Notes under the pieces: model-generated
The model's database searches: none
Told to the model about the DNA's origin: nothing
What the model saw: only the letters and a program-made list of their open reading frames with translations
DNA from: a virus
Taxonomy: Duplodnaviria; Heunggongvirae; Uroviricota; Caudoviricetes
Length of the DNA stretch: 5,125 nt
IMG/VR virus record: IMGVR_UViG_2617270949_000004
Direction: 5' to 3' (one strand)
Shown here: one piece after another, positions 1 through 5,125 of the stretch
Layout: each line of letters begins with the position of its first letter
Position numbering within the stretch: position 1 is the stretch's first letter
Program-made: the position numbers and the translations under genes

Positions 1-2399
1 ACGTATTTTGCCTGGTAACGGGCGTCATCAAGTGCATTATGGCGCTCACCTTCGAATGGAATAGCCGTTCTGGCATCGAAGTCTATGGCTTTCCCCAGCT
101 CAACGATTGTGCGTACATCGCGATCGTTGTAGTAACGCCACGGGCAGGGGATTCCCTGCCGTTCGTATGAACGGCGCAAAATCGTGTTGTCGAAGTTGGC
201 TCCATTTCCCCAGACCTGAACAAAAAATTCACCGGAGTTTTCGTCGATAAATTCCCGCAATTGTAACAGTGCATCATCTAACGGGATTTCATCGGTCATA
301 ATGGCAGATTGCGCTTCGCGTGATTGCTTAAGCCACCATTTAATGGTGTCCCGATCAATGACCCCGCCAGCAGTTTCCAGATCGATAGTCTTACTAAATT
401 CCGGTCCCATATCTCCGGTTTGCGGATCGAAAAATATTGCACCTATTGAGATGATCGGGGCATCAGGATTTTTTCCCATGGTTTCAAGGTCGATCATTAG
501 ATGGTCACACGTCCTGCTGGTGGATGTGATAATGTAATGATCGTTCACCGTAATTAAGGGATCTGCCGTCTCGCCAGTTTCACTATCGCTGGCGTGATCC
601 TGAGCGCTGCCAGCATTCTCCTTGTGTGGATGTTCAGCGCCTTCCATTTCCTTCGGATCATTTTCCTGAACTTCAACCTGATTCTCTTCATCGAATGTTT
701 CCTGGTATGTTGCGTCGCCCATCACCGCGCCACAATCAGGGCAGTTACCGCCGCCGGTCTGACCGCAGGCGGTGCAGACTTTTTCCACTTCCTGTTGCGC
801 CACTGGTTCAGGCTGTTTCGTTTCTGGCTCGTTTTGTTGCGTATTTGGGCTGTTTTGTTCCGCTTTCTGGTCGTTCTGTTCCGATTCTTGCTGGTTCTGG
901 TTTACAGAATCGCGGGTTTCAATCCCCTTTACCCATTTCGGATCATTCGGGTCGCTAATCCCTGCAACAAATTCTCCGCGAGAGGCAGCCAGTAATTTGT
1001 CTGCATCGACAGGATTTTTGGGCGGAATGTTTTTCCGGGCTTCATAGAGTTCTGCCCGCAGTTTCTGATATTTCGCATCAACAGAATTTACCTGTGACTG
1101 AGCATCCAGCGGCTGCGTGTCCTGATGATGTTCAGTTGCATCCGGTTCCACTGTTTCAGCCGTTGCCTGTTCATCTGCCATTGCGCAAGATGGTTGCAGT
1201 TTTTCTTCATCATCCTGTTTTTCTTCTTCTGTTACACGCTGCGGCATCGGGGCAGAGGAACGACCGCAGGCAATATCCACGATTTCTGGATCAGGGTTGG
1301 CATGATCAGTTTCAGTCAGTACTTTGTTAAGATATTCAGTGACGTGTGCGGGGATAACCTCGATCCCAATTGGTGCTTCTTTTACGGACGCAACCACGAT
1401 GGCGCGGGAATAATCCAGCCCGCCAGGCATGGTGATGAATTTGTCGCGGAAAACAGAAAAGGGCGGTTTATTTTCAGCGATAATTTCCTCGACACGTTTA
1501 GCGTGTGCCGGATGAAGGTTATAAATGTCCACGTCCATTGAACGAGCCAGTACGCCAGTGGCTACGTCGCGCGCCAGTGACGTCAGATCGTGAACGAAAC
1601 CTTCGCCGCGATCGGTGAGGTTCCCGCCGCCAGCATTAGCGCCGGAAGCCGTGCGCGTGATGCGTGAAACACGATTTCCTTTCATCCACTCTTTTGTCAG
1701 CAGACCGCGATCGGTGTAGTCTGCGTCCAGGTATGCTTCGAAAAAAGCAGTCATCAGCCCCAGGCTTGAATTGCCTGGATTAGGGAAAACTCTGTCAGTA
1801 TCACGCACCAGTTTGTGGAGATCGCGAATTTCCAGCGGGTCGAGCAGGCTGGTTTTGTGGGAAACAGCCAGGGCAGTAACAGCTGGTAGTTCTTCAGCTC
1901 GTGCAATGTGTAATGCCTGTAGTTCGTTGCGTGAAACGTGCGTTACCGGTTTTTCGCTGCCGTGTTGAGCAAGCCAGCGAATGGGCAGCTCCTGACCGGA
2001 AATCGGGAGTAGCATATTCTCCTCAATCTCCGTCATGTCTTCGCCATTAACATTGGTATTGTCAGTGCTGGCTGGCTTGTCCTGCGCAGAGGATGAGGGC
2101 GCGATAAATACCATTGTGATGCCATCTTCCCCGCCTTTTTCGTAACGGTTGCAGAATTCCGTATCAAATACGCCTTCTGGTGGAAGGTCATCAACAACGG
2201 GCAAATTGACGCGAACAGGTTTTTTAAAGTCATCTTCATCGTAGCCAGCATCGTCAATCGCAACAGCACCACGATAGATGGCAATGGATAATTTTTTCGC
2301 TTCAGCCCAGTAGAAACCGCCTTTAATACCGAGACGTTTTCTTACTTTGTCATTTTTTGCTTCGTAATACAGTGGGTAAACTTGTTTATCGGTGCTCAT
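1..2399 (-). CDS. recE: Exodeoxyribonuclease VIII-like (RecE-family) protein, 3' end beyond the window edge; about 800 codons visible. C-terminal part carries a CxxC-X9-CxxC zinc ribbon and a DnaQ-like DEDDh 3'-5' exonuclease domain
   Basis: Hand translation of the minus strand from ATG at 2399-2397 to position 3 gives a continuous frame with no stop. GAGG lies about 11 nt upstream of the ATG. Translation starts [36 protein letters not shown] and includes [44 protein letters not shown], then a Q/N/E-rich linker, [16 protein letters not shown] (about 730-774), then MIDLETMG (Exo I, about 480-497), VWGNGANFD (Exo II, about 190-215) and ERHNALDDA (Exo III, about 21-44). Sits immediately downstream of racC, as recE does in Rac. 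The ORF track omits it because it is incomplete in the window. The recE name rests on synteny and recalled N-terminal similarity, not on a search. Confidence 0.85.
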
Positions 2400-2469
2400 T
2401 GCTTTTTAACCTCAACTCAGATTAAAATTAATGCGAGTGATGAATAAATGTCCCAGGTTCTTCACTCAG

Positions 2470-2499
2470 GCCTGCACAGTGTGCAGGCTTTCTTTTTTT
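2470..2499 (+). terminator. Putative rho-independent terminator in plus-strand orientation, in the racC-recE intergenic region
   Basis: Perfect inverted repeat GCCTGCACA-G-TGTGCAGGC (2470-2488) followed directly by TTTCTTTTTTT (2489-2499). On the minus strand the same hairpin is preceded by an A-run and not followed by U's, so it works as a terminator only for plus-strand transcripts. Confidence 0.5.
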
Positions 2500-2774
2500 C
2501 AGATTTCACCTTTTAATTTCATTGCAATCAGAGTTGCCAGAAATTCGGCTTTTTTTTCTGCGGGCAGATTCTTTCCTATGTGCACCAGACACATTTTTTT
2601 AACACCATCGTTAAGTGTTTTAACGTTGCCTGTTGAACCGTCGATATCAACCACAGTGAATGGGGTTTCTTTATTTTCTGTTTTAATCACGTAGCCAATA
2701 CGTTTTCCCTCCAGGATAACTTCGAGCACAATGCCATCAGTAGTAACAATGGTGGCTTCATAACTGTTAATCAT
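2499..2774 (-). CDS. racC: RacC-like small prophage protein (91 aa)
   Basis: ORF starting at ATG 2774-2772 with AAGGAG about 7 nt upstream, stop TGA at 2501-2499. Product MINSYEATIVTTDGIVLEVILEGKRIGYVIKTENKETPFTVVDIDGSTGNVKTLNDGVKKMCLVHIGKNLPAEKKAEFLATLIAMKLKGEI. Length and position directly upstream of recE match Rac racC. The longer track ORF (start 2822) lacks an RBS and is not preferred. Confidence 0.8.
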   Translation of the reverse strand: MINSYEATIVTTDGIVLEVILEGKRIGYVIKTENKETPFTVVDIDGSTGNVKTLNDGVKKMCLVHIGKNLPAEKKAEFLATLIAMKLKGEI

Positions 2775-2848
2775 GTTTTTCTCCTTAATTAAGGTTGAGC
2801 GAATCTCTGCCATTGCTGGCATAAATTCAGTTTTGAATAGTCAGTTAA

Positions 2849-3136
2849 TTAAAGTTCGTGTGCCATCTGGTATTTTTCGGCGCATTGCTTACAGCAGTAT
2901 TTATGCTCCTTACGTGCAATAAGGGAACCGTGCATATAAATAATTTCAGCGGTAAAGGCTTTTTCAGGTTCAATTTGTTTATTACAGAGCGTATATGCAC
3001 AGGGAATTAAATCCGGGTCACCCTTTTGCTGGAGGATTTTTCTGATTCTCCACAGCCATTTTTTAATTCCGGTGTGACTGATGGTCTGCCTGGAGGCAGG
3101 CGTAAAACAATAATCAAGCATGGGGTTCATATCCAT
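2849..3136 (-). CDS. Small cysteine-rich zinc-ribbon protein in the ydaE position (YdaE-like); 95 aa, or 93 aa if it starts at the ATG at 3130
   Basis: Complete minus-strand ORF MDMNPMLDYCFTPASRQ...CAYTLCNKQIEPEKAFTAEIIYMHGSLIARKEHKYCCKQCAEKYQMAHEL, with a CxxxxC...CCxxC cysteine pattern. GGAG lies upstream of the start region. There is a 74 bp gap to racC and a 10 nt gap to the upstream Rha gene, consistent with one operon. Positional equivalent of ydaE/kilR in Rac. Confidence 0.6.
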   Translation of the reverse strand: MDMNPMLDYCFTPASRQTISHTGIKKWLWRIRKILQQKGDPDLIPCAYTLCNKQIEPEKAFTAEIIYMHGSLIARKEHKYCCKQCAEKYQMAHEL

Positions 3137-3146
3137 AGCTCCATTT

Positions 3147-3701
3147 TTATTTTAAGGAAAGCAACTGCTCTACGGTCATATTTTTAATTGCGCTCCGGTT
3201 TACAAGAGTCCAGCCTTGTTGCTCCAGATAAAACAGGAAGGTATCCAGGGTGCAGACCATTGCGCCGTCAGGAACGGTTTCAGTGAATTTGATATTGCCG
3301 TGTTCGTCGAGACGGATAACCAGGGTGCGTCCGTCCCCGTGAATCATTTTGTCGGGAGACGGGGCGTTATTCTGGCGCAGTTCAGCTTCCATGCGGTCGA
3401 ACTCAGCAATGTATGCCTCTTTAAATGCAGCGGCTTTTTTGCCAGTGAAGCCCATCACCAGGAAAACGAAGCCGTTTTTGGTGATTTGGTACATTGGGAG
3501 TTTGCGCCCGGTTGAGTCGGTGTATTCGCTCGACACAAAATTGTGCTCAGTGAATTTTGCTGAACAGTCCAGATTGCGAATTTTATCCAACACTCGTTCG
3601 TGGCGTTTGCCAAAGAACTCGGCGATCGCAACAGACGTAGTGACAGCGCGACCATTTTCGATGGTTACGTCAGGGTGAGAAAGGGTAAGGATAGTAGCCA
3701 T
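3147..3701 (-). CDS. Phage regulatory protein of the Rha family (antirepressor-like), about 184 aa
   Basis: Minus-strand ORF with start at ATG 3701-3699, preceded by GGAGG 8 nt upstream; stop at 3149-3147. N-terminus MATILTLSHPDVTIENGRAVTTSVAIAEFFGKRHERVLDKIRNLDCSAKFTEHNFVSSEYTDSTGRKLPMYQITKNGFVFLVMGFTGKKAAAFKEAYIAEFDRME fits the Rha-domain pattern (FGKRHxxVLxxIRNL ... Y.D..GR....Y.IT..GF..LVMGFTG.KA..FK..YI..F). The in-frame upstream extension to 3998 crosses a terminator hairpin and is considered less likely. Confidence 0.7.
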   Translation of the reverse strand: MATILTLSHPDVTIENGRAVTTSVAIAEFFGKRHERVLDKIRNLDCSAKFTEHNFVSSEYTDSTGRKLPMYQITKNGFVFLVMGFTGKKAAAFKEAYIAEFDRMEAELRQNNAPSPDKMIHGDGRTLVIRLDEHGNIKFTETVPDGAMVCTLDTFLFYLEQQGWTLVNRSAIKNMTVEQLLSLK

Positions 3702-3865
3702 GATGGCAGCCTCCGCGATGAATTTGATTAACTCACCACCGAGGTTTTCCACGACCATAAGGGTGGTGAGACGTACAGGGGTGGAAATACCGGTCATCAC
3801 GGAACCCGGCCAGCCTTGCGGCTGCCCTGCACGCCCCACCATAATGCGAATGTGGCTGTGCTTAA

Positions 3866-3898
3866 CGCATAAAAAAACCGCCTGAGCGCGGTTATGCG
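3866..3898 (-). terminator. Putative rho-independent terminator in minus-strand orientation, upstream of the Rha gene
   Basis: Minus-strand RNA would read CGCAUAA-CCGC-GCUCAG-GCGG-UUUUUUU-AUGCG: a GC stem (AACCGC/GCGGUU, loop GCUCAG) followed by a run of 6-7 U. Outer arms CGCATAA/TTATGCG add a larger imperfect palindrome. Confidence 0.5.
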
Positions 3899-4063
3899 CC
3901 GTGAATGATTTCGGGTTTCCACGCCCGGCACCCGTTTTATGAGGTGCAGGTGCACTATAATTCCACCCGTTCTGGTTTTCAATAGCTACATTCAACATTT
4001 TCTCTACCTTTCATCACCGAAGTGAACTTTGTTGATGCGGTGCCTGGTGCCTCCAGGTGATGT

Positions 4064-4084
4064 TAACCAGTTAACAATTAACGC
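4064..4084. repeat. Three closely spaced (G/A)TTAAC repeats (GTTAAC-CA-GTTAAC-AA-TTAAC); candidate protein-binding/operator-like site
   Basis: Direct reading: gttaac at 4064-4069 and 4072-4077 (each self-complementary), then attaac at 4079-4084; preceded by a CCTGG-N5-CCAGG inverted repeat at 4046-4060. No function can be assigned from sequence alone. Confidence 0.25.
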
Positions 4085-4554
4085 CGGATACAGAGAATCC
4101 ACCCATAACACTGTTTTTGGTTTTAACTGTTCCGCGTGCGCTGAGCCGCATTCACCGCATCACAAAATTCACTTTAAAAAGGGCGGCAGAGCAGTCACGG
4201 AGTAAAACTGATACCGCCAAAAGTCACCAGAAAATTGATAACAGAGGGCGTTGCAGCGGAGTTGTTACTTAAGCGTATGGTCAACCTGACAACCCGGTGT
4301 CCTCAACGGGGGAAGGAATACCCCCGCCATACTTACCGCCGCGCCATTTCGCGGAGTGCCACAACCGGAAGCGCACGGTCGAACTAAATTTAACGACACC
4401 GTACAGAGAGACCAATTTCGCCGTGCGCTTTCGCGTTATGCCCTGACTTTTCAGGGACATATCCTTTCAGTAAACTGTCAGTGCCGGATGTTCACCCGTG
4501 TCCGGCGCACGCACTCCACCTGACCCGTGGAGAACTCCTTAATTACCAACCCTC

Positions 4555-4560
4555 AGGAGG
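4555..4560 (+). promoter_or_regulatory. Shine-Dalgarno sequence AGGAGG for the downstream plus-strand ORF
   Basis: AGGAGG ends 5 nt before the ATG at 4566. Confidence 0.55.
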
Positions 4561-4565
4561 GTGAA

Positions 4566-4772
4566 ATGGATAAAAAGCAAATTGAGGCCCTGCAATCTAT
4601 TATTGAAAAACAAGATGAAGCTATCAGGATTCTTTCATATCGCACTGATATGATACTAAATATGCTTTCTGCATTAACGGCTGCGCTTGGTGGTACAAAA
4701 ACAAACGTATACCGCGAAGTTGTTATTCAACAGATAGATAAATTTGAAAAAACCATACCAGGTATTAGGTGA
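4566..4772 (+). CDS. Hypothetical prophage protein (68 aa as it stands), probably 3'-truncated by the IS1 insertion; sits where sieB lies in Rac
   Basis: ATG at 4566 with a strong RBS. Product MDKKQIEALQSIIEKQDEAIRILSYRTDMILNMLSALTAALGGTKTNVYREVVIQQIDKFEKTIPGIR. The last sense codon AGG spans the host/IS1 junction and the TGA stop (4770-4772) lies inside the IS1 left inverted repeat GGTGATG. The upstream GTG at 4527 used by the track is less likely. Confidence 0.55.
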   Translation: MDKKQIEALQSIIEKQDEAIRILSYRTDMILNMLSALTAALGGTKTNVYREVVIQQIDKFEKTIPGIR

Positions 4773-4790
4773 TGCTGCCAACTTACTGAT
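4768..4790 (+). repeat. IS1 left terminal inverted repeat (IRL)
   Basis: GGTGATGCTGCCAACTTACTGAT at the element boundary. The flanking host sequence is ...ACCATACCAGGTATTA; the target-site duplication cannot be confirmed without the right end. Confidence 0.9.
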
Positions 4791-4822
4791 TTAGTGTATG
4801 ATGGTGTTTTTGAGGTGCTCCA

Positions 4823-5098
4823 GTGGCTTCTGTTTCTATCAGCTGTCCCTCCTGTTCAGCTACTGACGGGGTGGTGCGTAACGGCAAAAGCACTGCCGGA
4901 CATCAGCGCTATCTCTGCTCTCACTGCCGTAAAACATGGCAACTGCAGTTCACTTACACCGCTTCTCAACCCGGTACGCACCAGAAAATCATTGATATGG
5001 CCATGAATGGCGTTGGATGCCGGGCAACCGCCCGCATTATGGGCGTTGGCCTCAACACGATTTTCCGCCATTTAAAAAACTCAGGCCGCAGTCGGTAA
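4823..5098 (+). CDS. insA: IS1 InsA (transposition regulator, N-terminal part of the InsAB' transposase), 91 aa
   Basis: GTG start at 4823, stop TAA at 5096-5098. Product [91 protein letters not shown], with a zinc-finger CxxC...CxxC and a helix-turn-helix region. Confidence 0.95.
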
Positions 5099-5125
5099 CC
5101 TCGCGCATACAGCCGGGCAGTGACG
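5017..5125 (+). CDS. insB: IS1 InsB (transposase catalytic part), 5' portion only; continues beyond the window
   Basis: ATG at 5017 in the -1 frame relative to insA, at IS1 position 250. Translation [36 protein letters not shown]... is open to the window end. Confidence 0.85.
5072..5080 (+). promoter_or_regulatory. IS1 programmed -1 ribosomal frameshift site (TTAAAAAAC, A6C motif) producing the InsAB' transposase
   Basis: TTAAAAAAC lies in the insA frame just before its stop, in the insA/insB overlap, as in IS1. Confidence 0.8.

Follow-up and report, generated by a model that had tools for sequence, protein, structure and literature searches.

An early-left prophage exonuclease gene that joins a RecE-like N-terminal region to a DEDDh 3'-5' exonuclease domain

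Gene content and integrity of the reading frame

The window, a 5,125-nt stretch of tailed-phage DNA (IMG/VR record IMGVR_UViG_2617270949_000004), begins inside a minus-strand prophage 'exonuclease' coding sequence (1..2399) whose translation yields the first 799 of 814 codons of a fused protein, hereafter RecE-N::DEDDh. The open reading frame exits the left end of the window, its final 15 codons and stop codon lying beyond the contig edge; the full length of 814 aa is given by the copy in E. coli MLI121, which is 99.9% identical to the window at the DNA level and is annotated as 'exonuclease' in RefSeq (WP_032279702.1). On the same strand, the ATG start codon (2399-2397) follows a Shine-Dalgarno GAGG (2413-2410) after a 10-nt spacer, so that the initiation region read from the sequence spans 2397..2413. 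Directly upstream, in the same operon, lies a gene for a 91-aa homologue of RacC (2499..2774, minus strand; NCBIfam PRK09790) that is 89% identical to the K-12 protein.

The contig is short and both of its ends fall in repeats (IS1 on the right, a multi-copy prophage gene on the left), and deleted remnants of the DEDDh domain are found elsewhere (P0034, P0041, P0060), raising the prospect that the fusion is a frameshift or assembly artefact or a decaying pseudogene. The earlier note had named a frameshift as what might undo its reading. Against this, four complete genomes carry the uninterrupted reading frame at 99.9% identity, the intact frame has a CDS annotation in the complete genomes among the matches listed, and a match covering at least 80% of the query occurs in 1243 genomes. 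A second 814-aa protein (P0273) is 100% identical to the window protein across its N-terminal 616 aa, diverged orthologues retain the two-domain architecture, and the catalytic residues are conserved. We therefore rejected an artefactual or pseudogene origin, which we regard as vanishingly improbable.

RecE-like N-terminal region and linker

Residues 1-616 correspond to the RecE N-terminal region and linker. The RecE-like character that the earlier note had read from the translation is borne out by a Pfam match to Exonuc_VIII (PF06630; aa 53-189, E=2.5e-37) and by a BLASTP alignment of aa 48-616 with residues 40-591 of K-12 RecE at 79% identity. Similarity is closer still to 891-aa RecE variants, which are 94-96% identical over the N-terminal part, carry the PD-(D/E)XK domain PF12684 and have recT as the next gene. 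The full-length AlphaFold2 (AF2) model delineates an N-terminal alpha/beta domain, a variant of RecE-N (aa 1-100; 2100..2399, minus strand; pLDDT 71-92 per block), and, still within the RecE N-terminal region, a helical domain (aa 130-380; 1260..2012, minus strand; pLDDT mostly 70-93 per block). The packing of these domains against one another cannot be read from the model because its overall confidence is low (pTM 0.31). A profile search of PDB sequences with the RecE-N module returned no relative at E<=1, and no relative of known function was detectable for this module. The function of the RecE N-terminal region has been unexplained since RecE was first described (PMC11611040).

The folded N-terminal part is followed by an acidic, Gln/Pro-rich linker of predicted disorder (aa 458-628; 516..1028, minus strand), with pLDDT mostly below 50 in the AF2 model and 35 D+E residues versus 11 K+R. 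This linker is a hot spot for mosaic junctions, with phage matches breaking at approximately window positions 553, 593 and 989. It also contains a cysteine motif, C-x2-C-x7-C-x2-C (aa 542-557; 729..776, minus strand), which had been described as a CxxC-X9-CxxC zinc ribbon. The four cysteines in two CxxC pairs are indeed present, but the pairs are separated by seven residues (GQTGGGN) and not by nine. The motif is shared with canonical RecE, the K-12 protein having CNACGQTGGDNCPDCG at the equivalent position; an abundant RecE (P0323) reads CAAR at the site, and the motif is absent from all diverged RecE-N::DEDDh relatives. The block that contains it has a pLDDT of ~49-52 in AF2, within the predicted-disordered linker. 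As judged from these comparisons, the cysteine motif is neither specific to the DEDDh variant nor part of the swapped module.

The C-terminal DEDDh exonuclease domain

The C-terminal part of the protein matches the DEDDh (DnaQ/RNase T/DexA-like) 3'-5' exonuclease superfamily over aa 633-799 in the window (1..503, minus strand), and to aa 814 in the full protein. The Pfam Rv2179c-like profile (PF16473) aligns to aa 633-799 with E=1.5e-64 and 217.4 bits (gathering cutoff 27); the alignment covers model positions 2-172 of 177, the remainder falling past the contig end. All three of the motifs previously proposed are present on the minus strand, and their five catalytic residues align with those of phage T4 DexA. 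Exo I, MIDLETMG (aa 635-642; 474..497), contributes D637 (489-491) and E639 (483-485), equivalent to DexA D7 and E9; Exo II, VWGNGANFD (aa 729-737; 189..215), contributes D737 (189-191), equivalent to D119; and Exo III, ERHNALDDA (aa 785-793; 21..47), has the H-x4-D spacing with H787 (39-41) and D792 (24-26), equivalent to H186 and D191. The five residues are invariant or nearly so over 40 homologues, with the D637/E639 pair invariant in one alignment (A3) and D737 in another (A2). In a few relatives the Glu of Exo I is replaced by Lys, so catalysis may not be needed in every member of the family.

Structure prediction, which the earlier note had proposed as a check, gave an AF2 domain model with a mean pLDDT of 83, above 90 in most 10-residue core blocks, and an RNase H-like alpha/beta fold of the DnaQ type. 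Foldseek placed T4 DexA first (8KEL, E=2e-11), with RNase T, a DnaQ domain and Orn next in rank; across PDB fold comparisons the best matches were T4 DexA, Cap18 and RNase T, with Orn/REXO2 and ERI1 also strong. The PF16473 score puts the match well beyond what chance could give, and the predicted fold supports it. Placement of the C-terminus in the PD-(D/E)XK family, which would have contradicted the earlier note, also finds no match in the data: Pfam detects PF12684 in an 891-aa RecE (P0285) but not in the window protein, BLASTP similarity ceases past RecE residue 591, and the NCBIfam RecE equivalog NF007259 scores 1171 bits versus a cutoff of 1269, with only model positions 1-603 of 877 matching. 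On this sequence and profile evidence, where canonical RecE has its PD-(D/E)XK domain the window protein instead has a DEDDh exonuclease module, for which the superfamily predicts 3'-5' polarity.

A sharp junction with canonical recE

The two parts of the gene meet at a mosaic junction whose last shared codons, located by BLASTP against K-12 RecE, DNA alignment and blastn against the 891-aa recE, are aa 607-616 (552..581, minus strand). Homology to K-12 RecE ends at ...ETGE(T/V)ADP(L/V)I in BLASTP, and blastn against the 891-aa recE gives 96.8% identity over 1949 nt, stopping at codon 616, near window position 553. The exchange junction is, on these alignments, sharp and located at the nuclease-domain boundary, in agreement with the nuclease-domain swap that had been proposed for this gene. 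Ordinary lambdoid mosaic recombination would account for such an arrangement. The block in common with canonical recE, comprising racC, the RecE-N region and the linker, terminates exactly at the nuclease-domain boundary, where a 'DEDDh - xis - int' left arm takes the place of a 'PD-(D/E)XK - recT - ... - xis - int' arm.

Genomic neighbourhood

The earlier note had suggested extending the contig leftward to see whether recT follows. In the MLI121 copy, xis and int come next instead, and after them the attachment site at ompW, beside which the prophage is integrated. The genes xis and int are likewise next in TW14359, JNEC-KY180 and phage 813R8, and none of these four copies has an adjacent recT, in contrast to the 891-aa recE, after which recT comes. 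With three different neighbouring integrase genes (by ompW, tRNA-Ser/mtfA and potC), xis-int directly follows the fused gene in every case, and no single-strand annealing protein (SSAP) gene was found in the stretches examined around it in these three integrase contexts. In some copies DUF1482/dicB lies upstream in place of racC. A scan for promoters and terminators gave counts at or below those of shuffled sequence and hence says nothing about expression in the lysogen, and a PADLOC scan yielded no match for the exonuclease or its neighbour genes. In prophages of E. coli and Salmonella, this slot is also filled by standalone DEDDh versions of 180-190 aa. Upstream of one standalone DEDDh gene (L008), a 456-aa open reading frame has marginal similarity to RecE-N (E=0.002 over 57 residues).

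Distribution and relationship to known systems

Of 5426 complete E. coli genomes, 4053 contain DNA of the DEDDh module and 1730 the nuclease part of canonical RecE; the DEDDh module is thus the commoner of the two in E. coli. The combination of RecE-N with an Rv2179c-like domain recurs in nine of ten diverged long representatives, and the architecture is not a rare one. Existing database names include 'exonuclease', '3'-5' exonuclease' and '3'-5' exoribonuclease domain-containing protein', and PHROGs 2082 and 20376 cover the family. The family with its two-domain architecture already has entries in Pfam, PHROGs and RefSeq, and the present analysis adds nothing to these databases in that respect. 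A literature search found no study of the RecE-N::DEDDh fusion, nor a functional study of any family member.

The window copy shares its family, architecture and position before xis-int with the RefSeq prophage proteins (WP_032279702.1, WP_000102168.1; PHROGs 2082, 20376) and has no structural difference from them, being merely cut by the contig end. It shares with K-12 Rac RecE (exodeoxyribonuclease VIII) the N-terminal region, linker, cysteine motif, upstream racC and ydaE, and operon position, but the C-terminal PD-(D/E)XK 5'-3' dsDNA exonuclease (PF12684) of the K-12 protein is replaced by the DEDDh domain, and the recT, ralR and rcbA genes of Rac are absent here.

Among solved structures, the closest relative by sequence is T4 DexA (exonuclease A; 8KEL/8KEN; E=1.5e-6, ~27% identity). 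DexA is a standalone protein of 227 aa with extra loops and helices, encoded by a virulent phage, whereas the domain in the window forms the tail of a multidomain protein encoded at the end of the early-left operon of a temperate phage. The founder of PF16473, M. tuberculosis Rv2179c, is likewise standalone, and chromosomal. DexA and its E. coli homologue EcD, also standalone, are 3'-5' DNA exonucleases in vitro (PMC12153337). EcD has the same DEDDh chemistry and a proposed role in phage-bacterium conflict, but it is a different sequence; the primers in its published supplement encode a MIDTET... start and a ...TIPETYD end (PMC12153337), and identity of the window protein with EcD was rejected.

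Discussion

The gene is probably best understood as encoding a modular nuclease, carried in the early-left operon of a lambdoid (Rac/Qin-like) prophage and of mosaic origin, in which a RecE-N module is attached to a DEDDh domain that would act as a DNA exonuclease trimming 3' ends. Its proposed anatomy is a folded RecE N-terminal module of ~380 residues, an acidic disordered linker of ~170 residues and a DEDDh domain of ~180 residues. By the chemistry of the superfamily, D637, E639, D737 and D792 would bind two Mg2+ ions with H787 as the general base, and nucleotides would be cut off singly from a free 3'-OH end. From the relationship to DexA, the most likely substrate is DNA, with activity on RNA also possible, and the position in the operon suggests that the protein would be made after prophage induction. 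With no annealase partner and a predicted polarity opposite to that of RecE, the protein cannot act as a RecET-type 5'-3' resection and annealing recombinase.

The top-scoring Pfam family takes its name from Rv2179c, a reported exoribonuclease said to trim 3' overhangs from dsRNA (PMC10534295, citing Abendroth 2014), so RNA could be the substrate. The fold also matches RNase T, Orn/REXO2 and ERI1 strongly, and the RefSeq name is often '3'-5' exoribonuclease'. A protein acting mainly as an Rv2179c/RNase T-like exoribonuclease, trimming or degrading the 3' ends of phage or host transcripts, sRNAs or tRNA, nevertheless seems unlikely to us, since it is the DNA exonuclease DexA that leads both the sequence comparison with solved structures and the Foldseek ranking, enzymes of the DEDDh group often accept DNA as well as RNA, and the RefSeq names were carried over from the Pfam name and not from experiments.

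Two further readings assign the nuclease to phage-host conflict, and we consider each of them quite improbable. As an anti-phage defence nuclease of the HREX type, the protein would degrade modified DNA (e.g. 5hmC) of superinfecting T-even phages and protect the lysogen. If it behaves like that of Rac recE, the early-left operon should be repressed in the lysogen, and the location of the gene at the end of that operon would accordingly speak against such protection. In favour of a defence role, the gene belongs to prophages and is very common, no solved structure is closer to the domain than DexA, and the DexA homologue EcD is reported to degrade T4 DNA while sparing unmodified dsDNA and to shield cells from T4 (Kang et al. 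2025, PMC12153337). EcD is, however, another homologue, and the residues with reported roles in 5hmC recognition by DexA, W152 and D169 (PMC12153337), are not conserved; the aligned positions in the window protein are Tyr and Ala, respectively. The window protein also keeps DexA D90, a tetramer residue that is lost in EcD, and the negative PADLOC result adds to the evidence against a defence role.

Alternatively, the protein could be a counter-defence or host-takeover factor of lytic growth, destroying 3'-ended immunity nucleic acids such as retron msDNA or scavenging host DNA, with RecE-N providing targeting and RacC as its partner blocking retron toxins. The linked Rac genes racC and recE act as a blocker-trigger pair towards retron-Sen2 and retron-Eco9, with RecE degrading msDNA (bioRxiv 10.1101/2020.06.22.160242), the 89%-identical racC lies directly upstream of the fused gene, and DexA scavenges host DNA in T4 (PMC12153337). 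The msDNA result nonetheless concerns RecE, and the in-vitro digest used a truncated RecE nuclease and not the N-terminal region (bioRxiv 10.1101/2020.06.22.160242). Moreover, degradation of msDNA by RecE triggers the toxin and does not disarm it, nothing in the present data connects the DEDDh domain to retrons or signalling molecules, and racC is not upstream of every copy, some of which have DUF1482/dicB.

Beyond the modular DNA exonuclease that we favour, the occurrence of near-identical RecE-N modules on nucleases of predicted opposite polarity, together with a DEDDh version that lacks an annealase, speaks for an N-terminal region whose working depends neither on RecT nor on the type of nuclease. 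Tentatively, and with more doubt than conviction, the RecE N-terminal region might be a nuclease-agnostic module, for instance for targeting or host-factor binding, paired either with a 5'-3' PD-(D/E)XK nuclease and RecT or with a 3'-5' DEDDh nuclease and no annealase; the DEDDh version would then be a conflict factor (exclusion of phages with modified DNA, or counter-defence, possibly with RacC) and not a recombination enzyme. Were this true, the RecE N-terminus, long a puzzle, would gain its first functional lead. Recent work has tied related DEDDh exonucleases to phage-host conflict (PMC12153337, PMC13344964). The fused gene is among the most widespread E. coli prophage genes, and the protein and its two-domain architecture, already in databases, are present in most E. 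coli genomes.

Domain architecture of the fused exonuclease

The minus-strand gene at window positions 1-2399 starts with an ATG (2399-2397, minus strand), with a GAGG 10 nt upstream, and 799 codons are visible before the reading frame runs past the left window end. A Pfam search with the translation identified the Rv2179c-like 3'-5' exoribonuclease domain (PF16473) at the C-terminus (aa 633-799, E=1.5e-64), accompanied by a weak RNase_T match over the same stretch, and Exonuc_VIII (PF06630) at the N-terminus (aa 53-189, E=2.5e-37). The four motifs quoted in the earlier note were all found at the expected places. AlphaFold2, given 40 homologues, modelled the C-terminal domain with a mean pLDDT of 83, and core 10-residue blocks were mostly above 90. 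The closest solved relative by sequence is the phage T4 exonuclease DexA, whose invariant residues D7, E9, D119, H186 and D191 align with D637, E639, D737, H787 and D792. Profile match, predicted fold and these five catalytic residues uphold the proposed C-terminal DEDDh 3'-5' exonuclease domain.

Two motif variations were observed among homologues. Four of approximately 200 fetched DEDDh homologues (P0002, P0112, P0127 and P0136), distributed among standalone and RecE-N-fused forms, have the Exo I Glu replaced by Lys (M[IV]DLKTMG) and may be catalytically dead. Canonical RecE proteins (P0285 and others) present a C-terminal motif, IMDVKTTA, which is taken to be their PD-(D/E)XK active-site motif and superficially resembles the DEDDh Exo I sequence MIDLETMG; one loose regular expression catches both, a trap for motif-only reading.

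Junction with canonical recE

The RecE-like nature of the N-terminal region was likewise borne out, by the PF06630 match and by 79% BLASTP identity to K-12 RecE (fused protein aa 48-616 versus RecE 40-591), with similarity ending sharply after ETGE(T/V)ADP(L/V)I. The NCBIfam RecE equivalog matches only over model positions 1-603 of 877, with a score below cutoff. Many RecE proteins of 891 aa share 94-96% identity with the N-terminal 616 residues but, unlike the fused protein, continue into the PD-(D/E)XK domain (PF12684) and are followed by recT. At the DNA level, identity to 891-aa-type recE amounts to 96.8% over 1949 nt, upstream spacer included, and stops at codon 616 (near window position 553), close to the published start of the RecE nuclease domain (residues 564-866; PMC11611040). 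Other phage records show homology breaks near window positions 593 and 989, both within the linker. On sequence comparison, the junction is a case of classic lambdoid mosaicism, in which a common block (racC, RecE N-terminal region and linker) continues into either of two left arms. The nuclease-domain swap envisaged in the earlier note holds as regards the abrupt end of homology at codon 616; the reversal of polarity would follow from superfamily membership. The note's observation is confirmed and its interpretation partly supported.

The one factual slip concerned the putative zinc ribbon, which has 7 residues between its two Cys pairs and not the 9 given in the note. In the full-length model this motif falls in a region of 170 residues (aa 458-628), acidic and rich in Gln and Pro, where pLDDT mostly stays under 50. 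It was not found in any diverged relative of the same architecture examined. K-12 RecE carries CNACGQTGGDNCPDCG at the same place, so that the motif falls outside the exchanged module; in an abundant RecE (P0323) it reads CAAR. Judging from these alignments, it is a lineage-specific linker feature and no partner of the DEDDh domain.

Neighbourhood and distribution of the DEDDh module

E. coli MLI121, a complete genome, contains a stretch 99.9% identical to window 1-4767, in which the fused gene is 2445 nt long and encodes an 814 aa protein annotated as 'exonuclease' (WP_032279702.1), followed by excisionase and integrase genes and ompW. The same exonuclease-xis-int order is found in O157:H7 TW14359 (at ompW), in JNEC-KY180 (beside tRNA-Ser/mtfA) and in phage vB_EcoS-813R8 (beside potC). 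Leftward extension revealed no recT, nor any annealase gene in the examined stretches of these four. Standalone DEDDh versions of 180-190 aa, beginning exactly at M(I/V)DLETMG, likewise come last before xis in prophages of E. coli and Salmonella. In a Salmonella enterica prophage locus (L004, 4743-6570), the standalone gene follows immediately after a DndB-like gene (PF14072), with YfdP and DUF2303 genes also upstream and xis-int just after; the DndB association may bear on a DNA-modification-related role.

Among 5426 complete E. coli genomes, 4053 contain module DNA (window 1-545, at least 80% coverage), at 8099 places, and 1730 contain the PD-(D/E)XK part of K-12 recE. Matches covering at least 80% of the whole 2399-nt query were obtained in 1243 genomes and the two-domain architecture recurs in diverged relatives, excluding an artefactual fusion. 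In nine of the ten diverged long representatives (domain identity 55-71%), PF06630 and PF16473 occur together, which indicates an old fusion that has been maintained. A second N-terminal type (MSKVFICAAIPDE..., precomputed Pfam PF27430/PF27432) precedes this linker and the DEDDh domain in P0122, the slot is occupied by three separate ORFs (456, 157 and 183 aa) in locus L008 (737-3127), and P0034, P0041 and P0060 are deletion fusions without Exo I.

The domain family comprises 11,941 clusters at 50% identity (E<=0.001) and is present in 1615 of 50,697 phage records, T4-like dexA genes included. The prophage proteins form a very common family whose annotation already exists in RefSeq, PHROGs (2082, 20376) and Pfam; the remaining value lies in a widespread family of predicted exonucleases and in what it hints about the RecE N-terminal region. 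This region is modelled with moderate to good confidence as an alpha/beta domain spanning aa 4-100 and a helical one spanning aa 130-380. The searches made with it, among them a profile search of PDB sequences, found no relative whose structure or function is known. Near-identical N-termini on nucleases of presumably opposite polarity constitute the one observation here bearing on an open question, and hint that the N-terminal region works independently of nuclease type.

Predicted activity and candidate roles

By analogy with its superfamily, the enzyme would hydrolyse its substrate by a two-metal mechanism, starting at a free 3'-OH end. DNA would be a substrate going by the closest characterised relatives, DexA and its E. 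coli homologue EcD, which are 3'-5' DNA exonucleases (PMC12153337); RNA is also possible, because Rv2179c, founder of PF16473, is reported as an exoribonuclease (PMC10534295, citing Abendroth 2014). The predicted opposite polarity and the lack of RecT rule out RecET-type resection and annealing.

Kinship with DexA raises the idea of an anti-phage defence nuclease that, like DexA-type enzymes (HREX), recognises 5hmC. We consider this improbable: EcD differs in sequence from the fused protein, the two reported 5hmC-recognition residues of DexA are Tyr and Ala here, and PADLOC returned no match for the exonuclease or the genes around it. A counter-defence role tied to RacC, for which the sole hint is that racC and recE have been described as a blocker-trigger pair acting on retrons (bioRxiv 10.1101/2020.06.22.160242), appears equally doubtful, as that work concerns RecE and its in-vitro digest used a truncated RecE nuclease. 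Judging by its distal place in the early-left operon, the gene would be expressed once the prophage is induced; a promoter scan of the window was uninformative on expression, with site counts no higher than in shuffled sequence.

Upstream elements and window ends

Upstream genes in the window comprise a racC homologue (89% identical), a ydaE-family gene and a Rha-family gene. The racC-exonuclease spacer contains a GC-rich hairpin of 10 bp with a T-run after it (2468-2490, plus strand, antisense to the operon), which could be a stop for antisense transcription or a stem-loop in the operon mRNA. Gathering-level Rfam matches on the minus strand correspond to C4 antisense RNA (3759-3846, 81.9 bits), isrK (3871-3947, 67.7 bits) and DicF (4181-4232, 75.8 bits). 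The first two fall within an ORF annotated as 'Rha family' (283 aa, 3147-3998), in its 5' third, which is the part matching Pfam Phage_ASH; the Rha domain spans aa 109-210. This ORF has probably been annotated too long and reaches across a P1 c4/ant-like region of antisense control. Between this gene and DicF lies a DicB remnant (4028-4111, minus strand), annotated as a pseudogene in MLI121, so that the division-inhibition module is partly decayed.

The window is an entire NCBI contig of 5125 bp (P0268). Its right end lies inside IS1 (start at 4769) and its left end inside a gene with up to seven copies per genome, which explains the short-read assembly break at both ends. The IS1 left end (ggtgatgctgccaacttactgat...) spans 4769-5125, to the contig end, with an InsA ORF at 4823-5098. 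The MLI121 locus, 99.9% identical in other respects, lacks this IS1, which here cuts the 3' end of an 81-aa ORF (4527-4772) that encodes 92 aa in MLI121.

Follow-up and report, generated by a model that had tools for sequence, protein, structure and literature searches.

The window, as we call the whole 5,125-nucleotide stretch of Caudoviricetes DNA analysed here (IMG/VR record IMGVR_UViG_2617270949_000004), carries two neighbouring genes on its minus strand. The first is racC (2499-2774, 91 aa), whose product has 89% identity to K-12 RacC; 8 nt separate the end of the gene from the GC core of a hairpin in the spacer between the two genes. The second is a RecE-like exonuclease gene (1-2399) that runs past the left window edge, with its ATG at 2399-2397 and a GAGG Shine-Dalgarno sequence at 2412-2409. 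The N-terminal and middle part of this exonuclease is RecE-like (79% identity over 570 aligned positions, with a PF06630 Exonuc_VIII domain at residues 53-189), and its C-terminus is an Rv2179c-like 3'-5' exonuclease domain (PF16473, residues 633-799). A preliminary description of this DNA had named the two minus-strand neighbours racC and recE; both strands and the identity of racC were correct, but the name recE fits only partly because of the Rv2179c-like domain at the C-terminus. Databases give sbcA as a synonym for racC and also for recE, and the classical recET silence in wild-type K-12 is overcome by sbcA mutations. About one in three complete E. coli genomes, K-12 and O157 included, carries a Rac-like prophage, and recET is silent in MG1655 (PMC3945230).

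A plus-strand terminator between two minus-strand genes

The hairpin in the spacer, AGGCCUGCAC-AGU-GUGCAGGCUU, occupies 2468-2490 on the plus strand and was examined by folding, a shuffle test and covariation. It is followed by the T-tract TTTCTTTTTTT (2489-2499), whose final T also opens the racC stop triplet (TCA, 2499-2501 on the plus strand); UUUCUUUUUUU lies directly 3' of the stem on this strand. The stem had been described as a perfect 9 bp pairing of the arms GCCTGCACA (2470-2478) and TGTGCAGGC (2480-2488). The letters and positions of the arms are correct, but the 9-mers stand one base apart, so all nine pairs cannot form. Instead, the stem has 8 perfect pairs, GCCTGCAC/GTGCAGGC, 6 of them G-C, closed by a 3-nt AGT loop, and one G.U and one A-U pair at its base bring the total to 10. 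The isolated hairpin folds at -15.5 kcal/mol.

The hairpin is oriented to stop plus-strand transcription, as had been proposed, and a scan of the window found it to be the sole plus-strand terminator-like site. When 1000 dinucleotide shuffles of the window were scanned on both strands, one contained a terminator of equal quality (8 or more perfect pairs, 5 or more G-C pairs, and 6 or more T in the 8 bases that follow); the mean was 0.003 per shuffle. On the minus-strand RNA, the sequence 3' of the hairpin is CUGAGUGAAG or UGAACAGUGU with no U-tract, and the plus strand has no A-tract upstream, so that the hairpin lacks the combination of upstream A-tract and downstream U-tract by which bidirectional terminators are recognised. 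The window hairpin and T-tract are a real plus-strand transcription terminator, probably Rho-independent, placed opposite to the strand of the neighbouring genes.

Two alleles of the spacer with a conserved terminator

The racC-recE spacer of the K-12 Rac prophage has a different hairpin sequence in the same place, again followed by a T-tract, and its stem differs from that of the window by compensatory changes (A-U to G-C and A-U to U-A). We refer to the window allele as type A and to the K-12/Sakai allele as type B; strains MLI121 and AR_0069 also have type A. In an alignment of the terminator hairpin, 97% of cells were paired and 3 pairs had changed on both sides; the observed covariation score, which spans essentially two lineages, was reached by 0 of 500 shuffles. 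Conservation in related prophages, on which the preliminary description had made its reading depend, was thus found, and it includes compensatory changes. Terminator loops vary widely while stems are kept, and every allele has a T-rich plus side (TTTCTTTTTT, TATTTCTTT, CTTTTTCCCATT) and none a U-rich minus side. Single-sided stem changes that give a G.U pair numbered 5 independent cases on the plus strand versus 1 on the minus strand, a difference that is not significant (one-sided p about 0.11); in type B the loop-closing pair became a G.U on the minus strand. Type A has a long U-tail, type B a short one (UAUUUCU).

The motif GATTAAAAT together with the terminator was present in all 80 viral loci that were found via the RacC protein alone, and the ~6 bases that follow the motif differ between alleles. 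Exonuclease genes that follow ydfD, kil or another gene instead of racC lack both features. The racC-exonuclease spacer is 99-101 bp long. Each of its two alleles was found next to either type of exonuclease N-terminus, so the spacer alone is common to them. A RacC-based scan of one genome per species returned only Escherichia and Shigella, plus two contigs that bear this E. coli-type sequence under other taxon labels. In the phage collection there were 6 matches, one labelled Actinobacillus phage (95.7% identity).

A promoter-like site and a predicted small RNA

Upstream of the terminator on the plus strand, the promoter elements noted earlier are at the positions reported for them: a -35-like hexamer, TTGCTT (2399-2404, 3/6 match; TTGTTT in most alleles), overlaps the exonuclease start codon on the opposite strand and is separated by 18 bp from a -10-like hexamer, TAAAAT (2423-2428, 5/6 match). 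The promoter call had been considered weak, and we agree, as the 8/12 match to consensus is under the threshold of the scan used. Over the 400 nt upstream of the terminator, TTGYTT-18-TAAAAT is nevertheless the only promoter-like pair that the window and K-12 have in common. This conservation is confounded, because the left half of the pair doubles as the exonuclease ribosome-binding region.

Transcription from this site would begin near window position 2435, some 7 nt beyond the invariant TAAAAT, and the predicted small RNA of about 62-63 nt (62-64 nt across the two alleles) would occupy 2435-2497 on the plus strand, with its 5' end placed by the -10-like hexamer and its 3' end by analogy with the K-12 Term-seq end described below. 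The RNA would consist of a first stem-loop, then the terminator stem-loop, then the U-tail. Stem-loop 1 is predicted by folding at 2435-2467 on the plus strand (GAGUGA.GAAU / GUUC.UCACUC, with an 11-nt loop), and the fold of 2433-2499 has a z-score of -4.3. Two adjacent stem-loops are predicted in both alleles at a z-score of about -4.3. The K-12 stem-loop 1 has a different sequence in the same place, and in a manual structural alignment AGUG/CACU is common to the two and the outermost pair has changed from G-C to C-G. Single-stranded sequence common to both alleles is scant, with no conserved seed evident.

The predicted RNA lies entirely inside the racC-exonuclease spacer and is complementary to the intercistronic mRNA of one operon. 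We also considered a small protein, as a frame of 87 aa starts at the ATG at 2431 and continues through the terminator; the K-12 frame is unrelated and just 9 codons long, so no ORF is conserved and this candidate was rejected. The supplements of Cappable-seq and SMRT-Cappable-seq list nothing close to the site, whichever genome version the coordinates refer to, but these files may be incomplete and this result is not evidence of absence.

An abundant, Hfq-bound RNA at the homologous K-12 and O157 Sakai site

Published transcript data cover the type B allele of K-12 and O157 Sakai, the homologue of the type A allele of the window. A plus-strand transcript that ends at the terminator, as the preliminary description had predicted, exists at the homologous K-12 site. 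Term-seq of MG1655 placed a plus-strand 3' end at NC_000913.3 1,417,486, with mean reads of 185,664 in the LB 0.4 sheet and 146,140 in a later sheet, presumably LB OD 2.0 (PMC7815308, Supplementary file 1, Adams et al. 2021); the coordinate is present a third time in the same file. The position sits at ...CGCAGGCUAUUUCU (= GCAGGCUAUUUCU), 7 nt past the GC core of the K-12 hairpin, and the in vivo 3' end of the K-12 allele is therefore within the U-tract. This 3' end is abundant in ordinary lysogen cultures: plus-strand comparators on the same sheet are SokC with 66,698 reads, an ftsI-internal end (position 92,658) with 103,354 and SgrS with 6,222, and an ftsI-derived RNA was named FtsO in that study (PMC7815308).

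The published table classes the 3' end at 1,417,486 simply as 'antisense', and it is the sole coordinate starting 14174 among the 3' ends listed (PMC7815308). In both Term-seq sheets that show it, the nearest listed preceding plus-strand 3' end is in ttcA, with none within recE. A text search of the Rho termination (bicyclomycin-sensitive) regions of the same study gave no coordinate starting 14174, an absence that is weak evidence.

Data on Hfq binding come from CRAC in O157 Sakai, whose spacer is identical to that of K-12. The recE-racC spacer ranks 64 among intergenic regions; one of its strand columns has 2017, 247, 1374, 5561 and 0 reads, the second none (PMC4104026, Table S1B, Tree et al. 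2014). Crosslinked reads thus come from one strand only, in 4 of 5 samples, and from the fnrS, gadY, chiX and sucD rows we infer that they come from the plus strand. Physical association of the spacer RNA with Hfq in vivo is therefore seen in Sakai. The type B Term-seq end and these Hfq-CRAC reads, with their strand assigned in this way, support the small antisense RNA that had been suggested at this site. We consider it probable that the hairpin and T-tract close a short (about 62-64 nt) plus-strand small-RNA gene that fills the racC-exonuclease spacer in the early-left operon of Rac-like lambdoid prophages.

This RNA does not appear in the annotation sources that we searched. Rfam 15 covariance models gave no match to the spacer up to E = 1 in either the window or K-12, while the same searches recovered RalA, the positive control, as well as C4, isrK and DicF, and the K-12 RefSeq gene table does not contain it. 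A full-text literature search found no RNA described or named at the racC-recE spacer, although it may be among the 63 unnamed 'EcOnc' candidates of PMC4104026, and no entry named with racC stands in the supplementary tables of an sRNA prediction study based on RIL-seq. The spacer RNA is most likely unannotated and unnamed, and would belong to the cis-encoded antisense small RNAs.

Possible functions of the spacer RNA

We tentatively propose that the small RNA acts in cis on the early-left transcript through pairing, duplex cleavage or destabilisation, and transcription interference. The RNA, being fully complementary to the racC-exonuclease intercistronic RNA, would pair with it by loop-loop contacts with the help of Hfq, and the resulting duplex would be cut or destabilised, much as RNase III acts on the OOP-cII duplex of lambda. 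A promoter lying over the exonuclease ribosome-binding site and start codon would also drive convergent transcription, which could add interference, and the combined effect would be to damp leaky expression of the exonuclease and recombinase in the lysogen. If the RNA starts near 2435 as predicted, about 23 nt would separate the end of the duplex from the downstream Shine-Dalgarno sequence, and the ribosome-binding site is therefore unlikely to be occluded directly. It is a possible but doubtful extension of this proposal that Rac-like prophages carry an unrecognised, constitutively made, Hfq-bound antisense RNA that is a post-transcriptional lock on RecET and contributes to recET silence in wild-type K-12.

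A real small RNA could instead work in trans: in the manner of AgvB and AsxR it would regulate or sponge RNAs of the host or a phage in an Hfq-dependent way, and its antisense position would be incidental. We regard this as rather unlikely. The spacer is within the top 100 intergenic regions by Hfq crosslinking in O157, lysogens make the RNA without induction, when its cis target is repressed, and the type A terminator is followed by a long U-tail. However, the alleles have little single-stranded sequence in common that could serve as a seed, the U-tail of type B is short, and the racC name is missing from the supplementary tables of the RIL-seq-based prediction paper.

That the site is only a terminator is an unlikely explanation. 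It would stop long antisense transcripts from spurious AT-rich promoters in recE or from the att side, and the RNA seen by Term-seq would be a stable 3' remnant. This would agree with the classification of the 3' end simply as 'antisense' and with further weak promoter-like sites upstream in K-12 recE, and the 5' end of the predicted RNA is placed by the -10-like hexamer. These upstream sites are not common to the window allele, though, and no plus-strand 3' end is listed in recE before 1,417,486, the nearest being the one in ttcA on both sheets. The read counts are also very high for a silenced prophage region, the RNA is bound by Hfq, and a bare terminator would need neither the conserved stem-loop 1 nor the invariant TAAAAT.

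It is improbable that the hairpin mainly serves the minus-strand mRNA, as 3' protection, a processing site or a weak attenuator that sets the racC:recE ratio, with the plus-strand T-tract incidental. The hairpin starts 8-11 nt after the racC stop codon, and the minus-strand RNA forms these stems too, at a similar energy. Against this, no allele has a minus-side U-tract and all are T-rich on the plus side, the mapped 3' end is on the plus strand with no other listed end starting 14174, and the CRAC column assigned to the minus strand by the comparison above has zero reads. A minus-strand role would be compatible with the small RNA but leaves it unexplained. The preliminary description had offered a block to antisense read-through, or a processing or stability element in the mRNA, as alternatives; these are possible secondary roles, yet they do not account for an abundant Hfq-bound plus-strand RNA. 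Finally, a bidirectional terminator serving racC and the plus-strand RNA is very improbable, for although convergence on one hairpin is the arrangement described for such terminators, there is no U-tract on the minus side (CUGAGUGAAG or UGAACAGUGU) and no upstream A-tract on the plus strand, and the downstream exonuclease gene of the same operon must be transcribed through the hairpin.

Relation to known phage and prophage RNAs

A close model for cis action of the spacer RNA is lambda OOP RNA, a 77-nt transcript from promoter pO that is antisense to the 3' end of cII and serves as the model for duplex-directed RNase III cleavage of a sense message. Like OOP, the spacer RNA is short, has its own promoter (here predicted), two stem-loops and a strong intrinsic terminator, runs against a lambdoid early operon and is made in the lysogen. 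In contrast, OOP is in the early-right region at cII-O and the spacer RNA is early-left between racC and the exonuclease gene, where it overlaps no coding sequence; the two have no sequence or Rfam relationship.

Rac itself encodes RalA, the Hfq-dependent antitoxin sRNA of the RalR/RalA type I system (Rfam RF02694). RalA is likewise a plus-strand sRNA in the minus-strand early-left Rac region and antisense to adjacent genes. However, it is 179 nt long, lies 3.7 kb away, overlaps rcbA and the end of ralR and pairs with a toxin mRNA, whereas the spacer RNA has no known adjacent toxin and is unrelated in sequence.

P22 Sar and P1/P7 C4 are also small phage antisense RNAs that control an adjacent immunity or early-region gene, as is proposed for the spacer RNA. 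They differ in that Sar and C4 mask the ribosome-binding site of ant or icd, whereas the spacer RNA, from its predicted start, stops ~23 nt short of the Shine-Dalgarno sequence. Separately, the Rfam search located a C4-like RNA in the same window at 3759-3846.

AgvB and AsxR are anti-sRNAs of O157 prophages, 51-60 nt long and bound by Hfq (PMC4104026). The spacer RNA, which was crosslinked in the same CRAC data set, shares with them its very short length, prophage origin, Hfq crosslinking, intrinsic terminator, fixed lambdoid position and convergence with a neighbouring gene. AgvB and AsxR are instead encoded downstream of PR' at a 'moron' site and have a conserved ~42 nt 3' region that is absent from the spacer RNA. 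Their sponge function needs a free 5' seed, and none is evident here.

Implications for Rac-like prophages

No bacterium is better annotated than K-12, and still its RefSeq gene table, like Rfam, lacks this RNA, whose 3' end has more Term-seq reads than those of SokC, SgrS and the ftsI-internal RNA. Even if the RNA is functionless, the site is a clean annotation gap, a small gene running from promoter (predicted) to terminator that fills an intergenic spacer. The RNA adjoins the upstream side of recE/recT, on which the RecET pathway and one type of recombineering depend and whose complete silence in wild-type cells is usually ascribed to operon repression alone. If the antisense brake is true, it would place a prophage recombinase under a second, testable layer of control, and would be a further example of a prophage small RNA that engages Hfq in pathogenic strains.

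A plus-strand terminator lies between two minus-strand genes

The racC-exonuclease spacer of the window covers 99 bp (2400-2498) between two minus-strand genes, racC (2499-2774, 89% identity to K-12 RacC) and a large exonuclease gene with its start at 2399. Its plus-strand end reads AGGCCTGCAC-AGT-GTGCAGGCTT, followed by a T-run up to the racC stop codon. The preliminary description had placed a plus-strand terminator with a perfect 9 bp stem here; both 9-mers are present, but only one base lies between them, which leaves a stem of 8 perfect pairs closing a 3-nt loop, extended to 10 by two more base pairs at its base. By itself the hairpin folds with -15.5 kcal/mol. Defining a terminator as at least 8 perfect pairs, at least 5 G-C pairs and at least 6 T within the next 8 bases, we found one on either strand in just 1 of 1000 dinucleotide shuffles of the window, and the spacer hairpin is the window's only plus-strand terminator-like site. 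Chance thus does not explain the hairpin, and the terminator call between minus-strand neighbors is confirmed.

The exonuclease gene (1-2399, minus strand), previously called recE, is a chimera. Its Exonuc_VIII N-terminal region is RecE-like as described, with 79% identity to K-12 RecE residues 40-592, but in place of the 5'-3' nuclease domain of RecE the gene product carries a C-terminal Rv2179c-like 3'-5' exonuclease domain (PF16473, E = 1.5e-64). No recT follows the exonuclease gene in E. coli MLI121, whose prophage, integrated beside ompW, matches positions 2300-2600 (a 301-bp query) at 100%. The plus-strand ORF at the right end of the window (4823-5098), which we take from its sequence to be IS1 InsA, is missing from the otherwise matching MLI121 prophage annotation, so the window stems from a strain that is related but not the same.

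The hairpin is conserved in two spacer alleles

The Rac prophage of K-12 has the same gene order, racC, a 101-bp spacer and recE, and the two spacers can be aligned only at both ends, the middle being mostly different. At the homologous place K-12 carries a hairpin of other sequence, TAGCCTGCG-CCATA-CGCAGGCTA, followed by TTTCTTT. Among 133 spacer copies, chiefly from IMG/VR viral contigs, the 29 distinct sequences split into a window-like allele, type A, and a K-12-like one, type B, found in 268 and 1594 of 5426 complete E. coli genomes, respectively. In a RacC-based genome scan, the only hits outside Escherichia and Shigella were two contigs that bear the names of other taxa but have the same E. 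coli-type sequence. A phage deposited as 'Actinobacillus phage vB_Apl-pPE4' (PP818812.1) has a racC-exonuclease spacer 95.7% identical to E. coli, suggesting an E. coli prophage or a wrongly assigned host.

In an alignment of 23 distinct spacers, 97% of the cells of the 10-pair terminator stem were paired, and pairing fell to 18-44% when the 3' partner columns were shifted by 1-3 positions. Double-sided changes occurred at three stem pairs (A-U to U-A, A-U to G-C and C-G to U-A); none of 500 shuffles reached the observed covariation score, which reflects few independent events in essentially two lineages. The loops vary freely (AGT, ACT, GTT, ACA, TGA, GTC; CCATA, TATGG, TCATA, GCATA). The plus side of the hairpin is T-rich in all alleles and the minus-strand side never is, showing that terminator polarity is conserved beyond a mere palindrome.

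Between alleles, some loops were exchanged for their own reverse complement with unchanged stems, AGT to ACT in type A (window 2478-2480) and CCATA to TATGG in type B (6470-6474 of the K-12 Rac locus, L001), including at loci L012, L029 and others. Such inversions are the hallmark of hairpin-templated strand switching in the DNA.

The predicted RNA fills the spacer

The window and K-12 have a single sigma-70-like hexamer pair in common in the 400 nt before the terminator, TTGYTT-18-TAAAAT on the plus strand (window 2399-2428; L001 6387-6416). It matches 8 of 12 consensus positions, and since such matches are common in AT-rich DNA it means little by itself, in line with the earlier rating of this promoter as weak. 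GATTAAAAT was present in 80/80 loci retrieved by RacC protein alone, a search independent of GATTAAAAT, and the bases directly 3' of it vary between alleles. The left half of this conserved block doubles as the ribosome-binding region of the exonuclease gene. Each spacer allele occurs next to both of two unrelated types of exonuclease N-terminus, so nothing upstream of the spacer is common to them. Homology ends within the hexamer in prophages that have ydfD, kil or another small gene ahead of the exonuclease gene, and TAAAAT, stem-loop 1 (the hairpin preceding the terminator, window 2435-2467) and the terminator are all absent there. These three elements form a module that accompanies racC.

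We infer a transcription start ~7 nt past TAAAAT, giving predicted plus-strand RNAs of ~62 nt in the window (2435 to ~2496) and 64 nt in K-12 (L001 6424-6487). Both alleles fold as two directly adjacent stem-loops (-26.6 and -24.7 kcal/mol, z-score ~-4.3). Stem-loop 1 differs in sequence between alleles; a manual structural alignment gives a common AGUG/CACU core and an outermost pair changed from G-C to C-G. The predicted gene exactly fills the spacer, its -35-like hexamer on the exonuclease start codon and its U-tail touching the racC stop codon. A small protein from the spacer was rejected, as no ORF is conserved.

Published data contain a plus-strand RNA of the type B allele

Term-seq of MG1655 mapped a plus-strand 3' end at NC_000913.3 1,417,486, classed as 'antisense' to racC, with mean reads of 185,664 in the first sheet (LB, OD 0.4) and 146,140 in a later one, presumably LB, OD 2.0; the coordinate is found a third time in the same file (Adams et al. 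2021, PMC7815308, Supplementary file 1). This end is the U of ...CGCAGGCUAUUUCU, 7 nt past the GC core of the K-12 hairpin. Plus-strand ends in the same sheet include SokC (66,698 reads), an ftsI-internal end at 92,658 (103,354) and SgrS (6,222), FtsO being the name given to an ftsI-derived RNA (PMC7815308). A text search of the Rho termination region table in PMC7815308 found no coordinate beginning 14174.

In Hfq-CRAC of O157 Sakai, an intergenic region printed 'recC...racC' ranks 64th by UV crosslinking to Hfq, with paired counts in five samples of 0 and 2017, 0 and 247, 0 and 1374, 0 and 5561, and 0 and 0 (Tree et al. 2014, PMC4104026, Table S1B). The sole recE-racC pair so named in Sakai is in prophage Sp10, in K-12 orientation and with a spacer identical to K-12. 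The populated column also holds the reads of rows flanking plus-strand fnrS, gadY, chiX, sucD and pheA, and the opposite column those of minus-strand csrA, omrA/B and infC-thrS rows, so we assign the spacer reads to the plus strand. With that assignment, the type B data show an abundant plus-strand RNA in uninduced lysogens that ends at the terminator and is crosslinked to Hfq.

The preliminary description had proposed an antisense small RNA, to be checked by a plus-strand transcript and by hairpin conservation in related prophages. The transcript was seen at the K-12 homologue by Term-seq and, given the strand assignment, in Sakai by Hfq-CRAC, the hairpin is kept there with different sequence and compensatory pair changes, and the proposal is supported. 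The spacer probably contains a discrete small-RNA gene.

Known RNAs of the window and K-12 Rac

No Rfam 15 family matched the spacer in the window or K-12, in searches that detected RalA, C4, isrK and DicF. On the minus strand of the window lie C4 antisense RNA (3759-3846, 81.9 bits), isrK (3871-3947, 67.7 bits) and DicF (4181-4232, 75.8 bits), with sub-threshold matches to the c4 a1b1 target (3908-3960) and STnc100 (4028-4169). The cluster spans 3759-4232 and constitutes an antirepressor control region, P1/P7-immI-like or Gifsy-like, that lies upstream of a Rha-family gene. The 283-aa 'Rha family' ORF (3147-3998, minus strand), annotated at the same length in MLI121, overlaps the C4 and isrK matches and has its Pfam Phage_pRha domain from about residue 120 only; its N-terminal extension is probably an over-called start. 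In K-12 Rac, the region annotated as the small RNA KilS (L001 7411-7466, minus strand) gives an Rfam DicF match below threshold (39.1 bits versus 48), which suggests that KilS is a diverged DicF-type RNA.

Possible modes of action

We tentatively propose a cis-antisense RNA modeled on lambda OOP, the antisense RNA against cII, that would act on the early-left transcript. Complementary over its full length to the racC-exonuclease intercistronic stretch of that transcript, the RNA would have its two stem-loops facing complementary ones, as is typical where pairing is initiated by loop-loop contact. The resulting duplex would serve as an RNase III substrate, separating or destabilizing the downstream recombination genes, and the head-on promoter over the exonuclease start codon could add transcriptional interference. 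Simple masking of the exonuclease ribosome-binding site is unlikely because the predicted duplex ends ~23 nt short of the Shine-Dalgarno sequence. Complete repression of recET in MG1655 has been reported (PMC3945230), and sbcA, a class of mutations activating recET, is a synonym of both racC and recE in gene tables; a link of either to the spacer RNA is speculation.

Instead of this cis-antisense action, the RNA might work mainly in trans through Hfq, which we consider somewhat unlikely. A terminator that serves only stray antisense transcripts would fit the lack of a mapped 5' end, but read depth, conserved stem-loop 1, the invariant hexamer and Hfq binding do not fit, making it improbable. 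It is more doubtful still that the hairpin is an element of the minus-strand mRNA, a role that could coexist with a small RNA, as both the asymmetry that is conserved and the 3' end that was mapped belong to the plus strand. A bidirectional terminator is scarcely credible, the minus strand having no U-tract.

The K-12 RefSeq table lists no gene in the racC-recE spacer, and in other E. coli genomes the matches coincide with racC, with hypothetical proteins or with no listed feature. Full-text literature searches returned no paper discussing a spacer RNA; Tree et al. 2014 may have it among their unnamed candidates. Public 3' end data already show the terminator of the spacer RNA, which is best described as an uncharacterized addition to the well-known antisense and Hfq-bound small RNAs of prophages.

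Follow-up and report, generated by a model that had tools for sequence, protein, structure and literature searches.

We find that the rha gene of a Rac-like prophage is probably an RNA-gated antirepressor gene, controlled by an isrK-C4 switch and lying beside a long form of ydaE, which is the best overall explanation for this part of the window (the whole 5,125-nucleotide stretch of viral DNA analyzed here). Both genes of the interval are genuine and belong to the early-left operon of a Rac-like lambdoid E. coli prophage, which adjoins ompW. As a sequence-only reading had described them, these are a 95-aa cysteine-rich ORF (2849-3136) and a 184-aa Rha ORF (3147-3701), both on the minus strand upstream of racC, and in the ORF listing a 10-nt spacer (3137-3146) separates ATG 3136 from the rha stop codon (3147-3149). 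That reading took the pair for a mosaic replacement of the kil function by an uncharacterised module. Public annotation already has names for both genes, the locus is a case of normal lambdoid mosaicism, and the rha cassette belongs to a type that is controlled by IsrK and C4 RNAs and has been studied in phage P1 and Gifsy-1 (Table 1).

The gene order that had been given for K-12 Rac (racC-ydaE-kilR) was correct, and comparison with the Rac kilR-ydaE locus placed mosaic breakpoints at window positions 2885 and ~4022. Rac homology spans racC, whose homologue here has high DNA identity to K-12 racC, to the final ~35 nt of ydaE (up to window position 2885; 2849-2885 are Rac-identical), and returns upstream at ~4022-4190, which corresponds to the K-12 stretch upstream of kilR, including kilS. 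Therefore ~1.1 kb (2886-4021) stands in place of ~0.4 kb in K-12 (kilR plus most of ydaE), and kilR is, as had been noted, absent from its slot. The locus is, as the alignments indicate, a three-piece mosaic consisting of a Rac-like part (≤2885), a rare ydaE-long piece (2886-~3160), and a common isrK-C4-rha cassette (~3160-~4021), with the junction at ~3160 falling within the 3′ end of rha. The region was matched in 834 of 5426 complete E. coli genomes, and most of these 834 carry the rha segment. In the upstream flank, a candidate STnc100 element (4028-4169) was rejected as below the Rfam threshold (32.3 bits vs 47). PGAP annotations were taken from a genome 99.9% identical to the window.

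Table 1. Features of the rha-ydaE-long interval and its flanks, in window coordinates
Feature	Position	Strand	Evidence
racC homologue, 91 aa, downstream neighbor	2499..2774	-	NF007306 182.7 bits, cut-off 171; PGAP CDS
ydaE-long, 95-aa ORF (probable start ATG 3130, giving 93 aa)	2849..3136	-	phrog_6751 full-length, 9e-43; PGAP 'YdaE family protein'
Putative YdaE zinc-binding domain, residues 44-95, plus stop codon	2849..3007	-	NF041288 YdaE_coli 76.2 bits, cut-off 35, profile 1-50/50
YdaE N-terminal extension, residues 1-43	3008..3136	-	Homologous to separate small ORFs in Gifsy-1, PHB10
rha, 184 aa, RNA-switch payload	3147..3701	-	Pfam Phage_pRha 5e-31; SD GGAGG + ATG homologous to anrP start
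Rha C-terminal domain, AnrP-type, residues ~115-184	3150..3359	-	hhalign vs AnrP-type payload C-termini: 96.8%, E 2.6e-10
Rha N-terminal domain, residues ~10-111	3369..3674	-	KilA-N/APSES/Bro-N-like fold
b2 target site (3721-3713), overlapping rha Shine-Dalgarno GGAGG (3714-3710)	3710..3721	-	Pairs with C4 b′
a2 target site GUGGAAA	3746..3752	-	Complementary to a′ UUUCCAC
C4-type antisense RNA, with b′ (3802-3794) and a′ (3787-3781)	3759..3846	-	Rfam RF01695 81.9 bits, gathering score 45, E 1.3e-15, model 1-87/87
IsrK-type sRNA, with a1 (3922-3916), b1 (3908-3899), and intrinsic terminator	3871..3947	-	Rfam RF01394 67.7 bits, gathering score 50, full length
Predicted sigma-70 isrK promoter (TTGAAA, 17 nt, TATAGT)	3954..3982	-	10/12 consensus match
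Upstream context, homologous to K-12 Rac kilS region; mosaic breakpoint ~4022	4022..4232	-	Alignment with K-12
dicB-fragment pseudogene	4028-4111	-	PGAP
DicF sRNA, full copy	4181-4232	-	Rfam DicF 75.8 bits, above gathering score

The stretch upstream of rha contains a series of RNA elements, and these, their complementarity, and the covariation, start site, and domain homologies described below were all observed in silico. In the predicted isrK promoter, the −10 box stops 7 nt short of the 5′ end of the Rfam isrK match, and a TTGA..-type −35 box aligns at the promoter position in the related cassettes displayed. The sRNA itself is homologous to Gifsy-1 isrK, and a terminator scan placed its terminator at a stem (3893-3876) followed by a T run. 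Within the C4-type RNA lies the start codon (AUG 3842-3840) of an ORF that begins upstream of rha and shares its frame. Contiguous pairing in the window amounts to 7 nt for a′-a1, 7 nt for a′-a2, 6 nt for b′-b1, and 11 nt for b′-b2, the last of these joining C4 3804-3794 to mRNA 3721-3711 (G-U pairs included) and reaching into the GGAG of the Shine-Dalgarno (SD) sequence. There is no ORF between b2 and rha, and b2 abuts the rha SD. The Rfam c4-a1b1 model scored below threshold at this locus (25.7 vs 46.7). The sequence-only reading did not mention an RNA switch upstream of rha.

In a set of 88 related cassettes, a and b sites show three-way covariation (b2 with both b′ and b1), and 51 distinct C4 cores are accompanied by matching a1/a2 and b1/b2 sites. 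Contiguous pairing in these cassettes was longer for cognate than for non-cognate combinations at every site, both for a′ (6.7 vs 3.8 nt with a1 and 7.15 vs 4.6 nt with a2) and for b′ (8.8 vs 5.5 with b1 and 10.0 vs 6.4 with b2). We used these explicit a/b pairing counts instead of whole-region duplex energies (cognate vs non-cognate, −37.7 vs −30.4 and −43.1 vs −36.0 kcal/mol), which are too coarse because stems are included. The C4 fold is paired in 99.6% of cells, with 5/5 compensatory pairs in hairpin 1 (0/500 shuffles). At least 20 a/b specificity variants occur, in at least 43 a × b combinations, and the N-domains of the payloads are the classic antirepressor types Rha, ORF6N (as in AnrP), AntA, and Bro-N.

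How such a switch might work at this locus can be outlined with an order of events, an antirepressor activity, and a target that are carried over from Gifsy-1 and P1. Transcription from the predicted sigma-70 promoter would yield a short IsrK sRNA ending at a leaky terminator, with read-through transcripts containing the C4-type antisense RNA. The single-stranded a′ and b′ segments of C4 would pair with a2 and b2 and, since b2 overlaps the rha SD, C4 would block rha translation. The a1 and b1 sites on IsrK would act as decoys, such that abundant IsrK titrates C4 or remodels the leader and rha translation is released, after which a prophage repressor would most probably be the target of Rha as an antirepressor-like inducer, comparable to AnrP of Gifsy-1 and Ant of P1. 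Some local features may modify this scheme. The Rha N-domain, of a DNA-binding fold type, shares no sequence homology with the ORF6N domain of AnrP or with P1 Ant, and DNA rather than a repressor could be what Rha acts on. The reading frame of the upstream ORF continues into rha, unlike in Gifsy-1, and the coupling mechanism may thus differ. The cassette is also inside the early-left operon, unlike in Gifsy-1 (after antQ) or P1, so that transcripts reading through from PL could get around the switch or change its behavior.

The start of rha at ATG 3701 is backed by a GGAGG 8 nt upstream, and in alignments this SD and ATG coincide with the start annotated for Gifsy-1 anrP and with the payload starts in the 88 related cassettes. 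In the ORF listing, ATG 3701 is internal to a 283-aa ORF (3147..3998, minus strand), and a very unlikely alternative is that this ORF, as given by PGAP, Pfam, and PHROGs, is a real two-domain Ash-Rha gene, the “RNA genes” being merely conserved coding sequence. Such a gene would account for the 283 uninterrupted codons, the Pfam Phage_ASH match on residues 14-109 (2e-16), the full-length phrog_995 match, and the database homologues, most of the 120 listed being called at 282-284 aa, and it would fit a frame from the C4-internal AUG that is stop-free in 53/53 Rha-type cassettes vs 0/53 in both other frames (shuffle P~2e-4). However, the predicted isrK promoter is downstream of ATG 3998, an intrinsic terminator falls inside the ORF, and two Rfam families are matched within it at full length and above threshold. 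Leader variation consists of compensatory base-pair changes with no codon periodicity or third-position excess (0.176/0.147/0.133), and the variable blocks of the leader track RNA complementarity. Further, an identical leader type precedes unrelated payloads out of frame (in-frame and open in 1/35 only), whereas the SD and ATG at 3701 are kept across all payload types. The public 282-284-aa gene model (“Ash” plus Rha) and the Phage_ASH match seem to result from reading through a promoter, a pair of RNA genes, and a terminator. A shorter upstream start is another matter: the leader ORF from the C4-internal AUG (~47 codons) is in frame with rha and without a stop in 51/53 Rha-type cassettes (its frame being stop-free in 53/53), and a 231-aa isoform from AUG 3842 is plausible, if still on the doubtful side of even; it fits the RNA-gated antirepressor explanation too and may be the main product. 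Separately, the Pfam “Ash” family that matches the leader was also noted, at the DNA level, for an ORF of a P2-like phage that bears the annotation “similar to ash family protein.”

The assignment of the larger ORF to the Rha family, already made in the sequence-only reading, was confirmed by PF09669 Phage_pRha (107.5 bits, cut-off 29.9, profile 1-90/91) and TIGR02681 (107.9 bits, cut-off 45.95, profile 3-107/108). It is a very large family, with 10,112 representative clusters (E≤1e-3). Its founders, from phages phi80 and P22, were defined by a phenotype, namely interference with phage growth in IHF-deficient hosts; the N-domain here matches the family models far above threshold. Rha was modelled with AlphaFold2 (mean pLDDT 84.4); its N-domain has a predicted fold of the DNA-binding KilA-N/APSES/Bro-N class and is followed by a long helix and a C-domain that by profile comparison is homologous to that of AnrP. 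The C-domain shares 46.6% identity with the C-terminal part of ORF6N-type payloads and is a swappable module, common to just 18/53 Rha-type payloads. Similarity between Rha and AnrP is confined to the C-terminus, the Rha N-domain showing no sequence homology to the AnrP ORF6N domain, and comparison of Rha with P1 Ant1 gave no similarity. PHROG matches of the C-domain were to phrog_25059 and phrog_2379, “anti-repressor.” Sequence searches of solved structures with Rha and ydaE-long returned only a chance L6 match (E 0.77) and a designed coiled coil on the amphipathic helix (E 0.12), and a literature search for Rha tied to C4 or IsrK returned nothing specific.

The smaller gene was not the new module it had been taken for: database searches identified the 95-aa ORF as a ydaE homologue, a diverged, N-extended ydaE allele that was retained at the locus. 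Its likelier start is the third codon, ATG 3130, giving a product of 93 aa and a gap of 16 nt to rha; we prefer this start because a GGAG lies 8 nt upstream of ATG 3130 and merely 2 nt upstream of ATG 3136, and because 6/10 homologue clusters begin MNPMLDYCF. The description of the ORF as cysteine-rich and probably zinc-binding was borne out, as it has six cysteines (C10, C46, C51, C81, C82, and C85), four of which (C46/C51/C81/C85, in a C-x4-C ... C-x3-C arrangement presumed to be the zinc site) are invariant in 11 long-form homologues and align with C7, C12, C42, and C46 of K-12 YdaE. Homologues fall into ten clusters of 93-95 aa with 68-93% identity. Compared with K-12 Rac ydaE (56 aa, “zinc-binding protein”), the gene shares the four cysteines (within the conserved CAY.LC...KYC..CAEK.QMAHEL pattern), the C-terminal QMAHEL, the slot directly upstream of racC, and the nearly identical last ~35 nt, whereas its domain body has diverged to about 50% aa identity to Rac-type YdaE. 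A weak Pfam match of the domain to Rtr1/RPAP2 (E 2.5e-4, 21.7 bits vs cut-off 33) was set aside as a shared zinc-finger-like pattern.

What sets the long form apart is its conserved 41-43-aa N-terminal extension, by which ydaE-long (93-95 aa) exceeds the size of single-domain YdaE (~50-56 aa); K-12 ydaE lacks it and has kilR, unrelated to the extension, in that place. Long and short forms belong to separate PHROGs (phrog_6751, 94 aa, and phrog_1520, 53 aa). The extension has a predicted amphipathic helix at residues 22-38, is as conserved among long forms as the zinc domain, and matches a small ORF that overlaps ydaE from upstream in Gifsy-1 (38% identity, E 2e-9) and phage PHB10 (E 1e-7). Sequence comparison therefore identifies ydaE-long as a probable in-frame fusion joining a ~40-aa helical peptide to the 4-Cys YdaE domain, and such a fusion argues that both parts act together. 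In Gifsy-1/-2 and PHB10 the peptide has its own gene, which overlaps ydaE translationally; the split pair in Gifsy-1 is STM2630.1n and STM2630. The AlphaFold2 model of ydaE-long was poor (pLDDT 48, 11-sequence alignment), and a literature search for YdaE function returned nothing specific.

It is improbable that the 95-aa protein and Rha together form an uncharacterised module that replaces KilR and brings a new host-killing or division-inhibiting function to the kil slot, even though kilR is missing and the segment sits exactly at the K-12 Rac kilR-ydaE position. The slot directly after the rha cassette holds division inhibitors (kil, dicB) elsewhere, the YdaE N-extension lies at this small-toxic-gene position, and the 1-nt overlap of K-12 kilR with ydaE resembles the small ORF/ydaE overlap in Gifsy-1. 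However, homologous rha cassettes occur directly upstream of intact kil in strain TUM1886 and upstream of intact dicB plus DUF1482 in strain C311, which argues for an independent module and no kil substitute; K-12 has YdaE and KilR together; BLASTP of the 95-aa protein and its N-extension against K-12 KilR found no similarity (E 0.5); and the Kil family was absent from the Pfam (no Lambda_Kil at E≤1), NCBIfam, and PHROG matches of the 95-aa protein. The mosaic part of the original proposal stands with respect to K-12 Rac, but Rha as a substitute for kil does not. Unlikely, though considerably less so, is that Rha works as a sequence-specific DNA-binding transcription factor acting directly on phage or host promoters, as the public annotation “Rha family transcriptional regulator” would have it; the payload domains of this type of RNA cassette (ANT in P1, AntA, ORF6N, Bro-N) belong to proteins that are proven antirepressors or named as such, and the Rha C-domain is common to AnrP. 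DNA-binding and antirepressor mechanisms are in any case compatible with each other.

The RNA-gated antirepressor explanation can be extended, on a doubtful footing, to a leader that is both an RNA switch and a coded N-terminal leader of Rha (231/184-aa isoforms, comparable to P1 Ant1/Ant2), to an a × b code that provides orthogonal antirepressor switches in polylysogens, and to a YdaE N-extension, holding the slot of kil/dicB in sister prophages, that would constitute a novel small effector aimed at the host and fused to a zinc-binding partner. The rha gene is present in hundreds of complete E. coli genomes. Rha proteins are usually vaguely annotated as “regulators,” and recognizing a large E. 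coli/Shigella/Salmonella group of them as IsrK/C4 payloads with an AnrP-type C-domain gives a testable role, that of an RNA-gated antirepressor. Further, the apparent read-through gene model (282-284 aa) affects many database entries, and a diverse, co-varying a/b code could explain separate induction switches of prophages that share one cell.

Among the closest known systems is the isrK-orf45-anrP locus of Salmonella Gifsy-1 (Hershko-Shalev et al. 2016, PMC4825925), where experiments showed a rise of about 140-fold in payload translation with IsrK provided in trans and induction of the prophage by AnrP (PMC4825925). The leader here is homologous to it end to end, comprising IsrK and its terminator, a C4-like element (the STnc1160/orf45 region), a2/b2, and the payload SD and ATG, and in both loci the a1/b1 decoys are on a short sRNA and the payload C-domains are homologous. 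Differences include the payload N-domain (ORF6N in Gifsy-1, Rha here), the a/b specificity sequences, and the upstream ORF, which in Gifsy-1 and some other ORF6N-type cassettes ends in an AUGA overlap and here continues in frame into rha with no stop. The Gifsy-1 cassette is downstream of the late antiterminator gene antQ, whereas that described here belongs to the early-left operon, flanked by DicF and the kil slot.

The immI locus of P1/P7 (c4 - icd - ant1/ant2) has a C4 antisense RNA of the same Rfam family, the same order of a1, b1, C4, a2, and b2, with b2 beside the ribosome-binding site of the first ORF, and an antirepressor payload; specificity is set by its a/b sequences, as is reported for the heteroimmunity of P1 vs P7 (Citron and Schuster 1990). 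Unlike the rha locus, P1 immI has icd between b2 and the payload, its Ant protein has an ANT/KilAC domain (Ant1 has PF03374 ANT only) and no similarity to Rha, and no terminated IsrK-like sRNA is annotated. The P1 operon promoter is under a C1 operator. A further parallel is the CI RNA of satellite phage P4 (seqA/seqC), a processed antisense RNA that likewise pairs with repeats on either side of itself, and IsrK was called a structural homologue of P4 SeqA by the Gifsy-1 authors (PMC4825925). P4 CI acts through premature transcription termination of replication genes and has a different payload; here, unlike in P4, b2 lies over an SD, which points to translational control.

The sequence-only reading had described a cysteine-rich zinc-ribbon gene beside a Rha-family gene and taken the pair for a mosaic replacement of the kil function; the observation of both genes was confirmed, while the interpretation as a whole was only partly supported. 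On the minus strand, the ORF list holds a 95-aa ORF (ydaE-long, 2849-3136; 6 Cys) and a 283-aa ORF (3147-3998) whose internal ATG at 3701 gives the 184-aa Rha protein (Pfam 5e-31, TIGR02681 107.9 bits), with the 10-nt gap between the two genes borne out by the ORF coordinates. The K-12 Rac order given in the sequence-only reading, racC-ydaE-kilR, also agrees with the annotated K-12 record.

Over positions 1-4767 the window matches four complete E. coli chromosomes at 99.8-99.9% identity, and in strain 600029 the matching segment lies inside a lambdoid prophage whose integration adjoins ompW and whose gene order is int, xis, RecE-like exonuclease, racC-like, 'YdaE family protein', 'Rha family phage regulatory protein', a dicB fragment and, further on, racR with ydaS/ydaT-like genes. 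The two genes in question, like their neighbours in the operon, are read from the minus strand and are part of the early-left operon. An IS1 occupies the window from 4768 to its end (4768-5125), with an InsA-like ORF (4823-5098) that matches IS1 transposase models, and is the cause of tens of thousands of partial genome matches; homology to other E. coli genomes stops at 4767, and the insertion cuts short a hypothetical gene with an intact counterpart in strain 600029 (L001 12566-12844). Downstream of a DicF copy, the segment 4022-4190 has its homologue in the part of K-12 Rac that lies 5' of kilR and carries the sRNA KilS annotation; PGAP annotates 4028-4111 as a dicB fragment, its translation being without obvious DicB resemblance.

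Comparison with K-12 Rac, proposed in the sequence-only reading, did place the mosaic breakpoints: identity stays high from racC across the terminal ~35 nt of ydaE (window <=2885), is gone across the ydaE-long body and the entire rha cassette, and resumes at ~4022-4190, 5' of K-12 kilR and including kilS, with an additional junction at ~3160, the rha 3' end, within the replaced 1.1 kb. Of 5426 complete genomes, 834 match the region, and most of these have the rha segment; rha together with ydaE-long occurs in only 17. That Rha replaces Kil is contradicted by related cassettes that precede intact kil (TUM1886, L206 4028-5146) or dicB plus a DUF1482 gene (C311, L207 3951-5204); rha is therefore an independent cassette upstream of a variable 'host-interference' slot, occupied in the window by ydaE-long. 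Directly after the rha cassette, this slot holds kil, dicB+DUF1482 or, in the window, ydaE-long+racC, which makes it a hot spot where small host-directed genes are exchanged by recombination.

Nor does the 95-aa gene fall outside the ydaE family: residues 44-95 span the full YdaE_coli profile (NCBIfam, 76.2 bits, cut-off 35) and share CAY.LC, MHG and KYC..CAEK.QMAHEL with K-12 YdaE in an alignment. The whole protein matches the 94-aa phrog_6751 end to end (9e-43), the short YdaE form being a separate PHROG, and a database search gave ten clusters of homologues (93-95 aa, 68-93% identity) from E. coli, Shigella, and Salmonella. Across these ten long-form clusters conservation of the first 43 residues equals that of the zinc domain, so this extension is expressed as protein and maintained by selection. 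A start at the third codon (MNPMLDYCF) in 6/10 clusters and a GGAG 8 nt upstream of the corresponding ATG 3130 together point to 93 rather than 95 aa as the likelier product. By tblastn against phages, the extension has its counterpart in an ORF of its own (38-51 aa; pairwise E 2e-9 for Gifsy-1 and 1e-7 for PHB10) in Gifsy-1, Gifsy-2 and coliphage PHB10, which shares 8 nt with the ydaE start in a different frame (Gifsy-1, L003 4889-5156; PHB10, L004 2962-3274), so the window gene is an in-frame fusion of two adjoining genes, which are probably co-translated. In K-12 Rac this position is taken by kilR, which is unrelated to the extension and has 1 nt in common with ydaE, and ydaE seems always linked in translation to a small gene just upstream (Gifsy-1, PHB10, K-12 Rac). 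Pairwise comparison found no relationship of the 95-aa protein to KilR, no relatives were found among solved structures and no paper on YdaE function in the literature, and structure prediction was too weak for use.

Elements of the rha leader and the DicF copy upstream of it (window positions)
Feature	Position	Strand	Remark
DicF sRNA, full length	4232-4181	minus	Rfam, 75.8 bits
Predicted sigma-70-like promoter TTGAAA-17-TATAGT	3982-3954	minus	ends 7 nt 5' of IsrK 5' end
IsrK sRNA, full length	3947-3871	minus	Rfam, 67.7 bits
a1 GUGGAAA	3922-3916	minus	in IsrK
b1 UCAUUCACGG	3908-3899	minus	in IsrK
IsrK terminator	3893-3869	minus	terminator scan
C4 antisense RNA, full length	3846-3759	minus	Rfam, 81.9 bits
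b' CCGUGAUGA	3802-3794	minus	in C4
a' UUUCCAC	3787-3781	minus	in C4
a2 GUGGAAA	3752-3746	minus	
b2 UCAUCGCGG	3721-3713	minus	extends into rha GGAGG

Between C4 3804-3794 and 3721-3711, 11 contiguous pairs are possible. Within 3731-3770 (minus strand), a conserved GGUGGUGAG just 3' of a2 is complementary to CUCACCACC, which forms the 3' side of the stem closing C4; an alternative hairpin here could show a2 in its loop, reminiscent of alternative structures A and B of Gifsy-1.

These elements bear on where rha begins. The 283-aa ORF is the gene call of PGAP, PHROGs and most database entries, and its first 99 residues match Pfam 'Ash' (PF10554 Phage_ASH), but the full 283-aa protein is not plausible as a real product: its ATG 3998 sits upstream of the predicted isrK promoter, and the IsrK terminator falls within what would be coding sequence. 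The CGGAGG and ATG at the payload start are common to the window and Gifsy-1 anrP in an alignment, which establishes ATG 3701 as a genuine rha start, and the 'Ash' similarity looks like translated conservation of RNA genes rather than a protein domain. At 3702-3998 (minus strand), promoter, IsrK, terminator, C4 and a2/b2 all fall under the public 282-284-aa 'Rha family' gene models, under phrog_995 in its N-terminal part, and under the PF10554 match.

A shorter extension of rha fares better. An AUG at 3842, inside C4, is in frame with rha with no intervening stop (46-47 codons, 3702-3842, minus strand); such an in-frame, uninterrupted AUG occurs in 51/53 distinct Rha-type cassettes versus 1/35 others. 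All 53/53 Rha-type cassettes lack stops in frame 0, against 0/53 for either of the remaining frames; when the variable b2 cores were shuffled, the chance of this outcome came to ~2e-4, a rough figure as lineages are not independent. In Gifsy-1 the homologous AUG opens orf45 (AUG GUG GGG CGU AUG...), whose UGA end overlaps the anrP AUG, whereas that of the window runs into rha. The stop-free frame suggests a translated leader or a long 231-aa Rha isoform, the latter, comparable to P1 Ant1 versus Ant2, being plausible. In cassettes with non-Rha payloads this frame is often closed, and the Rha-type frame is preserved where the a2 region differs in length by 3 nt.

Related cassettes gathered from IMG/VR and Gifsy-1 comprised 91 distinct sequences, whose variable parts are the a and b blocks, co-changing at all three places. 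Contiguous pairing was greater for cognate than non-cognate partners in all four interactions (a'-a1, 6.7 vs 3.8; a'-a2, 7.15 vs 4.6; b'-b1, 8.8 vs 5.5; b'-b2, 10.0 vs 6.4). The C4 fold is paired in 99.6% over 35 distinct sequences, 5/5 pairs of hairpin 1 are altered on both sides, with covariation unmatched by any shuffle, and variability has no third-codon-position excess. With 43 different pairings of 15 a' variants and 38 b' variants (88 cassettes), the a/b recognition sites form a combinatorial code (L005-L205, L085; window 3713-3922), which may hold switches of co-resident prophages orthogonal.

Payload N-terminal domains in these cassettes are Rha, ORF6N (AnrP), AntA or Bro-N, a set typical of phage antirepressors. 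C-terminal domains shuffle independently: that of the window occurs in only 18/53 Rha-type payloads, is 46.6% identical in some ORF6N payloads, and matches the C-terminal domain of AnrP-type proteins in a profile comparison (probability 96.8%, E 2.6e-10). The AlphaFold2 model of Rha (pLDDT 84.4) has three parts, including a long helix and a small beta-alpha C-domain, and the nearest viral predicted structures bear the names regulatory protein, antirepressor, Bro-N and KilA-N. We infer that Rha works as an antirepressor-like inducer under RNA gating; it may act by binding DNA directly. Some C4 cassettes (for example L092, L104 and L115) carry a small payload (MANRKQ..., 75-77 aa), not antirepressor-sized, with a weak sub-threshold match to the Pfam 'Derepression protein family' (22.1 bits vs 27).

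The locus belongs to known kinds, namely the YdaE family, the Rha family and IsrK/C4-controlled antirepressor cassettes. Three features add somewhat to its importance: the problem with the gene model, the in-frame leader and how broad the a/b specificity code is. The P1 record annotates a1, b1, c4, a2, b2 and then the first ORF, the same layout as in the window, and the window leader aligns with Gifsy-1 isrK-orf45-anrP as homologous throughout. Experiments in Gifsy-1 showed that the read-through transcript is a trans target of short IsrK, which switches on payload translation about 140-fold, and that AnrP in turn increases transcription of the antQ operon and sets off prophage induction (PMC4825925).

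Follow-up and report, generated by a model that had tools for sequence, protein, structure and literature searches.

C4 RNAs are cut out of longer transcripts through RNase P processing and repress a downstream gene, and the 5' ends of both C4 in phage P1 and CI in the satellite P4 arise via processing. The antisense RNA of the immI region of P1 and P7 (c4 - icd - ant1/ant2), which we compare here through Rfam membership and the literature, belongs to the same family (RF01695) as the RNA described below. Citron and Schuster (1990, cited in PMC8201110) are said to have reported that the loops of the P1 and P7 RNAs pair around the ribosome-binding site (RBS) of the next open reading frame (ORF), controlling the antirepressor. 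Differences between these loops give the two phages their heteroimmunity.

The immunity region of P4 is arranged as PLE - seqA leader - CI RNA - seqC and is nested in the eta and kil genes. CI RNA and seqA lie inside eta, and Kil is a truncated, in-frame Eta made on read-through; full-length Eta requires transcripts from a late promoter further upstream, on which its translation is coupled to that of the preceding gene and keeps transcription from terminating (PMC10111431, summarising Forti et al. 1999). In the isrK - orf45 (STnc1160) - anrP region of Gifsy-1, a subset of IsrK transcripts reads through into orf45-anrP and is then processed to give STnc1160; mutational analysis has delimited a helix that joins the central part of IsrK to the orf45 region (PMC4825925). 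Both Hfq binding and IsrK read-through that yields the downstream antirepressor mRNA have been demonstrated for Gifsy-1 only (PMC4825925). The combined architecture has also been noted in the "Bro network" genes, which carry Phage_ASH and Phage_pRha domains (PMC10111431).

We have examined a window of 5,125 nucleotides from IMG/VR record IMGVR_UViG_2617270949_000004, in which a Rha-family regulator is encoded on the minus strand downstream of the interval 3702-3998. We consider it likely that this interval is an RNA immunity cassette of the P4/P1/Gifsy-1 type, gating Rha through the pairing of a C4 RNA with a site, a2, ahead of the gene. The cassette is thus best read as a probable two-RNA switch, in which an IsrK-like RNA and a C4 antisense RNA are sited to mask the RBS of Rha. 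Every component matches a curated family, and the architecture is one already described for P4, P1 and Gifsy-1. What is particular to this locus is its residence in a Rac-like prophage, its position between dicF/dicB' and the recE region, and the in-frame fusion of the effector.

Parts and boundaries of the cassette

An Rfam scan of the window gave three minus-strand matches inside the interval, to isrK, C4 and, below threshold, c4-a1b1. For comparison we fetched 22 related loci from E. coli genomes and phages, with 54-100% identity over the stretch. One of these (L001) is near-identical to the window and was left out of Rfam scanning. The isrK and C4 tandem is above the Rfam thresholds in all 21 further loci scanned (22 copies), P4 included. 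Gifsy-1, which was absent from the matches of a BLAST search started with an E. coli relative and was fetched by accession, carries the same tandem. The 23 copies compared below are the window and the 22 copies from the 21 fetched loci, P4 among them. This analysis establishes the identities and boundaries of the parts, the covariation within the RNA structures, and the co-variation of loops with their targets. Coordinates running from high to low follow the minus strand 5' to 3'.

The isrK match (RF01394) extends from 3947 to 3871, covering model positions 1-77, and its 67.7 bits (E = 2e-13) exceed the gathering score of 50. The RNA, which is the counterpart of the P4 seqA leader, consists of hairpin 1 (3947-3928), which covaries among the copies, hairpin 2 (3927-3912), which carries the segment b1, GUGGAAA (3922-3916), in its loop, a segment a1 at about 3908-3899, and a terminator. 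This last element is the minus-strand terminator that the first-pass annotation had placed at about 3866-3898, co-oriented with the downstream genes and some 165 bp upstream of the Rha start, and both of those statements are borne out. A terminator scan locates a stem at 3893 to 3876, with 6 pairs (4 of them G-C) and a 6-nt loop, followed by 7 T residues at 3877 to 3871, so that the whole intrinsic terminator occupies 3893-3871; the distance from the end of the hairpin to the Rha ATG at 3701 is 170 nt. The core hairpin has a folding energy of -9.2 kcal/mol, or -13.8 kcal/mol if flanking pairs are included. The pattern alone is not above chance, with 3 terminator-like sites in the window against 6.9 +/- 2.7 in shuffled sequences. 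We take the terminator to be real because it coincides with the 3' hairpin and U-run of the isrK match and has equivalents in 23 of 23 copies, where the stems differ yet remain self-complementary through compensatory changes.

The same interval contains the sole strong sigma70-like site that a promoter scan detects in the window. This comprises TTGAAA (3982-3977), a 17-nt spacer and TATAGT (3959-3954), and scores 10/12. The -10 element ends 6 nt before isrK position 1, which puts the start of transcription at about 3947. The first-pass annotation passed over this promoter (3982-3954), which lies within the interval 3702-3998 and is predicted to serve an IsrK-family sRNA ending at the terminator. 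Its geometry is identical in all 23 copies across at least five different hexamer pairs (scores 8-11/12), and the fixed geometry of the promoter and of the downstream Shine-Dalgarno sequence (SD) and ATG is a firm result of the comparison. As expected of an IsrK-family RNA, each of the 23 copies is directly preceded by its own promoter and finishes in an intrinsic terminator.

The stretch between terminator and gene is no mere spacer and is largely occupied by the C4-type antisense RNA (3846 to 3759), the counterpart of P4 CI and Salmonella STnc1160, whose loops are complementary to sites at the Rha RBS. The match to RF01695 is full-length (model positions 1-87) and scores 81.9 bits against a gathering score of 45 (E = 1.3e-15). 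C4 RNAs have a long closing stem and two hairpins, and the copy in the window folds likewise, with a minimum free energy of -47.3 kcal/mol. Across the 23 copies, 14 of the 27 consensus pairs show compensatory double changes, and no pair is broken more than once. The gap of 165 nt between terminator and Rha thus holds a structured RNA gene, and the terminator is part of its own short transcription unit.

Two unpaired segments of the C4 RNA have complements on either side of it. The loop of hairpin 2, which we call a' (3805 to 3794), pairs at 11 of 11 positions with UCAUCGCGGAG at 3721 to 3711, the a2 site, which overlaps the SD GGAGG (3713-3709) of ATG 3701. For b' (3787 to 3781), the single-stranded segment UUUCCAC, the partner is GUGGAAA at 3752 to 3746, the b2 site (7 of 7 positions), and b1 in the loop of isrK hairpin 2 (3922 to 3916) matches it equally well (7 of 7). 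In the fold of the read-through leader the probability of being unpaired is 0.84 for a' and 0.99 for b'. These pairings were found by scans restricted to the loops; duplexfold of the whole C4 RNA against its flanks gave uninformative full-length duplexes. The a1 segment of the window is degenerate, with 6 contiguous pairs to a' against 8-12 in most relatives, so that the interaction between IsrK and C4 may be weaker here. The c4-a1b1 match (3960 to 3908), which at 25.7 bits is under its gathering score of 46.7, corresponds to the upstream a1/b1 sites of the P1-type arrangement.

Loops and targets in relatives and known systems

The recognition loops are highly diverse. The 23 copies contain 21 different a' sequences, each accompanied by a matching a2 and a1 at fixed positions, the former over the downstream SD and the latter in isrK; b' and its sites behave likewise, b2 included. 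The mean helix between a' and a2 is 10.5 bp for cognate and 5.6 bp for non-cognate combinations, and that between a' and a1 is 8.9 against 5.1 bp. In all 23 copies an SD and ATG follow the C4 RNA at a distance of 50-58 nt (58 nt in the window). An independent set was obtained by scanning IMG/VR for the C4 core, which yielded 106 distinct copies, 103 of them with isrK upstream and 102 of which could be parsed. These 102 copies contain 42 types of a', 19 types of b' and 64 combinations of the two. The a'-a2 helix in this set has a median of 11 bp for cognate against 6 bp for non-cognate pairs, and an SD and ATG lie within the a2 window in 92 of the 102. The three-way co-variation of the loops with a2/b2 and with a1/b1 is strong evidence, from sequence comparison, that the RNA interactions are the function under selection, with the proviso that the copies are phylogenetically related and not independent trials, so that the counts overstate the statistical strength.

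P4 has its parts in the same order as the window. Rfam places isrK, corresponding to the seqA leader, at 887-964 of the fetched P4 locus (L022) and C4, corresponding to CI, at 1072-1159. P4 also resembles the window in its promoter geometry, in the complementarity of a' and b' to sites both upstream and downstream, and in the coverage of the region by the Phage_ASH domain. The two differ in the spacing from isrK to C4 (107 nt in P4, 24 nt in the window) and in the host element, P4 being a satellite and the window part of a Rac-like lambdoid prophage.

Gifsy-1 is, like the element in the window, a lambdoid prophage, and has the same promoter, an IsrK with a leaky terminator (for the window, a predicted property), and a C4-type RNA (69 bits) with an a2 site overlapping the SD of an antirepressor-type gene. 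By sequence comparison, the positions of the Gifsy-1 helix that were mutated correspond to b1 and b'. The effectors are less alike, AnrP and the Rha of the window having only a weak C-terminal similarity (24% over 75 aa), and the genomic settings are distinct, the Gifsy-1 cassette adjoining the late antiterminator gene antQ and that of the window lying in the early-left recombination region. The P1 arrangement differs in a further respect: a separate small gene, icd, stands between c4 and ant in P1, whereas the targeted RBS in the window belongs to Rha itself.

The long reading frame and the starts of Rha

The first-pass annotation had noted that the Rha frame is open from an ATG at 3998 and that a 283-aa form could not be dismissed, and this assessment was sound. 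The frame runs from ATG 3998 (3998-3996) to a stop at 3147, giving 283 aa with an Ash domain followed by Rha, and constitutes the counterpart of P4 eta. An internal, in-frame ATG at 3701 gives the 184-aa Rha-family regulator (3701-3147), and a third in-frame start, a conserved AUG at C4 positions 5-7 (3842-3840), would give a form of 231 aa. The SD of ATG 3701 is by far the strongest (-9.5 kcal/mol); that of ATG 3998 (AAGGU) is moderate at -4.9 kcal/mol, and AUG 3842 has effectively none (-0.4 kcal/mol). On the long form, Phage_ASH (PF10554) matches aa 14-109 with 60.8 bits against a cutoff of 26, over profile positions 1-105 of 107, and spans exactly isrK, C4 and the RBS (nt about 3959-3672). 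Phage_pRha (PF09669) matches aa 120-204 (106.4 bits against 29.9) and TIGR02681 aa 109-210 (106.7 bits against 45.95). The Rha domain, beginning at aa 109-120 of the long form, therefore sits wholly inside the 184-aa form.

Selection on the frame was assessed through the depletion of stop codons by frame and the phase of indels, in place of dN/dS, because the constraints on RNA stems and on loop-target pairing confound substitution patterns. In 20 of the 23 copies the long frame is open across both RNAs; the two control frames are open in 0 and 4. Over the cassette the three frames contain 86, 7 (the long frame) and 62 stop triplets, and the depletion extends to the spacer (6/1/3) and to the segment from C4 to the ATG (33/2/21). 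Among the 103 viral copies, 69 have the long frame open, compared with 16 and 24 for the controls, and the distance from isrK to C4 keeps phase in 84 of 103. These data demonstrate selective maintenance of the open frame and, as far as sequence statistics can tell, selection keeps it open in most lineages, not universally. About one-third of the viral copies have no open frame, so the family can do without translation through the cassette.

Conserved coding signal across 3702-3998 and a genuine terminator had been posed as alternatives, one to refute the other. The comparison of homologs does reveal a coding signal, in the form of the Phage_ASH match and the open frame, and this leaves the terminator reading intact. 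Both signals are conserved in relatives, as they are in the nested eta and kil genes of P4, so that the either/or rule fails. The apparent ambiguity of the start is most likely a nested-gene arrangement. ATG 3998 lies 51 nt upstream of the IsrK start and hence outside transcripts from the internal promoter. Wherever a fetched copy has an open frame and an in-frame ATG upstream of isrK, this ATG precedes the isrK start (by 51 nt in the window and up to 669 nt elsewhere), and the cassette's own transcript therefore cannot encode such a long form. Directly upstream is a 35-codon remnant ORF (4111-4004, minus strand), a dicB' pseudogene in RefSeq relatives that PGAP labels 'DicB, missing C-terminus' at the same place in L001. 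The remnant ends in a TAG stop (4006-4004) 5 nt ahead of ATG 3998, a distance at which translational coupling would be possible.

P4, too, has a long in-frame ORF whose start precedes the internal promoter, and its forms measure 214/199 and 65 codons; the 199-codon form fits the "P4 ORF199" named in the ST64B annotation. The P4 SD and ATG are 55 nt past the RNA and open the 65-codon ORF, whose N-terminus, MATTLTPSHPEF, resembles that of the form starting at ATG 3701, MATILTLSHPDV, the start codons of the two being aligned. From its size we take the 65-codon ORF to be kil, and its 65-aa product is presumably the killing peptide Kil. The short products differ in what they are and in what follows them: the 65-aa ORF of P4 precedes epsilon and replication genes, and the 184-aa Rha of the window precedes recombination genes. 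In Gifsy-1, orf45 is in the same frame as the long frame and starts at the conserved AUG at C4 positions 5-7. Its 45 codons are closed by a TGA overlapping the ATG of anrP, to which it is translationally coupled, whereas the frame of the window is fused to Rha and also, unlike that of Gifsy-1, extends upstream past the promoter.

An opposing account is that the cassette is purely RNA, the 283-aa frame being an untranslated artefact of annotation, Phage_ASH a family of translated RNA genes, and ATG 3701 the sole start of Rha. This would explain why Phage_ASH covers exactly isrK, C4 and the RBS and why the amino acids change wherever the specificity loops of the RNAs change. It also fits the copies, 3 among the 23 fetched and 34 among the 103 viral ones, whose frame is closed with the RNAs intact, the absence of ATG 3998 from the cassette's own transcript, and the history of P4, where the annotation of a 'cI protein' proved wrong and the immunity factor is RNA (PMC10111431). 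We nevertheless consider this account unlikely. Stops are depleted in this frame specifically, even in hypervariable and spacer segments, indels are mostly phase-preserving (84/103), and the frame is open 3-4 times as often as the control frames. Translation of the frame has moreover been reported experimentally for Gifsy-1 orf45 (PMC4825925) and P4 eta (PMC10111431). Translated RNA genes as the sole explanation of the long ORF were dropped on the basis of the frame statistics and the P4 and Gifsy-1 precedents.

Predicted operation of the switch and its reach

Returning to the two-RNA switch with nested forms of Rha, we infer leaky termination, C4 processing, translational repression, a role for Rho and translation of the long form from the homologs, and every functional step at this locus rests on homology. 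The constitutive-looking promoter (3982-3954) would start transcription at about 3947, and most transcripts would probably end at the terminator (3893-3871), giving an IsrK-like RNA of about 77 nt. Transcripts that read through would carry C4 (3846-3759), which is probably excised as a stable RNA. Its a' segment would pair with a2 (3721-3711) and b' with b2 (3752-3746). The overlap of a2 with the SD of ATG 3701 means that a'-a2 pairing should block translation of the short Rha. Premature, Rho-dependent termination would be expected to follow, leaving Rha and the ydaE-like, racC-like and recE genes unexpressed from this promoter. With its perfect b1 and weakened a1, the IsrK-like RNA could bind C4 in cis or in trans and so tune the switch.

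With ATG 3998 upstream of the internal promoter, the long form would be translatable only on transcripts arriving from further upstream, from the early-left operon of dicF-dicB'. Ribosomes that set out from ATG 3998 and traverse the terminator and then the C4 region would be predicted to override both blocks. An IS1 element inserted at 4768 parts the cassette from the upstream operon in this strain, and upstream read-through may be prevented or altered by it.

The sign of the control is a point on which the homologs diverge. The antisense RNAs of P4 and P1 are described as repressing and the short IsrK of Gifsy-1 as activating in trans, which makes both sign and dominance uncertain here. If the Gifsy-1 type of positive control were dominant, the short IsrK-like RNA would act in trans to open AUG 3842 for a 231-aa Rha, and C4 would serve mainly as mRNA structure. 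The layout is indeed that of Gifsy-1, the AUG at C4 positions 5-7 is conserved and in frame, the frame of the window continues from AUG 3842 into Rha with no intervening stop, and Gifsy-1 genetics back both a helix of the b1:b' type and the translation of orf45 (PMC4825925). We judge such dominance to be decidedly improbable in the window, where AUG 3842 has an SD of -0.4 kcal/mol and the strong SD, that of ATG 3701, is precisely under a2, where the a1 needed for IsrK pairing is weakened, and where the effector, Rha, is a different protein from AnrP.

A lambda tL-like arrangement, in which a terminator internal to the operon is overcome by an N- or Q-like antiterminator recruited by a nut or qut site to transcripts of the prophage's early promoter, appears very improbable. 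Such an arrangement would suit the co-orientation of the genes with the early-left operon downstream of racR in an IS-free relative, and recE expression does require passage of the terminator. However, a search of both strands of the whole window for boxA, CGCTCTTA, allowing one mismatch, found none, and an unsystematic look through the window and L001 revealed no N-like gene. Every copy of the terminator is preceded at 55-90 nt by a dedicated promoter, the terminator itself being part of an sRNA family, and the same cassette is found in P4, P2-like and PICI-like contexts that have no N-type systems. Of the earlier proposal that the operon is reached by antiterminated read-through from the right, read-through is retained and antitermination of the lambda tL/N type is not. 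The precedents of Gifsy-1 (PMC4825925) and P4 (as summarised in PMC10111431) point to antisense control, to a small-RNA terminator that leaks, and to read-through dependent on translation. The other earlier proposal, an unseen promoter within 3702-3866 driving Rha, can be set aside as barely credible: a 5' end near 3846 would in principle be required for C4, but the promoter scan finds no promoter-like site in 3702-3866, the sequence separating terminator and C4 varies from one group of relatives to another with no shared hexamers, and Gifsy-1 deleted for PisrK loses downstream transcription together with STnc1160 (PMC4825925, Table 1A).

The two-RNA switch predicts that Rha, and probably also the recE region as transcribed from this promoter, would be under RNA-based immunity. 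The diversity of the loops invites a more speculative extension, for which the likelihood is low, namely that the cassette family is a combinatorial, two-part RNA address code and that nested Rha isoforms of 283, 231 and 184 aa each answer to their own inputs. Prophages appear to reassort their a and b segments with one another (at least 42 types of a', 19 of b' and 64 combinations). Were such a code to operate, co-resident prophages and satellites could gate their own antirepressors separately, or engage in cross-talk through a shared segment, and a weakened a1 could bias the switch towards a locked-off state.

The main value of these results lies in a correction of annotation and a catalog of recognition-loop diversity rather than in any new mechanism; the loops form a tractable natural set of orthogonal RNA switches. 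Recognizing the cassette sets the regulated start at ATG 3701 and accounts for the terminator. At L001, RefSeq/PGAP annotates one 283-aa 'Rha family' protein (WP_032279698.1), and neither RNA is among the features returned for the stretch. In relatives the same stretch is labeled variously as Rha, ash family, Icd-like, Ant, 'cI protein' or hypothetical, or bears no label. A 341-nt query has matches in 2572 of 5426 complete E. coli genomes, many of them covering part of the query only, which indicates that the correction applies widely. Genomes with any match to this query have matches at a median of 2 places, and at up to 9.

Setting of the cassette in the early-left operon

Upstream of the isrK-C4 cassette of the window, and on the same strand, there is a full-length Rfam match to the DicF sRNA (4181-4232, minus strand; 75.8 bits, gathering score 48), which places the cassette within an early-left operon of the dicF-dicB type. 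The cassette is preceded by dicB', a truncated dicB remnant (4004-4111), and the next ORF after Rha belongs to the YdaE family and is not dicB. In several related loci a full-length dicB is found downstream of the Rha gene; the remnant and the full-length gene were compared in L002 (1089-1172 and 2068-2256), L004 and L005. To judge from this gene order, it is as if the isrK-C4-Rha module had landed in the 5' portion of dicB, duplicating a short segment. The dicB' remnant is also overlapped by a sub-threshold Rfam match to STnc100 (4028-4169, minus strand; 32.3 bits against 47), and sub-threshold matches to the same family recur in L002-L005 at 30.8-40.6 bits.

The right-hand end of the window (4768-5125) is an IS1 element, recognisable by its InsA-like ORF at 4823-5098. 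Identity to L001, the near-identical IS-free relative, ends at 4768, the start of the IS1 element. The insertion truncates a plus-strand ORF (4527-4772) and cuts off the racR-proximal part of the operon from the cassette. A promoter-like site on the minus strand (4752-4781) consists of TTGGCA and TATGGT separated by 18 nt, and carries a TG extension. The -35 element falls within the IS1 end and the -10 element in the flanking DNA, and the site is directed toward DicF, dicB' and the cassette. This site is a candidate IS1-created hybrid outward promoter that could substitute for the severed upstream promoter.

Recognition segments and tandem cassettes

The a1 copy in the window IsrK-like RNA (3899-3908) is offset or degenerate, forming 6 contiguous pairs to the C4 recognition segment a', and is the weakest among the 23 cassette copies compared; the a2, b1 and b2 sites of the window match perfectly. 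L002, a relative with 90% identity, carries a matched a'/a1/a2 set of a type unlike that of the window, and comparison of the two sequences suggests recent specificity switching or recombination. The window a' forms 11/11 pairs with the a2 site of L004, but the b' segments of these two copies differ. In L010, an a' that differs by one base from that of L003 is joined to the b' of L004; in L011, the a' of L006 occurs together with a b' one base away from that of L009. The a and b recognition segments appear to reassort independently, which points to a modular, two-part specificity.

Some elements (L018, L046, L047, L066 and L096) contain two or three tandem isrK-C4 cassettes, which are ~610-660 bp apart and have different loops in each. 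Both of the L018 cassettes (1204-1401 and 1816-2013) are upstream of a 'derepression protein' gene.

Annotation of the isrK-C4 stretch and other RNA elements

The isrK-C4 stretch is annotated inconsistently across relatives (L013, 1208-1396; phage P4, 995-1411; L020, 984-1539). PGAP places 'ash family' pseudogenes and 'Icd-like' proteins on top of the RNA genes. In P88 a hypothetical protein is annotated across isrK-C4 on the opposite strand, and the P4 RefSeq record still lists a protein of 137 aa under the name 'cI gene product / transcriptional repressor'.

Elsewhere in the window, a strong terminator-like hairpin (2468-2490, plus strand; 10 pairs, 6 of them G-C, then a T-run) is flanked by the recE-like start (2399) on one side and the 107-aa ORF on the other, and is oriented against the operon. 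In phage GER2, an above-threshold Rfam match to sRNA-Xcc1 (L015, 1830-1913; 75.7 bits against 53) is located ~500 nt downstream of the C4 copy.

Follow-up and report, generated by a model that had tools for sequence, protein, structure and literature searches.

The window, meaning the whole 5,125-nucleotide stretch of DNA analyzed here, contains between positions 3999 and 4565 an interval of some 570 bp in which the ORF listing holds no frame of 60 codons or more on either strand. This absence had been pointed out in the initial annotation and is borne out; the longest frames within the interval encode 59 aa (4460..4281, minus) and 58 aa (4029..4205, plus). The apparently empty interval is an ordinary DicF locus, the identity of which is already known. 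The Rfam scan that had been proposed as a check returned three above-threshold RNA genes, DicF, isrK, and the C4 antisense RNA, all of them on the minus strand. DicF (RF00039) matches at 4232..4181 over the full model (positions 1 to 52), its score of 75.8 bits (E = 5e-16) exceeding the gathering score of 48, and it differs from K-12 DicF by one base, G12U, a minor natural variant present in six other DicF copies. Its 5' part carries the single-stranded seed UUCUGGUGAC, and its terminator is a GGCGG...CCGCC hairpin (4182-4218) followed by UUUUU on the minus strand. The ftsZ-complementary 3' part is identical to that of K-12 DicF. The predicted duplex with the ftsZ ribosome-binding site, which includes ACUCCG/CGGAGA, reaches −37.1 kcal/mol versus −31.0 ± 4.1 kcal/mol for shuffled sequences (P = 0.08); in K-12, the DicF-ftsZ pairing has been proven genetically (PMC5069750).

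The surroundings of DicF point the same way. Positions 4023-4551 are colinear, with no rearrangement, with the ydfC-dicF-dicB spacer of the K-12 Qin prophage and of phages Tritos and 640R1 (90 to 94% noncoding identity), and the Tritos record annotates DicF at the homologous position. Homologous sequence was found in 4,427 of 5,426 complete E. coli genomes, and a Rac-type prophage of E. coli 600029 matches the stretch at 99.9% identity. This near-identical genome has an immunity region of the racR (Rac) type rather than dicA/dicC, and the ydfC and dicB coding sequences, the usual flanks of DicF, are both absent from the copy studied here. Taxonomic breadth is poorly sampled, as a scan of genome contigs with a strict DicF pattern yielded just 8 loci. 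We put at roughly 90% the probability that the stretch represents, on the minus strand, the central RNA-coding part of an early-left (pL-type) operon from a Rac/Qin-like lambdoid prophage. Two of the explanations offered earlier for the gene-free interval were therefore right in spirit: the regulatory RNA is there, but on the minus strand (DicF, its precursor, and the dicB leader), and the leader region suspected for the minus-strand operon is the dicB leader. The features are collected in Table 1.

Table 1. Features of the DicF locus and its flanks, in window coordinates
Feature	Position	Strand	Basis or remark
RNA module beyond the span first described	3702..3998	minus	Rfam, promoter scan, motif location
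Recombination junction	4020..4034		dicF-dicB homology ends, immI-like module begins
dicB leader (5' UTR), closed multi-hairpin domain, STnc100-related	4028..4169	minus	Rfam, below threshold
CCTGG-N5-CCAGG hairpin	4043-4057
DicF sRNA gene	4181..4232; 53-nt form 4232..4180	minus	Rfam RF00039
AU-rich linker with putative RNase E site for the DicF 5' end	4233..4256	minus	K-12 homology
Conserved structured 5' domain of the 190-nt precursor	4257..4359	minus	covariance model R1, alignment A3
CGGGGG-N8-CCCCCG hairpin	4307-4326
Long imperfect hairpin	4364..4436	minus	arms 4433..4421 and 4378..4366, variable apex
ydfC-proximal part of the long 3' UTR	4437..4551	minus	holds hairpins 4514-4532, 4483-4506, and 4441-4456
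CCCTGA-CTTT-TCAGGG hairpin	4441-4456
GCCGGA-N12-TCCGGC hairpin	4483-4506
CTCCAC-N7-GTGGAG hairpin	4514-4532
Plus-strand gene of unknown function	4552..4767	plus	phrog_18692, 92 aa when intact

Other RNA classes were considered for the locus and rejected. ARAGORN finds no tRNA- or tmRNA-like fold, and a mascRNA match is at chance level (E = 4.4). The Pas sRNAs belong to late-region contexts unrelated to this locus.

The initial annotation had also pointed out hairpins in the interval, and all five of those it named are present, their coordinates shifted by 0 to 3 nt. A count of perfect hairpins whose stems reach 5 bp or more gives 15, compared with 6.9 ± 3.8 in dinucleotide shuffles (P ~0.04), and the minimum free energy (MFE) of the 391-nt core has z-scores against shuffles of −2.85 (minus strand) and −3.27 (plus strand). 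The interval is thus genuinely richer in structure than shuffled sequence, though only modestly so. The initial annotation lacked the correct strand (minus) as well as the two main structures: the hairpin of the DicF terminator at 4182-4218, and an inverted repeat of 13 nt with its halves at 4366-4378 and 4421-4433. Three of the five named hairpins lie in the ydfC-proximal segment, whose alignment with K-12, Tritos, and 640R1 extends as far as 4551, a point about 20 nt away from the ydfC stop codon. The stems of the hairpins at 4514-4532 and 4483-4506 are invariant among homologues while their loops vary; because these stems never vary, they are uninformative. In most homologues, the stem at 4441-4456 is shortened to 4 bp; a compensatory change in it (CUCUGA/UCAGAG) is seen in one lineage.

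Homology to the dicF locus ends on the right at a mosaic junction, 4551/4552, where the unrelated plus-strand gene starts. This gene is truncated after codon 67 by an IS1 element, the end of which (GGTGATGCTGCC) starts at 4768 and for which InsA Pfam domains were found. The proximity of hairpins 4483-4532 to the gene, whose ribosome-binding site they precede by 30 to 80 nt, had suggested a structured 5' UTR or regulatory RNA for the coding sequence from 4566, and the z-score of the plus strand (−3.27) does indicate folding beyond that of shuffles. Since a helix can form on either strand, however, this z-score says nothing about the strand that is used. The same RBS-adjacent hairpins are kept in K-12 Qin, Tritos, and 640R1, where they adjoin ydfC instead, K-12 Qin and Tritos both lacking the plus-strand gene; the mosaic junction assigns the hairpins to the dicF side; and the promoter scan found no plus-strand promoter-like site upstream of 4566 within the region. 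A plus-strand leader is accordingly very improbable, and we read the hairpins as part of the minus-strand 3' UTR. The IS1 element, 200 bp upstream of the locus, stands between dicF and the promoter expected near racR. IS1 insertions are polar, and because of this placement the present copy may be poorly expressed. IS1 probably cuts the locus off from its promoter, and this copy may be silent.

Could the interval instead hold a protein gene, decayed or simply small? The initial annotation had put forward a 41-aa arginine-rich product, but its translation contained a frame slip after residue 27; the actual minus-strand ORF has 59 codons (4460..4281) and ends at 4281. Over its entire length, this ORF matches phrog_8854, a PHROG of unknown function (E = 4e-42), and in E. 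coli 042, PGAP calls a 64-aa hypothetical protein at the equivalent ORF, both of which would be expected of a small protein gene; PGAP also places the label "DicB pseudogene" on 4111..4028, as a decayed gene would suggest. PHROGs are built from predicted proteins, however, and do not constitute evidence of translation. Among 36 distinct homologous contexts, the ATG start is retained in 7, the codon being ATT in 22, ATA in 6, and ATC in 1 (29 contexts together), and in most of them the frame is closed by a stop after 15 codons. Indels in a G/C run shift the C terminus from copy to copy, and the ORF overlies RNA helices that show compensatory change. Neither this ORF nor any other of the eight ORFs of 35 to 59 codons in the region has a Pfam match, and the "DicB pseudogene" is without any Pfam DicB domain. 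There is no conserved protein gene in the region, and a small basic protein or a decayed coding sequence in its place seems to us a highly improbable account of it.

Downstream of DicF on the minus strand lies the dicB leader. Rfam STnc100 (RF02076) matches it at 4169..4028 with 32.3 bits and E = 2.7e-5; as the gathering score of 47 is not reached and the match is partial (model positions 22 to 154 of 206), we call the leader STnc100-like only. The domain is closed by a helix between GAUGCGGUG (4161..4153) and CACCGCAUC (4042..4034). Its CCUGG/CCAGG hairpin aligns to the STnc100 model hairpin CCGGG/CCCGG via compensatory change, and the copies of RTTAAC at 4062, 4070, and 4077 are the arms of another hairpin of the model. 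These three copies are the repeats first described at 4064-4084; they do exist, but they form no tandem array, and a tandem-repeat or operator array was rejected as their explanation. An operator cluster is likewise not supported.

The leader has lost its gene. In alignment A1 (columns 598 onward), homology to the dicF locus stops at about 4023 to 4034, which leaves some 30 nt to the dicB start codon of K-12; phage matches begin at 4023. The PGAP "DicB pseudogene" is no more than a stop-free in-frame upstream extension of dicB: the 35-codon ORF at 4111..4004 gave no match to the Pfam DicB domain (PF05358, 62 residues), which in K-12 occupies residues 36 to 97 of the extended ORF, downstream of the junction. 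The same junction occurs in E. coli 042, which has an intact dicB beyond Rha, further downstream. In the copy studied here, an isrK-C4-Rha module like that of P1 immI has replaced dicB, starting 30 nt ahead of its start codon. The suggestion that a degraded gene lies in the interval holds insofar as dicB was lost by recombination; it fails in that what remains is the untranslated leader, with the Pfam DicB domain absent.

The incoming module lies to the left of the interval and is itself rich in RNA. A promoter-like site at 3982..3954 (TTGAAA-17-TATAGT, 10 of 12 matches) stands 7 nt before the 5' end of isrK. The minus strand then carries isrK/a1b1 (3947..3871; Rfam, 67.7 bits) and C4 antisense RNA (3846..3759; Rfam, 81.9 bits), the a1b1 targets of C4 giving a sub-threshold Rfam match. 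A second copy of the a and b motifs forms the a2/b2 targets at 3752..3710, with the b copy overlapping a GGAGG Shine-Dalgarno sequence 8 nt before the Rha/antirepressor ATG at 3701. The border of the gene-free interval at 3999 was set by a 283-codon ORF, but the first ~99 codons of this ORF overlie isrK and C4, RNA genes at the Rfam level, and for this reason the probable limits of the RNA-rich stretch are about 3702 and 4565. The Rha Pfam domain begins at residue 120 of the 283-codon ORF, which is thus probably over-extended by ~99 codons.

The processing of DicF is known from K-12, where the sRNA is cut from the polycistronic dicBF transcript (PMC10448788, PMC9438474, PMC6582626), for which an internal promoter was not found (PMC10448788, PMC9438474). 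RNase III produces the 5' end of a 190-nt DicF species, and the 5' end of the 53-nt DicF depends on RNase E (PMC10448788). The 3' end arises by intrinsic termination or by an RNase III cut that gives a 72-nt form (PMC9438474). What can be seen of these features in the present copy is a set of matching helices and an AU-rich linker, and the RNase III and RNase E sites given below were transferred from K-12 by homology and from the gel-estimated lengths of 190 and 72 nt. Counting 190 nt back from the DicF 3' end leads to about 4369, within the 3' arm of the long imperfect hairpin. The inverted repeat of this hairpin is 13 nt long and 92% complementary, with an MFE stem of ~18 bp, and across lineages the arms are conserved while the apex is replaced. 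The hairpin is probably the RNase III substrate that gives the 190-nt 5' end. Counting 72 nt forward from the DicF 5' end leads to about 4161, where the closing helix of the dicB leader has its base; so placed, both RNase III sites would fall in double-stranded segments. Within the linker, GUUAUCA (4242..4236) pairs with UGGUGAC of the seed (4229..4223) as a 7-bp hairpin in MFE folds, a predicted pairing that would mask the DicF seed in the precursor.

Between the long hairpin and the linker lies a further conserved element. Conservation beyond DicF itself extends over 4365..4242, which is 76 to 86% identical in phages P1, P7, and cdtI and in Stx2c phages. The phage P1 copy belongs to the ban-operon leader and lies ~36 nt beyond the start of Pban, at a place labeled "dicF-like region" in the record, and the phage cdtI copy is part of the ~600-nt pL leader. 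Two pattern scans of IMG/VR provided 145 copies of the domain, of which 29 non-redundant ones make up alignment A3, and from A3 the covariance model R1 was built. With this model, the K-12 copy scores 127 bits, the phage cdtI copy 120, the copy studied here 116.9, and the phage P1 copy 93; the model finds exactly one copy per dicF-type locus. It gave no match in a Salmonella locus that has a DicF-like terminator behind a different upstream sequence.

The fold modeled from A3 has several helices. Hairpin P1 pairs CCGCG with CGCGG, and helix P2a pairs CGGU with ACCG, with one compensatory and one wobble variant in A3. The variable hairpin P3 is the CGGGGG-N8-CCCCCG hairpin of Table 1, with the pyrimidine-rich loop UAUUCCUU in this copy. 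Elsewhere its stem reads CUGGG/CCCAG, CAGGUG/CACCUG, CGAGG/CCUCG, or GGGGU/ACCCC, and its loop remains pyrimidine rich across copies (UCCUU or CUCC), resembling an anti-Shine-Dalgarno sequence. Hairpin P4 (GGGUUGUCA/UGACAACyC) has one C-A mismatch in this copy; in A3, P4 (GGGUUGUCA/UGACAACCC) shows U-A to C-G changes. A possible loop-loop pairing, GUAUGG/CCAUAC, changes from U-A to C-G in the phage P1 lineage and has U-G in two others. Single-sequence stability of the domain is unremarkable (z = −0.2 to −1.5), and the case for its structure therefore rests on covariation. Across the 29 copies, 94.1% of the cells are paired in the A3 model, versus 36 to 50% when the partners are slid. Pairs with double changes number 6 versus 2.4 in shuffles, with 1 of 500 shuffles reaching 6; outside P3, these represent few independent events per helix. 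Covariation on aligned homologues, which had been proposed as a check on the hairpins, thus does reveal compensatory changes in this domain.

The domain is followed by variable material. In all 81 distinct downstream contexts, a hairpin with a U-run occurs 49 to 97 nt after it, and the single-stranded segment between the domain and this terminator is of at least seven types. The seed/terminator cassettes joined to the domain include DicF, the cdtI/Stx2c type with a CACAACA motif, and that of the P1 ban-operon leader. The CACAACA motif of the cdtI-type cassette had suggested the anti-sRNA AgvB, a candidate that was rejected: the AgvB Rfam model has no match at the cdtI locus, and the location of AgvB in the late region (PMC4104026) also counts against this identity. 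An Rfam search with E values up to 10 returned no family for the domain, and the searchable literature yielded no account of its structure.

A leader RNA that precedes a terminator in an early phage operon raises the question of antitermination. A nut-like region had been suggested for the interval, but there is no boxA on the minus strand between 3999 and 4565, the count over the whole window is at chance level, and no N-like Pfam family was detected in related operons. With boxA absent and an N-type protein family undetected, a lambda-type nut site was rejected. Another model is the cis-acting put RNA of HK022, ~70 nt with two stem-loops, which suppresses terminators via the zinc-binding domain of the RNA polymerase beta' subunit. 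In the same manner, the domain at 4257-4359 could ride with RNA polymerase and allow read-through of the DicF terminator into the downstream genes. The arrangement would suit such an antiterminator, since in 81 of 81 distinct copies an intrinsic terminator comes 49 to 97 nt later and the operon then continues. In phage P1, the domain, ~36 nt after the Pban start, precedes a terminator and 2.6 kb of operon, and in phage cdtI it sits in the ~600-nt pL leader. No N-like protein family was detected in these operons, and K-12 makes both terminated and read-through transcripts (PMC10448788). Yet a terminator after a variable single-stranded segment is equally normal for a gene of an Hfq-type sRNA. 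Compared with HK022 putL and putR, the domain has in common just the 9-mer GCGCGGCGG (E = 2.8), R1 finds no match in the HK022 loci (L016 and L017), and the fold here has multiple helices versus the two long stem-loops of put. Nothing that links the dicB operon to cis antitermination was found in the searchable literature. We therefore regard a put-like role for the domain as unlikely.

The reading we prefer gives the domain a part in the making of DicF. By homology to K-12, a polycistronic transcript would enter the locus from the right, and RNase III would cut the long hairpin at ~4364-4436 to leave the 190-nt species, composed of the 100-nt domain, the linker, and DicF. RNase E would then cut the AU-rich linker at ~4233-4240 to give the 53-nt DicF. 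Its 3' end would come from its own intrinsic terminator; in read-through transcripts, RNase III could instead produce it by cutting near 4161, where the dicB-leader domain has its base. Finally, as in K-12, DicF with Hfq would pair with the ftsZ, xylR, pykA, and manX mRNAs and block cell division. Within this scheme, the domain might direct RNase E processing and mask the seed until cleavage, might serve as a second regulatory arm of the 190-nt species, or might modulate termination. A role in biogenesis and seed masking is favored because RNase E removes the domain to yield the active 53-nt RNA and because the linker can pair with the seed. It is possible, though we advance this tentatively, that temperate enterobacterial phages have in this domain a conserved RNA module that is autonomous and possibly pseudoknotted. 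If it has a function of its own, this would explain the accumulation of the 190-nt DicF species, as well as the presence of the same leader before different sRNA cassettes in P1 and in lambdoid Stx phages.

The value of the finding lies in correct annotation, in that an apparently empty 570 bp becomes a dense array of known minus-strand RNA elements. Both automatic annotations next to it, "DicB pseudogene" and the Rha protein of 283 aa, probably contain errors of detail. Cell division and sugar metabolism are under the control of DicF, as is virulence in the case of EHEC, and it is consequently useful to know which prophages carry an intact DicF and whether or not it is still linked to dicB and to a promoter. 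Beyond this, the interest that is left over resides mainly in the undescribed modular 5' domain and in the probable annotation errors beside the locus; the 100-nt domain may be the part that is new.

Several known systems resemble parts of this locus. The closest is dicBF of K-12 Qin (RF00039), which has the same order and sequence, from the ydfC-proximal 3' UTR to the RNase III hairpin and on through the 190-nt precursor domain, DicF with its terminator, and the dicB leader. The present copy differs in that an unrelated plus-strand gene takes the place of ydfC at 4551/4552, isrK-C4-Rha takes that of dicB from about 4023, and IS1 lies 200 bp upstream. On the left, the immI regions of P1 and P7 and the Salmonella Gifsy-1 IsrK locus likewise combine C4, isrK/a1b1, and a2/b2 overlapping the RBS of a Rha/Ant-type gene, but unlike P1/P7 immI, the module here is joined directly to the dicB leader. 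That leader has hairpins and a closing helix in common with the STnc100/PasD prophage sRNAs (RF02076; bioRxiv 10.64898/2026.05.13.724894), although here the element is the dicB leader rather than a stand-alone sRNA; phage P1 similarly has a sub-threshold STnc100-type match upstream of tciA, which is not a stand-alone sRNA there either. HK022 put is comparable as a cis RNA in an early phage operon, upstream of terminators and with an N-type protein undetected, but it has no sequence or model similarity to the domain and a different predicted fold. Finally, CpxQ, SroC, and SdhX (PMC9438474) are, like DicF, sRNAs cut from a longer mRNA, with release by RNase E at an AU-rich site and an end made by an intrinsic terminator. 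In contrast to these sRNAs, the RNase III step would come first here, and DicF is preceded by a conserved domain of ~100 nt that recurs with other seed/terminator modules.

Two of the automated annotations in this region (see the table) are probably inaccurate in part. The PGAP call of an incomplete DicB was rejected as an in-frame, stop-free extension 5' of the authentic dicB start codon (ATG). The sequence it covers is the 5' UTR of dicB, and no part of the Pfam DicB domain is present anywhere in the window. The first ~99 codons of the 283-codon Rha ORF, for their part, overlap a promoter-like site, isrK and the C4 antisense RNA (3702-3998, minus strand). A GGAGG Shine-Dalgarno sequence, overlapped by a C4 target motif, lies upstream of the ATG at 3701 (minus strand), and the Rha domain begins at residue 120 of the long ORF; the true Rha protein is probably 184 aa. 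Residues 14 to 109 of the long ORF match Pfam Phage_ASH (PF10554), and since these residues are the RNA locus in translation, this family may model conserved RNA genes.

Annotated features of the window and their coordinates
Feature	Window position	Strand	Remarks
'Rha family' ORF, 283 codons	3998..3147	minus	PGAP annotation; phrog_995 match
'Cell division inhibition protein DicB, incomplete'	4028-4111	minus	PGAP; also in locus L001, 5129-5212
IS1 element	4768-5125		left end GGTGATGCTGCC
InsA ORF of IS1	4823..5098		

Escherichia coli 042 (L005 2046-3099) carries the same isrK-C4-Rha module at the identical point of the dicB leader, with a complete dicB downstream of Rha. The dicF-dicB spacer thus seems to have gained the module by insertion first, and the lineage of the window to have lost dicB afterwards. 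IS1 leaves only the first 67 codons of the plus-strand gene (92 aa when intact) and stands between the dicF locus and the expected racR-side promoter; a search of 5,426 complete E. coli genomes did not find this junction. E. coli-type dicF loci with near-identical 5' domains (126 to 127 bits) also occur on contigs assigned to metagenome-assembled genomes of Veillonella parvula and Collinsella sp. (L010 and L012); most likely these contigs come from enterobacterial prophages and were mis-binned.

In Salmonella enterica (L008 3630-3700), a DicF-like terminator hairpin (UUUGGCGGCAUCAGUUUUACUCC...) is preceded by a different sequence, which lacks both the DicF seed and the 5' domain. The 5' domain thus recombines independently of the terminator module. 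A second common cassette behind this 100-nt domain, the cdtI/Stx2c type (phage cdtI, L015 2609-2690, and ~20 IMG/VR loci), presents single-stranded CCACCACAACAGCC ahead of its terminator. The motif CACAACA corresponds to the consensus of GcvB R1 targets, as used by the anti-sRNA AgvB. The cassette could be a further GcvB sponge; its identity with AgvB was rejected, as it has no Rfam match and a different genomic position.

The ban-operon leader of phage P1 (L014 2496-2595) has a copy of this 100-nt domain that scores 93 bits with our own covariance model and is followed by a terminator of P1's own. Directly 5' of tciA there is an STnc100-like match (L014 3842-3961) of 33.4 bits, below the threshold. 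Both RNA modules of the dicF-dicB spacer are therefore also present in P1, there without DicF or dicB.

Follow-up and report, generated by a model that had tools for sequence, protein, structure and literature searches.

An IS1 insertion truncating a small gene within the early-left operon of a Rac-like Escherichia coli prophage

Known systems and the locus under study

A full IS1 is about 768 bp long; insA, which encodes a zinc-ribbon plus HTH protein, lies directly inside the IRL, and the element further comprises insB', a frameshift site and the IRR. On insertion, IS1 gives a target-site duplication of 8-10 bp. In the classical cases of IS1 insertional inactivation, known from gal/lac and from cryptic prophages, the junction falls at the exact terminus of the element, the inverted repeat provides the stop codon of a shortened coding sequence, and the site lies inside a polycistronic unit. 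The locus described here displays each of these features, with the difference that IS1 is known here from its left 358 bases only.

With regard to position, the closest described counterpart of the interrupted gene is sieB of Rac, lambda and P22 (PF14163), which is a plus-strand gene within the minus-strand early-left operon, flanked by the kil/sRNA region on one side and by the DUF1391 gene and the repressor on the other. In Rac the order is recE-racC-ydaE-kilR-kilS, followed by sieB on the plus strand and by ydaF(DUF1391)-ydaG-racR. In IS-free relatives of the present prophage, exoVIII-RacC-like-YdaE-Rha/Ash-dicB remnant-DicF is followed by the small gene on the plus strand and by 133-aa-(ydfC-ydfB)-DUF1391-repressor, so that the small gene occupies the same slot as sieB. 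However, it encodes 92 aa instead of 162-192 aa, its product is predicted to be soluble and helical while SieB is a membrane protein, and the two share no sequence similarity.

The early-left operon itself is best compared with the dicBF operon of Qin (ydfABC-dicF-dicB), whose promoter dicBp is repressed by DicA. In Qin, transcription begins at the DicA-repressed promoter in front of ydfA, DicF is released from this transcript by processing, and an internal promoter was not detected (PMC10448788). The present operon likewise has a full-length DicF, located downstream and on the same strand, a DUF1391 (ydfA-like) gene and an adjoining repressor, and ydfB and ydfC are found in some relatives of this prophage. 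In contrast to Qin, dicB is a remnant here and is followed by a Rha/Ash module with C4- and IsrK-like RNA motifs, and the ydf genes are separated from DicF by a 133-aa gene and the antisense 92-aa gene.

The window, i.e. the whole stretch of 5,125 nucleotides that was analysed, is the entire draft contig JNPP01000124.1 of assembly GCA_000703785.1 and stops at IS1 base 358. The prophage is a Rac-like lambdoid one, integrated beside ompW in E. coli. Its features around the insertion are collected in Table 1. The explanation that we favour, with a probability of roughly 0.8, is that IS1 transposed into a genuine gene of 92 codons at codon 68, inactivated this copy and severed the early-left unit from its promoter.

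Table 1. Positions and strands of the features around the IS1 insertion (window coordinates)
Feature	Position	Strand	Remarks
DicF small RNA	4181..4232	-	Rfam RF00039, 75.8 bits, E 5e-16, full length
-10-like hexamer TAAACT	4471..4476	+	possible promoter for the small gene itself; weak, putative
Structured 5' leader, three hairpins	4482..4559	+	conserved, compensatory changes
Hairpin 1	4482-4507	+	
Hairpin 2	4514-4532	+	
Hairpin 3	4535-4559	+	CUCCU pairs with Shine-Dalgarno AGGAG
Shine-Dalgarno AGGAGG	4555..4560	+	5 nt before ATG, read directly from sequence
Truncated small gene, 68 codons	4566..4772	+	copy of 92-codon prophage gene WP_000358771.1, phrog_18692
Candidate hybrid promoter toward DicF	4752..4781	-	-35 TTGGCA in IRL, 18-nt spacer, TGnTATGGT in flank
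Prophage/IS1 junction	4767..4768	.	last prophage base 4767, first IS1 base 4768
Left 358 bases of IS1	4768..5125	+	IRL 4768-4790, insA 4823-5098

The junction between prophage and IS1

The junction was placed by alignment of the window with the annotated IS1A of E. coli K-12 and with IS-free loci. On the first alignment, IS1 base 1 (GGTGATGCTGCC...) falls on window position 4768 and the match to IS1A extends to 5125, which represents 358 bases with 5 mismatches. The inverted repeat GGTGATGCTGCCAACTTACTGAT is identical to the annotated K-12 IS1A end, and the InsA ORF matches PF03811 (3e-21) and PF12759 (1.7e-30), which identifies the element as IS1. On the second alignment, IS-free loci read ...CCAGGTATTA followed by ATGCTCATC... 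while the window reads ...CCAGGTATTA followed by GGTGATGC..., and given this divergence the junction lies at 4767/4768. The small ORF starts at ATG 4566, has 68 sense codons and ends with TGA at 4770-4772. Its final sense codon AGG (4767-4769) straddles the junction, since the A belongs to the prophage and the GG to IS1, and the stop codon is supplied by the IS1 inverted repeat. The first-pass annotation had described a 68-codon ORF with a strong ribosome-binding site, a last codon spanning the host/IS1 junction and a stop codon from IS1, and it was correct in every detail.

The same junction is present in three draft assemblies, in which the divergence from the IS-free reference occurs at one identical base, and the 68-aa product is identical in public gene calls on three contigs. 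An assembly chimera as the source of the junction was ruled out, as three assemblies break at the same base. Hence, this is a real transposition junction, common to a lineage. The two further assemblies stop about 30-55 bases earlier inside the same IS1, and a contig end of this kind is what assembly usually yields at a multicopy element.

All statements on the right side of IS1 are drawn from synteny with other strains, and a simple insertion is assumed. In such an insertion, the right end of IS1 would be joined to ...ATGCTCATCTTGCAGAACAAG, and 8-10 bp of the left flank would be directly repeated there; the right junction would then read ...GGAGTCATTACC (or ...GCAGCATCACC), followed by CAGGTATTA (the 8-10 bp repeat) and by ATGCTCATCTTGCAG... 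A chimeric ORF over this predicted right junction has no in-frame start codon. The junction was found in none of 5,426 complete E. coli genomes; the left junction gave no exact-pattern match among GTDB species representatives, nor did the predicted right junction among metagenome contigs, and a homologue search with the right-hand neighbour gene gave no identical entry.

Adjacent deletions are among the known effects of IS1. Given this property, the fact that all three junction contigs end inside IS1 and the absence of either junction from the collections searched, the element could instead mark a rearrangement (an adjacent deletion, an inversion or IS1-IS1 recombination), so that IS1 would no longer adjoin the immunity region and the remainder of the prophage. 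We consider this rather unlikely. Breaks in a multicopy IS are a normal outcome of short-read assembly, no positive sign of a deletion was seen, and an independent IS3-family insertion located 13-29 bp away in another strain (L015) is a simple one with the prophage continuing rightward; the site therefore tolerates simple insertions. We thus keep to a simple IS1 insertion in what follows.

In other strains, further elements are found in the same gene. The IS3-family element, of 1.3 kb, lies at about codon 78 (L015/L016, 5231-6566) and displays an unusually long flanking repeat of 15-17 bp. In L017/L018 (junctions at 3093 and 3067, respectively) an IS10 end lies 3 bp to the left of the IS1 insertion, and L019 (1-127) has an IS629-like end at codon 4/5. 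The idea of an IS hot spot in the small gene was dropped, given that the gene is uninterrupted in 125 of the 127 complete E. coli genomes carrying it. Detection of elements via called proteins is, moreover, biased toward 3' insertions.

The interrupted gene, its leader and its relatives

In IS-free prophages with identity of up to 100%, the same gene is an ORF of 279 nt that encodes a hypothetical protein of 92 aa (WP_000358771.1). The 468 bases left of the junction show 99.4-99.8% identity in many E. coli chromosomes, and the 2.4 kb left of the junction are 100% identical in strain 600029. Since the ORF of the IS-free relatives has 92 codons, 25 codons have been removed by IS1; the IS-free 3' end is ACC ATA CCA GGT ATT AAT GCT CAT CTT GCA GAA CAA GAG AAA GAC CAT GCT CTT ATG GCA ATT TCT TCA GTA GCT CTC CCG AAA GTT GAG TAG. 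The window allele keeps native residues 1-67, has N68 changed to R and lacks residues 69-92, i.e. the last 25 residues are exchanged for one arginine and the IS1 stop codon. The intact allele spans the whole 92-position profile of phrog_18692 (1-92/92, E 5.9e-63), a PHROGs family of unknown function, whereas the window copy covers only positions 1-67. The first-pass annotation had proposed that the native protein was longer and is now disrupted, and the IS-free homologues, which run 25 codons further to 92 aa, bear this out. The opposite case, in which the gene would naturally end at this position, fails on the 92 positions of the family profile and on distant relatives having the same length and the same C-terminal motif.

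The lost part contains 4 of the 12 family-invariant residues (E75, K76, S85 and P89). In AlphaFold2 models (mean pLDDT of 78 and 71 in two runs) helices are predicted at residues 3-41, 48-59 and 69-84, the truncation removing the predicted third helix. Judged from conservation, the truncated 68-aa copy is most likely non-functional. Several database variants (e.g. E. coli DEC2C) show a frame switch at the A-run 4746-4751 in GAAAAAACC, with ...VLMLILQNKRKTMLLWQFLQ as the frame-shifted tail; they represent either independent frameshift alleles or sequencing errors.

Exhaustive and profile searches retrieved distant relatives with 33-49% identity in Salmonella, Klebsiella and metagenomes. They are all 90-98 aa long and have a C-terminal EK...S.....P motif in common. 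Compared to the Salmonella copies (71-73% amino-acid identity), dN/dS is 0.17-0.25 and the differences by codon position are 20/11/32 and 19/11/31, with third positions in excess. These dN/dS values, the constant length and a conserved structured leader show that the 92-codon ORF is a genuine coding gene. A spurious ORF, arising by chance antisense to the early-left transcript or naturally ending at this position so that nothing functional was disrupted, could be argued from the lack of a known function, of any curated family match and of any occurrence in the sequenced-phage collection. However, the low dN/dS, the length and C-terminal motif kept down to 33% identity, the full-length match to the PHROG profile, the canonical Shine-Dalgarno with a strand-specific leader and the 25 further codons of IS-free copies all speak against it, and we hold it to be extremely improbable.

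The 92-aa protein has no hydrophobic segment, its peak 19-residue hydropathy being 0.93 against a threshold of 1.6. Searches of the protein in Pfam, NCBIfam and PADLOC gave nothing above noise; in Pfam neither the 68-aa nor the 92-aa form had a match at E<=1. A RelB-like match (E 0.011, 16 bits) was rejected, as the cut-off is 50 bits. No match was obtained in a PDB sequence profile search with the 92-aa protein, none below E 0.4 with Foldseek against BFVD and PDB, and none by tblastn of the gene against 50,697 sequenced-phage records. A literature search by accession of the protein returned nothing. The product would be a small soluble helical protein, unrelated to SieB, and its role is most likely that of a lysogen-expressed accessory ('moron') function.

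A convergent minus-strand gene overlaps the small gene at its 3' end. The overlap is 41 nt in L014 (11405-11445), L007 (6242-6282) and L020 (4239-4279) but only 21 nt in L023 (4277-4297). The convergent neighbours, of 71, 109, 133 and 171 aa, are unlike in their N-terminal parts and share a C-terminal tail I(K/A)xTxLSxELLKK that is encoded in the overlap; thus the overlap travels with the small-gene module. Within the 3' overlap dS is lower.

Upstream of the gene, the leader folds with an MFE of -33.9 kcal/mol (z -2.5). The hairpins present in E. coli persist in Salmonella and, in part, in Klebsiella, also where the flanking sequence has diverged. In an alignment of 7 leaders, 93% of the cells pair, compared to 37-47% with the partners slid, and 7 double-change cells are present, a number reached by 0 of 500 shuffles. 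In this small sample of 7 leaders (alignment A8) the covariation is no more than suggestive of a conserved structure. GGAGG is invariant in the four closest leaders and GGAG is found in 7/7 of the alignment. The conserved G-U pairs of hairpin 1 make the structure fit the plus strand only; these G-U pairs and the lack of a T-run led us to reject the hairpins as a minus-strand terminator or processing site. Rfam held no family for the leader even at E<=1.

A hexamer TAAACT, TAAGCT or TAAAAT precedes hairpin 1 by 5-8 nt in 3 of the 4 aligned leaders, in a stretch of diverging flanks, the fourth (L011) having only a shifted, weaker TATTAA/TTAAAG-like sequence, and TAAACT itself falls below the threshold of the consensus promoter scan. 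The module would thus consist of a -10-like element, a three-hairpin leader masking the Shine-Dalgarno and the ORF, and would be self-contained.

The gene had also been noted to sit at the place of sieB in Rac, with a superinfection-exclusion function as a possible consequence. The position holds but the SieB identity does not. Indeed, BLASTP against Rac SieB gave no alignment at E<=100, PF14163 had no match in the small protein compared to 1.5e-31 for Rac SieB, and Rac SieB has 10 hydropathy windows of at least 1.6 with a peak of 2.19 where the small protein has none. SieB identity was rejected on the lack of similarity, of a PF14163 match and of a membrane segment. The truncated gene could still be a functional analogue of sieB, acting in exclusion or abortive infection, and the insertion would then have removed a phage-defence function. 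The slot and orientation are those of sieB in Rac, distant relatives likewise lie next to repressor or integrase genes and run on the plus strand, opposite to early genes on the minus strand, and the gene has its own leader and ribosome-binding site. However, PADLOC defence models gave no match for the small protein, SieB similarity is lacking as described, the product is predicted to be soluble, and a function is not predictable from position alone. An exclusion role is therefore unlikely in our view, and the accessory function proposed above is preferred.

The early-left operon downstream of the insertion

In IS-free relatives the DUF1391 gene, a racR-like repressor, a cro/ydaS-like gene and ydaT are located 0.5-1.5 kb right of the insertion point, and thus IS1 lies between this repressor/immunity region and the early-left genes. 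Such a separation had been suggested by the first-pass annotation; synteny with IS-free relatives supports it, and for this prophage it is the expected arrangement. The same synteny places the 133-aa minus-strand gene to the right, its stop codon 37 bp before the insertion point in the direction of early-left transcription. DicF follows about 535 bp after the insertion point and is the first recognised element of the operon on that side. DicF is itself downstream of the DUF1391 gene and repressor in the IS-free relatives, which makes this a DicF-containing early-left operon.

IS1 insertions are classically polar in either orientation. On account of this polarity and by analogy with Qin, the early-left genes would be disconnected: IS1 probably blocks repressor-controlled transcription into DicF and beyond. 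The repressor-controlled promoter would be cut off from DicF and the Rha/antirepressor-like module and also from YdaE, the RacC-like gene, exonuclease VIII, xis and int.

A different outcome is conceivable given the candidate hybrid promoter of Table 1. The insertion could have rewired the left arm by creating a repressor-independent promoter, formed by IS1 and the flank on the minus strand (4781-4752), that drives antisense transcription across the truncated ORF, into DicF and further on. The IS-free sequence is without an equally good -35 at that spacing and, according to a passage of PMC8764528 that cites Prentki et al. 1986, IS1 creates hybrid promoters if a -10 is at the right distance. 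Against this, the candidate is a consensus match of 9/12 with an 18-nt spacer and an imperfect -10, the promoter scan found 3 sites compared to 1.2 +/- 1.2 expected in the region, which is not significant, and most IS1 insertions were found to create no active promoter (PMC8764528). Partial restoration of leftward transcription by the hybrid promoter is speculative, and rewiring of the left arm appears improbable to us. A combined scenario, in which a lysogen-expressed accessory gene with a Shine-Dalgarno-masking leader acts, as sieB does in that slot, against incoming phages or else on the host, and IS1 both destroys it and, by way of a hybrid promoter, makes DicF repressor-independent, seems very unlikely. 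The reading that we retain is that of an inactivated gene and a severed early-left unit.

Further downstream, the dicB remnant (4028-4111, minus strand) is annotated as a partial pseudogene in near-identical genomes and the Rha, YdaE and RacC-like genes come next, while other relatives have an intact dicB after Rha. This comparison suggests dicB as the site at which the Rha module inserted or recombined. Full-length Rfam matches to C4 antisense RNA (3759-3846, minus strand, 81.9 bits) and isrK (3871-3947, minus strand, 67.7 bits) lie inside a 283-aa 'Rha family' ORF (3147-3998, minus strand). Both fall on the part of this ORF that matches Pfam 'Phage_ASH' (residues 14-109), whereas the Rha domain begins at residue 120. 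The N-terminal third of the Rha ORF may in reality consist of RNA genes belonging to an immI-like C4/antirepressor module; the true start of Rha would then lie inside the ORF.

The event is of a known kind. Indeed, IS1 insertions that cut short accessory prophage genes and disrupt prophage operons are routine in prophage decay, and the present case is ordinary. Two points are mildly new: the interrupted gene is a member of a small and uncharacterised prophage family that is genuinely coding, and this family has a conserved structured leader. In Enterobacteriaceae prophages, phrog_18692 and its relatives combine coding character, constant length, a structured leader and a sieB-like placement, and the family is therefore a reasonable candidate for a lysogeny-associated function. 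Furthermore, the natural IS1 allele together with near-identical IS-free strains offers a ready comparison for the function of the gene and for the promoter dependence of DicF.
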